A DNA stretch of 51,631 nt from Acidobacteriaceae bacterium (lineage in GTDB: Bacteria > Acidobacteriota > Terriglobia > Terriglobales > Acidobacteriaceae), in NCBI GenBank assembly GCA_049800615.1, contig JBARKD010000406.1, positions 1-51,631 on the forward strand, read 5' to 3'. Position numbers and translations under genes: made by a program. Below, one piece after another: positions 1-51,631 of this stretch (positions within the stretch are counted from its first letter, which is position 1; each line of letters starts with the position of its first letter). Below the pieces are notes generated by a model. It was not told the DNA's origin. It saw only the letters and a list, made by a program, of their open reading frames with translations, and did no database searches.

Positions 1-98
1 TGGTTCCGTATGGGAACAAATGGCCGGCCTATCGCTCGATCTTCAGAATTCGCACGACGCTAGTGGCCTGTCGCAGAGAAGACGTTAGTAAAGCAAAT

Positions 99-153
99 GA
101 ATTGTCATCTCGACCGAAGCGTAGCGAAGTGGAGAGATCTGCAGTTTCCTTCC
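99..153. repeat. Dispersed short repeat, family A (gaattgtcatctcgaccgaagcgtagcgaagtggagagatctgcagtttccttcc)
   Basis: The same motif (gaattgtc.tc.cgacc.gagcg.agcgaag..g.gatctgc.gttt) recurs at 23943-23990. A 5' fragment is at 24013-24030 and a 3' fragment at 23857-23875. It is intergenic, downstream of the Rieske gene. Confidence 0.6.
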
Positions 154-210
154 CCAACTCCGATCCTCTCAATCAGTAACGCTTTCTCTGAGACACGTCG
201 CTAGTAGCCT

Positions 211-2523
211 CTAGAGGTCGAGAACAACATCCGCTCCCTCTCTTTCCCCGTTTGCCCGCGAAACCTTGCGCGGCACGGAACAGCAAAGAAGAATACTTCC
301 TTCCTTGCGGTCGGCCAGGGGCTGTTCGAGATACTCCACTTCACCACGAAGCATACGAGTGGTGCACGTGCCGCAGATTCCCGAACGGCAGCCGAAAGCT
401 GGAGCCAGCCCGACCTCTTCCGCAAGTTCGAGCAACGTGCCGTCTACCGGTGACCACGTGGTCTCGACTCCTGACCGGGCGAATTTCACGCGAGCTGCGT
501 CGTCTTTGCCCGGCTCCGCCGCTTTTCTCGGGATCTCCGGTTTCAGAATCGTGCCCGGGCCAAACGACTCGTAGTGAATCCGCTCCGCCGGCACACCCTT
601 CTTCGTCAGGCCATGGTAGAGCGCATTCATGAACTCCGACGGCCCGCACAGATAATAATCGTGATCCCCGGCGGGCACGAATCCCGACAACAAACCAATA
701 TCGATGCGTCCAACGCTGGAGTGCGAGACTCCGAGCTGATCCTCAGCCGCCGGGCTGCTGTATCGAATATGCACCTGCATCCCAGGGTGCTCGCCGGCTA
801 ACTTTCTTATGTGCTGTTGAAAGGCCTGGACCCGGCTGTTTCGTGTGCCGTGAATAAAATAGATGGGCCGATAACTTCCAGTCCGACGGCCTTCTTCGAC
901 AATATGTTCAGTGATCGCAATCATAGGCGTCAGCCCTACGCCGCCCGAAACCAGGACCACTGGGCGAAGGCTGCTTTCGTCCAGAACAAACTTGCCGCGC
1001 GGCGCCATCCCTTCGAGGCGAAAGCCCAGGCCGGCATGGGCATGCAGAAATTCTGAGACGAGCGGCCTATCCCCTCCACGGCGGATGGATAGCCGGTAGA
1101 AATCAGGATTTGCCCGCGTGGAAAGAGTGTAGGTCCGCAGGACCGGTTCCGCATGCCCTGGGATGGGCACGCGGATGGGCAGAAACTGTCCCGGAAGCCA
1201 GGAAGCAAGCGGCTGTCCGTCAGCGCGGCGCAGATAAAACGAAGTGATCAGATCGCTCTCTTTCTCCACCTTTGCGACTGCCAGCTCTACATATGCGTTG
1301 CCATCGCTCCTGGGAAGCGCGGAAGCAGTGGACGTCGCGCTGATAATGGTGGAGATGGGAACCGTTTTCGAGGAGCCAGGCCTTTCCGCCGGAGCGGAAT
1401 CGTCTGACAACGCCCGCACCACCAACTTCAGAAAATGGATACAAAGATGCTCGCTGTTCGTCAGGAATCGTCCCAGCTCCGGGATACCACCCAATAACCC
1501 TGTCTGCACGGAACTTGTCAGCGCATTGTCTTCGTTGCCCACCTGATTGTTGAAGGCAATCAGATCCTCGGCGAACTTCTCCGAAACGCCGGGAGCAAAA
1601 TACTGCTCGGAGAATCCTTTGGTGTGATTCGGGCCGTCCGGGATCCAAACATCGATCGACAGGTTGGGAAATCCGGGATTGATATTGATGGTGACGTTGG
1701 GCCACAGGAGATGGTATTGCGCCTGCCTGACTTCGCCGCGCGCATCGTAAATCTTTATCGCGGTCTTACCTTCGAGAGCCGACTGGCGAACTTCTCCCAG
1801 CTGGCTGGCAAACCAGTCGTACGCCTTCAGGTTGTAGTTCTCCTCTTTCACGTCGATGGCCGCGGCGAAGCCAGGATGGGCAACAGCGCAGTGATAACAC
1901 TCCAGGTAGTTCTCGAGCTTGGTCTTCCAGTTGGCGTTAGCCGTCCAGTCCTCCCGGCTGTGAAGCTGCAGAGTCTCAAGATCCACCTGGCTGCCGCGAA
2001 TAATCTCGAGTAGATCCCCGAAGAAGAAGGCAAGCGGCTTTGCCTGTGAATCGAGATTCACGAAGACGAACGGACCCAGGCTCTCCACGCGAAGCGTGAG
2101 AAGAGGATAGTTTTCCAGGCGGAAATCAGGCTCGGTAGCCGATCGTGGCGCGCCTCTCAGGCAGCCGGCGAGGTCATAGGTCCAGGCGTGATATCCGCAC
2201 TGCATCACTTTCGAATTTCCCCGTCCCTTCATCACTTCATGCCTGCGATGCCGGCACACGTTCACGAAGCTTGCCAACCCTTTTTCGTTGCGCAGAACCA
2301 CGACCGGGACACCACCCGCGTACCCGGTGATGTAGTCGCCGAGATTCTTCAGCTCCTGGGCCGGCCCGATATAGTTCCAGCTTTTGCGGAAAATCTTTTC
2401 AATTTCGCGAGTGGTGAACGACGGATCGGTGTACCACGGTGAGGGAAGTGATTGGCCCCGATCAAGCGCGGCGAGCAGGCGATCGGTGACGTCGCTGCGT
2501 TGGCTGTCTGCAACCTCAATCAT
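211..2523 (-). CDS. Rieske non-haem-iron oxygenase alpha subunit fused to an FNR-like flavin reductase with a plant-type 2Fe-2S ferredoxin domain
   Basis: 770-aa ORF. It has the Rieske motif CRH-x16-CGYH and the mononuclear iron motif ECYHCAVAH (H-x4-H). A Ser/Ala/Pro-rich linker lies at about nt 1280-1400. The C-terminal half has RTYTLS (flavin), GGVGLTPM (NAD(P)H) and CRSGICGTC...LLCC (2Fe-2S). Confidence 0.85.
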   Translation of the reverse strand: MIEVADSQRSDVTDRLLAALDRGQSLPSPWYTDPSFTTREIEKIFRKSWNYIGPAQELKNLGDYITGYAGGVPVVVLRNEKGLASFVNVCRHRRHEVMKGRGNSKVMQCGYHAWTYDLAGCLRGAPRSATEPDFRLENYPLLTLRVESLGPFVFVNLDSQAKPLAFFFGDLLEIIRGSQVDLETLQLHSREDWTANANWKTKLENYLECYHCAVAHPGFAAAIDVKEENYNLKAYDWFASQLGEVRQSALEGKTAIKIYDARGEVRQAQYHLLWPNVTININPGFPNLSIDVWIPDGPNHTKGFSEQYFAPGVSEKFAEDLIAFNNQVGNEDNALTSSVQTGLLGGIPELGRFLTNSEHLCIHFLKLVVRALSDDSAPAERPGSSKTVPISTIISATSTASALPRSDGNAYVELAVAKVEKESDLITSFYLRRADGQPLASWLPGQFLPIRVPIPGHAEPVLRTYTLSTRANPDFYRLSIRRGGDRPLVSEFLHAHAGLGFRLEGMAPRGKFVLDESSLRPVVLVSGGVGLTPMIAITEHIVEEGRRTGSYRPIYFIHGTRNSRVQAFQQHIRKLAGEHPGMQVHIRYSSPAAEDQLGVSHSSVGRIDIGLLSGFVPAGDHDYYLCGPSEFMNALYHGLTKKGVPAERIHYESFGPGTILKPEIPRKAAEPGKDDAARVKFARSGVETTWSPVDGTLLELAEEVGLAPAFGCRSGICGTCTTRMLRGEVEYLEQPLADRKEGSILLCCSVPRKVSRANGEREGADVVLDL

Positions 2524-2556
2524 GAGATTTCCTCCTCGGCTGAAAGCTTTAGGCCG

Positions 2557-3789
2557 CTATGACTTTTGACCCTCGGACCCCTGTGGAATGCGTTGATTGC
2601 CGATCGGGCTCGGGGAAGATCCCGTCTTTGCCAGAATAGGTACGGACAAAAGCAAAATTACGCTGGCACTTAACAACACACCCCAGAAATTAAACCGGCG
2701 CGCTCCCAGGGAAGCGAGGAGCGTGGCGCCCAACATGCCTACCGAGTAGCAGATGTTGTACACCGCATAAACTGCCGAATAGCAGGAGAGCCCCGACCGG
2801 TCCACCACATTGCCAAGTTCCGCCGATGCCGGGTTGAGCATGAGTGCGTACGAGATATTCACCAGCGATAGTCCGGTGCACATCAGGATTGTGCCGCGGA
2901 AAACAGTAAAGAGAGGCAACACCGCGGCCATGGCAATCGCCCCGAGCACGATCATTCTGTTCAACGCCATCCGCTCGGCCACCCGTCCAAGCACCGGCGC
3001 GCTTAGGCCGTAAACCAAACTTGCCACCGTGAAGATCACACCAACCTCCACAGAGGTTGCCCCCAGTTGCTTGAGCCTCGCGGGCAGCAGCGGTTCGAGG
3101 ATGCCCAATGAGAACGCAGCCATCGCCACCGCAGTGGCGGGGAACAAGATTTCCCGGTTGAGCAGCAGCGAATGGAAAGCAACCGTCTCCTTCGCTTCGC
3201 CGCTCTTTGCCGGCAGAAAGAACCCTATCAATACAGCACTTAACGCAAACATCGCGCTGCTAATGAAATACGACGTCTTATACCCCAATGTGTGAGCCAG
3301 AAATCCGCCGGCGATGGGCCCCAGGACAGAACCGAACGTCCCGCCCGTAAAAGCATAGCCGAGCATTTCCACCCGCTTCGCCGCGAAGTTGGTTGCGATC
3401 AGTGCCAGTCCGGAGGTCCAAAGAGCCGCCGAAGCCGCCCCCTGACAGAACTTCGCCAATATCAGCAAAGGGAAGCTCGATGCCAGGGCCGGCAAAATTG
3501 TGGAACATACTCCCAGGGCCAGGCCGCACAGCATAGTCCTTCGGCCACCCACCCGATCTCCCAGATATCCAAAGAGCGGTGTCACCACCAGGACACTGGC
3601 CGCATACACGCCGTAGAGCCAGATCAGTCGGGTTTGCGCGCTCGGTCCAAGCGGCAGATAAGCCGTGAGTGGATAGAACAGCCCGTAGGAAAAATAGTCG
3701 GCAAACAGAACGAATGCAACGTAGATGACCATGAGTTTGGCTTGAAGACCCATCGCGTTTGCTGTGCGGGTCTGGATCTCCTGCATCAT
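2557..3789 (-). CDS. MFS transporter
   Basis: Polytopic hydrophobic ORF with about 12 predicted helices and the MFS-like loop GYLGDRVGGRR. I chose the start at the ATGATG preceded by GAGGA. The ORF is open up to 3852. It ends 33 nt upstream of the Rieske gene start. Confidence 0.8.
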   Translation of the reverse strand: MMQEIQTRTANAMGLQAKLMVIYVAFVLFADYFSYGLFYPLTAYLPLGPSAQTRLIWLYGVYAASVLVVTPLFGYLGDRVGGRRTMLCGLALGVCSTILPALASSFPLLILAKFCQGAASAALWTSGLALIATNFAAKRVEMLGYAFTGGTFGSVLGPIAGGFLAHTLGYKTSYFISSAMFALSAVLIGFFLPAKSGEAKETVAFHSLLLNREILFPATAVAMAAFSLGILEPLLPARLKQLGATSVEVGVIFTVASLVYGLSAPVLGRVAERMALNRMIVLGAIAMAAVLPLFTVFRGTILMCTGLSLVNISYALMLNPASAELGNVVDRSGLSCYSAVYAVYNICYSVGMLGATLLASLGARRFNFWGVLLSASVILLLSVPILAKTGSSPSPIGNQRIPQGSEGQKS

Positions 3790-3916
3790 CGCTGTCCTCG
3801 AAGACTGTGCCGGCGCCGGCCTTTCGAAGGATCTTCCGCCGGAAAGAACCACGGCAACATTATCCTCTACTCAATGACGACCTATTGCGAACAGAAGTGT
3901 CCGATCGGGGCGACAA

Positions 3917-4369
3917 CTACCGGAACAACCTCGGGTCCCAGTAGACCGGCTCCGGTTTACCACATGTGATGAGAGGAAACGCAGAGTGAGCCGGGTTGAT
4001 CACGAGGTTGGTTTCGCGTCCTCGCGTGATCACACTGGGCACTCTTAAGACAGCGGTCCGGTTCGATCGAATCCACTGGTCTCCGAAAGCGCGGGAGGCA
4101 GCCATCCCGGCGTCCTCCCAATCAGCTATCTGTCCGGCAACCACGGTTTCGATTGCAACCTCTTCGGGAATATCAATTTGCACCGCGCGAGCGCTTTTCG
4201 GGGGTTGCGAAAGGTTTGCGTGCACGAGTATTTCCAGCAGCGCGCCCGCATAACTTCCGCATGCATAGATCACGGCAAGTCCAGCGGAATTCCAACGTCC
4301 ACCGTGAAGCTTAGCTCCGGCCGCATCGAAGATCGGATGCCGTCCGTCAGCAATCCGGTAGGCGATCAT
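3917..4369 (-). CDS. RES-domain toxin (NAD+-targeting toxin family)
   Basis: 150 aa. The R/E/S signature positions are visible: HGGRWNS, ALLEILVH, LRVPSVI. The ATG immediately follows the TAG stop of the upstream antitoxin gene. Confidence 0.85.
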   Translation of the reverse strand: MIAYRIADGRHPIFDAAGAKLHGGRWNSAGLAVIYACGSYAGALLEILVHANLSQPPKSARAVQIDIPEEVAIETVVAGQIADWEDAGMAASRAFGDQWIRSNRTAVLRVPSVITRGRETNLVINPAHSAFPLITCGKPEPVYWDPRLFR

Positions 4370-4792
4370 CTATAGGGGCAAGCCAAAAAAGAGCTTATTC
4401 AAGAGTTCTTCAACCCTGCGTGCGCCGAGCTCGGTCCGCGCGGTTTCCAACGGTGTTTTGCCGCCGAGTTCAGGATGTGCAGTGCTCATCCACGCGCGAG
4501 CCCGCTCCCGGTCATCCCACACAAATTCCGCAGCGGCGAGAACCCGGGCAAGACGCTCCGTCCTTGCGCTTTCCTCTACGGAGAGGCGTCTGGTTCGCCG
4601 TTTCCATGTGGCTTGAGGAACGACTTGAAACTTGTAGGCGGATGCACTGCGATGGTCGGTATGGAGACGGGCGGAAAGACGCTCTAACGCGCGCTTGGGC
4701 AGGCCGGCCGAAACCGCCGACTCAAGTTGGCTGACAGTACGTATCGACGGCCCTAATCCAAGAATCTCTGCGATGATTTGCGGCGCGATCAT
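4370..4792 (-). CDS. Xre-like antitoxin with a DUF2384 (MbcA/ParS-type) toxin-binding C-terminal domain
   Basis: 140 aa. The C-terminal signature is ARAWMSTAHPELGGKTPLETARTELGARRVEELLNKLFFG. The gene sits directly upstream of, and abutting, the RES gene. Confidence 0.8.
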   Translation of the reverse strand: MIAPQIIAEILGLGPSIRTVSQLESAVSAGLPKRALERLSARLHTDHRSASAYKFQVVPQATWKRRTRRLSVEESARTERLARVLAAAEFVWDDRERARAWMSTAHPELGGKTPLETARTELGARRVEELLNKLFFGLPL

Positions 4793-4794
4793 GG

Positions 4795-6102
4795 TTACCC
4801 TCCCGGATCCACCCCCAGCTCATTATATCCGTTTTTGGGGCTCATATGAGCCAACCAGGGAGGTTCCAGAAAAGCCTCAAAAAGCCTTGCATAGAGGCCC
4901 TGCCGGCTGGCTAGCCTGGCATTTCGTGCGCGCAGAAAATCGAAACGAAAGGGAGACCAACCTTCAGCTTCCGCCAGAAATGCGGGAGAGAAGAACTCAT
5001 GTGAGTTTGCGATCGCCCCAACGATAAGCGATTGCCAGCTCATGCGTAGCAATTTCTTCAGCATCGCAGTGCCGTAAAGCAAATGTTCCATGCCTGCGGC
5101 TACCTGCATGCTGAAGTTCAGAAGCTGGATCACCAGGCTGTCCAGCGGACGCCCCGACGTGGCAGCCTGTGTAAATAAGGTCACGGATCCGCGCCGCATA
5201 TCCTCGCGAATGTCCTGCAAATCGTCGCCCAGTTGCAGTAACACGCCCCAGGCAAAGGCAAATCGGCTTTCTTCGCGGCTCATGCAGCCGTGTGCCAGGC
5301 AGGCGTCGGCCAGCACGGAAGTGCCGCCTTTTGCGCAGCTGGTTCGCAAGATCTCGATCTCTGTCAAACCGCCTCTAACCCGGCCGCCGCTGGTTTGCGT
5401 AATACTTTCTTCCTGCGCCCGATGGATCGCTAATAAACAGGCGAAGACATGAGGATATTGTGCGCGAGCATACTGCTGTTCGATCAAGCCGACGAGAGTC
5501 CACAACGCGGCCTCCCGGTCGTCCTCAGCGGGGAGCGCAATGCCATGCAGGCGGTTTCGAAAGCGTTCGCTGAATCGGAGCTTCGCGGCATTCGGCACAT
5601 CCTCTCGATCCAGAAAATTATCGCTGTATGGATAAAGCAGGCTGTATCCCAGGATGGACGGTGTCAGCTTAATCGGTTGGCCCAGGAGAGGTTGCAACCC
5701 GCAAGCCGTCCAGGCATTCCGGCAAGCCTGGATGATGTCGGCCATGTCCAGGTTTGGGTCGAATTGCCTCGCAAAGCGAGCCAGTTCGGTCCCGACCGGC
5801 AACAGTTCCTCGGTTAGTAACTGGACGGCCCCGGACTCGAGATTCAGCGCGGTCGCAGAGAACCGAGCGAAGGAGGATGTGATCCGGTCCTGGGCCGCAA
5901 GGCGATCCGCCCTGGTTCGGAGGGTTTTCTTTGCCTCTTGTTCAACCTCGTGCAATCCCTGGTCGTACCCCTTCTCGCGCTTCTCCTGCTCTTCGGGGCT
6001 GTACCGCGGCATAGGCGGCGGCTTAGCGGCGCCGCTATTCCAGGAACGAATTGTTTCTGCAACGCGGCCCTCCACCCATTGCCAGCTATAAGGTTGCTCC
6101 AT
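4795..6102 (-). CDS. Hypothetical protein, possibly a class-1 isoprenoid synthase (squalene/phytoene-synthase-like) fold
   Basis: 435-aa ORF. Its TAA stop is 2 nt from the antitoxin ATG. By eye, YPYSDNFLD resembles a degenerate first Asp-rich motif. LGDDLQDIREDMRRGSVTLF resembles the second SQS/PSY motif (RD.GED..RGR.YLP). The fold assignment is unverified. Confidence 0.55.
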   Translation of the reverse strand: MEQPYSWQWVEGRVAETIRSWNSGAAKPPPMPRYSPEEQEKREKGYDQGLHEVEQEAKKTLRTRADRLAAQDRITSSFARFSATALNLESGAVQLLTEELLPVGTELARFARQFDPNLDMADIIQACRNAWTACGLQPLLGQPIKLTPSILGYSLLYPYSDNFLDREDVPNAAKLRFSERFRNRLHGIALPAEDDREAALWTLVGLIEQQYARAQYPHVFACLLAIHRAQEESITQTSGGRVRGGLTEIEILRTSCAKGGTSVLADACLAHGCMSREESRFAFAWGVLLQLGDDLQDIREDMRRGSVTLFTQAATSGRPLDSLVIQLLNFSMQVAAGMEHLLYGTAMLKKLLRMSWQSLIVGAIANSHEFFSPAFLAEAEGWSPFRFDFLRARNARLASRQGLYARLFEAFLEPPWLAHMSPKNGYNELGVDPGG

Positions 6103-6244
6103 CGTCCCTGTTGTTTACGCATTGCCGGAAGAAATAGTTCCCGCCCGTCTGCTCCGGCGTATCAGCGTCGAGCGAGGCCAACCAAACCCCACGAACATGA
6201 AAGAAGATTCATGAAGACCCCATTCAGACAGGGCCGGCATCTTC

Positions 6245-6556
6245 TCAGGATGTGCCTCGGGAATTCAAGTTGGCAAGCTCTGCCAGCGTAATCATCTCTA
6301 CTAATCCGGGGGGATAAGCAAAGTCCTCCAGGCAGACAATTGCGGAGGCGCTTGAATTCTCACGAATCACGGCAAGGTCGTTTCGTTGAATATAGGGGGG
6401 CAGCAAAACAACGTCGAAGCGTGTAGATGCAAGTAATTCAAGCAGTTGCTCCGGTGAACAGCCAACTGCATTGAGGTGACGTTCGTGCAACGCGGTGATT
6501 CTCTTCTTCAGGTCGGAACCTGAACCCACACAAAGAACTTTCACGAGACGAGCCAT
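6245..6556 (-). CDS. Hypothetical small protein, possibly a degenerate CheY-like receiver fold
   Basis: 103 aa counted from ATG 6556, with GGAAAGG 9 nt upstream. The pattern KVLCVGSGS...FDVVLLPPY mimics the receiver beta1/beta3 strands but lacks the acidic pocket and phospho-acceptor Asp. Confidence 0.4.
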   Translation of the reverse strand: MARLVKVLCVGSGSDLKKRITALHERHLNAVGCSPEQLLELLASTRFDVVLLPPYIQRNDLAVIRENSSASAIVCLEDFAYPPGLVEMITLAELANLNSRGTS

Positions 6557-6751
6557 GAGGTTCATCCTTTCCTATGTGCAAAGCGCTGAACGCTGGTTGA
6601 ATGCTGGACAGCTTGCCCAAAGAAAATAGTTATCCCGAACTTATGAACGAATCAAGCGGCAATTGATACCAATTCGTAGGGAATCGGATCGCCTCAGAAT
6701 ATAGCAATACTTCCCGGACAGTTCCAGCAAGTTTCCGCCGGATAGAATCCT

Positions 6752-7705
6752 CTACTTATCACCTGCGGCCTCTAACGCCCTGCGCCCCAGTTCGCGAAAG
6801 GTGGCTCGCAATTCGGGTGGGTTGTGCACCACAATCCTGCATCCCATGGCCAGCAGCATCCCGCCAAACATCCCCAACCGGTCCCGCCCGCAACGCAGAC
6901 GCGTACCGCCTTGTTGGGCTTCCGTGGCTACGCGCCACGGTGCAAACATGGGCCCAGCCTCCTCGATCGGCATGTCGATCCACACGTCAATTTGATAGTC
7001 CGATTGCAAAAACGGCATGCGCTCGGCGAGGAATTGGCGAGCATCGAAGTCAGCCGGGCGTTTGAAGGTCGCGTTGGAGATTTCCAGACCGCTGACGCGA
7101 TCCAGGCGAAACGTGCGGCGGTCCTTGCGCAGAAGGCAATGGCCGATAACATACCACCGGCCATCGCTGTGCAGAACTCCGTGGGGCTCAATCTGCCGCT
7201 GGGAGACAGCGCCGTCGTGAGCCTTGTAGGAGAAGCGAATTCTCTTACCGGCGCGGATAGCCGATGCAGCGCGGATCAGAAGCTCAACGGGCGTCGAGAC
7301 TACCCATGGACCGGGCTCGATGGCCACAACATCCTCCACCGTGCGGATGCTCTCGTGGAGTGCGTGCGGCAGAACCCGGGCCAATTTGGCGAGCGTACTC
7401 TCGGTGGCCGGCGCAAAAGCTGATAACCCAATCTGGCGCAATGCGCGCAGTCCCAGCGATAACGCAAAGGCCTCCTCGTTGGTCAGCAATAAGGGCGGCA
7501 GTCGATAGCCCGGCCGCAATCGATACGCGCCGCCTACCCCCCGGGAAGAGTCGATAGGAATGTGCAGATCCTTGAGGCGAACGATGTAACGCTGCACGGT
7601 GCGCAAGTCGACTTCCAGGCGCTCGGCCAGTTCAACCCCGCTTACATGGTCGCGTGCCTGCAGAATCTCGAGCATGGTCAGCACGCGCGTGATGGGGTCA
7701 TACAT
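6752..7705 (-). CDS. YafY-family transcriptional regulator (HTH plus WYL domain)
   Basis: N-terminal wHTH: RVLTMLEILQARDHVSGVELAERLEVDLRTVQRYIVRL. WYL-type motif: HSDGRWYVIGH. The start was moved to the internal ATG at 7705. The upstream extension to 7900 overlaps the divergent promoter and the dinB-like gene. Confidence 0.85.
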   Translation of the reverse strand: MYDPITRVLTMLEILQARDHVSGVELAERLEVDLRTVQRYIVRLKDLHIPIDSSRGVGGAYRLRPGYRLPPLLLTNEEAFALSLGLRALRQIGLSAFAPATESTLAKLARVLPHALHESIRTVEDVVAIEPGPWVVSTPVELLIRAASAIRAGKRIRFSYKAHDGAVSQRQIEPHGVLHSDGRWYVIGHCLLRKDRRTFRLDRVSGLEISNATFKRPADFDARQFLAERMPFLQSDYQIDVWIDMPIEEAGPMFAPWRVATEAQQGGTRLRCGRDRLGMFGGMLLAMGCRIVVHNPPELRATFRELGRRALEAAGDK

Positions 7706-7800
7706 GCGAAATCGATTCTCCTTCCAATTTACGACAGGATCTGTCGGGAATGCCGCGTACAGTCCAATTGAGCCCATCCAGGGCGACACAGGGAGCGAAA

Positions 7801-8283
7801 ATGACGACCCAAACCAGCGAAGTAAACGTCCTGACAGCGGACCACCTGCTTGAACAATGGCAAGGACACAGGCGGCTGACACGCAAGGTGATCGAGGCAT
7901 TTCCGGAAGACAAGCTATTCCAGTTTTCCGTCGGAGGCATGCGGCCCTTCGCGGACATGGCCTGGGAGTTCATTCGCATGGCTGTACCTATCGTGGACGG
8001 AGTGACCACCCATGAGTGGAAGGAGTTCACCGGAACCAAGCCGACGACCAAGAGCGAGCTTCTCCGGTTTTGGGATGCTCAGACGGATGAGCTGAACGAG
8101 AAGTTCCCGAAGATCCCCCCACACAGGTTCAGCGAGGTGTCGAAAGCTTTCGGCCAATGGGAGAACCCCGGGATCGTGACCATCCAATACGCGATCGACA
8201 ACGAAATCCATCACCGCGGCCAGGGATATGTCTATCTGCGTGCTCTAGGCATCGAGCCTCCGCCCTTCTGGGTGCGCGATTGA
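7801..8283 (+). CDS. DinB-superfamily (DinB_2-like) metal-dependent protein
   Basis: 160 aa with the C-terminal NEIHHRGQGYVY motif typical of DinB-fold proteins. GGGAG lies upstream of ATG 7801. The gene is divergent from the WYL regulator. Confidence 0.7.
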   Translation: MTTQTSEVNVLTADHLLEQWQGHRRLTRKVIEAFPEDKLFQFSVGGMRPFADMAWEFIRMAVPIVDGVTTHEWKEFTGTKPTTKSELLRFWDAQTDELNEKFPKIPPHRFSEVSKAFGQWENPGIVTIQYAIDNEIHHRGQGYVYLRALGIEPPPFWVRD

Positions 8284-8314
8284 GTCTCCGTAATCCGATA
8301 ATCCGTTGCACCCC

Positions 8315-8341
8315 CATCCTTCGCCCACTTTGCGAAGGATG
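8315..8341 (+). terminator. Perfect 10-bp stem hairpin downstream of the DinB-like gene
   Basis: The hairpin is catccttcgc-ccacttt-gcgaaggatg, 32 nt after the stop codon. There is no U-tract, so terminator function is uncertain. Confidence 0.3.
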
Positions 8342-8463
8342 GGAACTCATAGCGCGAACTCATGGCAGATGGCCGGATCCGTCTCCTTGTTGGGCAGCCT
8401 GCCCGGGGCTCAGGGGTATAGCATAGGAACAAAATCCCGTGTCTTCCCCGGGCAGGAGCCGCG

Positions 8464-9597
8464 ATGAACAGACGCAATTTCCTGAAAAGCGCGACAATCG
8501 GAAGCTTGGCGGAGGTTGGCTTGAACGGTCTTAATGCGAAGGCTGAGAACACCAGCGGGCAAGCCGAATCGAACGAAAAACTAAAGGGTGGATGGGAAGA
8601 CGGCCTGGGGCGGCCCGTTCGCATTGCCAGTATTGGCTACATGCCCCACATTCCCCTGGAGAGGATTGCTCAGCTGGTGGACGAGCAGGGCGCACGGGGA
8701 ACGGACATCATCCTGTTGCCCGAAACCTGTCGCGGGCAGGACCAATCCAGCGAAGAACCGCTGCACGGCGCTACCGTCACCGCGCTCAGCGGGTTGGCCA
8801 AAAAGCACAAAACCTACGTTGCCTGTCCGATTGACAGAAGAGATGGCAGCCGGCGGCTGAATTCGATCGTCCTTCTCGATCGCTCCGGGCAGGTGGCTTG
8901 TATTTACGACAAAGCCTTCCCCTACTGGTCAGAATTCGATTTGCAGCCGGCGGTGGCTCCCGCCGGGGAGGCTGCGCACGTCCACCAGGCGGACTTCGGG
9001 CGGTTGGGATTAGCCACCTGTTTTGACGTCAATTTCCCTGAAGTGTGGAAACAGCTATCAGACCAGGGAGCAGAAGTGGTGGTGTGGCCCAGCGCCTATT
9101 CGGCCGGGGTCTCGCTGCAGGCTCATGCGATCAATCACCATTACTATATCGTCACTTCATCTCAGACTCCGGACTGCATCGTCTACGACATTACCGGGGA
9201 GCGGCTTCTCTACGAGCGTGCACAGGATGTCAACGTCAGCCGGGTAACTCTCGATCTCGACCGGGTCCTCTTCCACGAAAATTTCAATCTTGCTAAGCGC
9301 GACAAGTTGCTGAATGAGCATGGTCCGGAGGTCGCTCAAGAGCAGTGGCTGCGCCTGGAGCAGTGGTTCGTCCTCAGAGCGAAAACGAAGGGCGTGAGCG
9401 CCCGCGAATTATCGCGTTCTTATGGCCTCGAAGAATTGAGGCATTACCTGGACCGGAGCAGGGTAGCCATTGATCAACGCCGTGGCTGGGAGTTTGCCAA
9501 GGGAACGGTCGCCCATACTTCGCAGGACGCCGAGTTGAATCAGCCGGCTTCACTGCCGGTTAGCGCGCATGCGCCGGCAAGCGGTGGTTCTCATTGA
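8464..9597 (+). CDS. Carbon-nitrogen hydrolase (nitrilase superfamily) with a twin-arginine signal peptide
   Basis: Tat motif MNRRNFLKSATIG. The E-K-C triad context is visible: ILLPETC, YDKAFPY, LATCFDVNFPE. GGAG lies upstream of the ATG. Confidence 0.8.
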   Translation: MNRRNFLKSATIGSLAEVGLNGLNAKAENTSGQAESNEKLKGGWEDGLGRPVRIASIGYMPHIPLERIAQLVDEQGARGTDIILLPETCRGQDQSSEEPLHGATVTALSGLAKKHKTYVACPIDRRDGSRRLNSIVLLDRSGQVACIYDKAFPYWSEFDLQPAVAPAGEAAHVHQADFGRLGLATCFDVNFPEVWKQLSDQGAEVVVWPSAYSAGVSLQAHAINHHYYIVTSSQTPDCIVYDITGERLLYERAQDVNVSRVTLDLDRVLFHENFNLAKRDKLLNEHGPEVAQEQWLRLEQWFVLRAKTKGVSARELSRSYGLEELRHYLDRSRVAIDQRRGWEFAKGTVAHTSQDAELNQPASLPVSAHAPASGGSH

Positions 9598-9654
9598 GGC
9601 GCAGGCGAGAAGTCTCACTTTGACCATCAAGACAGAAGAGACAATCCGCCGGAC

Positions 9655-9981
9655 TTGCTTGGTTCGGCCCCTGTCGAAGGCCTTCCGGGATGGGAGACGC
9701 GCTTGTATCTGATCGAGTATCCACCCGGCGGTAACGGAAGCGGCCATCACCATCCGGTCGTTGGCGTGGGGTACATGCTGAGCGGAAGCATCCTGTCCGC
9801 TTTTGCCGAGGACGAACCCGAGGTCATCCAGGCAGGTCAGACCTTTGTCGATGCCGCGCACCAGATTCATCGAGTCTCTCGTAACGCCAGCGCGACCGAA
9901 CCACTACGCTTCGTCATAGCCTACACCGTCAAGCAGGGTGAGCCGGTGACCGTCCTCCCAAACGAAACGGGGGCGTCATGA
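9655..9981 (+). CDS. Cupin-domain protein
   Basis: 108 aa. The cupin motifs are GGNGSGHHHP...G and IQAGQTFVD...IHRVSN. The start is TTG, the only in-frame start after the upstream stop. Confidence 0.65.
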   Translation: MLGSAPVEGLPGWETRLYLIEYPPGGNGSGHHHPVVGVGYMLSGSILSAFAEDEPEVIQAGQTFVDAAHQIHRVSRNASATEPLRFVIAYTVKQGEPVTVLPNETGAS

Positions 9982-10238
9982 CTCGCGGCCGCCGGCATCG
10001 ATGGTTCCTCACGTTTGTGGCGATCGCAATTCTCTTCGCCATGCTCGTCACGCTGGCGACGACATCCGTTCATCCAGCCCACGGAATGGCCTGGACCGTA
10101 CTCGTCGTGCTGCTCTTTCTGGGCCCACCCGGCCTCTCCTGTTTTTCGTGGGTGTCCCTTTCTACCCGCACGAACAGATCACAAGTATCCTTTGATCCTT
10201 CCCGCTTCCAGCGCCCGCCTCCAGCCTCTACGAACTAA
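9978..10238 (+). CDS. Small membrane protein (2 predicted TM helices)
   Basis: 86 aa. There is an ATGA start/stop overlap with the cupin gene. Two hydrophobic helices are present (FLTFVAIAILFAMLVTLA, WTVLVVLLFLGPPGLSCF). Confidence 0.5.
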   Translation: MTRGRRHRWFLTFVAIAILFAMLVTLATTSVHPAHGMAWTVLVVLLFLGPPGLSCFSWVSLSTRTNRSQVSFDPSRFQRPPPASTN

Positions 10239-10321
10239 GCGAAAAACAGCCGGATCCCATTAGCAGTCCGAAGGGATCGCAGACTCTCTCCTCTGTACAT
10301 TCGCTCCTTTCCTCCGCCGGG

Positions 10322-10705
10322 GTGCCCATGGACTTTGCAACCTTCGTTGCGCGTGGCATTTACGCCTTCAACGCGCTGGTAATACTCGCCCTTTGCCTGG
10401 TGTTTGTCATTCGGCGACTGCTTTGGAGTCGCAAGCAGAACAAGCGCGGCTTCTTTCCGACCTATACCTCGGCTGGGAACGCTCTGCAATCTCTTCAGAT
10501 CATCGTCCAGCCGAAGGTCGACTACGTGCTTGCGGAAAAGCTCGAAGACGAAGCGGACGATGATGAAGAATCGGATGACAATGATAAGGTGGCGAAGCCC
10601 TTCAAGAGACAACTGCGGCAAATAAGGCTCGGCCAGCCGGTAGACCGCTTGACGGCTTTCGCAAACCGCAACCGTGATCTGGATGAAGCAGGAAAAAATC
10701 GTTGA
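10322..10705 (+). CDS. Hypothetical membrane-anchored protein with an acidic tail
   Basis: 127 aa. One N-terminal TM helix (IYAFNALVILALCLVFVI, followed by RRLLW) is followed by an acidic run EDEADDDEESDDND. There is a TTGA overlap with the next ORF. Confidence 0.5.
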   Translation: MPMDFATFVARGIYAFNALVILALCLVFVIRRLLWSRKQNKRGFFPTYTSAGNALQSLQIIVQPKVDYVLAEKLEDEADDDEESDDNDKVAKPFKRQLRQIRLGQPVDRLTAFANRNRDLDEAGKNR

Positions 10706-11319
10706 AGTCGCATCCGGCAAAGCTTCCGCGAAAAGAACAGCAGCAATTGCTGAACGACCTCAATTATCTGAACATGGCGGAGATCAAGTCATTTTGTAAA
10801 CGCTATGCTATTCCATTCAGGATTGCCGTAGAGACCGAAAATGGCAGCAGGATCCTCACCAAAGAGGACGACAGAAAAGGCATAATTTTAGACCGGATCA
10901 GGCATTTTCTGAGGACCGGGTCTGTTCCGGAAGCAACTTGCTTTCCCGCCGCGGTCGTCTGCTTTGGCCCGCTTCCGGAAAACCTCAGGGAGGGCGACAG
11001 GCTCTTTTACGGGCAATATGACAAGACGAATCAGTCAATGCGCGATCTCCTGCAGGGCTTAACAGACGGGAAATTCAGGCACGGCGCGATTGCCCGAATC
11101 CTGGCCCGCGAATTCTGGAGCGGAGGCGAGGCCCCGACCTTCGCCAAATACGCCGCAGCATGGCTAGAAGCTTCCAGGCAACATACAAAGCCTAATCCGG
11201 AGTGGGCTTTCTTATCCGATCGAGCAAGCGCCGGAAATATCAAAAACTGGAAAAAGCTCAGAGCAGAAAAAGCCGCTCACGTCCTCGCGACCATGCATCG
11301 GCTGCTTTCCTCGGGCTAA
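10702..11319 (+). CDS. Hypothetical protein with a SAP-like N-terminal motif
   Basis: 205 aa. It is translationally coupled to the preceding ORF. LNYLNMAEIKSFCKRYAIP resembles a SAP/helix-extended-helix motif. I recognised no enzymatic motif. Confidence 0.5.
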   Translation: MKSHPAKLPRKEQQQLLNDLNYLNMAEIKSFCKRYAIPFRIAVETENGSRILTKEDDRKGIILDRIRHFLRTGSVPEATCFPAAVVCFGPLPENLREGDRLFYGQYDKTNQSMRDLLQGLTDGKFRHGAIARILAREFWSGGEAPTFAKYAAAWLEASRQHTKPNPEWAFLSDRASAGNIKNWKKLRAEKAAHVLATMHRLLSSG

Positions 11320-11420
11320 AGTAAGCGCCACCATTGCTCTACCGGCGTGTTCCTCATACATTGAGAAAACAGCAAGAGTGAAACAGCAATTTCACAGTTT
11401 TGCGTGAGAGGTTTTGATTT

Positions 11421-13181
11421 ATGCCGGTACGCCCGCTATTGCTTGGCGTTTTGTCGCTAATTCTGCTAGTTCAGGCTGCCAGGTCACAATCAACGCCTGC
11501 GGCCGGAGCCCCCGTCACGAATGCGGGGTCTATCCACGATGACCGGCAGCATCCCCGCGAACCCTCGCGCGACAATGCCTTTTCTATGACCATCAATCGC
11601 TACGGCATTGTGGCCACCTTGCAGACGCTGGCTTCTCAGGCCGGCGCGACCGTCCTGGCCAAAGGCGGGAATGCCGTGGACGCGGCAATTGCCGCCAATG
11701 CCGCGGTAGGAGTGATCGAGCCGATGATGGACGGGATCGGAGGCGACCTCTTTACCATCCTGTGGGAGCCCAAAGAAAAGAAGATGTATGCCCTGAACGC
11801 CAGCGGGTGGTCGGCCAAGGCGCAGACCATCGAGGCCATGAAGGCGAAAGGGCAGACTACGATTGGAGCCAGCAGCATCTACTCGGTCACGGTTCCCGGA
11901 GCGGTAGCCGGTTGGGAGGCGTTGCACGCGAAGTTCGGCAAACTGTCCCTGGCTGAGGATCTCGCGCCCGCCATTGCGCTGGCGGAAAATGGATTTCCCG
12001 TGACCGAGACCGACTCGGCAAACTGGGTCGAGTACGGTTTGAACTTCAAAGACCGGCCCGCCTTTGCCGGTGTCTATCTTCCGGGCGGAACCTATCCTCG
12101 CGTGGGGCAAATGTTCCGCAATCCCGATCTTGCCGCCAGTCTCCGCCTTATCGCCAAAGATGGGGCGGCTGCTTTTTACCGCGGCCCGATCGCGGATGCC
12201 ATCGTCAAGCTCTCCACCGAGCAGAATGGATTCCTTACCAAAGAAGATTTTGCCGATTACCAACCGGAATGGGTTGACCCTGTTTCCACCACCTACCACG
12301 GTTGGAGGGTATGGGAGACACCGCCGAATACGCAGGGGATCGCCGCGCTTTCCATGTTGAATGTGATGGAGCTTTACCCCCTGCGCGAGTGGGGCCATGA
12401 TTCGGCCAGAACCCTGCACATCGAGATGGAAGCCAAGGCGCTGGCCTACTCTGACATGCTGCACTACGTTGGCGACCCGCGTACCGATGACATCCCGACG
12501 GCCAAGCTGATCTCGAAGGCACTGGCCAAGGAACGAGCCAAGGGCATCACCGACAAAGCCAACTGCAAGGTCCTGCCGTCGGATCGCAAAGAACAATTGG
12601 ACAAGCTGCAGTCGGAAACCACATATCTGGCCACGGTCGACCGTGACGGCATGGTCGTTTCTTTTATTCAATCGAACTCGGGCAACTTCGGCGCGGGACT
12701 GGTGGCGGAGCATACCGGCTTCGTCCTGCAAAATCGCGGGACCGGGTTCTACATTCAGCCGGGACAGCCAAACTCCCTTGCCGGCCACAAACGGCCCCTG
12801 CACACCATCATCCCGGCCATGATGCAGAAGGATGGGCAAACCATCGGCTTTGGCATCATGTCCGGCTTTAACCAGGCGCAGGCCCACGCCCAGTTCGTCG
12901 CCAACGTGGTGGACTTCAATATGAACCTCCAGGAGGCCATGGATGCGGCGCGTTTCAACAAGGACAACTCCGGCTGCAGGGTCAACCTGGAGGACGGGTA
13001 TTCCCGTGAGGTTATGGAACACCTGGCGGCCCAGGGCCACCAGGTCAACCTTGTCCCCCGCTACTCCCAGGTGATGGGAAGGGGCAACGCGGTCATGCAT
13101 GACGACACCTTGGGGGTGAATTTTGGGGCATCCGACCCCCGCGCGGACGGACAAGCCGTTCCCGAGCAGCCACCGTACTGA
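11421..13181 (+). CDS. ggt: Gamma-glutamyltranspeptidase
   Basis: 586 aa with a signal peptide. The autoprocessing/catalytic Thr context is SETTYLATVDRDGMVVSFIQSN. Downstream motifs include GFVLQNRG and MSGFNQAQ. Confidence 0.9.
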   Translation: MPVRPLLLGVLSLILLVQAARSQSTPAAGAPVTNAGSIHDDRQHPREPSRDNAFSMTINRYGIVATLQTLASQAGATVLAKGGNAVDAAIAANAAVGVIEPMMDGIGGDLFTILWEPKEKKMYALNASGWSAKAQTIEAMKAKGQTTIGASSIYSVTVPGAVAGWEALHAKFGKLSLAEDLAPAIALAENGFPVTETDSANWVEYGLNFKDRPAFAGVYLPGGTYPRVGQMFRNPDLAASLRLIAKDGAAAFYRGPIADAIVKLSTEQNGFLTKEDFADYQPEWVDPVSTTYHGWRVWETPPNTQGIAALSMLNVMELYPLREWGHDSARTLHIEMEAKALAYSDMLHYVGDPRTDDIPTAKLISKALAKERAKGITDKANCKVLPSDRKEQLDKLQSETTYLATVDRDGMVVSFIQSNSGNFGAGLVAEHTGFVLQNRGTGFYIQPGQPNSLAGHKRPLHTIIPAMMQKDGQTIGFGIMSGFNQAQAHAQFVANVVDFNMNLQEAMDAARFNKDNSGCRVNLEDGYSREVMEHLAAQGHQVNLVPRYSQVMGRGNAVMHDDTLGVNFGASDPRADGQAVPEQPPY

Positions 13182-13373
13182 AACAGGCGTGTAAGCTGCT
13201 GTTTTCCTGACCGGCATCCCGCCCCCACATCCCCCTTCGACCTGCGCTGGCTGGACGTGATAGAGTGCGGTCTGCAAGAAAAGTGGCTCCTGACGCGTTG
13301 CGTAATGCGCAATACGTGCCTCAGGATACCCAGCGGCCCCGCCGCCTCACTCCCCGAAAGGGAAGGGAAAAGG

Positions 13374-15692
13374 ATGCAAGGTCTACAAAGACTAGGAATT
13401 TCGCGCATCGGACAACATCGCATCAACACTCTTTCGCAGACCGTTTCCGTCATCGTCACGCTGCTCATTTGCGGCACAACATCGCTCGCCCAGGACAGCT
13501 CCTGGAAGGATTACCTCGGGGGACCGGCGAGCGCCCACTATTCCACGCTGAAGCAAATCAATCCCGGTAACGTAAAAGACCTGGAAGTCGCCTGGAGCTA
13601 CCCAACCGGGGATGACATCACCTACACATTCAGCCCGCTAGTCATCGACAACATTGCTTATTTCGCCGCCAAGGAGGGATCGCTGGTCGCCGTGGATGCG
13701 ACCACCGGCAAAGAGGTATGGGTTCATCGTTTCCCCGGCGGAACCGGTATGGCAGCGCGCTTCGCCGGCGTCGCGGGCATGCGCGGTGCAAATTACTGGG
13801 AGAGCAAGGATCGTACCGATCGCCGGCTGCTGGTGACCTCGGGAGGATTCCTGCATGCCATTGACGCGCGGACCGGCCAGCTGATCGACTCCTTTGCCGA
13901 TCACGGCAAGCTTGATCTGAAGACAGGCATCGATCGTGCCACCAGGCCGCTGGCATCGAGAAGCGCGGGCCGGGTATTTGAAAACATACTGATCCTCGGC
14001 AGTGCAACGGGAGAAGGATACCTGGCGCCCCCAGGGGATATTCGCGCCTTCGACATTGTCACGGGCAAGCTACTGTGGGTGTTCCATACCATTCCGCGGC
14101 CGGGCGAGTTCGGCTTCGACACCTGGCCGAAAGATGCTTACAAATACATGGGCGGCGTGGATGTATGGGGAGAAATCACGGTCGACGTGAAGCGGGGAAT
14201 TGCTTACTTTCCCGTTGCGTCGGCGAAGTATGAGCTCTACGGCGGGGACCGGCCGGGTAACAATCTCTATGCCGATTGCATATTGGCCCTGGATGCTCGC
14301 ACCGGCAAGGAACTTTGGCATTTCCAGACGGTTCATCACGATGTTTGGGATTACGACCCGGATGCGGCTCCGCAACTGGTGACTGTGCAGCACGACGGCA
14401 AGACGGTTGATGCGGTAGCGCTCGCTTCCAAGAACGGGTTTCTCTATGTATTCGACCGAGTCACGGGCAAGCCGCTGTGGCCCATCGAGGAGCGTCCTGT
14501 GCCGGCGAGCGACGTGCCCGCGGAAGTGACGTCGAAGACGCAGCCTTTCCCCACAGTCGTGCCTCCGTTTTCTCGCCAGGGCATGACCGTCAAAGACATG
14601 TACACGAAGTTCATGCGGCCGGAAGAAATTCCCTGGTGGACAGACCGGCTTACCAAAGCGAGAACCGGTCTCTACACCCCACCCTCTCTGACCGCCGACA
14701 CCATCAATCTGCCCAGCGTGAACGGTGGCGCGTTGTTCTTCAGCACCGGTGCGGACGCGGCCAAAGGCATGGTGTACGTGGTATCGAAGGACATGCCGTC
14801 GATTGTGAAGCTGGTACCGGCGGGAGAGTCGACCACTGCAAACGCCGGCAACCTGATTCCAAGTCACCCGCGCAAAGCAGGAGGACGCCCCAGATCCGGT
14901 TTCCCGACAATCGAGGAGATGGGGCGCGCGGTGTATGAACAGAATTGCCAGCTCTGCCACGGACCTGACCTCAAGGGGGATCGCGGCCCTGCGCTGGATA
15001 CGGTGGTAAGCCGGCTGGGCGCTGACGCAACGCACAATACAATCGCGAACGGCAGAGGGGGCATGCCCTCGTTTTCTGCGCTGCCGCCTCAGTCCATGAG
15101 TCAGCTGATGGCCTTTCTGAAGCAGCCTGACCTGGCGCCGCCGGGCTCGGCGCCGTCGGCAGCTACGCAGGCATTAGTAAGGTCGTTTGCCGAGCCTCCT
15201 TATCCGGCAGACGTTGAGGAGCCTCCGTCGCGTTACAAGACCGGTTATGGTAACGAGCCGTATGTGATCACTCCGCCCTGGAGCACCATCAGCGCTTATG
15301 ACCTGAACACCGGCAAAATCAAGTGGCAGACGCCGTATGGCGATCTTCCACAGGCCGGTCCCAGTGACACGTTGCGCGGCAATGTATATCCGAAGAGCGG
15401 GTTTGTGCTGACGGCCGGCGGGGTCATGTTTTTCGCCGGCAACGATTCGAAACTTTATGGATTGGACACCGCCACCGGAAAGATGATTTTCACCAAAGAT
15501 CTGCCCAATGGATCGCAGGGCGTACCCGCGGTCTACGAAGCCAATGGACGGGAATACATATTGGTCGCCGTTTGCGGCGGAGCTACACAATACCCGGAGG
15601 GCGCTTACCTGCCTCCGGGCGGAACGCTGCCGCCCCAGACCTCGAAAAGCTATATCGCATTCGCCCTGCCCAACGGCGATAAGAAGCATTGA
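13374..15692 (+). CDS. PQQ-dependent dehydrogenase (glucose/quinate-type propeller) with an internally inserted c-type cytochrome domain
   Basis: VHHDVWDYD is a PQQ-GDH-type motif. The haem motif CQLCH lies at nt 14946-14960, with GGMPSF as the candidate Met ligand. Propeller sequence continues after the cytochrome module. The start was set at ATG 13374, which has a GGAAGGGAAAAGG RBS and is followed by a signal-like helix. Confidence 0.8.
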   Translation: MQGLQRLGISRIGQHRINTLSQTVSVIVTLLICGTTSLAQDSSWKDYLGGPASAHYSTLKQINPGNVKDLEVAWSYPTGDDITYTFSPLVIDNIAYFAAKEGSLVAVDATTGKEVWVHRFPGGTGMAARFAGVAGMRGANYWESKDRTDRRLLVTSGGFLHAIDARTGQLIDSFADHGKLDLKTGIDRATRPLASRSAGRVFENILILGSATGEGYLAPPGDIRAFDIVTGKLLWVFHTIPRPGEFGFDTWPKDAYKYMGGVDVWGEITVDVKRGIAYFPVASAKYELYGGDRPGNNLYADCILALDARTGKELWHFQTVHHDVWDYDPDAAPQLVTVQHDGKTVDAVALASKNGFLYVFDRVTGKPLWPIEERPVPASDVPAEVTSKTQPFPTVVPPFSRQGMTVKDMYTKFMRPEEIPWWTDRLTKARTGLYTPPSLTADTINLPSVNGGALFFSTGADAAKGMVYVVSKDMPSIVKLVPAGESTTANAGNLIPSHPRKAGGRPRSGFPTIEEMGRAVYEQNCQLCHGPDLKGDRGPALDTVVSRLGADATHNTIANGRGGMPSFSALPPQSMSQLMAFLKQPDLAPPGSAPSAATQALVRSFAEPPYPADVEEPPSRYKTGYGNEPYVITPPWSTISAYDLNTGKIKWQTPYGDLPQAGPSDTLRGNVYPKSGFVLTAGGVMFFAGNDSKLYGLDTATGKMIFTKDLPNGSQGVPAVYEANGREYILVAVCGGATQYPEGAYLPPGGTLPPQTSKSYIAFALPNGDKKH

Positions 15693-15882
15693 CCGCCAAC
15701 AAAAACTGTCGGCTGGGAACGATCCTTCCCCTTGCCAGCCTGAACTGTGGAGTCAGTTAACCCCGCCAGCTCCGTTTTCCAAGACCGCAAAAAAAGAAAA
15801 GTGAAATTTAGCGCATTGCAAGGGTTTTTTGCCAGGGAACTCGTTTTTCTGTACTTGGAATTCACTTCTCTCGGAGACTGCC

Positions 15883-17607
15883 ATGTATCAACCCTGGAAA
15901 ATTCTTGTCTATATTGCTGCCGATAACGTTTTGTATCCGGATTCGCAGGTCAGCCTTCGCGAAATTGCGGATTCTAGTTCGTTCAGCGACGTGGAGATCA
16001 CCGTCCAACTCGACGGGCCCACTGCAGCAATGGCCACGCGCTACAGATGCGAGCACGGAACAAAAAAGCTGATATGGGAGGCTCCGGAGGACTACACCGC
16101 GGACCGCGGGGTTCGCCTTGCCGACTTTCTCAACGCCGTAGCGGGGAACTCAACTGTGCACCAGCGCATCCTCCTCGTGCTTTGGGGCGAAGGTGCCGGT
16201 TTGGATCATATCTACTTCTATGGCGACCGGGAGACCGCCAACGGCGCCACCACCACAGAACCGGGACAGGGGCTGTCCTCCAGGCTGGGGAGTCCGGAAC
16301 ACCTGAAAAAGGCCATGCGCGCAGTGCACAGTGCGGCCAACGATGTGCTCGACGGTCAGAATGCAAATCTTTATGTCAAGGACATTCAGCTGGGCCACAT
16401 TCTTCGAGAGTTCACCCGGAAGATAGGCCGTCCCATCGACATACTGGGATTCGACGCTTGCCTGATGGCTATGGCGGAGATTTGCTACGAGGTGCATGAA
16501 TCTGTATCCGTGGTTGTCGGCTCGGACGAAGAAGTGCCCAAAGAAAGCTGGCCGTATTCCCTGATCATGCGCGACCTGGCCAGGTTTCCAGGAATGAATG
16601 CCAATACTTTGGCTACGCTGATCGTGAGCAGGTACGTCGAAAAATATAGTAGTGAGGGCAAGGGCGAAAGAGTTTCGCTGTCGGCAATGAGACTGTCGGG
16701 CTCCGAGGAACTCGGCTCTGCGATGAAGCGTCTGGTCAGCGCGTTCAACTCGGTGGCCGGCGATGTGGCCAGCAAGCGCCGCATCTTTCGTGCACGCGAT
16801 GCTTCACGAAGCGCGGACGAAACCAGCTATGTCGACTTTGGGGTCTTTTGCGAGGAGCTCACGCAATCCTTTGACCCGCATACACCGATACACGCCTGTG
16901 CGAGGGATTTGCTGTTCGTTCTCAAGAACCATGCGTACATTCTTTATCATCGCGACACCGGGGAAGACGGATCCTACGATCCCTACGGCCTTTCTCTTTG
17001 CTTTCCCCAGGCGCTGCCTCCTGATGAAGCCGGGCTTGCTGCTGCAGCTGCGGAGTTCACCATAGCGACGCACACCGCCCTCGGAGGCAAAAAAGATCCA
17101 CCGCACCAAAGTAAGGATCCGCAGGGCGGCATGAAAGATCCACCGCACCAAAGTAAGGATCCGCAAGGTGGCATGGACCCGCAGGGCGGCATGAAAGATC
17201 CACCGCATCAAAGTAAGGATCCGCAAGGCGGCATGGACCCGCAGGGCGGCATGAAAGATCCGCCGCACCAAAGCAAGGATCCGCAAGGTGGCATGGACCC
17301 GCAGGGCGGCATGAAGGATCCGCCGCACCAGAGCAAGGATCCGCAAGGCGGCATGGACCCGCAGGGTGGCATGAAAGATCCGCCGCACCAAAGTAAGGAT
17401 CCCGGAAGCGGCAGGAAGGATCCTCCCCATCAAAGCAAATTCCCTCCCAGTGGGTCGGGAGGCAAATCGTCACCGATGGAGATCACCAGCTATTACATCC
17501 TCTGGGACAGCTACGTGCCGCTCGCATTTAACCGGGAAACGGGATGGGCCGATTTCCTGGAGCGCGTTTTGGCGGACCAAAGCGACACGACCGGAGCCGG
17601 TGCGTGA
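15883..17607 (+). CDS. Clostripain-like (peptidase C11 family) protein with a C-terminal tandem-repeat tail
   Basis: KILVYIAADNVLY and IDILGFDACLMAMAEICYEV...VPKESWPY match C11 family blocks, including the catalytic Cys. The usual WxHGxG block reads LWGEGAG. No signal peptide is present. GGAG lies upstream of ATG 15883. Confidence 0.75.
   Translation: MYQPWKILVYIAADNVLYPDSQVSLREIADSSSFSDVEITVQLDGPTAAMATRYRCEHGTKKLIWEAPEDYTADRGVRLADFLNAVAGNSTVHQRILLVLWGEGAGLDHIYFYGDRETANGATTTEPGQGLSSRLGSPEHLKKAMRAVHSAANDVLDGQNANLYVKDIQLGHILREFTRKIGRPIDILGFDACLMAMAEICYEVHESVSVVVGSDEEVPKESWPYSLIMRDLARFPGMNANTLATLIVSRYVEKYSSEGKGERVSLSAMRLSGSEELGSAMKRLVSAFNSVAGDVASKRRIFRARDASRSADETSYVDFGVFCEELTQSFDPHTPIHACARDLLFVLKNHAYILYHRDTGEDGSYDPYGLSLCFPQALPPDEAGLAAAAAEFTIATHTALGGKKDPPHQSKDPQGGMKDPPHQSKDPQGGMDPQGGMKDPPHQSKDPQGGMDPQGGMKDPPHQSKDPQGGMDPQGGMKDPPHQSKDPQGGMDPQGGMKDPPHQSKDPGSGRKDPPHQSKFPPSGSGGKSSPMEITSYYILWDSYVPLAFNRETGWADFLERVLADQSDTTGAGA
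17092..17439 (+). repeat. In-frame tandem repeat inside the C11-like CDS (7 copies of KDPPHQSK; 4 full 60-bp units)
   Basis: The 60-bp units are at 17134-17193, 17194-17253, 17254-17313 and 17314-17373. Each encodes KDPPHQSKDPQGGMDPQGGM. They are flanked by 42-bp partial units at 17092-17133 and 17374-17415, plus a degenerate copy at 17416-17439. Confidence 0.95.
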
Positions 17608-17651
17608 AAACGGTCATAGGAGCGGAGCAGATCTGAGCTGAGCTTCTGTTT

Positions 17652-20600
17652 TTATTGCCCGCCGAATGCGGAAAACGCCGCCCAGTAGTAGGGGTGAGAA
17701 GTCTCCGCTTTGGACCTTATGTCTTGCTCCGCGCCTCTTAAGGCGACGTCTACCGTATCCCCTTTGAGCAAGCGAGCGTACAAATTTTCCATCAGCGCGG
17801 AACTGACGGCCGAATCGACGGGCCATTTGCTGGCGATGACGTTGGGAACTCCCGCGCGTAAAAAGAGGAGAACGAGACTTGCAGGATCATCTGGACCCTG
17901 CTCAGTGGTCGCCGTATTGCATGCGGACAGAATCGCCAGTTTCAAGTTTGACATGAGGCCTGGATGAAGCTGCGCCGCACCGAGCAGGACGGTGCGATCC
18001 CCGTTGCGCGAAGCAAGCAGCAATCCAGGTTCCCGGTCTTGTGTTATCGAGTGTCCGGCAAAATGAAACACCTGTGCTTGCGGAAGCGACTGGAGCACGT
18101 TGTCGATCGTCGCGTCTGCTCCCGTCAGCAGATTGCGATGATGAAACTGTATGGAGATATCCTGAGCCTCTTTATTCGCGTCGGGCAGAGGGCGAAGGCG
18201 CTTGCCGGCCGGGGTATTCGACAGCGGATCACCGACCGCCAGGATGAAACTATTCGTTGAAACTTCCCGGTCTCTGCGCAGCCGCCTTGAATAGCCAAGG
18301 CCCGGTGATTCGATTACCTGCATTCGATCCCCTAAATATCCCGCTTCTGTCTTCAGGGCCTGAAAAGGGACAATGTTCAATAGGGTGTCGGGTTCGAGAA
18401 CAATGGTCGTTATATTTTTGAGGGAGGCGCTCACCGGTTCCAGCAGCCATTCGTAGAGGCGGCGGCCTTGCTGATCGATCAAGCTTCGATCCGACGAAGG
18501 GTCGGCGCAAAGGCGGCCGAAAGTGTGGGCGGCAGCCTCGAGTTTTTCCTGGGGCACATCGACCCACGCGGTGTGCAGGCCGGTCGCGTCCACCAGCCAG
18601 ATGGCGAGTCCGTGGGAAAACGACATCCAGGTAAGCAGGGCCGTCCCGGGTTCCAATTTCAATGTTCCCGTGGAGTACGGTGACGTGGACAGCGAGACAT
18701 CTTTTACGGCGGCCGCCGTTCCGGCGCCTGCTGCACGCAACGGCCCAGCGCGGGACCACTCCAGGAGAGCAAAGGACTTGTCGGCATCATGGTAACTCCG
18801 GGTGTATAGCTCAACCAGGGACCTGTAGGCTTCCCACGTAGTCTTCTCCCAGCCGAAAATGGCACTATCCGAATCCAGGGAGTTGCGATTTCGTTCAATC
18901 AGCCGTATCGCTTCCAGGAGATCAGCTCGCGCCCGGTCGGGCCTGCCCAGGCGAGTTTGCAGGGCCCCCTCGGTTTCAAGGTAGAGGATGGTGGCGTACT
19001 GCTTGCTGAAACCATTGAGGGAGGATTGCATCGCATTGAGCCTGCTCGCAGCGAGATCGAATTTGCCCTGGCGCACTTCGAGGGCAGTGCGCTCAATTTC
19101 CAGCGTGGTTTTCGCTGCGTCGGAACTTGTGGCAGTTTGCAGCACCGCTGCGGCTTGTTCGTATTCTCTATCGGCGAGAGGAGTGTCGCCGGCGCTTTCG
19201 GCCACCTCCGCCAGCCAATGGTGTGCTGCCGCAAGGTAAACAACGTCGCCGTCAAGCGTATCCATCAGTACGGTCTCGTCTCCAACGCGCTCGGCCATGT
19301 GCCACATAGCCTCCGTCTCCGCAGCAAAACCAAGATCGGCGTAGAAATTGGCTGCCGAGAGAGGTGGATAGGAGGCCGCCCAGAATCTTCCCAGTCCGCT
19401 TTGGATTTGTCCCCAGGATTCAGGCGACGCCATCCATGAAGTGGCAACGCCGTCCCGATAATAGAGCCCGTCCAGTTCGAGCACCGGGTAGCCTGCGGCC
19501 TGTGCCAGTTCTTGTGCCCGACGGGCGGAGGCATCCGCCGTCATCGGATTGCTGCCGAGAAATTGGCACGCGGAAAGCGCGAACAGTGCTTTGGTTTCGA
19601 TCCAGGCGTAGCGATGATGGCTCGACTGAGCAAGAGCCTTGTTGGCCGCCGGCAAGCAAGTATCCCCTCGTTCGGAGCGGTTCATGCCGATGGCGTAGGC
19701 GAGCTCCGCGGCCGCCACCCCAGCGTGATTACCGGCGGAGAGAAACAGCGCGGTGGACTTGTTGGCGTGCGCAACGATGCCCCCGACGTCCCCAGTGGCA
19801 TTCGCGCGAAATGCCTGGGCCAATTCGCGGGAGCCTTCCTCCCAGGCTGCGCCATGGGGACCATCCACCAGCTCAGCAAGCCAGTCATCATGATGGCGCT
19901 GACGCATTTGCTCCGCGAAGGTCTTGAGCGCATTCTGTGCTTCGAGGCTGCTCGCTGCCTGCTCCCGGGAGGCGTGCGCGGAACCTGCAAGATAAAGCCA
20001 ATCACGGGTCGCGACGTCCATGTAGTCCTCATCCATAGTCAGCGGCCGGCTATTCGCATCGGGTGGGGCACTGTCCAGGGCAACGATGGCCGCGGCAGGC
20101 TCGCGCAAAGGGGCGATCCTCGATTGCTGGTTTTCCTGCATCTTTTGCTGCAAGTTCTTGAGGCGGTCCTGGCCTTCTTCGCGCCAGGCCGGGTCTCGCT
20201 CAACCTGGAGAAAGCGGTCCCAGTCGGAGGCTGCCTCGTGGTACAAAAACATTCGTTCTTCCGCGATGGCGCGGTTAAACAATGCCAGGCTGTTGTCCGG
20301 GGATGTCGCCAGGACTTTACCCAAGTTGTCGATAGCGCGACCGTAATCGATTGCCTGGCCGGTGGCTTCCCCCCGCGCGAAATATGCAGTGGCCAAGTCG
20401 GTGAGCAGCAGGGGAGCATCCGCTTGTGATTCCAGGGCTCGCTGCAGGCTTTGAATGGCTGAGTCGAAGTTGCCGTCCATTAAATCCGCGCGGGCCTTGG
20501 CATCCAGTAGCTCGGGGTCACTGGGCTTTTTGCGTAACTGGGCCGCGATGATCGTTTCAGCTCTGAGAAGCGAACCAGGCTTGTCGAGATCGGACGCCCC

Positions 20601-21221
20601 TGTCCCGCGTTCCTGGTGGATCGGCGCGTGTTTTGCTTCTGGGATGCGGAGTTCCAGCGTGCGGTGCTCTGAGTAGGCGTCTGCCAGCAGCATCTGAGGC
20701 GTAGGGGAAGGGAATCGATGAAGCGCTAACAGGGCGGAAAGGACGACGAGCACAGTCGCCGCGACGGCATAAAGTGACCAGAATCCCAAGCGGCGGGGAC
20801 GCGAAGCTGGCGGGAAGCCTCCCGGCGGGTAGCCTCCCGGCGGGACACCTGGGCGCGCGGCGCCTGATCCCGTGGAAAGGCCCTGGGCCAGAACCCTCTG
20901 TCGAGCTCGATCGGCGCTGGCCAGATCTCCAATTCGGGCTTCCTCGTCCGCCGTGCTCTCCGCGGTCAGGTCAGTGAGGGCCTCCTGGAGTAGCGGTGCG
21001 CAATGGTCGCAGCCTGCCGCGTGGCTTAGTAGACGCTCCGGATCGGGGTGTATGCCGACCGCTAGCTCCAGCCAGGCGTTACCCGGGGGACATTGCGGGC
21101 CGCGGAGCACTGTCTTGGCTGCCCTCAGCTGAGCGAGACGCTCCATGGCCTCCTTTTGGGTTCGCAGCTGCGTTTGGCAAAGCTCACAGTATTGCAGATG
21201 GGCCCATGCACTCTCGTTCAT
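17652..21221 (-). CDS. Membrane-anchored anti-sigma factor (ZAS, HxxxCxxC) fused to a TPR array and a C-terminal CHAT (caspase-like) protease domain
   Basis: The N-terminus carries AHLQYCELC and HAAGCDHC. A Pro/Gly linker follows, then RPRR, then the TM helix FWSLYAVAATVLVVLSALLAL (about nt 20721-20789). The middle region is long and TPR-like. The C-terminus carries the CHAT dyad blocks VFHFAGHS and LAILSACNTA. The start could be ATG 21221 or GTG 21233. Confidence 0.85.
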   Translation of the reverse strand: MNESAWAHLQYCELCQTQLRTQKEAMERLAQLRAAKTVLRGPQCPPGNAWLELAVGIHPDPERLLSHAAGCDHCAPLLQEALTDLTAESTADEEARIGDLASADRARQRVLAQGLSTGSGAARPGVPPGGYPPGGFPPASRPRRLGFWSLYAVAATVLVVLSALLALHRFPSPTPQMLLADAYSEHRTLELRIPEAKHAPIHQERGTGASDLDKPGSLLRAETIIAAQLRKKPSDPELLDAKARADLMDGNFDSAIQSLQRALESQADAPLLLTDLATAYFARGEATGQAIDYGRAIDNLGKVLATSPDNSLALFNRAIAEERMFLYHEAASDWDRFLQVERDPAWREEGQDRLKNLQQKMQENQQSRIAPLREPAAAIVALDSAPPDANSRPLTMDEDYMDVATRDWLYLAGSAHASREQAASSLEAQNALKTFAEQMRQRHHDDWLAELVDGPHGAAWEEGSRELAQAFRANATGDVGGIVAHANKSTALFLSAGNHAGVAAAELAYAIGMNRSERGDTCLPAANKALAQSSHHRYAWIETKALFALSACQFLGSNPMTADASARRAQELAQAAGYPVLELDGLYYRDGVATSWMASPESWGQIQSGLGRFWAASYPPLSAANFYADLGFAAETEAMWHMAERVGDETVLMDTLDGDVVYLAAAHHWLAEVAESAGDTPLADREYEQAAAVLQTATSSDAAKTTLEIERTALEVRQGKFDLAASRLNAMQSSLNGFSKQYATILYLETEGALQTRLGRPDRARADLLEAIRLIERNRNSLDSDSAIFGWEKTTWEAYRSLVELYTRSYHDADKSFALLEWSRAGPLRAAGAGTAAAVKDVSLSTSPYSTGTLKLEPGTALLTWMSFSHGLAIWLVDATGLHTAWVDVPQEKLEAAAHTFGRLCADPSSDRSLIDQQGRRLYEWLLEPVSASLKNITTIVLEPDTLLNIVPFQALKTEAGYLGDRMQVIESPGLGYSRRLRRDREVSTNSFILAVGDPLSNTPAGKRLRPLPDANKEAQDISIQFHHRNLLTGADATIDNVLQSLPQAQVFHFAGHSITQDREPGLLLASRNGDRTVLLGAAQLHPGLMSNLKLAILSACNTATTEQGPDDPASLVLLFLRAGVPNVIASKWPVDSAVSSALMENLYARLLKGDTVDVALRGAEQDIRSKAETSHPYYWAAFSAFGGQ

Positions 21222-21319
21222 AGGACCACCCACCCATTCCCTCCCCTCGACACTCGAGAGCAGGATTTCGTCGATCTGGTCGCTATCTAGATGGGGTTCC
21301 AGACTCTTGCTTTTCCTTT

Positions 21320-22012
21320 CTAGAACGATTGCGCGGGTAAAAGACCTTCGCGGGAAGCTGGCGCGATTGCCGGCTCGGCCCCGTTCCGATCCGCCATCCG
21401 GGTCCGCAATTCCCTGGTAATGCGAAGGATGATGCTTTCTATCCCCTTGGTGGTCAGCATAATTCCGGGCAGGTCGGCGATGGCCCGGGCGGAGAGTCCG
21501 GCTCGGTAATGGAGCCAGAAAATCTGGGTGTTCCGCTCCTGGTCCGGTCCGGGGACGCAGATCTCCAGGAAGCGGTTGATTTCCTCAATCAGGACCGTGC
21601 GCTCAATGGATTGCTGGCTGCCGTCCGAGCCGTCGGCGGCCAGGGGAACGAAATCCTGAGCAAGTTGTTCAATGTGGCCGGAGCCTCTCTTCAGGCTATA
21701 GGACGACTTGAAATGGTCGCGAACGACGTTGGCGGCTACGACCTTGACGTACCCGATGAAGGCGTCCGGGCGCTGCTGCTGGAAATTACGCAGAATCCGG
21801 AAGTTGTCGGTGCATAGCTTGAGGTAGGTTTCTTGGATCAGATCATCTACCGTCTGCCGGGAGGAATCGCCCAGGCGTGCTGCGGTGCGCAGGATCACGG
21901 TGGCAATGAGCCGGTGAAAGCGGCGGATGAACTCCTCCCATGCGTCGGCGCTTCGCGAAGCAGAGCATTGACGCACGAGTTCCTCGATCGACAGGCAGGA
22001 GTAATTCTCCAT
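21320..22012 (-). CDS. ECF-type RNA polymerase sigma-70 family factor
   Basis: 230 aa. The region 2-like block is DDLIQETYLKLC. The region 4 HTH is IFWLHYRAGLSARAIADLPGIMLTTKGIESIILRITRELR. The gene lies 98 nt upstream of the ZAS-CHAT gene. Confidence 0.85.
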   Translation of the reverse strand: MENYSCLSIEELVRQCSASRSADAWEEFIRRFHRLIATVILRTAARLGDSSRQTVDDLIQETYLKLCTDNFRILRNFQQQRPDAFIGYVKVVAANVVRDHFKSSYSLKRGSGHIEQLAQDFVPLAADGSDGSQQSIERTVLIEEINRFLEICVPGPDQERNTQIFWLHYRAGLSARAIADLPGIMLTTKGIESIILRITRELRTRMADRNGAEPAIAPASREGLLPAQSF

Positions 22013-22396
22013 ACATATTCCTGAGGGGGAGGCAACCCATTGTACCGTGGGTTGCGCACAACGCTGCTTAAAAGAAACAACCGGGTGAATTTTCGATGCG
22101 CTGACGCACAGGGTGATTCGAGGAAATCACGTTTTTCCCCTATGCCGTTGCCACGCGGCAGGTCCATCGTTGTTGCAGAAAGAAAGGCAAGGGTAGCTGC
22201 TACCGAAGGCCCGCCGCCGGACGGCCAGGTCCTCGGGAGCAGCGGGTGGTCCGGATTCCTGGTAGTGGCCCAGTGGATTCTCGGCGTTTCCGATGCAAAT
22301 CACTCTCGTCGATGAAGGTGGCCAGGTTCGGACAGCTCCATGGATGGGATACCATGCTTGCGATCGTAAAACGTTTACCTGGGAAAGAATCTGGCC

Positions 22397-23761
22397 ATGA
22401 ACCAGCTACTCAAGCTATCCATTACAGGCTCTTTGTTCCTGACTGTGATCTCCTGGATTCCACTCTTGCGCGCGCAGGTATTGGCCCCGCAGCCGCCGAT
22501 GGGCTGGAATAGTTGGGATTCCTATGGGCTGACCATCACGGAGGCGCAGTTCCGGCAAAATGTGAACTGGTTCAACGAGCACCTCAAATCATCCGGTTGG
22601 AAGACAGTTGTGATTGACGAGGGATGGTATCTTCAACGTCCGGAAAATGCCGCCAATAAGGGCGCCGACCAGGGCTACACGATGGATAGCTATGGCCGCT
22701 ACATTCCCGCACCCAATCGTTTTCCTTCAGGCGCAAACGGCGATGGGTTGAAGCCCTTGGGCGACTGGGTTCATTCGCTTGGCCTGCAGTTTGGAATACA
22801 CATCATACGAGGCATTCCCAAAGAAGCCGTGGCCAGGAAGCTGAAGATCGCAGGCAGCCAGTTCCGGGCGGACGAAGCTGCCGACACGGCCGACCTTTGC
22901 CGCTGGAATCCCGATAACTATGGGATAAAGGCCAATGCGGCAGGACAAGCCTATTACGATTCGCTGGGAAAGCTTTATGCCAGTTGGGGGATCGATTTTG
23001 TCAAGGTCGATTGCATTGCCCAACCTTACAAAGCGGATGAGATCCATATGATGGCGAGAGCTCTCGAGCACAGCGGCAGACCCATCATCCTAAGCCTGTC
23101 GCCTGGTCCTACGCCGATCGACGAGGCCGGTGATCTCCGCGATTATGCGCAGCTTTGGCGTATATCCGACGATTTCTGGGACGTATGGTCAAAACCGAAA
23201 ACCGATACGCAAAATTTTCCGCAGCCGGTAGCGCGGCAGTTTGGCAAACTGGCACAGTGGTCTCCTCATGTGGAGACGGGACACTGGCCGGATGCTGACA
23301 TGTTGCCGTTTGGCTATCTTGGCCCCACGCCCGGATGGGGCAAACCGCGGCATAGTCGCTTTACCAACGACGAGGCGCGCACCGTTTTTACGTTATGGTC
23401 GATTGCGCGATCACCCTTGATCCTTGGAGCCAATCTCACGGAGATGGATCCTGCAACGGAGCGGCTCCTCACGAATTCTGAAGTGATCGAAGTAGATCAG
23501 CATTCTTCCGTCAATAGACCTGTCATCCAGACAGACACCGCGGTGGTTTGGACTGCGCACGGCTCAGCCGGGCAGACATACGTTGCCGTCTTCAACATTG
23601 GCGACAAACCACAGACGCTTTCGTACGCATGGGATGCCTTAGGTTTGGCCAATCCCCCAAAAACAATCCGGGAGCTTTGGCAAGGGACGGAGCTCCGCGT
23701 CGCCCCGCAACTTACGACCAGCTTGCCCCCGCACGCCTGCGCCCTCTACGCGGTTCACTGA
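22397..23761 (+). CDS. Alpha-galactosidase (glycoside hydrolase family 27), secreted
   Basis: Signal peptide present. The GH27 blocks PPMGWNSWDSYG and IDFVKVDC are present. Confidence 0.85.
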   Translation: MNQLLKLSITGSLFLTVISWIPLLRAQVLAPQPPMGWNSWDSYGLTITEAQFRQNVNWFNEHLKSSGWKTVVIDEGWYLQRPENAANKGADQGYTMDSYGRYIPAPNRFPSGANGDGLKPLGDWVHSLGLQFGIHIIRGIPKEAVARKLKIAGSQFRADEAADTADLCRWNPDNYGIKANAAGQAYYDSLGKLYASWGIDFVKVDCIAQPYKADEIHMMARALEHSGRPIILSLSPGPTPIDEAGDLRDYAQLWRISDDFWDVWSKPKTDTQNFPQPVARQFGKLAQWSPHVETGHWPDADMLPFGYLGPTPGWGKPRHSRFTNDEARTVFTLWSIARSPLILGANLTEMDPATERLLTNSEVIEVDQHSSVNRPVIQTDTAVVWTAHGSAGQTYVAVFNIGDKPQTLSYAWDALGLANPPKTIRELWQGTELRVAPQLTTSLPPHACALYAVH

Positions 23762-23820
23762 AGCGACGAACCTATCTAGCCGCTTCGTCTAACCTCTTAG
23801 GAGGTTTGTGATGCGAACAG

Positions 23821-24285
23821 GGCGTGAAGGGGCGGGGCTTCAGAGTCTGCGTGCGAACTGCGGTTTGTTCGATCCGCCATCGGCCTTGGCATGAAAACAA
23901 TGGGGCGGCGCTTCCTGGAAAAGCCAACCTTTCCACGCTCACAGAATTGTCGTCCCGACCGGAGCGAAGCGAAGGGATCTGCGGTTTGTTCTATCTTTTT
24001 CCGCCCCTAGACAGAATTGTCATCCCGAGAGCCTGTGACTTTTTGGCGTGAAGGGGCGGGGCTTTTCAGCCCCGCCGTCAACCGCGCACTAAGTCCCGAA
24101 GGGACGATTGAAAATAGCCCAGGATGAAAATCCTGGGACCGGTTATGAAAAACGAGTCAGTCCCGCAGGGACGGCTGAAAATACCCCAGGATGGAATCCT
24201 GGGCGCGCTGCTGACCCCCATCACGTAACCAAATCTCGGTAGGGTTAGTTCTCACTCAGACTCTTCAACCCCGCCGTCAAATCGA
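23821..24285. repeat. Intergenic cluster of at least three short hairpin-forming repeat families (REP/MITE-like)
   Basis: Family A: 23943-23990, with fragments at 23857-23875 and 24013-24030, and a further copy at 99-153. Family B: ggcgtgaaggggcggggctt at 23821-23840 and 24045-24064, with ccccgccgtcaa at 24070-24081 and 24269-24280; it contains the hairpin ggcggggc-ttttca-gccccgcc. Family C: a tandem pair at 24092-24137 and 24159-24203, each with two hairpins (gtccc-N3-gggac and cccaggat-N3/4-atcctggg). Confidence 0.8.
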
Positions 24286-24384
24286 ACAAGTCACAAGCTC
24301 CGAGCGCTCCCCGGATTTTCCCGTTACTCCACCAAACGTTCAGAAGCCATTTTGATTTATTGCATGAATCAATGGGACGGGAGA

Positions 24385-25473
24385 CTAGCCGGCGCTGTCT
24401 TTGACGAATAGCATTCTCGCGAGCGGGATTAACATGGGTTCCGGTTTCGTCGCCAGTCTGTTGATGATGCCTTTTTCCAGGCGCTCTGCGAATTCCGCCT
24501 CTTTCGCACTCGTGCCGCCTCCGCCCAAAGCTTGAGCCAGCGTCGGAAAAACAGACCCTCGCGAAAATGCCGCCCATTGCCCGCCAAATTCGCGAGCATC
24601 GCGGTGGCGTTCGTATTCCAACCAGATGTGGTCTTCAGCGCGGAATATTTCGACAACCTGCGGGCGCAAACTGCCGCAATGGCCGTCATTGGTAAAGGGA
24701 GCCAGCAAGTCTTCGCGATTCCGGGCCACCGTCGGGATAGTCATGCGATGCAGTTCTTCCGGTTGAAGAAAACCCTGCTCGGCCATCTCCAGCAGCGTTC
24801 CATAAAGTGCCTGGAGCAGCGGCTGGTAACCGAAGTTGCCGTCGTCGTCCGTAGCCATGGTCAAGATGACGAGCCTGCCGCCTGGGCTTAGCTCCCTGCC
24901 GCGCGCGAGCAAAAAGTTGTGCCAGTCCTCCGCAGCCTGCCGGGCGAACGCCGCCCGGGTTGCCGCGTCTTTGCTGAAGGCTACCTGCACCTGATCGGGA
25001 ATCGGCGAGGGAGCCCGGCTCAACCACTGCACAGCCCACGAACTCCAGCCCAACGTCACACTATCGGAAGGTAGGATTTGCTCGTAGAACGATCTTCCTA
25101 CCGCCATGGCAAACGTGGATCGATGATTTTGCAGGTAGCTCGCGGGGTCAGTATTCAATGTTTGAAAGAGAACCGTGAAGTCATTCTGCGGCACATCGGT
25201 GTGGACTACAGTGACAGCCTGGTCGGTTCCTGTACGCTCGCGAATAATAGAAATAGCTGCGGAAATCGGAACAAGTGAGTTGTGGCCTTGCGACGAGCCA
25301 TAGTCTGCGATCTGGATCGCCTGCCGTGGCTCGGGCAGCAAGACCGCTCGGGCCGCTTCTTCCAGAAGCGGGATTGCAGGCGACAGGCCGCCGGCCTGTA
25401 CCTGCGAACTGCGGTTGTAGCCGCCCTGGCCTTCCATCGCACTGGGTAGGATCGAGCCCGCCTGATTCGCCAT
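24385..25473 (-). CDS. SAM-dependent methyltransferase of the SABATH-like (Methyltransf_7) family
   Basis: The N-terminal MEGQGGYNRSSQVQ and IADYGSSQGHNSL parallel the plant SABATH blocks (M.GG.G..SY..NS..Q and IADLGCS.GPNT). GGAGAGG RBS is present. Confidence 0.65.
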   Translation of the reverse strand: MANQAGSILPSAMEGQGGYNRSSQVQAGGLSPAIPLLEEAARAVLLPEPRQAIQIADYGSSQGHNSLVPISAAISIIRERTGTDQAVTVVHTDVPQNDFTVLFQTLNTDPASYLQNHRSTFAMAVGRSFYEQILPSDSVTLGWSSWAVQWLSRAPSPIPDQVQVAFSKDAATRAAFARQAAEDWHNFLLARGRELSPGGRLVILTMATDDDGNFGYQPLLQALYGTLLEMAEQGFLQPEELHRMTIPTVARNREDLLAPFTNDGHCGSLRPQVVEIFRAEDHIWLEYERHRDAREFGGQWAAFSRGSVFPTLAQALGGGGTSAKEAEFAERLEKGIINRLATKPEPMLIPLARMLFVKDSAG

Positions 25474-25578
25474 AGTGTGAACCTCTCCTGCGCAGCATCG
25501 GCTTGCCGAACTGTGTCCCGAATTATCTTCACACAGCGGCTGACGGGGAGCACCCGGGCAGGGAACCGGGATTGTCTA

Positions 25579-26562
25579 TCACTTACCCTGAACTAGCGTG
25601 TTGACACCAACCGCGCAGTTTGCGCAGGAGACACCTGCCTGCCGGTTCATAGTTGAAACTCGCTGCTCGATGTCTCGCGCTTCCGCGGGCCGGTCTGCCT
25701 CGACTAAATAGGACCGGTATTGCAGCATGACGCCGCCCAGGCGAGGATCGGCGGGAGCCAGCGTCTTTTGCAATATCCGGATCGCTTCCTGCATGTCTCT
25801 CTCGCCGTCCTGGCTGGCGCCAGACTTCCACTCGGCGAAGCCGCGCGTTTCCAGCGCAAAGCCGATGGGCGCCGATTCAGGCTCGAAGTTCCTGTTGGCG
25901 AAGGCAACCGCCTGCTGCGCATCGCTCATTCCTTCGCTGCAATGTTTGCGTGAGCAACGCGCGTAAGTGAGAGTAATGAATCCGGAGAGCATCCCGGTCT
26001 TGGGTGGATTCGAGGCGGATTGCAAGGTCTGCATTCCCCGCTGGCTGAGTTGCTCCGACTTCTTAAACTGATGCCGCACAAGAGCAATGTTTGCCAGGTG
26101 TAATTGGCTTAAAGCAATGTCGATTGGATTGTCCATCTTCCGACGCGTGGCGTACGCTTGCTTTGCCAGGTTCTCGGCGTCCGCCACCCGGCCATAGCTT
26201 AGATAGAGCGATGCCAGATCTTCAAGCACGGAAGCGTATTGCGCCGCTGCGGATGGCGCGCTCTTGAGAAGATGCAGCGATTTGCTATACGCATCCTCCG
26301 CCTTTACAAAATCCGTTGCATTCCAATATGCAAGCGCGAGCTCTGCCCACAATGCGCCTTGCTGCCCTTGCGGAAGGTGCTGCGCCTCGGCGCTTCGAAT
26401 CAATTCCTGTACTTGAACTATGCGCGCTTGCGACCACGCGAGCCGGGCATTTGTTGTTTGCCCCGGGACCATGACGGGGCGCGAGAAAAGAATCGAGATA
26501 AGAAGCAACGTCAACTTCCAGCGGGAGGCGAACATGATCGTGCGAAAGTAAGATGTGAGCAT
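25579..26562 (-). CDS. Secreted TPR/Sel1-like repeat protein
   Basis: Start at ATG 26562, with GAGGAA upstream. A signal/TM helix KLTLLLISILFSRPVMV follows, then repeated A..Y..AL helical hairpins. The gene is divergent from the ECF sigma gene. Confidence 0.6.
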   Translation of the reverse strand: MLTSYFRTIMFASRWKLTLLLISILFSRPVMVPGQTTNARLAWSQARIVQVQELIRSAEAQHLPQGQQGALWAELALAYWNATDFVKAEDAYSKSLHLLKSAPSAAAQYASVLEDLASLYLSYGRVADAENLAKQAYATRRKMDNPIDIALSQLHLANIALVRHQFKKSEQLSQRGMQTLQSASNPPKTGMLSGFITLTYARCSRKHCSEGMSDAQQAVAFANRNFEPESAPIGFALETRGFAEWKSGASQDGERDMQEAIRILQKTLAPADPRLGGVMLQYRSYLVEADRPAEARDIEQRVSTMNRQAGVSCANCAVGVNTLVQGK

Positions 26563-26703
26563 CGGCGTTCCTCGATAGAAAATTTGTAAAGTGCGGGAAA
26601 GTGCGACAGCTTGGAGTGCGGATACGAAGCTGTTCGTAAATAAGTTCCCGTTTCTCTCGCGGCTACACAGAAGCTTCACAGAAGAATTAAAAAGCAACTG
26701 CGA

Positions 26704-26747
26704 GTGTTCGTTTGTGAACACAGCGAACGTTCTGTACAGTGTTCGCT
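26704..26747. promoter_or_regulatory. Two adjacent inverted repeats in the divergent TPR / ECF-sigma intergenic region
   Basis: gtgttc-gtttgt-gaacac lies at 26704-26721 and agcgaac-N12-gttcgct at 26722-47. GAAC and CGTC elements are nearby, as expected of ECF-type promoters, but the spacing is not canonical. Confidence 0.3.
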
Positions 26748-26801
26748 GCGTCCGAAAAAAGACAAAATTCTTGCCTAACCGGAAGCGGAATCTACGGTCT
26801 A

Positions 26802-27377
26802 ATGCGCTGCATGGAAGAAAGCGACGATTCCATTCGCCGGGCAGTCCTGTCCGGGGATAAGGACGCGTACCGCGGGCTGGTCTCGCGCTATAGCCAGGTT
26901 GTGTTCCGAGCGGCCTATCGCATTACAGGCAATGAAGCCGACGCGGACGAGGCAGTGCAGGAGGCATTCCTGCGCGCGTACCAGAGGCTCGATAGCTTTG
27001 AGGGACGCTCCAGCATGGCGACATGGATCTATCGCATTGCGGCCAACTGCGCGCTCGACATCGTGGCCCGCAGAAAGCCCGAGGCGCGCATTGGCGAAGA
27101 CAACGATCCCGAGGAACGGCAAGTGCAGCTGGCCGACAGGCATGCCGGACCGGATCGGCTGTTGCTAAGCCGCGAAATTGAAGCGGCGCAGAGCGCGGCC
27201 ATGCAGGAACTGACGCCGGTCGAACGGACGGCGTTTGCCTTGCGGCACATGGAAGATCGTTCCACAGAAGAGATTGCCGCCGCGTTGAATATTGCACCCA
27301 ACGCAGCTAAACAAGCGGTCTTTCGCGCTGTCAGGAAATTGCGGCGTCAACTTGCGCCGCTATGGGTAAACACATGA
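26802..27377 (+). CDS. ECF-type RNA polymerase sigma factor
   Basis: The region 2 block is EADADEAVQEAFLRAYQRLDSF. The region 4 block is RTAFALRHMEDRSTEEIAAALNIAPNAAKQAVFRAVRKLR. The start is ambiguous between 26802 and 26811. Confidence 0.85.
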   Translation: MRCMEESDDSIRRAVLSGDKDAYRGLVSRYSQVVFRAAYRITGNEADADEAVQEAFLRAYQRLDSFEGRSSMATWIYRIAANCALDIVARRKPEARIGEDNDPEERQVQLADRHAGPDRLLLSREIEAAQSAAMQELTPVERTAFALRHMEDRSTEEIAAALNIAPNAAKQAVFRAVRKLRRQLAPLWVNT

Positions 27378-28153
27378 AACACGTAAGCGAAACGGAAATG
27401 ATCGAGTACTACTACGAGGAATCTGCCGCCATGGCCGAGTGCGAGCGCCATTTAAAGCAATGCGCGGAGTGCGCGAAGAGCTATGCGGAGCTGGTCAGGG
27501 ACCTCAAACAGGTGAAGACGCCGCTAACTCCGGAGAGAGGCGAAACCTACGGCGAGCAGGTTTGGCATGCAATCCGCGGTTCGCTGCCGGTATATGAGAA
27601 GGAGAAATCGAATCGCGCCTGGCTGCAATTTTGGCGGCCGTTGAGTTGGGCGGCGGCTTGCTCCGTGTTGATCGCTGTTGGATTTCTCGCGGGACGTCAT
27701 TGGGAGCGCAAGCAGGCGCCGGCGGTTGCTGTGGCTGCGGCTGCCGATCCGCAAGCGCGTGAACGCGTTGTGGTTGTCGTCCTCGGCGACCACCTGGACC
27801 GCTCGGAGCGGCTGCTGGTGCAACTGAATCATGCGAGCAGCCACAATGACTGGGAGGCTGCTCCGTTGCAGAGCGAGGCGAGAGAGCTGTTGGCGACCAA
27901 CCGGCTAATCAGGCAGAGTGCGGGCAACGCCGGCAATCTGCAGGTTGAAGCTTCGCTCGATCGGCTGGAGCGTCTGCTGGTTGAACTGGCGAACCAGCCT
28001 GACGGCATCAATGAAACGAACCTGAAGCGGCTTCGCGAGGAGATGAATACCGATGGCCTTCTCTTCGACATTCGCGTCTTGCGCTCGCATCTCCCCGCGC
28101 AAGCCATCGCGCCACAAAGCATTTCTACAAGTACGAAAGGGGCTGCGATTTAA
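27374..28153 (+). CDS. Anti-sigma factor (ZAS motif) with a single TM helix
   Basis: ATGA overlap with the sigma gene stop. The motif CERHLKQCAEC fits C-x2-H-x3-C-x2-C. The TM helix is LSWAAACSVLIAVGFLA. Confidence 0.8.
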   Translation: MKHVSETEMIEYYYEESAAMAECERHLKQCAECAKSYAELVRDLKQVKTPLTPERGETYGEQVWHAIRGSLPVYEKEKSNRAWLQFWRPLSWAAACSVLIAVGFLAGRHWERKQAPAVAVAAAADPQARERVVVVVLGDHLDRSERLLVQLNHASSHNDWEAAPLQSEARELLATNRLIRQSAGNAGNLQVEASLDRLERLLVELANQPDGINETNLKRLREEMNTDGLLFDIRVLRSHLPAQAIAPQSISTSTKGAAI

Positions 28154-29359
28154 ATGAAGACGAAAGCACTACAGGTGACATTCCTTTTGGGCGTCCTCGG
28201 TTTGGGGGTGCCGGGCTGGTGCGCAGATTCTCCGTCGAAGGAAGATGCGCTCTACTCCGATGGAACTCGCGCGATTAACGATGGCCGCTGGGCACAGGCC
28301 GAGACGATATTCGCCAATATCGCGCAGCAGCATGGCGAGCGCGCGGAAGCAGCGCTTTACTGGCAAGCTTATGCGGAAAACAAGGAAGGCAAGCAGACCC
28401 AGGCGCTCGAGACCTGCGCCCAGTTAAGGCAGGCTTTTCCTCAGGGCAAATGGATCAACGAATGCGGCGCGCTCGAAATCGAAATTCGAGGAAAGGGCGA
28501 TGACCCTTTACCCCCCAAGGATGAGCAAAATGAAGAACTCAAGCTGCTGGCGCTGAACTCGCTGATGCAGCAGGATGAGGCGCGGGCACTGCCGGTCATT
28601 CAGCAAATCCTCAATGGCGACAAGTCGCAGAAACTCAAAGCGCGTGCGTTATTCGTGCTCGCCCAGGACCCGTCTGCGCAGGCCCAGTCGCTGATCGGCC
28701 AGGTGGCGCACAACGATCGGGACCCTGGGTTGCAGCGCAAAGCGATCGAGATGCTGGCCATCACACGAGGCAAACAGGCTGCCGGCACGCTAGCCGACGT
28801 CTATCGCCAGAGCTCCAATGAGCAGGTGAAAAAGACCGTGCTGCAAACCTACCTGATTATCGGTACTCCGGACCCGCTGTTAGAAGCAGCACGTCACGAG
28901 TCAAATCCGGAACTGGTGCGGACCGCGGTACGCACCTTGGGGGCGATGGGCGCTGTTCAGCAGATGCTTGCACTTTATCGGGACACCACCAGCTCGCAGG
29001 CCAAGGCAGACATTATTAACGGCCTGACTTCATCGGGGCCAAAGGGCGCGGACGCACTTGGCACGATTGCCGCTTCGGAGCAGGATCCCGAGTTGCGCCG
29101 TAAGGCGATCCGTAATCTCGGCATAGCGGGCGGACCGGCAACAGCCCCATCGCTGGTTGCGATTTACAAGAAGAGTCACGATCTGGAAACGAAAAAAGCC
29201 GTCACTCAGGCGCTCTTTGTTGCGGGAGACAGCCACGACCTGGTGGAGCTTGCCCGGGCAGAGAAAGACCCCCAGGCGCAAAAAGAGATTGTGCAACAGC
29301 TCAGTGTCATGCACAGCAAAGAAGCCAGCGATTACATGCTGGAAATTCTCAACAAATAA
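28154..29359 (+). CDS. Secreted HEAT-repeat protein
   Basis: The ATG directly abuts the anti-sigma TAA stop. A signal peptide is present. HEAT/PBS-lyase-like units repeat several times (DPGLQRKAIEMLA, NPELVRTAVRTLG, DPELRRKAIRNLG). Confidence 0.75.
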   Translation: MKTKALQVTFLLGVLGLGVPGWCADSPSKEDALYSDGTRAINDGRWAQAETIFANIAQQHGERAEAALYWQAYAENKEGKQTQALETCAQLRQAFPQGKWINECGALEIEIRGKGDDPLPPKDEQNEELKLLALNSLMQQDEARALPVIQQILNGDKSQKLKARALFVLAQDPSAQAQSLIGQVAHNDRDPGLQRKAIEMLAITRGKQAAGTLADVYRQSSNEQVKKTVLQTYLIIGTPDPLLEAARHESNPELVRTAVRTLGAMGAVQQMLALYRDTTSSQAKADIINGLTSSGPKGADALGTIAASEQDPELRRKAIRNLGIAGGPATAPSLVAIYKKSHDLETKKAVTQALFVAGDSHDLVELARAEKDPQAQKEIVQQLSVMHSKEASDYMLEILNK

Positions 29360-29378
29360 CGCAGAAAGGAGATTCGCT

Positions 29379-30443
29379 ATGAAGATGAATGCGCTTTTGG
29401 TTTTCGCATTGACCGCTTCCGCGCTGATGACGTGCGCGCAGGAGCCGCGGGTGACCAACACGCAGTTTCACTCCGGGCCGGTGAGCCTGGGATTGTCCGC
29501 GACGGTGGATCGATTTCGCCACGCAGACCATGCACTTTGGTTGGGGTATGCGGTGCCGGCTCTTCCGCGAACACATCTATCTGCGTGTTCGTCTTGGACG
29601 GGAACATCAGAGGTGGAGGATGGATGCTGCCATGAGCTTTGGCTGGAGGACACACCAGACAATCTAAGGTCCTCGGATCAGGCTGATTTACCTGCGCCCA
29701 CGGCTTATATCCTGCTGCGGGTTGAGCAGGGGCAGATCACGCGAGCGCGCGTGACCGCCGCAGGCTGCACGCTGAATGCCGGTGGAGTGGCGTTTGAGTG
29801 GATGACCGGAGTAGATCCGGAAGAGAGTGTCGTGTTTCTTGGCAAGCTGGCCGAGTCGGCCTCCGCCGGTCCGCAGCGGCTAACCGATGAAAGTCTGGCA
29901 GCCCTAAGCATGCATGCGGCGCCCAAAGCCACTTCGGTGCTGGCTTCGCTGGCCGGCAGCGGCAATAGCAACCGCCTTCGCGAGAAAGCAGCTTTTTGGT
30001 TGGGCTCGGTGCGTGGGCATGATGGATTGCTGGCCCTGCGCCAACTCGTACTCAGTGAGCAAGACCCGAAATTTCGTGAGAAGCTGGCCTTCGATTTTTC
30101 CATCAACTCCGATCCTGGAGCGATCGACGACCTGATTCAGATGGCGAAGTCGGACAGTGACAGCCGGGCCCGCGGTCAGGCGCTCTTCTGGCTTGCCCAT
30201 AAGGCGGGGAAGAAAGCTCTGGGCACATTGAACGCTTCTGTCGACAGCGATCCCAGCCTTGACGTCAAGAAGAAAGCGGTATTCGCTATCAGCCAATTAC
30301 CCAAGGATGAGAGCGTGCCGCAATTGGTCCACATCGCCGACACAAATGCCAATTTCGCGATTCGCAAGGAGGCAATTTTCTGGCTCGGGCAAAGCCAGGA
30401 CCCTCGGGCACTCGCTTACATCGAAGCTATTTTGAAGAGATGA
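29379..30443 (+). CDS. Secreted HEAT-repeat protein
   Basis: AAAGGAG RBS. Signal peptide MKMNALLVFALTASALMTCAQ. C-terminal HEAT units are LREKAAFWLG, SRARGQALFWLA and IRKEAIFWLG. Confidence 0.75.
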   Translation: MKMNALLVFALTASALMTCAQEPRVTNTQFHSGPVSLGLSATVDRFRHADHALWLGYAVPALPRTHLSACSSWTGTSEVEDGCCHELWLEDTPDNLRSSDQADLPAPTAYILLRVEQGQITRARVTAAGCTLNAGGVAFEWMTGVDPEESVVFLGKLAESASAGPQRLTDESLAALSMHAAPKATSVLASLAGSGNSNRLREKAAFWLGSVRGHDGLLALRQLVLSEQDPKFREKLAFDFSINSDPGAIDDLIQMAKSDSDSRARGQALFWLAHKAGKKALGTLNASVDSDPSLDVKKKAVFAISQLPKDESVPQLVHIADTNANFAIRKEAIFWLGQSQDPRALAYIEAILKR

Positions 30444-30450
30444 GCTCGCC

Positions 30451-30693
30451 TTAGGCGCCGTTCTCGATGCGTTCCGCCCGCTCCAAGGCCTTTTCCACCT
30501 CGGCCAGCAAAATAGTCGCGTCGGACGGAGCCGCTCCAGCCCGCAGGTGTTCCCGCACACGGAGTAACGCAACGGTCAGGATCTGATTGCTCCTGACCAG
30601 GCGGGGTAACCAGACGTCAATGAATCCGTCAATCGCGGCTTGCGGGTCTGGAAACTCAATCACGGTCGCCGGAGATTTCTTGGGAGGCTTCAT
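30451..30693 (-). CDS. Hypothetical small protein
   Basis: 80-aa ORF convergent with the HEAT operon. No motif recognised and the RBS is weak. Confidence 0.35.
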   Translation of the reverse strand: MKPPKKSPATVIEFPDPQAAIDGFIDVWLPRLVRSNQILTVALLRVREHLRAGAAPSDATILLAEVEKALERAERIENGA

Positions 30694-30936
30694 CTACCAC
30701 TTAGGTGATGTGACGACCCAAATCGTTACACGGCGGCGGGAAAACGGTATCCACAATGCGAAAAACCATTAACGTCCCTTAAGGAACCCGCGATCCCGCC
30801 AGGATGGCTAGAACTTGTTTCATATATGGGTCTGGGGCTTCTGGTTGGACTCTGAGCCCCGCTTCGAGGGCGGGTCTCAAGCGCGGCCTCTCCGAAATTT
30901 GCCTGTTTATGAGACCAGTTCTAGCGCATTTCGGCT

Positions 30937-31920
30937 CTAATTTGCCAGAATGCGGGCAAAAAGCTCGCGATCGACGTTGCCCCCCGAGGCTACCAGCCCA
31001 ACGCAGGTCCCGCGCAATAAGTCCTTTTCTTTGAGTGCCGCGGCCAATCCAGCCGCTCCCGCTCCTTCCACCACGTTGTGCGTGTCGGTAAAGTAGATTT
31101 TCATGGCGTCGGCGATTTCCTGCTCACTCACGGTCACGATCCGCTCCACGTTGCTGAGAATCACGTCGAGAGCCTCCTCGTCGGGCACGCGGCACGCCAT
31201 TCCGTCCGCCAGTACCGTGCTGACCGGGGCGGCGACCGCATGGCCGGCTGCAAACGACAGAGCATAGGCAGGAGCTCCCTCAGCGACCACCCCGACAATC
31301 TTTGTCTTTAACCCCATTCCGTTGCGAACCGCGGAGCAGGAGCAAATACCGGAACCCTGGCCAATGGGTACGTAGACCGTATCCAGGTTGCGTACTGCGG
31401 AGAAGAACTCCAGCCAATACGTACCCACTCCCTTGACGATGTCGCGATGATAGTTGGGAACGAAGTGCCAGTTATTTTTGGACGCGAGGCTTTGTGCGTG
31501 CTCTTTGGCCTCCTGAAAGTCGCCGCCGTATTCGATCAAGTTCGCTCCCTGGGCGCGCATGGCCGCGTTCTTGGCGGTGCTGTTTCCCCGGGGCGCCACA
31601 ACAAAAGCCGGAACGTTGAATCTTTTGGCCGCCAGCGCCACGGACTGGCCGTGATTGCCGCGCGTGGCCGTGACCAGCCCTGACACGTGACTCGCGGTGC
31701 CGAACAGCTCCGCCGCGTACACCACCGCCGTGCGCGCCTTGAACGCGCCGATGGGCGTGTAGTTCTCGTGCTTCACCCAGGCCTCGGTTCCCAGGCGCTC
31801 GCACAACAAGGGCCAGACAAATTGCGGGGTTGGCGGCATCACGCTGTAAACCAGCTGCTGCGCGTCGCTGATCTCCGCCAGGGAGGGCAAAGCGGACCTG
31901 TCGAGAGCTGTTGTGGCCAT
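30937..31920 (-). CDS. PLP-dependent threonine/serine dehydratase family enzyme
   Basis: 327 aa. The PLP-lysine block is KHENYTPIGAFKAR. The Gly-rich phosphate loop is IGQGSGICS. ASGGN is present near the C-terminus. Confidence 0.8.
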   Translation of the reverse strand: MATTALDRSALPSLAEISDAQQLVYSVMPPTPQFVWPLLCERLGTEAWVKHENYTPIGAFKARTAVVYAAELFGTASHVSGLVTATRGNHGQSVALAAKRFNVPAFVVAPRGNSTAKNAAMRAQGANLIEYGGDFQEAKEHAQSLASKNNWHFVPNYHRDIVKGVGTYWLEFFSAVRNLDTVYVPIGQGSGICSCSAVRNGMGLKTKIVGVVAEGAPAYALSFAAGHAVAAPVSTVLADGMACRVPDEEALDVILSNVERIVTVSEQEIADAMKIYFTDTHNVVEGAGAAGLAAALKEKDLLRGTCVGLVASGGNVDRELFARILAN

Positions 31921-31928
31921 GACTTATC

Positions 31929-33974
31929 CTACCTTGCAGCCGACGCACGCGACAGCACGTACGCTTCGATCTCCCGGACCTGGTCAGGCGTCAGCGCATC
32001 CAGAAAGGAGGGCATTCCCATTTGTTGGTGGGTCCCTCCGAGCACGATGGATTCGAACGCATGGTGGGTCGCCGCGCTGGAATACCGCAGGTCGGGAACG
32101 CCGGAGCTGGAGATGGCCTCGACCCCATGGCAATAGAAACAGTGCCGTCCAAACAGAACACTGCCTTCGTGAATCATCGCCGGTGTGGCCTTCATGTGGA
32201 TTGCAGGAGAAGGCGGCCCCTGATGTCCAAAGGTGGGCAAGTCGAGTTTTGCCTGGCCGTCGAGAGCAAAGGTCAGGATGCGGCCGAAGCCGGGCTTGAC
32301 CGTACCGCTGCCCGGTATGTCGTTGAGTCCGGCGGCTCCGCCCCAGCCGGCCATCAGCGTGACATATTGCACTCCGCCCAGCATGAACGTAACCGGCGGA
32401 GCCATGATGCCGGTCCCAGCGTCAAACTGCCAAAGCTTCTTGCCGTCCGTCGCCCGATAGGCGCAGAAGATTCCGTCGGAACGGCCCTGCAGGATCAGGT
32501 TTCCCGCGGTCGCCAGCACGCCGCCGCTTTCTACCATCGGAAACAAGACGCGCCACGCCTCTCGTTGTTCCACCGGGTTCCAGGCAATGAGCATGCCTTG
32601 CATGGGAGGGGTCGCGATGAACTTCGCCAGCAGCGGGCCGTCGTAGGCGGGGTCTTCCCCGCGGTTCCAGTTGCTGGTGTTGGAATTCCAGTTCTTATCA
32701 GGAACGTGCAACGCAAAGGACCCCTGTCGTGCTGGAACATAGACCAGGCCAGTTGTTGGACTGAAGGCCATGGGATACCAGTTATGCGCCCCGCCCGGCG
32801 CAGGGGAAACGAGAACCGGGTGTAGGCCATCGTAGGCAGTTGGGGACTCCAAAGGGCGTCCGCTCTTGGCATCAATCCCAGTCGCCCAGGTGACTTGGTC
32901 GACAAAGGGCTTGGCGGAAATGAATTGCCCGGTCTGGCGGTCGAGCACGTAGAAAAAACCATTCTTGGACGCCTGCATGATGACCTTGCGCTTGGCGCCG
33001 TTAATGGTCAGATCGGCCAGCATCAAGGGCTGGGTCGCGTCGTAGTCCCAGTTTTCGCCCGGCGTTACCTGGTAATGCCACACCAACTCGCCGCTTTCCG
33101 GACGCAAGGCCAGGATGGATGCAATATAAAGATTGTCACCACCGCCCGGGCTGCGTAGATCGCGATACCACGCTGTACCGTTACCGGTGCCGGCGTAGAT
33201 GAGGTCGAGCGCGGGGTCGTAGACAATGGCGTCCCAGACAGACCCTCCGCCGCCTGCCATCCACCACTGCCCATGCCAGGTTTTTGCCGCGTCCTCCATA
33301 GCCTTGGATTCGAAGCCCTTCGCCGGATCGCCGGGCACGGTGTAGGTTCGCCATATCAATTTTCCGCTTTCCGCATCGTATGCGGAGAGATAGCCGCGGA
33401 CACCGAACTCGGAGCCGGCATTGCCGATCAGCACCATCCCCTTCACCACGCGCGGAGCGCCGGTAATGGCGTAGGGCTTCGATTGGTCTATCGTGACGAT
33501 GTCCCAAACAGGTTTTCCGCTCTTGGCGTCGAGCGCGATCAGTCGCCCATCCAGCGTTCCCAGATAGACCTTGTCACGATAGAGCGCCACGCCGCGATTG
33601 ACGGTGTCGCAGCAAATCGTGCGCACATGAGAGCGGGAAACCTTCGGATCAAACGCCCATAGGATTTGCCCGGTCTTGGCATCGAGTGCATAGGCCACGC
33701 TCCATTGGCTGGTGGTATAGATGACTCCACCGGAAACGAGCGGCGTTGCTTCGAGGCCGTGGGTCGTACCCAGCTCACGACTCCACACCAGGCCGAGGCG
33801 GTCGACGTTGTTCTCGTTGAGCTGACTCGACGGACTGAACCGTTGCTCATCGTAGGTTCTTCCGTAGGTCAACCAGTCGGCCCCGTCATCGACAGGCGCT
33901 GGCGCGGATCTTCGGCAAGCCGTGACAGGGACCAGCAGAGCGCCAAGTAATAGAAACGGGCAGATGCGCGGCAA
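31929..33974 (-). CDS. Quinohaemoprotein alcohol dehydrogenase (PQQ methanol/ethanol family with a C-terminal cytochrome c), lipoprotein-type signal
   Basis: The vicinal Cys pair in RTICCDTVNRG is the hallmark of PQQ-ADHs. Propeller W-motifs are present. The C-terminal CFYCHG is a haem c site. VTAC is lipobox-like. The gene ends 8 nt from the dehydratase gene start. Confidence 0.88.
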   Translation of the reverse strand: MPRICPFLLLGALLVPVTACRRSAPAPVDDGADWLTYGRTYDEQRFSPSSQLNENNVDRLGLVWSRELGTTHGLEATPLVSGGVIYTTSQWSVAYALDAKTGQILWAFDPKVSRSHVRTICCDTVNRGVALYRDKVYLGTLDGRLIALDAKSGKPVWDIVTIDQSKPYAITGAPRVVKGMVLIGNAGSEFGVRGYLSAYDAESGKLIWRTYTVPGDPAKGFESKAMEDAAKTWHGQWWMAGGGGSVWDAIVYDPALDLIYAGTGNGTAWYRDLRSPGGGDNLYIASILALRPESGELVWHYQVTPGENWDYDATQPLMLADLTINGAKRKVIMQASKNGFFYVLDRQTGQFISAKPFVDQVTWATGIDAKSGRPLESPTAYDGLHPVLVSPAPGGAHNWYPMAFSPTTGLVYVPARQGSFALHVPDKNWNSNTSNWNRGEDPAYDGPLLAKFIATPPMQGMLIAWNPVEQREAWRVLFPMVESGGVLATAGNLILQGRSDGIFCAYRATDGKKLWQFDAGTGIMAPPVTFMLGGVQYVTLMAGWGGAAGLNDIPGSGTVKPGFGRILTFALDGQAKLDLPTFGHQGPPSPAIHMKATPAMIHEGSVLFGRHCFYCHGVEAISSSGVPDLRYSSAATHHAFESIVLGGTHQQMGMPSFLDALTPDQVREIEAYVLSRASAAR

Positions 33975-34119
33975 GACGTGGCCGATTAAACGCCGCTACG
34001 CAACTGAGTGTCAAGAACGACACTCCGAACCCAATCCAGCAAACACATCGGTAACTCGATATAGGTGGTATGGCTTGCGCGCAAAGCCGCTCCTAGCTTT
34101 GTCCTCGAGGATTTCCCCC

Positions 34120-36246
34120 ATGCCAGTTCTCTGGAACTGCAGCAAACTGCGACGCTGGGGATCGATCATCGCATGTCTGCTGGCGGCCTCGGGCAGCGCG
34201 CTCCGGGCGCAAGTATCCATCACGGGACCAACCCAGGTGCGATTGGGCAGCGGCGCGCAGTATAGCGCCGTCACCGGCGGCGTGCCCGTCTCCGCGGCGT
34301 GGTCCGTGAACGGATTCGCCGGGGGTACGGGGTCGACCGGCCCAATCTCGACTGCCGGCTTCTACACACCGGCTACCACGATTTTTGCCGGGCACTCGGT
34401 CACCATCACCGCAACCGCCGGCGGGCAGTCGGTCTCGCTCAGCGTCAAAATCCTGAACCCGCTCCCCGTCTTCGGTTCCGGTTCAATCGCGCAAAGTGTA
34501 ACCGGCAACTCTTACTTGTTGAGTGTTAACGGATCAGGGTTCGTTGCCGCTTCGCAATTGCAGGTTGCCGACGCCAATGTCACCACCACCTTCGTCTCGT
34601 CCTCGGTGCTGCAGAGCACGATTACAGTTTCATCGGGCACCACGACGGTGACAGTTGGCGTTCTGAATCCCAACGCGGGTCAGGACACCGCGGTAACCAA
34701 AACGATCGCAGTCAATACCATCCCGCCGGTAAGCCTTACGCAGGCAGCGCGACTGCTCGATCAGACCAGTTTTGGGCCCACCCTGGGGACGATACAGCTG
34801 GTGCAGCAATCTGGGGTAGTGGGTTACCTCAACCAGCAATTTGCTACCCCAACTACCTTGATCCCCGCCATCCCCAATCCGCCGGTAGCTCTGTGCCCGC
34901 CGGGCACCGACGTTTGCGCGCAGAATTATTTCTGGCAAAACGCGCTCACCGCGCCCGACCAGCTGCGCCAACGCGTTGCCTTTGCCCTGAGCGAGATTTT
35001 TGTCGTGTCGACTGCCGAAGTCAACGCGCGCACCATACCCTCGTACCACAACATGCTGGCCAATGATGCCTTTGGCAATTTCAGCCAGTTGCTGCACGAC
35101 GTTGTTCTGTCCGCGGCCATGGGCGAATACCTCGACATGCTGAACAGTCCCGCGCCACCTGCCGGTCAGATTGCAGACGAGAATTTCGGCCGCGAATTGA
35201 TGCAGCTATTCACCACCGGGCTCTATCTGGTGAACCCTGACGGAACGCTGAATCCGGACGCAAACGGCAACCCTCAGCCGGTTTACACGGAGGCCGTGGT
35301 TCAGGCGAATGCGCGAGCGCTGACGGGATGGACGTATGCCAACCCCACAGGTGGCGTGCCCACAAGCTTTCCCAACGGGGTGCCGAACTACGATCAACCG
35401 ATGCAGCCTATCGAGGTCTCGCACGACGAAACCGCGAAGGTGCTTCTGGGTGGCGTGACCCTACCCGCGGGACAAACCGCCGAGCAGGACCTGGCCGGAG
35501 TGATCGCGTCCGTCTTCAATCATCCGAATGTGGGCCCGTTTGTCGGGCGCCAGCTCATTCAGCACCTGGTCACCAGCAATCCTTCGCCTGCCTACGTCGA
35601 GCGCGTTGCCGCGGTTTTTGCCAACGATGGCTCTGGTGTTCGCGGAGATATGAAAGCAGTGATCAGCGCAATTTTGCTCGATCCGGAGGCGCGCGCCGCC
35701 GATACCGATCCGACGGTGAATTGCGGTCACCTCCGCGAGCCCATCCTCTACTTCACTGCAATTCTCCGTGGGCTGCAATTCACCAACGTCAATTCTCAGG
35801 GCCGCTACGATGCAGCCAGCACCTACACCGCGCCTCTCGGTCAGGTGCCTTATAAGGCAGCCAGCGTCTTCAATTTTTTCCCTCCCAGCTATGTAATTCC
35901 CGGCACCACGCTCAATGCGCCGGAGTTTGCTCAGGAAAACAGCGCTACTTCCATTGCCCGTCTGAACCTGGCCGACAGCACCGTTCGCAACCATCTGACC
36001 TCATTCAATATAGATATGAGCCAAACCAGCTTCCTGGGCCAGATCGCCTCGGCGACCGGCAACCCTGCCGTGGACAGCGCTAATCTGGTCACCTCGCTTA
36101 GCATCCTTTTCACGCACAACCAGATGCCGTCCACAATGGCGTCAGCGATTGCGTCCAATGCCGCGCTCCTTACCGACATAGGCCAGCGCGTGCGTGTCTC
36201 CACCTGGCTGGTGATCAGTTCCGACGTTTTCCAGATGGAGCATTAA
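34120..36246 (+). CDS. DUF1800-family protein with N-terminal Ig-like (Big/IPT-type) repeats
   Basis: Start at ATG 34120, followed by a signal peptide. About 250 aa of beta-rich repeats (SVTITATAGGQSVSLSVKILNP) come next. DUF1800-like blocks follow (NYFWQNAL, LRQRVAFALSEIFVVS, SHDETAKVLLGG). The gene is paired with a DUF1501 gene. Confidence 0.7.
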   Translation: MPVLWNCSKLRRWGSIIACLLAASGSALRAQVSITGPTQVRLGSGAQYSAVTGGVPVSAAWSVNGFAGGTGSTGPISTAGFYTPATTIFAGHSVTITATAGGQSVSLSVKILNPLPVFGSGSIAQSVTGNSYLLSVNGSGFVAASQLQVADANVTTTFVSSSVLQSTITVSSGTTTVTVGVLNPNAGQDTAVTKTIAVNTIPPVSLTQAARLLDQTSFGPTLGTIQLVQQSGVVGYLNQQFATPTTLIPAIPNPPVALCPPGTDVCAQNYFWQNALTAPDQLRQRVAFALSEIFVVSTAEVNARTIPSYHNMLANDAFGNFSQLLHDVVLSAAMGEYLDMLNSPAPPAGQIADENFGRELMQLFTTGLYLVNPDGTLNPDANGNPQPVYTEAVVQANARALTGWTYANPTGGVPTSFPNGVPNYDQPMQPIEVSHDETAKVLLGGVTLPAGQTAEQDLAGVIASVFNHPNVGPFVGRQLIQHLVTSNPSPAYVERVAAVFANDGSGVRGDMKAVISAILLDPEARAADTDPTVNCGHLREPILYFTAILRGLQFTNVNSQGRYDAASTYTAPLGQVPYKAASVFNFFPPSYVIPGTTLNAPEFAQENSATSIARLNLADSTVRNHLTSFNIDMSQTSFLGQIASATGNPAVDSANLVTSLSILFTHNQMPSTMASAIASNAALLTDIGQRVRVSTWLVISSDVFQMEH

Positions 36247-36267
36247 CTTCCGTTGAGAAGGAGTCCT

Positions 36268-37614
36268 ATGCCAATCAGCCGCCGCAATTTCGTTCAATAT
36301 GCATCGCTGGCCGCCGCGGGAAATCTTGCCGGGCTTCGGCCGTTTGGCAGGCTCAACGCGCTGGCGCAGTCCACGCCGAATAGCCCCTATCAGGCATTGG
36401 TCTGTGTCTTTCTCTTCGGGGGCAACGATTCCAACAACACGCTGGTTCCTTTTGACAGTACCGATTACAGTAACTACGCCAGTCTGCGCGGCCCGCTGGC
36501 CCTGCCGCAAAATCAGCTGCTGCAGCTTGCATCCCTGCCCAACTACGCACTCCACCCAAACCTGCCCGAAGTTCGCCAGCTGATCGATAGTGGAGCGGGC
36601 GCGTTGGTGGCCAACGTAGGCACCCTCGTGCAGCCAACGACCCGCGCCTCGATGAGCACTCAGCAAACCTTGCCGGCCAACCTTTTCAGCCATTCCGATC
36701 AGCAGTTGCAATGGCAGAATGCAGCACAATCGGCAGCCACACCCACAGGCTGGGCCGGGCGCATGAGCGACCTGCTCGGCAGCAGCTTCAACTCCTCTGC
36801 GTCGATCCCGATGATCACCTCCGTCATCGGCGACTCCGTTTTTTGCGATGGGCAATCGACCGCTCCGCTATCGGTGATCCCTGGCAACCCTGCCGGCGTC
36901 AACTGTGGGGAAGGCGGCCCCGAGTGCGCCGTGCGGCAAAGCATCGCGCAAAGCTTTCTTACCTTTTCGGGCGGTCTGAGCCTGGTGCAGGCGGAGAACA
37001 CGATCACCCAGACTGCTTATCAATACGCAAATGTGCTTACCCAGGCTCTCTCTGGGGTAGCTCCCCTGGCCACCGTGTTCCCGGCTAACAATCCGTTCGC
37101 TGCCCAACTGCAACAGATTGCCCAACTGATGCAAGTGCGCAGCAGTTTTGGAGTAAACAAGCAAATTTTCTTCGCCGGTGTTGGCAATTTCGATACGCAC
37201 GCGAACCAGCTCGGCCAGCAGAGTCTTTTGCTGGGCGAGTTTTCCTCGGCGCTGCTGGCTTTTTACCAGGCCACCCAGGAACTGGGGATAGCTAGCCAGG
37301 TAACCACCTTCACCATGTCAGATTTCTCTCGAGCCTTCGAGCCCAACGCGAACAACGGCTGTGACCATGGTTGGGGCGGTCATCACCTGGTGGTGGGAGG
37401 GGCGGTGAAGGGAGCCAAGCTATACGGGACGTATCCCACCTTGGCGCTCGGTGGTCCTGACGACTCGGGTTCGACCGGCCGGTGGATTCCCTCCACGGCC
37501 AGCGTGCAGTATGCCGCCACGCTGGCGAGTTGGTTTGGCGTCACTCCGGCCCAGCTGCCCTCGATCTTTCCAAATTTGAACACTTTTAGCAGCACAAATC
37601 TGGGATTTGTTTGA
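36268..37614 (+). CDS. DUF1501-family protein (sulfatase-like fold) with a Tat signal
   Basis: GAAGGAG RBS. The Tat motif is SRRNFVQYASLAAAG. The family blocks FGGNDSNNTLVP, FDTHANQ and GCDHGWGGHH are present. Confidence 0.8.
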   Translation: MPISRRNFVQYASLAAAGNLAGLRPFGRLNALAQSTPNSPYQALVCVFLFGGNDSNNTLVPFDSTDYSNYASLRGPLALPQNQLLQLASLPNYALHPNLPEVRQLIDSGAGALVANVGTLVQPTTRASMSTQQTLPANLFSHSDQQLQWQNAAQSAATPTGWAGRMSDLLGSSFNSSASIPMITSVIGDSVFCDGQSTAPLSVIPGNPAGVNCGEGGPECAVRQSIAQSFLTFSGGLSLVQAENTITQTAYQYANVLTQALSGVAPLATVFPANNPFAAQLQQIAQLMQVRSSFGVNKQIFFAGVGNFDTHANQLGQQSLLLGEFSSALLAFYQATQELGIASQVTTFTMSDFSRAFEPNANNGCDHGWGGHHLVVGGAVKGAKLYGTYPTLALGGPDDSGSTGRWIPSTASVQYAATLASWFGVTPAQLPSIFPNLNTFSSTNLGFV

Positions 37615-37745
37615 GAGCCGGCCCCGGCAAAGGTTACGTTTGGGCTCGGCCTTCCGGCGCCCGATCGGACGAATTTTTTCCACCGGCAGCGCTGGACTTG
37701 CTCCCCGCCTCGGGCACAAACTGGAGTGCGAGGTGCATTTTAAAT

Positions 37746-38048
37746 ATGGAAAGTCAAATTTCCGAAAAGGTGCAACGCCTGACCCGTATTCTCTCCGAGG
37801 AAGCCGACAGGTTCCCCAGGGTCACTGTCAGTCAATACTCCACCGGTATTTACGGATACGACTGGACGGTCTACCTGGATGAGCAACAGCAGCTGGGCAC
37901 AATCTCGTTTACCACCGAGCTTGAGCTGTCCGAGAGGGAATTGCGAGCGGCTTTTCGGCATGAGCTGAAAGCGCTGACGCGGAGCCAGGCGGCCCCCACT
38001 CCAGGTTTTGTGCCAGTTCCAGCCAACGCCCTCGCGCAGGAGCGGTGA
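37746..38048 (+). CDS. Hypothetical small protein
   Basis: 100 aa counted from the internal ATG. No motif recognised. The coding call rests only on ORF length and composition. Confidence 0.35.
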   Translation: MESQISEKVQRLTRILSEEADRFPRVTVSQYSTGIYGYDWTVYLDEQQQLGTISFTTELELSERELRAAFRHELKALTRSQAAPTPGFVPVPANALAQER

Positions 38049-38110
38049 GCGGAAGTAGTCTGGCAGCCGGCTCCGGCGATAGCCTGAGCCGGCATGGGCC
38101 CAACAAACGA

Positions 38111-39424
38111 ATGTCGTGGAGGCTGGCGTCCCGGCCAGTGGCGGGTGTGTGTCTCGTGCTGACCGCCCTGGTTTCGGCAGGTACGCGGGTTGCCGTATCT
38201 CAAACTGAGCCAGCCAGATCCGCGGTTATCCAAAGTGCGGCGACTGCTGCCAGCACGCCATCCAACGACGGAACGGCTGATCGCGACTTGGCGGCGTGCC
38301 GTGTTCACCACGTGACGGATCTTCCCGGAAGTCACCAGTTCGCCAGCGATTTCATGGAAGCGGTCGCCACGGCTCCCAACCCTGCCGCCAGAAATCGCAA
38401 TATGATCTGGGCGCTCACCGCGGATTTAAGCAGTAAGGTTCCTGCGCTCGAACGGGCGATGTACATTTCCCAATCCAGGGATGGCGGAAAAACCTGGACC
38501 GAGGTGGCTCGGATCGACTCGCACTACTTCGACGCGGACATAGGAGAGGGCGAGCGCAACGGCTTGGCTGTCTTCCAAGGGGGAATGGAATTCGTCATCA
38601 CTACCCAGCTTGGAGCTTTCCAGATCATTCCCGAATCGGGCATATCCGGCACGGTGGTGCGCCCTATCCCCGGCCCCCGCGTCGTTCAGCCGGACACGAC
38701 AGTGACGATTCCTAAGAAAGCCGGCGATCCCGTGACCGCGAATGTAGTAAAGATCACGGCGGATGGCAAGTATCTGATGGTCGGCTATGGCTACTTCGAT
38801 CTCAACCCCCAGCTTGTAACGTATCGCCGCAGTGCGGATGGCGCTTGGGTGCGAGCCCGGCCTCTTCCTTCCGTGCCCACGCAGATGGATCTGCTCTCCA
38901 TGGAGTTTGGTGATCCAAAGACGCGAAACCGCGGTTCACTCTATGTCGGAACCGGCGATCAGGCATTTGTTCTTCCTGCGAACACCAGGACGTGGACGCA
39001 AATTGACGGGGTCGGGGCAGATTCAGCAGTGCAGGGAATCAGCACCGTCGGGGGCCCGCATCTGGCAGCCTGTTGGGGAATCTATAACCCGACCAGTGCC
39101 CGGAGCGTTCTTCGCGTGACCCACGCCAGCTTCCTTCTGCATCGAGACGAGGACGAGGCTGGTTCCAATATTCGTGCCTTCAGCGTAGAGGTGGATCCAA
39201 ACCGGCCGAATCGGCAAGTTGTCACCTCGCTGACCGGGGTATACGTCAGCGACGACCACGGCTGGCACTGGAGGCGCATGAACGATCTCCCTGACGGCGA
39301 GTTCCGCCTGGGCACGTTCAGTCCAATGGATGGAACCGTGATTGTTTCCGGAATCGGGGGAACTTTCCTGGCCAATCCGTTTTCACGAGCGTGCTCCGTT
39401 CATCTCAGAACTCGCGACCGTTGA
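38111..39424 (+). CDS. BNR/Asp-box repeat (sialidase-like beta-propeller) protein, secreted
   Basis: Signal-like helix VAGVCLVLTALVSAG. One clear Asp-box, SQSRDGGKTW. The remainder is beta-rich. Confidence 0.55.
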   Translation: MSWRLASRPVAGVCLVLTALVSAGTRVAVSQTEPARSAVIQSAATAASTPSNDGTADRDLAACRVHHVTDLPGSHQFASDFMEAVATAPNPAARNRNMIWALTADLSSKVPALERAMYISQSRDGGKTWTEVARIDSHYFDADIGEGERNGLAVFQGGMEFVITTQLGAFQIIPESGISGTVVRPIPGPRVVQPDTTVTIPKKAGDPVTANVVKITADGKYLMVGYGYFDLNPQLVTYRRSADGAWVRARPLPSVPTQMDLLSMEFGDPKTRNRGSLYVGTGDQAFVLPANTRTWTQIDGVGADSAVQGISTVGGPHLAACWGIYNPTSARSVLRVTHASFLLHRDEDEAGSNIRAFSVEVDPNRPNRQVVTSLTGVYVSDDHGWHWRRMNDLPDGEFRLGTFSPMDGTVIVSGIGGTFLANPFSRACSVHLRTRDR

Positions 39425-39496
39425 GGGAGCCACGAAAGCTTCTCTACGTTGCTAAAAATGCTATCGCTCAGCCGCCGCACTCTGGGAAAAATCAGA

Positions 39497-40570
39497 TCAA
39501 CCCGATGTGAACCCGTCTACATCGATCACTGCCTGGGCAAAAGCCTGCGGAGCTTCCTGGGGAAGATTGTGGCCGATGTCGCCCTGAATAATCCGGCTTG
39601 CGTACTTACCCAGAAACTTGTTGCGATAGGCGGCTGGATCCGCATGAGGCGCCCCGTTCGCGTCCCCCTCAAGAGTGATCGCGGGCGCGCTAATGCCATT
39701 ACTTTCGGCCAGCCTCTTCTCGAGCTCGTCGTACTGCCGCTCGCCATCGGCCAGCCCAAGCCGCCAGCGATAGTTGTGAACGACGATGGCGACGTGATCT
39801 GGGTTGTTAAACGATGCCGCTGTTCGATCGAATGTGGCGTCATCGAACTTCCACTTGGGGGATGCTTGTTGCCAGATGAGCTTGTTGAATGCAACCCTGT
39901 TTTCCGTGTAGCCAAGCTTGCCGCGTTCCGTCGCGAAATAAAACTGATACCACCATGCCAGTTCAGCGGCGGGCGGAAGCGGAAGCTTATTGGCTGCGGG
40001 AGTACCGATAAGATATCCGCTGACCGACACAACACCCTTGCAGCGTTCAGGCCATAGTGTTGCGACGATGTCCACCGTGCGCGCGCCCCAATCGAAGCCG
40101 GCAAGGATTGCTTTCTGAATTTTCAGAGCATCCATGAGATGCACGATGTCTAAAGCAACGGTGGACTGCTGGCCATTGCGGAAGGTATCGGCCGAAAGAA
40201 ACCGCGTTGTGCCATAGCCCCGTAGATAAGGGACGATCACGCGATAGCCGGCGGATGCCAACAGAGGCGTGACGTCGACGAAGCTGTAGATATCGTAGGG
40301 CCAGCCGTGGAGAAGAATGACCGCGGGACCATCGGCGGGGCCGGCCTCTGCATATCCGACATTGAGCAGGCCGGCCTCGATCTGCTTCAGCGATGCGAAG
40401 GACGTATTGCTTCCCGGTTTGATTGCAGGTATTTCTTTGAGGCTTGCTTGACTGGACTGCCCCTCTGCATTCTTCCATCCGCCAAACTGCGTGGCGGCTA
40501 TGGCCAGTGCCGCGTTGCCCAGGAATCGGCGGCGTTGTTGGTCGATTGCTGGCATCATCTTGTTCATCAT
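39497..40570 (-). CDS. Alpha/beta hydrolase (epoxide-hydrolase/haloalkane-dehalogenase-like) with a Tat signal
   Basis: AGGAGG lies directly upstream of ATGATG at 40570/40567. The Tat motif is QQRRRFLGNAALA. The oxyanion block is VILLHGWPYD. The nucleophile elbow is AGFDWGA. Confidence 0.8.
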   Translation of the reverse strand: MMNKMMPAIDQQRRRFLGNAALAIAATQFGGWKNAEGQSSQASLKEIPAIKPGSNTSFASLKQIEAGLLNVGYAEAGPADGPAVILLHGWPYDIYSFVDVTPLLASAGYRVIVPYLRGYGTTRFLSADTFRNGQQSTVALDIVHLMDALKIQKAILAGFDWGARTVDIVATLWPERCKGVVSVSGYLIGTPAANKLPLPPAAELAWWYQFYFATERGKLGYTENRVAFNKLIWQQASPKWKFDDATFDRTAASFNNPDHVAIVVHNYRWRLGLADGERQYDELEKRLAESNGISAPAITLEGDANGAPHADPAAYRNKFLGKYASRIIQGDIGHNLPQEAPQAFAQAVIDVDGFTSG

Positions 40571-40844
40571 CGAGCCTCCTTCGGTCTTCATGGTTGAGAG
40601 GGCCTGGCCTTCCTGGCAGGCCGCTGAAAGGGTGGTTTCACTGGTGCTCGACTTGGCCGGTTGGATCACGCGTTCGTGATCCTGCTCTCCCATCATCTGA
40701 CCGGCTTTTCTAATCCGAAAGCCCCGTTCGAGTTAAAAGAGAGCACTCGATAGGGCTGTGCGTGGGGCATCTTTTAGAGTGTGCACTGTGAGGCCGGTGG
40801 GACTAAGTCGAAGTGAGGTAGTGACAACGTCTTGTCAGAAGCCG

Positions 40845-41498
40845 TTATCTAAAACTGCGGAACTTGAAAGCCTGGGATAGTAGCTCTCTCACCTGCTCGT
40901 CGGTAGTTTGTGAGAAGTCCTGATACCACTCACCCACTGACGACAAGTCAGGTGGCGTCGCAAGACAGAAGATGCTGTCCGTTTCTTTCTCGAGCACTTG
41001 GCAGACAGACCGAGCCGCGATCGGTATCGCGACGGTGATTTGAGCAGGATCTTGGCGTCGAAGAGCCGCGATGGCAGCGCGCATCGAGGACCCTGTAGCG
41101 ACCCCGTCGTCGACAACGATGACGGTGCGGTTACGAATCTCCAGCGAAGGGCGGCCTGCCCGGTACAGCTCTTCCCGGCGCGCGAGTTCTCGCTCTTCCT
41201 GAACAATCAGTTCTTCCATCTGCCGCGGGGAAATCCGCAGATCGTGCACTGCGTCATTATTGACGAGGCGGATGCCGCCGGAAGCGACGGCCCCAATGCC
41301 GTACTCAGGCTGACCGGGTGCGCCGAGCTTGCGCACCACAAAGACGTCGAGCGGACAGCGCAGAGTGCTGGCGACCTCGAAAGCCACCGGAACGCCCCCT
41401 CGCGCCAGGCCGAGCACAAGAACAGCGCCTCTGCCCGAGAATGACGTCAGATGGGAACTCAGTTGCCTGCCTGCATCGACTCGATCCCGAAATCGCAT
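40845..41498 (-). CDS. Phosphoribosyltransferase-family protein
   Basis: The PRPP-binding loop is VIVVDDGVATGSSMRAA. The N-terminal MRFRDRVDAGRQL is typical of this family. The start could be 41498 or 41516. Confidence 0.75.
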   Translation of the reverse strand: MRFRDRVDAGRQLSSHLTSFSGRGAVLVLGLARGGVPVAFEVASTLRCPLDVFVVRKLGAPGQPEYGIGAVASGGIRLVNNDAVHDLRISPRQMEELIVQEERELARREELYRAGRPSLEIRNRTVIVVDDGVATGSSMRAAIAALRRQDPAQITVAIPIAARSVCQVLEKETDSIFCLATPPDLSSVGEWYQDFSQTTDEQVRELLSQAFKFRSFR

Positions 41499-41667
41499 AG
41501 GGTAATTCTCTCTCATTTCGAGTCCGCGATGTTGGAGGACCCCAATCACGAGGTTATCGCGGGCCGCAAATTATCTTTTGGCGAAGGCGCTTATGCGCAA
41601 GTAAAGTTATTCCGGGAATCGGGAGTTCATCAGAGGTTGGGTCAATCCATAGACGTGAGGTGTTCCG

Positions 41668-44091
41668 GTGCAGAATCTGCTGCGCAATATTCGTTATAGT
41701 CTCCGCACATTGTGGAAGAGTCCTGGGCTTACCTTCACGGTTCTCTTCACTTTGGCTTTGGGTATTGGCGCGAATACCGCGATCTTCACCGTCGACTATG
41801 CAACCCTGCTTGCGCCGTTGCCTTATTCCCACCCTGAGCAACTGGTCGTCGTATGGTCCAAGATACAAACCTTCCACAACGGGATCTCTGCCGGAGACTT
41901 TACTGACTGGCAGAACCAGAATTCCTCCTTCCAGGGACTGAAGGCATTTACTGGAGGCAGCTTCAACATTGCCAGCAAAGACCAACCTGAAAATATCGAA
42001 GGGCAGCAGATAACTACGGGTTACTTCAAAATGCTTGGTCTCCCTCTTTTTCTGGGACGCGACTTCCTACCGGAAGAAGGTGTAGCCGGTAAGGACCACG
42101 TGGTCATTCTTACCCACAAACTATGGGCTCACCTGGGCGGCGACCCGAAGCTTGTGGGACGGCCGATGCGAATCAATGGCGAGCCTTACACGGTGGTTGG
42201 GGTCTTGCCCCCCGGCCTCTTTGATCGTGATTCAGCTCAGCTTACCGTGCCTCTCGTGTTCAAACCTGAGCAACTCAACCACGACTTTCACTGGCTGCTC
42301 TCGGTCGGCCGCCTTAAACCCGGCGTGACCGTCAAGCAGGCTCAGGCTGACATGGATTCCGTCACGCGCCATATTGCGGAGGCTTACCCCAAGAGCAACA
42401 AGGGGTGGGGCGCGATTGTGGAGCCGCTCAAGAACGACTTCCTGCCTAGCGAGCGTAAACAAACTCTCTGGTTCCTATTGGGTGCGGTCGGCTTCATTCT
42501 GCTGATTGCTTGTGTCAACGTAGCCAATCTCCTGCTGGCCCGAGGCATCGCGCGCCAAAAGGAGTTAGCCGTGCGCAGCGCTTTGGGCGCTTCACGCAAA
42601 ATCATCTTTCAGCAATTACTTACCGAAAGCCTGTTGCTGTCGTTCACTGGCGGAATCCTCGGCGTGGGCATGGGCTACGCCATGCTCCAGGCTGTGGTGG
42701 CGATCATGCCGCGCGGCACACTGCCGACAGAGGCCGACCTTCATCTCAATCTCCCGGTCCTGCTGTTCACCCTCGCCGCCACCACGCTGGCAGGTGTTCT
42801 TTTCGGAAGTGCGCCCGCGTGGTACGCCTCACGGATCGATCCCGGCGAGACACTGAAAGAAGGCGGACGTAGCGGAACGAGTGCGGCCCGCCATCGCTTG
42901 CGGCAGAGCCTGGTGATCGGCGAGTTCGCGCTTGCGCTGACCCTGCTCACGGGCGCGGGCCTGGCGATTCACAGCTTTCTCAACCTGCTGCGGGTGGATC
43001 TTGGCGTGCGCACTGACCACGTTCTCACCTTCTTTCTGCCCGTGCCGGAGTCGCGGCCCAAAGATCCGGAAAAGATCATCGCTTACTACCGGCAGATGTT
43101 GTTCCGCATTCACTCTGTTCCGGGGGTGACCTCAGCCACTGCCATGACGGGTCTACCGCTCTTCGGAGCAGGCTTTGGCATGCCGTTTACGATTGTGGGC
43201 AAACCCGCGTTCAGTGATCCTTCCCTGAGACCGAACACCGGCTTCGGCATGGTTACGCCGGGCTTTTTTGAGACCTTCGGCATTCGCCTGCTGAGGGGCC
43301 GCGCGTTTACTGAGCAAGATAACGCCGGCAGTATCAAAGTCGCGGTGGTGAATGAAGAGTTTGTGAAGAAATATCTCAAGGATGCGGATCCTCTAAGGAC
43401 GCGCATCTCGGTTGAGCAGCTGATCCCCGGGGTCACCAAGTTGGGTCCGCCCGTCGAGTGGCAAATTGTCGGGGTGTACCACAACGTGCGGGCTGGTGGG
43501 CTGCGGCAGGATCGTCCCGAGACGGAGATCCCTTTCTGGCAGATTCCGTGGCCGAACGCAGGCATCGCGGTTCGCACCGCGAATGATCCGGCAAGCATGA
43601 TCAAAACCATCGCCGCTGCCGTCCATTCCGTGGACCCGGAGATTGCCTTGGGCCAGCCTCGATCCATGGAGGAAGTTCGCGATCTTATCCTCTCCAACGA
43701 CCGGTTTACGCTTACCCTCTTCGTCAGCTTTGCCGTCGTCGCCCTGCTGTTGGCCGGCCTCGGCGTATATGGGGTGATGTCCTTTTCCGTCGCCCAACGT
43801 TCGCACGAGATCGCTCTGCGCATGGCGTTAGGCGCAGACCGCAACGGTGTGGTGGCCCTGGTGGTACGGGAGGGTCTGGCTTTGGCCTGCATCGGCCTCG
43901 TGCTGGGCTTGGCGGGCGCCTACTTTGTCGGGCGAGGCATGCAGAGCACCTTGTATGGAGTCGGTAAAATCGACCTCTCGGTTTTTGCACTGGTAGCGGT
44001 CGTGCTCGTGATGGCCGCGGTGGTCGCTTGCCTCATACCTGCCTTTCGCGCTGCTTCGGTCGAGCCCATGCAGGCCTTGCGCACGGAGTAA
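41668..44091 (+). CDS. ADOP-family duplicated FtsX/MacB-like ABC permease (orphan; no ATPase gene adjacent)
   Basis: 807 aa with a GTG start. The N-terminal LRNIRYSLRTLWKSPGLTFTVLFTLALGIGANTAIF is characteristic. Two MacB-type periplasmic domains and two FtsX 4-TM modules are present. Confidence 0.85.
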   Translation: MQNLLRNIRYSLRTLWKSPGLTFTVLFTLALGIGANTAIFTVDYATLLAPLPYSHPEQLVVVWSKIQTFHNGISAGDFTDWQNQNSSFQGLKAFTGGSFNIASKDQPENIEGQQITTGYFKMLGLPLFLGRDFLPEEGVAGKDHVVILTHKLWAHLGGDPKLVGRPMRINGEPYTVVGVLPPGLFDRDSAQLTVPLVFKPEQLNHDFHWLLSVGRLKPGVTVKQAQADMDSVTRHIAEAYPKSNKGWGAIVEPLKNDFLPSERKQTLWFLLGAVGFILLIACVNVANLLLARGIARQKELAVRSALGASRKIIFQQLLTESLLLSFTGGILGVGMGYAMLQAVVAIMPRGTLPTEADLHLNLPVLLFTLAATTLAGVLFGSAPAWYASRIDPGETLKEGGRSGTSAARHRLRQSLVIGEFALALTLLTGAGLAIHSFLNLLRVDLGVRTDHVLTFFLPVPESRPKDPEKIIAYYRQMLFRIHSVPGVTSATAMTGLPLFGAGFGMPFTIVGKPAFSDPSLRPNTGFGMVTPGFFETFGIRLLRGRAFTEQDNAGSIKVAVVNEEFVKKYLKDADPLRTRISVEQLIPGVTKLGPPVEWQIVGVYHNVRAGGLRQDRPETEIPFWQIPWPNAGIAVRTANDPASMIKTIAAAVHSVDPEIALGQPRSMEEVRDLILSNDRFTLTLFVSFAVVALLLAGLGVYGVMSFSVAQRSHEIALRMALGADRNGVVALVVREGLALACIGLVLGLAGAYFVGRGMQSTLYGVGKIDLSVFALVAVVLVMAAVVACLIPAFRAASVEPMQALRTE

Positions 44092-44346
44092 TCCTCGGCC
44101 CACGTTCTCCGTCCGCTCCCACTGTCCCCATCGTGTATAAGGGTGCTGAGGCTTCGGCATGCCGGTTTGCCCGGCATCCTCCTGCAACGTGAGCGTTCGA
44201 TCAGGAACAGCGAGATGATCGCCGCGCGTTGCTAAAAGCCATGGCCTGCATCGGAACACAGCTGCTGCTTCCGAAGGGGCCTGGCCGCGTCGTCGATCCT
44301 AGGATCCCGGCAGACAGCACAACCAAATCCACCAACCAGGAAGCAG

Positions 44347-45255
44347 ATGGACACCGCTGCGAAAAAACCGAGAGGACGCGTCCAGGTCGGAAAGGGAACC
44401 GTGCTGACCGACGATGGATCGCTGTTGCGGATGGTCCATAGTTATGTGCACGATTACTTTCAGCCCCACTATACGGATCCTCTCTGGTGGCGCGCGATGC
44501 GCGAGGTGGGTCATTTCAATACCGTTCGCGTGATGGCCTTCCTCGGTTCCTGGCCGAAAAGCACACAGGTCATGGATCTCAAGTTGCTGCTTCCCCGATT
44601 GGACGGCATGGTCGATTTGGCCGCCCAGGAAGGCCTGTATCTGCTGATCGACAATCACTCCGAATGCTGCGGTAACCAGGATGTTCCTAACGACAGTGCT
44701 TTCTGGGAGGCGGTGGCTCCCAGATATAAGGACCGCACGCATGTCTTTTATGAATTGAAGAATGAGCCCTGGCAATACAACGGGCTGCCGGAATACGAGC
44801 GGACGATGTATCGCGTGATGCGCCCCCTGGCCCCGGACACGCACGTTATTGTCTGGACGATCGAAAACCTCATCGATCTCACCGATCCTCTTGCCACGAT
44901 CCGTTCTCTGCCGGAAGTGGATTACCGCAATGCCTCCGTCGGTTTCCACCCATACCAGACTTTTCGAACGCGGCAAAAGATATGCGATGCGTTGGGTCTT
45001 TCGTCGTTTGGTTGCGATCCGCGTATGCAGCAGTTGCTGAAACTGATTGAGACCTTGAAGTCCAACTACCCGACCGTCATGACGGAGCTGTCGCCCAACG
45101 CAGCTGGAGCTCCCGGTCACGACTTTCTCATGACGATGGAGAAGATGGGCATAAGTTGGGCTTACCTTGGCAGCCAGGGTTTTACCGATGCGAGCACTGG
45201 TAAAACCTATGGTTGGTCCGCTGACAAGATAACGATTTGCTGGCCTGAAGATTAA
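44347..45255 (+). CDS. Glycoside hydrolase family 5 (cellulase-like), no signal peptide
   Basis: FNTVRV, LLIDNH and the acid/base block FYELKNEP are present. The antisense 273-aa ORF has no motifs. There is no in-frame start upstream before the TAA at 44233. Confidence 0.7.
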   Translation: MDTAAKKPRGRVQVGKGTVLTDDGSLLRMVHSYVHDYFQPHYTDPLWWRAMREVGHFNTVRVMAFLGSWPKSTQVMDLKLLLPRLDGMVDLAAQEGLYLLIDNHSECCGNQDVPNDSAFWEAVAPRYKDRTHVFYELKNEPWQYNGLPEYERTMYRVMRPLAPDTHVIVWTIENLIDLTDPLATIRSLPEVDYRNASVGFHPYQTFRTRQKICDALGLSSFGCDPRMQQLLKLIETLKSNYPTVMTELSPNAAGAPGHDFLMTMEKMGISWAYLGSQGFTDASTGKTYGWSADKITICWPED

Positions 45256-45449
45256 ATTGCTTTATTCCACCGAAACGGCGCAGCATCTTTACCGCATACA
45301 GGCTTCCAGCTCTTCACCGCCAGGCATTACATCTGAACCGGCGAGTCGTCCGCCGTCAAGCGATTCCCAAAAATATCGGGAATCGTTATCATATCGTCGC
45401 CGTATTTCCCGGACGGGAGCAAAATGCGGAGATCGGGAGGCTGTTCTCC

Positions 45450-48400
45450 ATGGCGAACGTAAGACCGGGGTTGCTCATCGCAGTCTTCCTTGCATGGGTA
45501 CCCTTAGTCTTTGCCCATGGCCAACAACCCTGTGCGCCCGGTCAATCAACCGCGTGTATTCGAGGAAGTGTTCATCGGCCCGATAACGACCTCCCTGCCG
45601 CCCGCACTGCCGTCCGCATCGATGATGTCGGCAGTCAGCTTACTTCGGACCATGGCGATTTTGGATTTCCCCTTCTGCTACCGCTTCAGGTGGGTCACCC
45701 GGTAAAGTTCCACGTCGATGGATGGATCGTTATCGATCCATGTGTTGGGGAACGCGGCCGGACCTACCTCCCGGCACCGGATGCTGAACCGATCGGAATC
45801 AAGGTTCTTCACTCACAAGAGACATTGCAGTCGACGGAAAGCCTGCGCTGCATCGTGCAGGAGAGAAGTTCCAGGTTCGAGCAGAAGACTGCCGCCCTGC
45901 CTAAGCCAGGTGGCCGTTCTTCGCTGACCGGTGATCCGTTGCGGCGAGACGTACCAACCGGGGTGATGTCTCTTTACCGCGACGGCTCTCATGAAGATGA
46001 TCCGTCAGCTGTCCGATATATAGATGTTGTCTATTTCCCCGGATCCCCGGCTGGCGGCCCCTTTTTTCAAGACCCAAGTGAGCCAACGGCTAATCCTGCT
46101 GTCGATGCGTTCACCTTGCAGCAGGCCAAAGAGCTCGGTGTATCACCGCGGGACCTTGCCGCCGCTTTGGCAAGATGGACCGAAACCGCCACCGATCCAT
46201 ACGACAAGGGACTGGCGGCACTCTACAACCAGCATTTTGCGGATGCAGCCAAATACATTGCGGCTTCGATACCATCACCGCCAGGTAGGTTTCTTAACAG
46301 ATATGTGCCTCTCGCCCATGCGGAGTATGAGCAGGGGCACTATTTGCTGGCCAGAAATTATCTCCAGAAGTTGCTTGACGTCCACCCCGACGACCCGATT
46401 CTGCTAGCAGCGATGGCTGCGGTGCTTTCGGCGCAGGGAAAGTACTCCGAGGCAGAACAGCTCCTGCAGCGTTCCCTGGCGCAGGCCACCGCGACGTTTG
46501 GCAGCGATCATCCGCTGGTGGCGCAGGACGAGGGTGCGCTGGCGGAAATCTATTTGGCGCAAGGCCGTTATGTCGAGGCAGAAGCTTCGAATACGAAAGC
46601 ATTAAGTGCGATCGAAAAGATGATGGGCCCGGAGAGCCCCTTTGTTGCCGCGGGCCTTGCTGTGAGTTCGGAGATCTCCGCTAGCCAGGGCCATTACTCT
46701 CAAGCCGAGCCTCCGCTGCAGCGCGCCCTGAGGATTGTCACAGCGACGCTGGGACCCCAGAATCCAGAGGTTGCGAAATACATGGCGGCTCTGGCGGAAG
46801 TTTATCTTTCCCAAGGCCGGTATTCGGAGGCCGAGGTCCTTTACACGAAAGCCCTGGCTTTGAGCAGTAGGTCCTCCGCGGCAAGCCCTGGAGTCGTCCG
46901 CATCCTGGCTGGTTTGGCGTGGGCGAACGCTGCTCAGGGGCGTTTCAAGGAGGCGGAGGATCTCGACAAGCGTGCCGTCACCATGAGTGAGGGATCGGTG
47001 GGACCAGACAATCCGGCAGTGGCCTCTCTTCTGACGGATCAGGCACACCTGTATCTCAACCAGGATCGTCCACAGGAGGCCTTCGTTCTTTATCAACGCG
47101 CGATGGCAATTGACACCAGCGCTTCCGGACAGGATAGTCCAGTAGTCGTTCGGGATTTGGACGGAATGGCCACGTCTCTGGCCGCGCAAGGCAAGCTTGC
47201 GGACGCAGAGCCTTTGCTCAAGCAGGCCTTGGCCGTCGGCGCGAAAGGTTCAGGGGCGCAAAATCCAGCGCAGGCGATCGTCCTCTACGATTTGGGCCGC
47301 GTTTACGCGGATCAGGGGCGGCAAGATGAGGCTTTGTCTCTTTTTCAGCAAGCCTTGTCTATCAATGAGCACGCCTCGGGGCCCAATAGCCTGGGTGTCG
47401 CGCATGATCTCGCCGGTTTGGGCTTATTGCGTGCTTCTCAGGGAAAACTGTCAGAGGCACAACAGCTTCTGGAGCGCTCACTGGGTATCACCGAGAAGGT
47501 CGGGGGTCTTTTGACTCCTGATCAGGCAGATACGCTGGCTAACCTGGGAAACATCGACCGAATGCAAGGCCGTTATGCCGAAGGACAGGTGCTTTATCAG
47601 CGAGCGTTGAACATCGATGAGAAATCGTTCGGACGAGACACCCCTGAGATTGCTCGTGACCTGGACGGCTTGGGGGGAATCCTTGCTCAGCAGGGCAAAA
47701 TGGCGGAAGCGAAACCTCTTTTGGAGCGTGCATTAGCCATCAGCGAGATGGCGGCCGGGATGAACAGTTTTGATCGCGCGACCATCTTCTCCGACTTGGG
47801 GAGATTCTATCGTCAGCAGGACCGCCCTGCCGACTCCGAGACAATGTACCGGCGTTCTCTGGCAATCGATGAAAAGGCGCCGGAACACGACAATCCTGCG
47901 CTTGTGAATGACCTCGATGGATTGGGCGTGTCGTTGGCTGAGCAGAACAAGTTCGACGAGGCAGAGCCGCTGCTCAAGCGCGCAGTCGCACTCGGTGGGG
48001 ATCTGCCGGAACGGCAGGCTTTCGCCGGTGTACTCGCAGACCTCGCGTTGCTCTACATCGACCAGGAAAAATATGTGCCGTCCGAAGAGCTTTATAGGCG
48101 CGCCCTGGCGATGGATAAGGAGGCATCGGGGGAGAAGAGCGAAGCTGTGGTTGGCGATCTCGATGGGATCGGTTCGGCCTTGACCGGCCAGGAGAAGTAC
48201 CGGGACGCCGAGTTGGCGTACAAAGCGGCGATGGCCATGCTGACGGGGCTAAAGGGGCAGGGGAGCCCGGAACTATCACCCATTCTTTCGCATGAAGGTG
48301 AGTTGTACCGCGACCAGGAGAAGTATGCGCAGGCCGCGGCGGCTTATAAGCGGGCCCTTGTCCTGGATGAGAAGGCGGCGGGTGGCGCGGCAGACGCGAG

Positions 48401-49391
48401 TGTTGCGCAGGATCTCTCCGCTTTGGGAGCGGTCTATCATTCTCAGGAGAAGTACGCAGCGGCTGCGGCAATGTACAAACGCGCCCTGGCGATCAACGAA
48501 AAGCTGGGAGCAGAAACCCGGCCTGTTGCCGACGATCTCGCCGGCCTCGCTTCCGTGTATCAGGACCAGGAGCGGTATCCCCAGGCTGAGACACTGTACC
48601 GGCGTGCGTTGGCTATCGACGAAAAGTTGTCGGGGAAAGAGAGCGCAGTGGTTGCGGAAGATCTGTCCGCTTTGGGCCTCTTGCATCGTCTCCAGGGAAA
48701 TTACACTGCCGCGGCAGCTATGTATCAACGCGCCCTGGCCATCAATGAAAAGCTGGATGGCGGCAGCTGGACGGTAGCCCAAAACCTATACGACTTAGCC
48801 TATGTTGATAGGTTGCAACAAAAATACCCGCAAGCCGCTGCCAGATACAGGCAGGCTCTTGCTATCGACGAAAAGTTGTCTGGGGAAACAAGTCAGGGCG
48901 TTGCCGCCGATTTGTCGGGCTTAGGGTCGATCTATCGCATGCAAGAGAAATACCCGCAAGCGGAGGCCTATTACAAGCGTGCCCTTGCCATCGAGGAAAA
49001 ACTGTTCGGGTCACAAAGTCCGAGCCTTGCGAATGACTTGTCTGACTTAGCGCAAGTTTATCGCCAGCAGAAGAGATACCCTGACTCGGAAGCGCTAGCC
49101 AAACGTGTTCTTGTTATGGAGGACAAACCAGCTGGGTCGGACTCCCAAAGCGTAGCCTATGACCTTACGGAGTTGGCCGCCGTTTATAACGGTGAAAACA
49201 GGCATGCTGATGCGGAGCCTCTTCTCGAGCGGGCCCTTGCTCTTGATCGAACCGTGTATGGAGACAACAGCGAATATGTAGCTGCCACGGCTGAAAGCTT
49301 AGGGCAAACGCTCCATGAATTGAACCGGGACCAGGAAGCAAAGACCTATCAGGCTCAGGCAGCAAAAATTCGCGAGGAGAACCATCAATGA
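45450..49391 (+). CDS. Secreted giant TPR protein (about 24 tandem 41-42-aa TPR_12-like units) with an N-terminal beta-sandwich region
   Basis: GGGAGG RBS. Signal peptide MANVRPGLLIAVFLAWVPLVFAHG. The N-terminal region of about 270 aa has a CarboxypepD_reg-like stretch. It is followed by 24 repeats of the form Y.RALAI.EK..G...P.VA..L..LA.VY..Q.(R/K)Y..AE. Confidence 0.85.
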   Translation: MANVRPGLLIAVFLAWVPLVFAHGQQPCAPGQSTACIRGSVHRPDNDLPAARTAVRIDDVGSQLTSDHGDFGFPLLLPLQVGHPVKFHVDGWIVIDPCVGERGRTYLPAPDAEPIGIKVLHSQETLQSTESLRCIVQERSSRFEQKTAALPKPGGRSSLTGDPLRRDVPTGVMSLYRDGSHEDDPSAVRYIDVVYFPGSPAGGPFFQDPSEPTANPAVDAFTLQQAKELGVSPRDLAAALARWTETATDPYDKGLAALYNQHFADAAKYIAASIPSPPGRFLNRYVPLAHAEYEQGHYLLARNYLQKLLDVHPDDPILLAAMAAVLSAQGKYSEAEQLLQRSLAQATATFGSDHPLVAQDEGALAEIYLAQGRYVEAEASNTKALSAIEKMMGPESPFVAAGLAVSSEISASQGHYSQAEPPLQRALRIVTATLGPQNPEVAKYMAALAEVYLSQGRYSEAEVLYTKALALSSRSSAASPGVVRILAGLAWANAAQGRFKEAEDLDKRAVTMSEGSVGPDNPAVASLLTDQAHLYLNQDRPQEAFVLYQRAMAIDTSASGQDSPVVVRDLDGMATSLAAQGKLADAEPLLKQALAVGAKGSGAQNPAQAIVLYDLGRVYADQGRQDEALSLFQQALSINEHASGPNSLGVAHDLAGLGLLRASQGKLSEAQQLLERSLGITEKVGGLLTPDQADTLANLGNIDRMQGRYAEGQVLYQRALNIDEKSFGRDTPEIARDLDGLGGILAQQGKMAEAKPLLERALAISEMAAGMNSFDRATIFSDLGRFYRQQDRPADSETMYRRSLAIDEKAPEHDNPALVNDLDGLGVSLAEQNKFDEAEPLLKRAVALGGDLPERQAFAGVLADLALLYIDQEKYVPSEELYRRALAMDKEASGEKSEAVVGDLDGIGSALTGQEKYRDAELAYKAAMAMLTGLKGQGSPELSPILSHEGELYRDQEKYAQAAAAYKRALVLDEKAAGGAADASVAQDLSALGAVYHSQEKYAAAAAMYKRALAINEKLGAETRPVADDLAGLASVYQDQERYPQAETLYRRALAIDEKLSGKESAVVAEDLSALGLLHRLQGNYTAAAAMYQRALAINEKLDGGSWTVAQNLYDLAYVDRLQQKYPQAAARYRQALAIDEKLSGETSQGVAADLSGLGSIYRMQEKYPQAEAYYKRALAIEEKLFGSQSPSLANDLSDLAQVYRQQKRYPDSEALAKRVLVMEDKPAGSDSQSVAYDLTELAAVYNGENRHADAEPLLERALALDRTVYGDNSEYVAATAESLGQTLHELNRDQEAKTYQAQAAKIREENHQ

Positions 49392-50236
49392 CTAACGGCA
49401 AGGGTGGCAAAAATATGAACAACGGCGGTGCGGTGCAGCCTCTCTCCGCCGGGCGCTATGCCTTGATTGCCTTCCTTGGGCTTTTGTTTGCCATTGCTTT
49501 CACCGTCTTCTACGTGCACATGGTGCCGAGCCTTGTGCAGACCGAAACCGAGGGCAGGCTTTTTTATCTTCTGCTGATACCGTGGGGGCTGTCCGCGGCT
49601 GTGTTTTTGTTCGGCGCCATGAGGGCCTATGCCAGGTTTACCTATAAACATCTGGGTGTGGTGCTCGAATTAGGCGGGCCGGTGGTGTTGTTTTGCGGCG
49701 TAGTTTACGGCGGCTTTAAATTGGTCCCGCAACCCTCACCGACTTTCGATTTAGCGGTGCGTGCTCACAGTGCCGAAACGCCCTTGATCACGAGCGGCCA
49801 GGTTACGCTCGAGTTGCCTGGTCTTCCTCATGCGGGGATTAGCTCGGATGGCGAAGCTAATTTCAAAAGCTTGCCGGAAAAATACAAGGCTACGCCCATT
49901 CGAGTACTGCCCGATGTTGATGGATATGAGAAGAAGTGGGTTACTCCGGAAGTCGCTGGAAGCGTCCTGAACGTCACGCTGGAAAAGGAACACCCGGTGA
50001 TCGATTTAACCGGGACGGTCATGCCGCTGCCTCGCGCTGGAAAGAAAATCACCATCCTGGTCGACGGCCAAAAAGGCGAAGCGTCGCCGGACCAGTTTGG
50101 CAGGTTCAAACTGACGGTCAATGGCAAAGCCGGGGATACGGTGCGCGTAATGGTGTATCAGGATGGAAAACTTTCATACTACGACGACGAGCAACTGCCC
50201 GGACCCATTACCTTGAAGCTGCACAAACCACGATGA
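49388..50236 (+). CDS. Membrane protein (3 TM helices) with C-terminal beta-sandwich (CarboxypepD_reg-like) domains
   Basis: ATGA overlap with the TPR gene stop. Three hydrophobic helices are present. The C-terminal block is KITILVDGQKGEASPDQFGRFKLTVNGKAGDTVRVMVYQDG. Confidence 0.65.
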   Translation: MTNGKGGKNMNNGGAVQPLSAGRYALIAFLGLLFAIAFTVFYVHMVPSLVQTETEGRLFYLLLIPWGLSAAVFLFGAMRAYARFTYKHLGVVLELGGPVVLFCGVVYGGFKLVPQPSPTFDLAVRAHSAETPLITSGQVTLELPGLPHAGISSDGEANFKSLPEKYKATPIRVLPDVDGYEKKWVTPEVAGSVLNVTLEKEHPVIDLTGTVMPLPRAGKKITILVDGQKGEASPDQFGRFKLTVNGKAGDTVRVMVYQDGKLSYYDDEQLPGPITLKLHKPR

Positions 50237-50405
50237 CATTTCGCGAGCTCCGGTTCGCCTCACGCAATGAAAGGCCTCGAAGCAGAGGAGTATCATACCT
50301 CGACGACGGCTCATCAGAAACGCAGTCGATCAAGGAGGGCCCTTGCGGACATCCTGGCCTGAAAACGGAGGTGCTCCCGCTCCGCAATCGGGGTCCGGCC
50401 CGCAA

Positions 50406-51593
50406 ATGAACGGCTCACCTGCCACCCCGACCAATCCTGCGGTGGTGCGCTCGCAGCTGGAAAAAATCGTGTCCAGCGCCCCATTTCGTAACAGCAAACG
50501 GTACCCGGCACTCCTGCGTTACGTAGTGGAAAAAACGCTGGCCGGAGCTTCGGCCGAGCTCAAAGAGCGAAACATCGGTGTCGATGTGTTTGGCCGCGAG
50601 CCATCCTACGATTTGGGCCTGGATCCAATCGTGCGTATCACCGCCGGGGAAGTGCGCAAGCGGTTGGCTCAGTTCTACCAGGAAGCGGCTCATCGCAACG
50701 AGTTGCGAATCGACATACCCCTGGGCTCGTATCAGCCGGAATTCATCCCTCCGGATCGGGTTCCGGAGGTCGTCGCTCTGCCCACTCCGGTAATTACGGC
50801 GCCGGTTGCAAGTGAGGATGTGGACGGGCCGGGTGGGAGAAGCAAGACCCTGATCCTGGCTTGCATTGGCTTTGTTTTCCTGGCCGGACTCTCCATACTC
50901 TGGCTGGCAAACAGCACCAGCGCGCTCGATCGTTTCTGGGGTCCTGTGATCAGCCGTGGCAATCAGGTTTTGTTGTGTGTGGGGCGGGCAGGGCCCACCG
51001 ACGAAAGCCACCCCGATCCGGAGAACATCGATCGCAACTATCGCCAGGTCGCCTGGTGGGATGCGGAAACGATGGCGCGTCTTGCCGGCTTGATCCAGGC
51101 CAAAGGCGGCTCGCTCCGGTTGCTGCGCGAAGATCGCGCAACCTTCAGCGATTTTCAGCAAAGTCCCGCGGTTCTCATCGGCGCTTTCAATGACCAGTGG
51201 ACCCTGGAGCTAATGCAGAAAATGCGTTATACCTTCCAGAAATCAGGCCGGGTGCATTGGATTGCGGATCGGGATCGCCCCTCTTTTCAAGACTGGAAGG
51301 TGGATCTAAACCGATCCGACAATCAGGGAAAGCTGGACATCGAGCAGGATTACGCCATCATCTCGCGCGTAGCTAATCCCAGAACCGGATCCATTACCGT
51401 GACGGTTGCAGGCTTGTGGGGCTATGGCACGCTCGCCGCCGGGCGATTCCTGACCGATCCCAAATATCTCGATGACTTGGCCAAACAAGCCCCCTCCGGA
51501 TGGAGTAAGCGAGACATGGAGATTGTCATTGGTACAGAAGTAATCCAGGGGAGCCCGGGACCGCCGAAAGTAATGGCAACCGCATTCTGGTAG
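50406..51593 (+). CDS. Single-pass membrane protein with a conserved winged-helix-like N-terminal module and an uncharacterised C-terminal domain
   Basis: The N-terminal block is VRSQLEKIVSSAPFRNSKRYPALLRYVVEKTLAGASAELKERNIGVDVFGREPSYDLGLDPIVRITAGEVRKRLAQFY. The TM helix is LILACIGFVFLAGLSILWLA. The C-terminal domain of about 210 aa is unknown. The ORF is open from TTG 50343. Confidence 0.6.
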   Translation: MNGSPATPTNPAVVRSQLEKIVSSAPFRNSKRYPALLRYVVEKTLAGASAELKERNIGVDVFGREPSYDLGLDPIVRITAGEVRKRLAQFYQEAAHRNELRIDIPLGSYQPEFIPPDRVPEVVALPTPVITAPVASEDVDGPGGRSKTLILACIGFVFLAGLSILWLANSTSALDRFWGPVISRGNQVLLCVGRAGPTDESHPDPENIDRNYRQVAWWDAETMARLAGLIQAKGGSLRLLREDRATFSDFQQSPAVLIGAFNDQWTLELMQKMRYTFQKSGRVHWIADRDRPSFQDWKVDLNRSDNQGKLDIEQDYAIISRVANPRTGSITVTVAGLWGYGTLAAGRFLTDPKYLDDLAKQAPSGWSKRDMEIVIGTEVIQGSPGPPKVMATAFW

Positions 51594-51631
51594 CCAACGG
51601 AACCGGCTTGCCCCACAAGTTTGTCATCTCG

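Follow-up and report, generated by a model that had tools for sequence, protein, structure and literature searches.

Does the ECF-type sigma gene of this acidobacterial locus, together with the large gene downstream of it, form a sigma/anti-sigma switch gated by a protease, and is such a switch of a new kind? We analysed the pair within a window of 51,631 nt, the whole stretch of DNA under study. It is likely that the pair is a DdvA-DdvS-type operon of an ECF sigma and a transmembrane anti-sigma, with CHAT-gated release of the sigma factor.

Gene pair, start codon and promoter

ORF calling found both genes on the same strand (Table 1). The large ORF encodes 1193 aa from a GTG (17652–21233) and 1189 aa from the ATG at 21221. 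Its frame is open further 5′ to a CTG at 21302, and this extension encodes the first helix of the family, LEPHLDSDQIDEILL, which suggests that the gene probably starts at the CTG and encodes 1216 aa. CTG was found at the homologous start position in four sequences. Comparison with relatives showed mostly synonymous substitutions and one in-frame indel in the region upstream of the canonical starts. The first-pass annotation had placed the ECF sigma gene 98 nt upstream of a 1189-aa ORF; both ORFs were recovered, but the gap from the probable CTG is 17 nt. The relatives L081, L082, L083 and L084 have the same spacer motif, AAAGGAAAAG, and the spacer length of 15–17 nt suggests co-translation. 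Residue numbers of the anti-sigma protein (H12, C48, H1061, etc.) follow the 1193-aa (GTG-start) numbering.

Table 1. Features of the sigma/anti-sigma locus, in window coordinates.
Feature	Position	Strand	Details
-10-like element TACAAT	22039..22044	-	26 nt upstream of sigma ATG; probably housekeeping-type operon promoter
ECF-type sigma gene, 230 aa	21320..22012	-	sigma2, long linker, sigma4; Sigma70_r2, TIGR02937
Intergenic spacer, 17 nt	21303..21319	-	Shine-Dalgarno-like AAAGGAAAAG; relatives alike
Anti-sigma gene	17652..21302	-	probable CTG start; canonical-start versions begin at 21233 (GTG) or 21221 (ATG)
Predicted zinc module A, HHCC-type	21117..21302	-	His in helix 1 (codon 21291-21293), H12, C16, C19
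Predicted zinc module B, CHCC-type	20961..21101	-	C48, H71, C75, C78; three-helix unit, DdvA ligand spacing
Two further helices (aa 95-122), then disordered Pro/Gly linker ending RPRR	20781..20951	-	AF2
Single TM helix, aa 152-174, predicted N-in	20712..20780	-	sole hydrophobic segment in the protein; AF2 helix 156-172
Juxtamembrane motif LLADAYSEHRTLELRIPEAKHAPIHQERG, predicted periplasmic	20592..20690	-	conservation; AF2 pLDDT ~90
Predicted periplasmic scaffold and TPR superhelix, aa 220-839	18717..20576	-	Pfam TPR families; AF2
CHAT caspase-like domain	17655..18656	-	dyad H1061 (codon 18051-18053), C1105 (codon 17919-17921)

The sigma factor matched Sigma70_r2 (E = 1.4e-5) and, above the cutoff, the sigma70-ECF model TIGR02937 (E = 1.2e-13). 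Its family profile aligned with RpoE (sigmaE)/AlgU-type ECFs over sigma2 and sigma4, and no characterised ECF was detectably more similar to it than the RpoE-like ones. Membership of the type III-E sigma family was rejected, as the NCBIfam model NF041236 gave 20 bits (E = 4e-4) against a cutoff of 100.

A TAn[AG]AT element was found 13–28 nt 5′ of the homologous sigma start in 20 of 25 loci, compared with a mean of 3.2 and a maximum of 8 in shuffles. A TG usually stands directly 5′ of this element. No conserved -35 was found among the 25 sigma-upstream regions compared. The region upstream of the sigma gene showed only a housekeeping-like -10 and no ECF-type autoregulatory promoter; TACAAT is probably part of the housekeeping-type promoter of the operon.

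The adjacency of sigma and CHAT genes across Acidobacteriota had been proposed as a check. In 31/31 Acidobacteriota species genome loci and in five close relatives (L080–L084), the gene immediately 5′ on the same strand encodes a homologous sigma. No conserved regulon genes were found near the pair among the 31 loci. Cas genes and CRISPR arrays are absent from the 51 kb, as the first-pass annotation had stated, and the same stretch gave no CBASS and no PADLOC defence matches. A CRISPR-free setting is nothing unusual: according to the DdvA authors, defence systems are found near only some of the DdvA-DdvS-like pairs (PMC11506125).

Predicted head, membrane segment and periplasmic body

The N-terminal head carries the two HxxxCxxC motifs that had been noticed earlier (H12, C16, C19 and H71, C75, C78), plus C48. 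The head Cys/His residues are invariant in 30/30 family members and ~100% conserved in 167 relatives. The AF2 helices of module B span residues 51–59, 65–74 and 78–91, and its ligands have the same relative positions as C6/H28/C32/C35 of DdvA.

Comparison of the N-terminus with anti-sigma profiles gave a divided answer. The zf-HC2 family (PF13490) was matched by 15/30 family members (best E = 1.4e-5), whereas the protein of this locus stayed below the gathering threshold and gave no match even at E ≤ 10. Module B matched zf-HC2 weakly in 8/30 members (best E = 0.0028). The best PDB matches of the head profile were RslA (E = 0.019) and RsiW (E = 0.12), both weak and both aligned on the module A motif. 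A profile search with module B alone found no anti-sigma structure, and Foldseek of the N-terminal model gave no significant match. The predicted anti-sigma assignment of the head is one that holds at the family level only.

As first described, a Pro/Gly linker leads through RPRR to a single TM helix. AF2 pLDDT is low over aa 121–155 of the linker, and a 15-nt tandem repeat at 20809–20845 encodes its PPGG repeats. Three Arg precede the TM helix and no Lys/Arg follows it. These positive-inside charges support the predicted topology, a single-pass protein with N-in and C-out. The juxtamembrane RTLExR motif is conserved in nearly all representatives (R191, 167/167; R196, 166/167; Y187, 166/167) and is common to DdvA (QRTLEARV) and Blastocatellia variants (QRPLEARI).

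The periplasmic body was predicted as all-helical, with ~30 helices of high pLDDT over aa 220–839 (~620 aa), and TPR_2 and related Pfam families matched at ~aa 240–350. The CHAT domain PF12770 matched aa 922–1191 with E = 1.8e-53 and 182 bits (cutoff 24), covering model positions 3–288 of 289. TPR-like repeats followed by a C-terminal CHAT domain, the order read at first pass, are thus borne out. H1061 (167/167) and C1105 (166/167) lie within HFAGH and LSACNT, which had been picked out as the His/Cys blocks, and DdvA H862/C907 fall on these two residues in the profile alignment.

Comparison with DdvA/DdvS and other systems

DdvA of Myxococcus xanthus is a ZASD-TM-TPR-CHAT anti-sigma of DdvS, characterised by genetics, NMR and cryo-EM (PMC6061681, PMC11506125). 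Its structures are PDB 8ROT/8RW5 (cryo-EM 8ROT) and, for DdvANt, 8RLZ (NAR 2018, Sci Adv 2024; PMC6061681, PMC11506125). An hmmsearch of the family profile against the PDB gave DdvA as the best match (8rot_B, E = 2.7e-13). DdvA was also the top Foldseek match of the AF2 monomer model (pLDDT 82.5, pTM 0.73), with E = 1.5e-18 and TM 0.72–0.74 over ~1070 columns, at an identity of 16–17%. Csx29 (TM ~0.4) and separase (TM ~0.3) were far behind. The ZAS motif, the TM with RTLExR, the scaffold TPR and CHAT are collinear with DdvA, and the family profile matches the DdvA scaffold at 186–293 (i-E = 1.7e-6). The earlier remark, that the annotator was not aware of a characterised anti-sigma factor with this architecture, is therefore answered by DdvA. 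The architecture was already described, and the same mechanism already proposed, for DdvA/DdvS, so the pair studied here is a distant new variant rather than a switch of a new kind.

Both systems have tightly spaced sigma and anti-sigma genes in this order, a zinc anti-sigma head (here predicted), one TM and the RTLExR segment. They also share a scaffold TPR that includes a long helix, then a TPR superhelix and, at the C-terminus, a CHAT domain with its His-Cys dyad. The proposed CHAT-gated RIP logic is common to both. DdvA has one 70-aa CHCC bundle, whereas the head here has two zinc-type modules, HHCC and CHCC (~145 aa), and two extra helices. The acidobacterial protein is ~225 aa longer. 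DdvA controls an adjacent antiviral defence island; no CBASS/CRISPR island lies near the pair here, whose promoter resembles the housekeeping type and does not look autoregulated. The hosts also differ, as DdvA comes from Myxococcota and the present pair from Acidobacteriota. DdvA-DdvS-like pairs in the literature come from Myxococcota plus one Comamonas (PMC6061681, PMC11506125). The abundance of the DdvA-like family in Acidobacteriota is new relative to this literature, as are the two sets of zinc-type motifs, the RTLExR segment common to DdvA and the probable CTG start.

Craspase had been named as an analogy (Csx29, Csx30 and RpoE). Of this analogy, only the shared TPR-CHAT fold with a caspase-like dyad stands, with a much weaker fold match than DdvA; in Craspase, as in the mechanism proposed here, a protease would in the end set an ECF sigma free. 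III-E membership of the sigma does not stand. Csx29 itself is a soluble cytoplasmic protein that RNA-bound Cas7-11 activates and that cuts a separate protein, Csx30. A type III-E Craspase module was rejected, as Cas7-11/gRAMP, a CRISPR array and Csx30 are absent from the 51 kb and the sigma scored as given above. In separase, too, a CHAT-type caspase domain comes after a helical/TPR superhelix, and the enzyme cuts at Arg in ExxR-type sites; it differs as a eukaryotic, cytoplasmic, monomeric protein under the control of securin. The zinc anti-sigmas RslA, RsiW, ChrR and RsrA share with the present protein H-x3-C-x2-C at the alpha2/alpha3 junction, an upstream fourth ligand, an N-terminal cytoplasmic domain and an ECF partner encoded upstream. 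The protein here differs from zf-HC2 proteins in its tandem motif, its periplasmic protease module of ~1000 aa and the weak profile similarity of this locus's copy.

Proposed release of the sigma factor

At rest, the Cys/His-rich head of the 1216-aa protein, presumably zinc-bound, would tether the ECF sigma expressed with it to the membrane, with two zinc-type helical modules in place of the one in DdvA. The periplasmic scaffold-TPR-CHAT body would sense an extracytoplasmic signal, and its bulk would keep the site-2 protease (RseP) away from the TM helix. The signal would activate the CHAT His-Cys dyad and lead to removal of the body, most likely through a cut in the juxtamembrane segment that belongs to the partner protomer of a putative dimer. 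RseP would then cut within the membrane, cytoplasmic proteases would degrade the head, and the sigma would be freed to RNA polymerase to act on a putative regulon. Published data on DdvA support that the ZASD sequesters the sigma and that RseP-dependent degradation needs prior removal of TPR-CHAT, and the DdvA assembly is dimeric and arrow-shaped (PMC11506125). Against the reading as a DdvA-DdvS-type pair with CHAT-gated release stand the low identity to DdvA, the weak profile matches of the head, the lack of an ECF-type autoregulatory promoter and of conserved regulon genes nearby, and the DdvA dyad mutants, which show no resting phenotype (PMC11506125). The first-pass annotation had suggested a self-contained, protease-gated ECF switch; its domain reading is upheld, and its logic is essentially the published DdvA/DdvS model.

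The first cut may instead be made by an external site-1 protease (DegS- or Prc-like) in a classical RIP, which we regard as unlikely. The TPR-CHAT part would then be a sensor and steric block only, or its substrate would be an invader protein or a ligand in the periplasm. DdvA offers some ground for this, since its autoproteolysis is still hypothetical and its cleavage was never observed, its CHAT site is described as incomplete, without a three-helix motif, and RseP acts after body removal by any means (PMC11506125). However, no such protease is conserved beside the pair in the 31 loci, and the invariant Arg juxtamembrane motif shared with DdvA has the look of a cleavage site or docking strand for a clan-CD protease. 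Release could also occur through cytoplasmic zinc-thiolate sensing of redox state or singlet oxygen in the style of RsrA, ChrR or RslA, but this is rather improbable. Two modules would allow a graded or dual response, and the periplasmic TPR-CHAT part would have other substrates or a scaffolding role and would not itself cut the anti-sigma. Numerous ZAS proteins act as redox switches, and seven Cys/His of the head, spread over two ZAS-like motifs, are invariant; on the other hand, many ZAS domains are not redox-sensitive. The same tandem-zinc head was found on ~360-aa proteins without CHAT, so the head can work without the protease, and the DdvA authors propose a ROS arm (PMC11506125). Against this, conservation of the CHAT dyad and of the juxtamembrane motif is as strict as that of the zinc ligands, which suggests selection for proteolysis linked to the segment next to the membrane.

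It is very hard to credit that the protein is no anti-sigma at all, so that the sigma merely drives a membrane-anchored periplasmic CHAT protease whose head is an unrelated zinc finger. The missing zf-HC2 match of this copy would fit such a reading, as would the public annotation of all relatives only as "CHAT domain-containing protein". Yet the parts of the protein line up in the same order as those of DdvA, a proven anti-sigma; its head has ZAS-type ligand spacing and helix layout, and half of its family matches zf-HC2. The sigma adjacency, with its gap of 15–17 nt, was universal in the loci examined, and Blastocatellia relatives with a different anti-sigma-like head still keep the sigma gene upstream.

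Gene pair and reading frame

The sequence was read accurately in the first-pass annotation. The ECF sigma gene and, in the large protein, two H-x3-C-x2-C motifs (both within the first 80 residues), RPRR, the transmembrane (TM) segment, the TPR repeats and the CHAT domain were all confirmed. One hydrophobic segment was found, and the N-in topology proposed there is also predicted here. The Pro/Gly linker of the large protein is partly encoded by a 15-nt tandem repeat.

Features of the gene pair, its alignment with DdvA and other elements of the window (ligand residues in the numbering of the 1193-aa GTG-start protein)
Feature	Position	Strand	Details
Sigma ORF	21320-22012	minus	230 aa; Sigma70_r2 match; passes NCBIfam sigma70-ECF model
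Anti-sigma gene (most likely extent)	17652-21302	minus	1216 aa; CTG start; 17-nt gap to sigma
Stretch upstream of canonical GTG	21234-21302	minus	probable non-canonical CTG start
H12, C16, C19	large protein		155/155 where N-terminus called
C48	large protein		163/163 where present
H71, C75, C78	large protein		165-166 of 167
Sole hydrophobic segment	aa 152-174 of large ORF		RPRR before, acidic stretch after
TPR matches	aa 240-350 of large ORF	minus	Pfam
CHAT domain	aa 922-1191 of large ORF	minus	PF12770, E=1.8e-53, full-length
ZAS motif	DdvA residues 22-41		weak
TM plus QRTLEARV	DdvA residues 74-115		weak
Scaffold TPR	DdvA residues 186-293		i-E=1.7e-6
CHAT	DdvA residues 834-969		i-E=1.2e-7
WYL-HTH (PafC-like) regulator	6752-7900	minus	
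Peptidase_C11 (clostripain-like, clan CD)	15829-17607	plus	convergent with CHAT gene
60-bp tandem repeats	17092-17402	plus	4.8 copies, 93% matches; 3' part of C11 gene
Two adjacent Acido-Lenti-1 sRNA motifs	24092-24203	minus	RF01687; 54.5 and 38.6 bits
Second ECF sigma	26739-28153	plus	Sigma70_r2 + r4_2; overlaps a 263-aa ORF
TPR-repeat protein	45450-49391	plus	1313 aa

The profile of 25 syntenic sigma homologues aligned over sigma2 and sigma4 with RpoE/AlgU-type ECFs (E ~1e-4). In the sigma family a Cys close to the N-terminus (C16) is invariant, the sigma2-sigma4 linker is long (~40 aa), and a C-terminal tail (GLLPAQSF / KGFRPAESY) is kept in several subclades. ECF54 was rejected as its group; ECF54 has CHAT neighbours but is actinobacterial and lacks an anti-sigma factor. 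Casas-Pastor 2021 makes no mention of CHAT in its main text.

The large ORF as first annotated was most likely too short. Upstream of the canonical GTG/ATG its frame stays open as far as the sigma stop codon and encodes (CTG)-EPHLDSDQIDEILL. This upstream stretch corresponds to the opening helix of most homologues (M-[EG]-P-H-L-D-S-x-Q-I-E-x-L-L), which contains a near-invariant His. The close relatives L081 and L082 have TTG at the homologous start codon, 17 and 15 nt past the sigma stop. The window and three related loci (L080, L083 and L084; proteins 62–81% identical) have CTG behind the same AAAGGA motif. Differences in this stretch among the relatives are mostly synonymous, with one in-frame indel. 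Because the first helix is encoded upstream, the start position and motif are common to the relatives and the differences are mostly synonymous, the CTG start is the most likely one. The public call for the window protein (P0001, 1164 aa) is thus most likely too short; this call and those of the related proteins P0003 and P0005 omit the first zinc motif.

Homology to DdvA and distribution

DdvA of Myxococcus xanthus is a single-pass anti-sigma factor, whose cytoplasmic CHCC zinc anti-sigma domain (~70 aa) binds sigma2 and sigma4 of the ECF sigma factor DdvS. A flexible juxtamembrane linker joins this head to a periplasmic scaffold-TPR-CHAT body of ~900 aa that dimerises into an arrow shape. 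Only after removal of the periplasmic body does RseP degrade DdvA, and the DdvA authors proposed that a signal induces CHAT autoproteolysis in trans, which would serve as the site-1 step (PMC11506125; PMC6061681).

A single-sequence search of the PDB with the window protein did not recover DdvA. The full-length profile of 30 relatives matched DdvA (8rot_B, E=2.7e-13) as its top natural protein, with the profile pieces collinear along DdvA. The first-pass annotation noted caspase-like His/Cys blocks in the CHAT domain, and H1061 and C1105 of the family align with DdvA H862 and C907. The AlphaFold2 model of the window protein (pLDDT 82.5, pTM 0.73) gave DdvA as its top Foldseek match (E=1.5e-18, TM 0.72–0.74 normalised to DdvA, ~1070 columns), far ahead of Craspase Csx29 (TM ~0.4) and separases (TM ~0.3). 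Profile and model together indicate that the window protein is a distant DdvA homologue with the same domain order. The main architectural difference is the doubled zinc module in the acidobacterial head. Membership in Craspase was rejected, given the Csx29 score and a weak match to the type III-E sigma model.

The protease-gated sigma switch suggested in the first-pass annotation was a sensible inference, and its mechanism has already been described for DdvA/DdvS. The claim that the architecture was uncharacterised falls, as DdvA/DdvS already has it, a finding which that annotation itself had named as contrary to its proposal. What is new here is an acidobacterial branch that is both distant and abundant. 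Its head carries a doubled zinc module, its gene probably starts at CTG, its juxtamembrane motif is conserved across phyla, and defence-island linkage is absent. These findings extend the DdvA concept and ease its testing, leave the concept itself unchanged, and are of modest value for the ECF-signalling field.

In a scan of one genome per species, full-length relatives were found in Acidobacteriota only: Acidobacteriaceae, Terracidiphilus, Ca. Angelobacter, Acidiferrales, Sulfotelmatobacter, Bryobacterales and one Pyrinomonadaceae. The sigma/CHAT adjacency was borne out, with a clear homologue of the window sigma (E 1e-14 to 3e-75) directly upstream on the same strand in 31 loci. Beyond the sigma gene, no gene beside the pair was conserved family-wide in these loci. 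No conserved regulon neighbours were seen: flanks were either unconserved or, in one subclade, vertically inherited housekeeping genes such as ALAD.

In the DdvA authors' BLASTP search (at least 50% coverage), DdvA-like proteins were confined to Myxococcota and a single Comamonas (PMC11506125). Our search with a DdvA CHAT fragment for full-length DdvA relatives, intended for profile-profile comparison, retrieved only short fragments. Of 1.84 billion representatives, the Cys-rich head profile matched 967 at E<=1e-10, and 265 of these also at E<=1e-30. The acidobacterial DdvA-like proteins form hundreds of 50%-identity clusters, all annotated just as "CHAT domain-containing protein". DdvA-like TPR-CHAT anti-sigma factors are therefore far more widely distributed than published, and common across Acidobacteriota, whereas the published view is essentially one of Myxococcota.

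The Blastocatellia/Pyrinomonadaceae relatives (L032, L034, L036, L039) keep the TM-RPLEAR motif-TPR-CHAT body on a Cys-free head ('YLLGELxxEE'), with a different small sigma-like gene (Sigma70_r4_2) upstream. Heads therefore seem to be exchangeable on one sensor body.

The cytoplasmic zinc head

Conservation was counted across 167 full-length representatives (table). With the helix-1 His, the ligands fall into two sets, HHCC in module A and CHCC in module B. The AF2 model of the N-terminus had a pLDDT of 88–97 over residues 10–90. In it, the four module B ligands sit as C6/H28/C32/C35 do in DdvA, the first ahead of alpha1, the second where alpha2 ends, the third within the loop and the fourth where alpha3 begins.

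The suggested HMM check confirmed CHAT and TPR, but the window's own head never reached significance against zf-HC2. Profile support for module A is moderate: zf-HC2 matched in 15 of 30 relatives (best E=1.4e-5), and the top PDB profile matches were RslA (E=0.019) and RsiW (E=0.12). Support for module B is weak, and as a profile alone against the PDB it gave no anti-sigma match. Foldseek with the isolated small helical N-terminal model gave no significant match.

The same tandem head occurs on CHAT-less proteins of ~360–380 aa (P0131, P0142, P0150), which have a TM helix, a coiled coil and a small beta-rich C-terminal (periplasmic) domain. It therefore appears to be a general acidobacterial anti-sigma module. 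A limited literature search found no description of the tandem head, so that it would be an undescribed cytoplasmic module.

Promoter, juxtamembrane motif and mechanism

A TAn[AG]AT motif was found 13–28 nt upstream of the sigma start in 20 of 25 loci (shuffles: mean 3.2, maximum 8). TG usually precedes it, giving a TGTAnAAT-like element; a conserved -35 is absent. This element looks like a housekeeping extended -10-like promoter. No ECF-type autoregulatory motif was found upstream of sigma. With only the housekeeping-like element conserved, no regulon could be predicted. A bipartite TGACTTA-N16-GCGAA sequence from a k-mer count was rejected as an ECF promoter; it lies in coding sequence, at the 3' end of the ALAD gene located upstream in one subclade.

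H1061 was conserved in 167 of 167 proteins and C1105 in 166 of 167, an invariance that argues for a selected catalytic role. The juxtamembrane motif LLAxAYxEHRTLELRIPGAxYAP...RG was similarly constant (R191, 167/167; R196, 166/167), with counterparts in the Blastocatellia variants (QRPLEARI) and the DdvA linker (QRTLEARV, with R109 and R114 as the homologous residues). This segment, modelled by AF2 at pLDDT ~90, is no variable linker. A comparison of two branches as distant as these picks out the strictly conserved parts: dyad, zinc ligands and juxtamembrane Arg motif. Separase and other clan-CD enzymes cut after Arg, and the Arg-containing strand is plausible as a site of clan-CD cleavage or docking.

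By the DdvA model, the most likely mechanism, the head would sequester sigma while the periplasmic body sterically protects the anti-sigma factor from RseP. A signal would activate CHAT cleavage, followed by RIP and release of sigma. We tentatively speculate that the juxtamembrane motif is the CHAT autocleavage site, or a docking strand that may enter the active site of a partner, and that, separately, the HHCC and CHCC modules clamp sigma2 and sigma4. If true, such clamping by separate zinc modules would add a new way to sequester ECF sigma factors. The motif offers a specific candidate site for DdvA's unproven autoproteolysis step, and the acidobacterial family could make the untested core of the DdvA model a concrete experiment.

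DdvA dyad mutants are silent at rest, and autocleavage was not seen in DdvA (PMC11506125). An external site-1 protease might make the first cut instead; we consider this unlikely. Redox release through the zinc centres could draw on their conserved ligands and is more doubtful still. That the large protein is not an anti-sigma factor at all would agree with the negative searches with its head, and is very improbable: anti-sigma function of the window protein is well supported by context and DdvA homology, and is predicted for the head itself.

Other genes of the window

The first-pass annotation saw no CRISPR context, and indeed the 51 kb contains neither a CRISPR array nor cas genes, and PADLOC gave no defence protein there; a defence-system reading was rejected. 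The pair's neighbours are ordinary metabolic genes and a second, unrelated ECF sigma gene. The two Acido-Lenti-1 RNAs, together with every named homologue, assign the window to Acidobacteriota (Terriglobia). WYL regulators often accompany defence or DNA-damage loci, neither of which was seen near the one in the window.

The convergent Peptidase_C11 gene also occurs in the close relatives L081, L082 and L017 and is absent from most other loci. Its product has no obvious signal peptide; the gene may encode a partner or target specific to this subclade, or may reflect mere vertical synteny. The 60-bp repeats of this gene encode KDPPHQSKDPQGGM-type repeats. The second ECF sigma gene overlaps a 263-aa ORF without a Pfam match, which may encode its own anti-sigma factor. 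Two HEAT-repeat protein genes follow it, and a TPR protein gene precedes it on the opposite strand. TPR_12/TPR_10 repeats (NPHP3/MalT-like) make up nearly all of the 1313-aa protein, which lacks CHAT.
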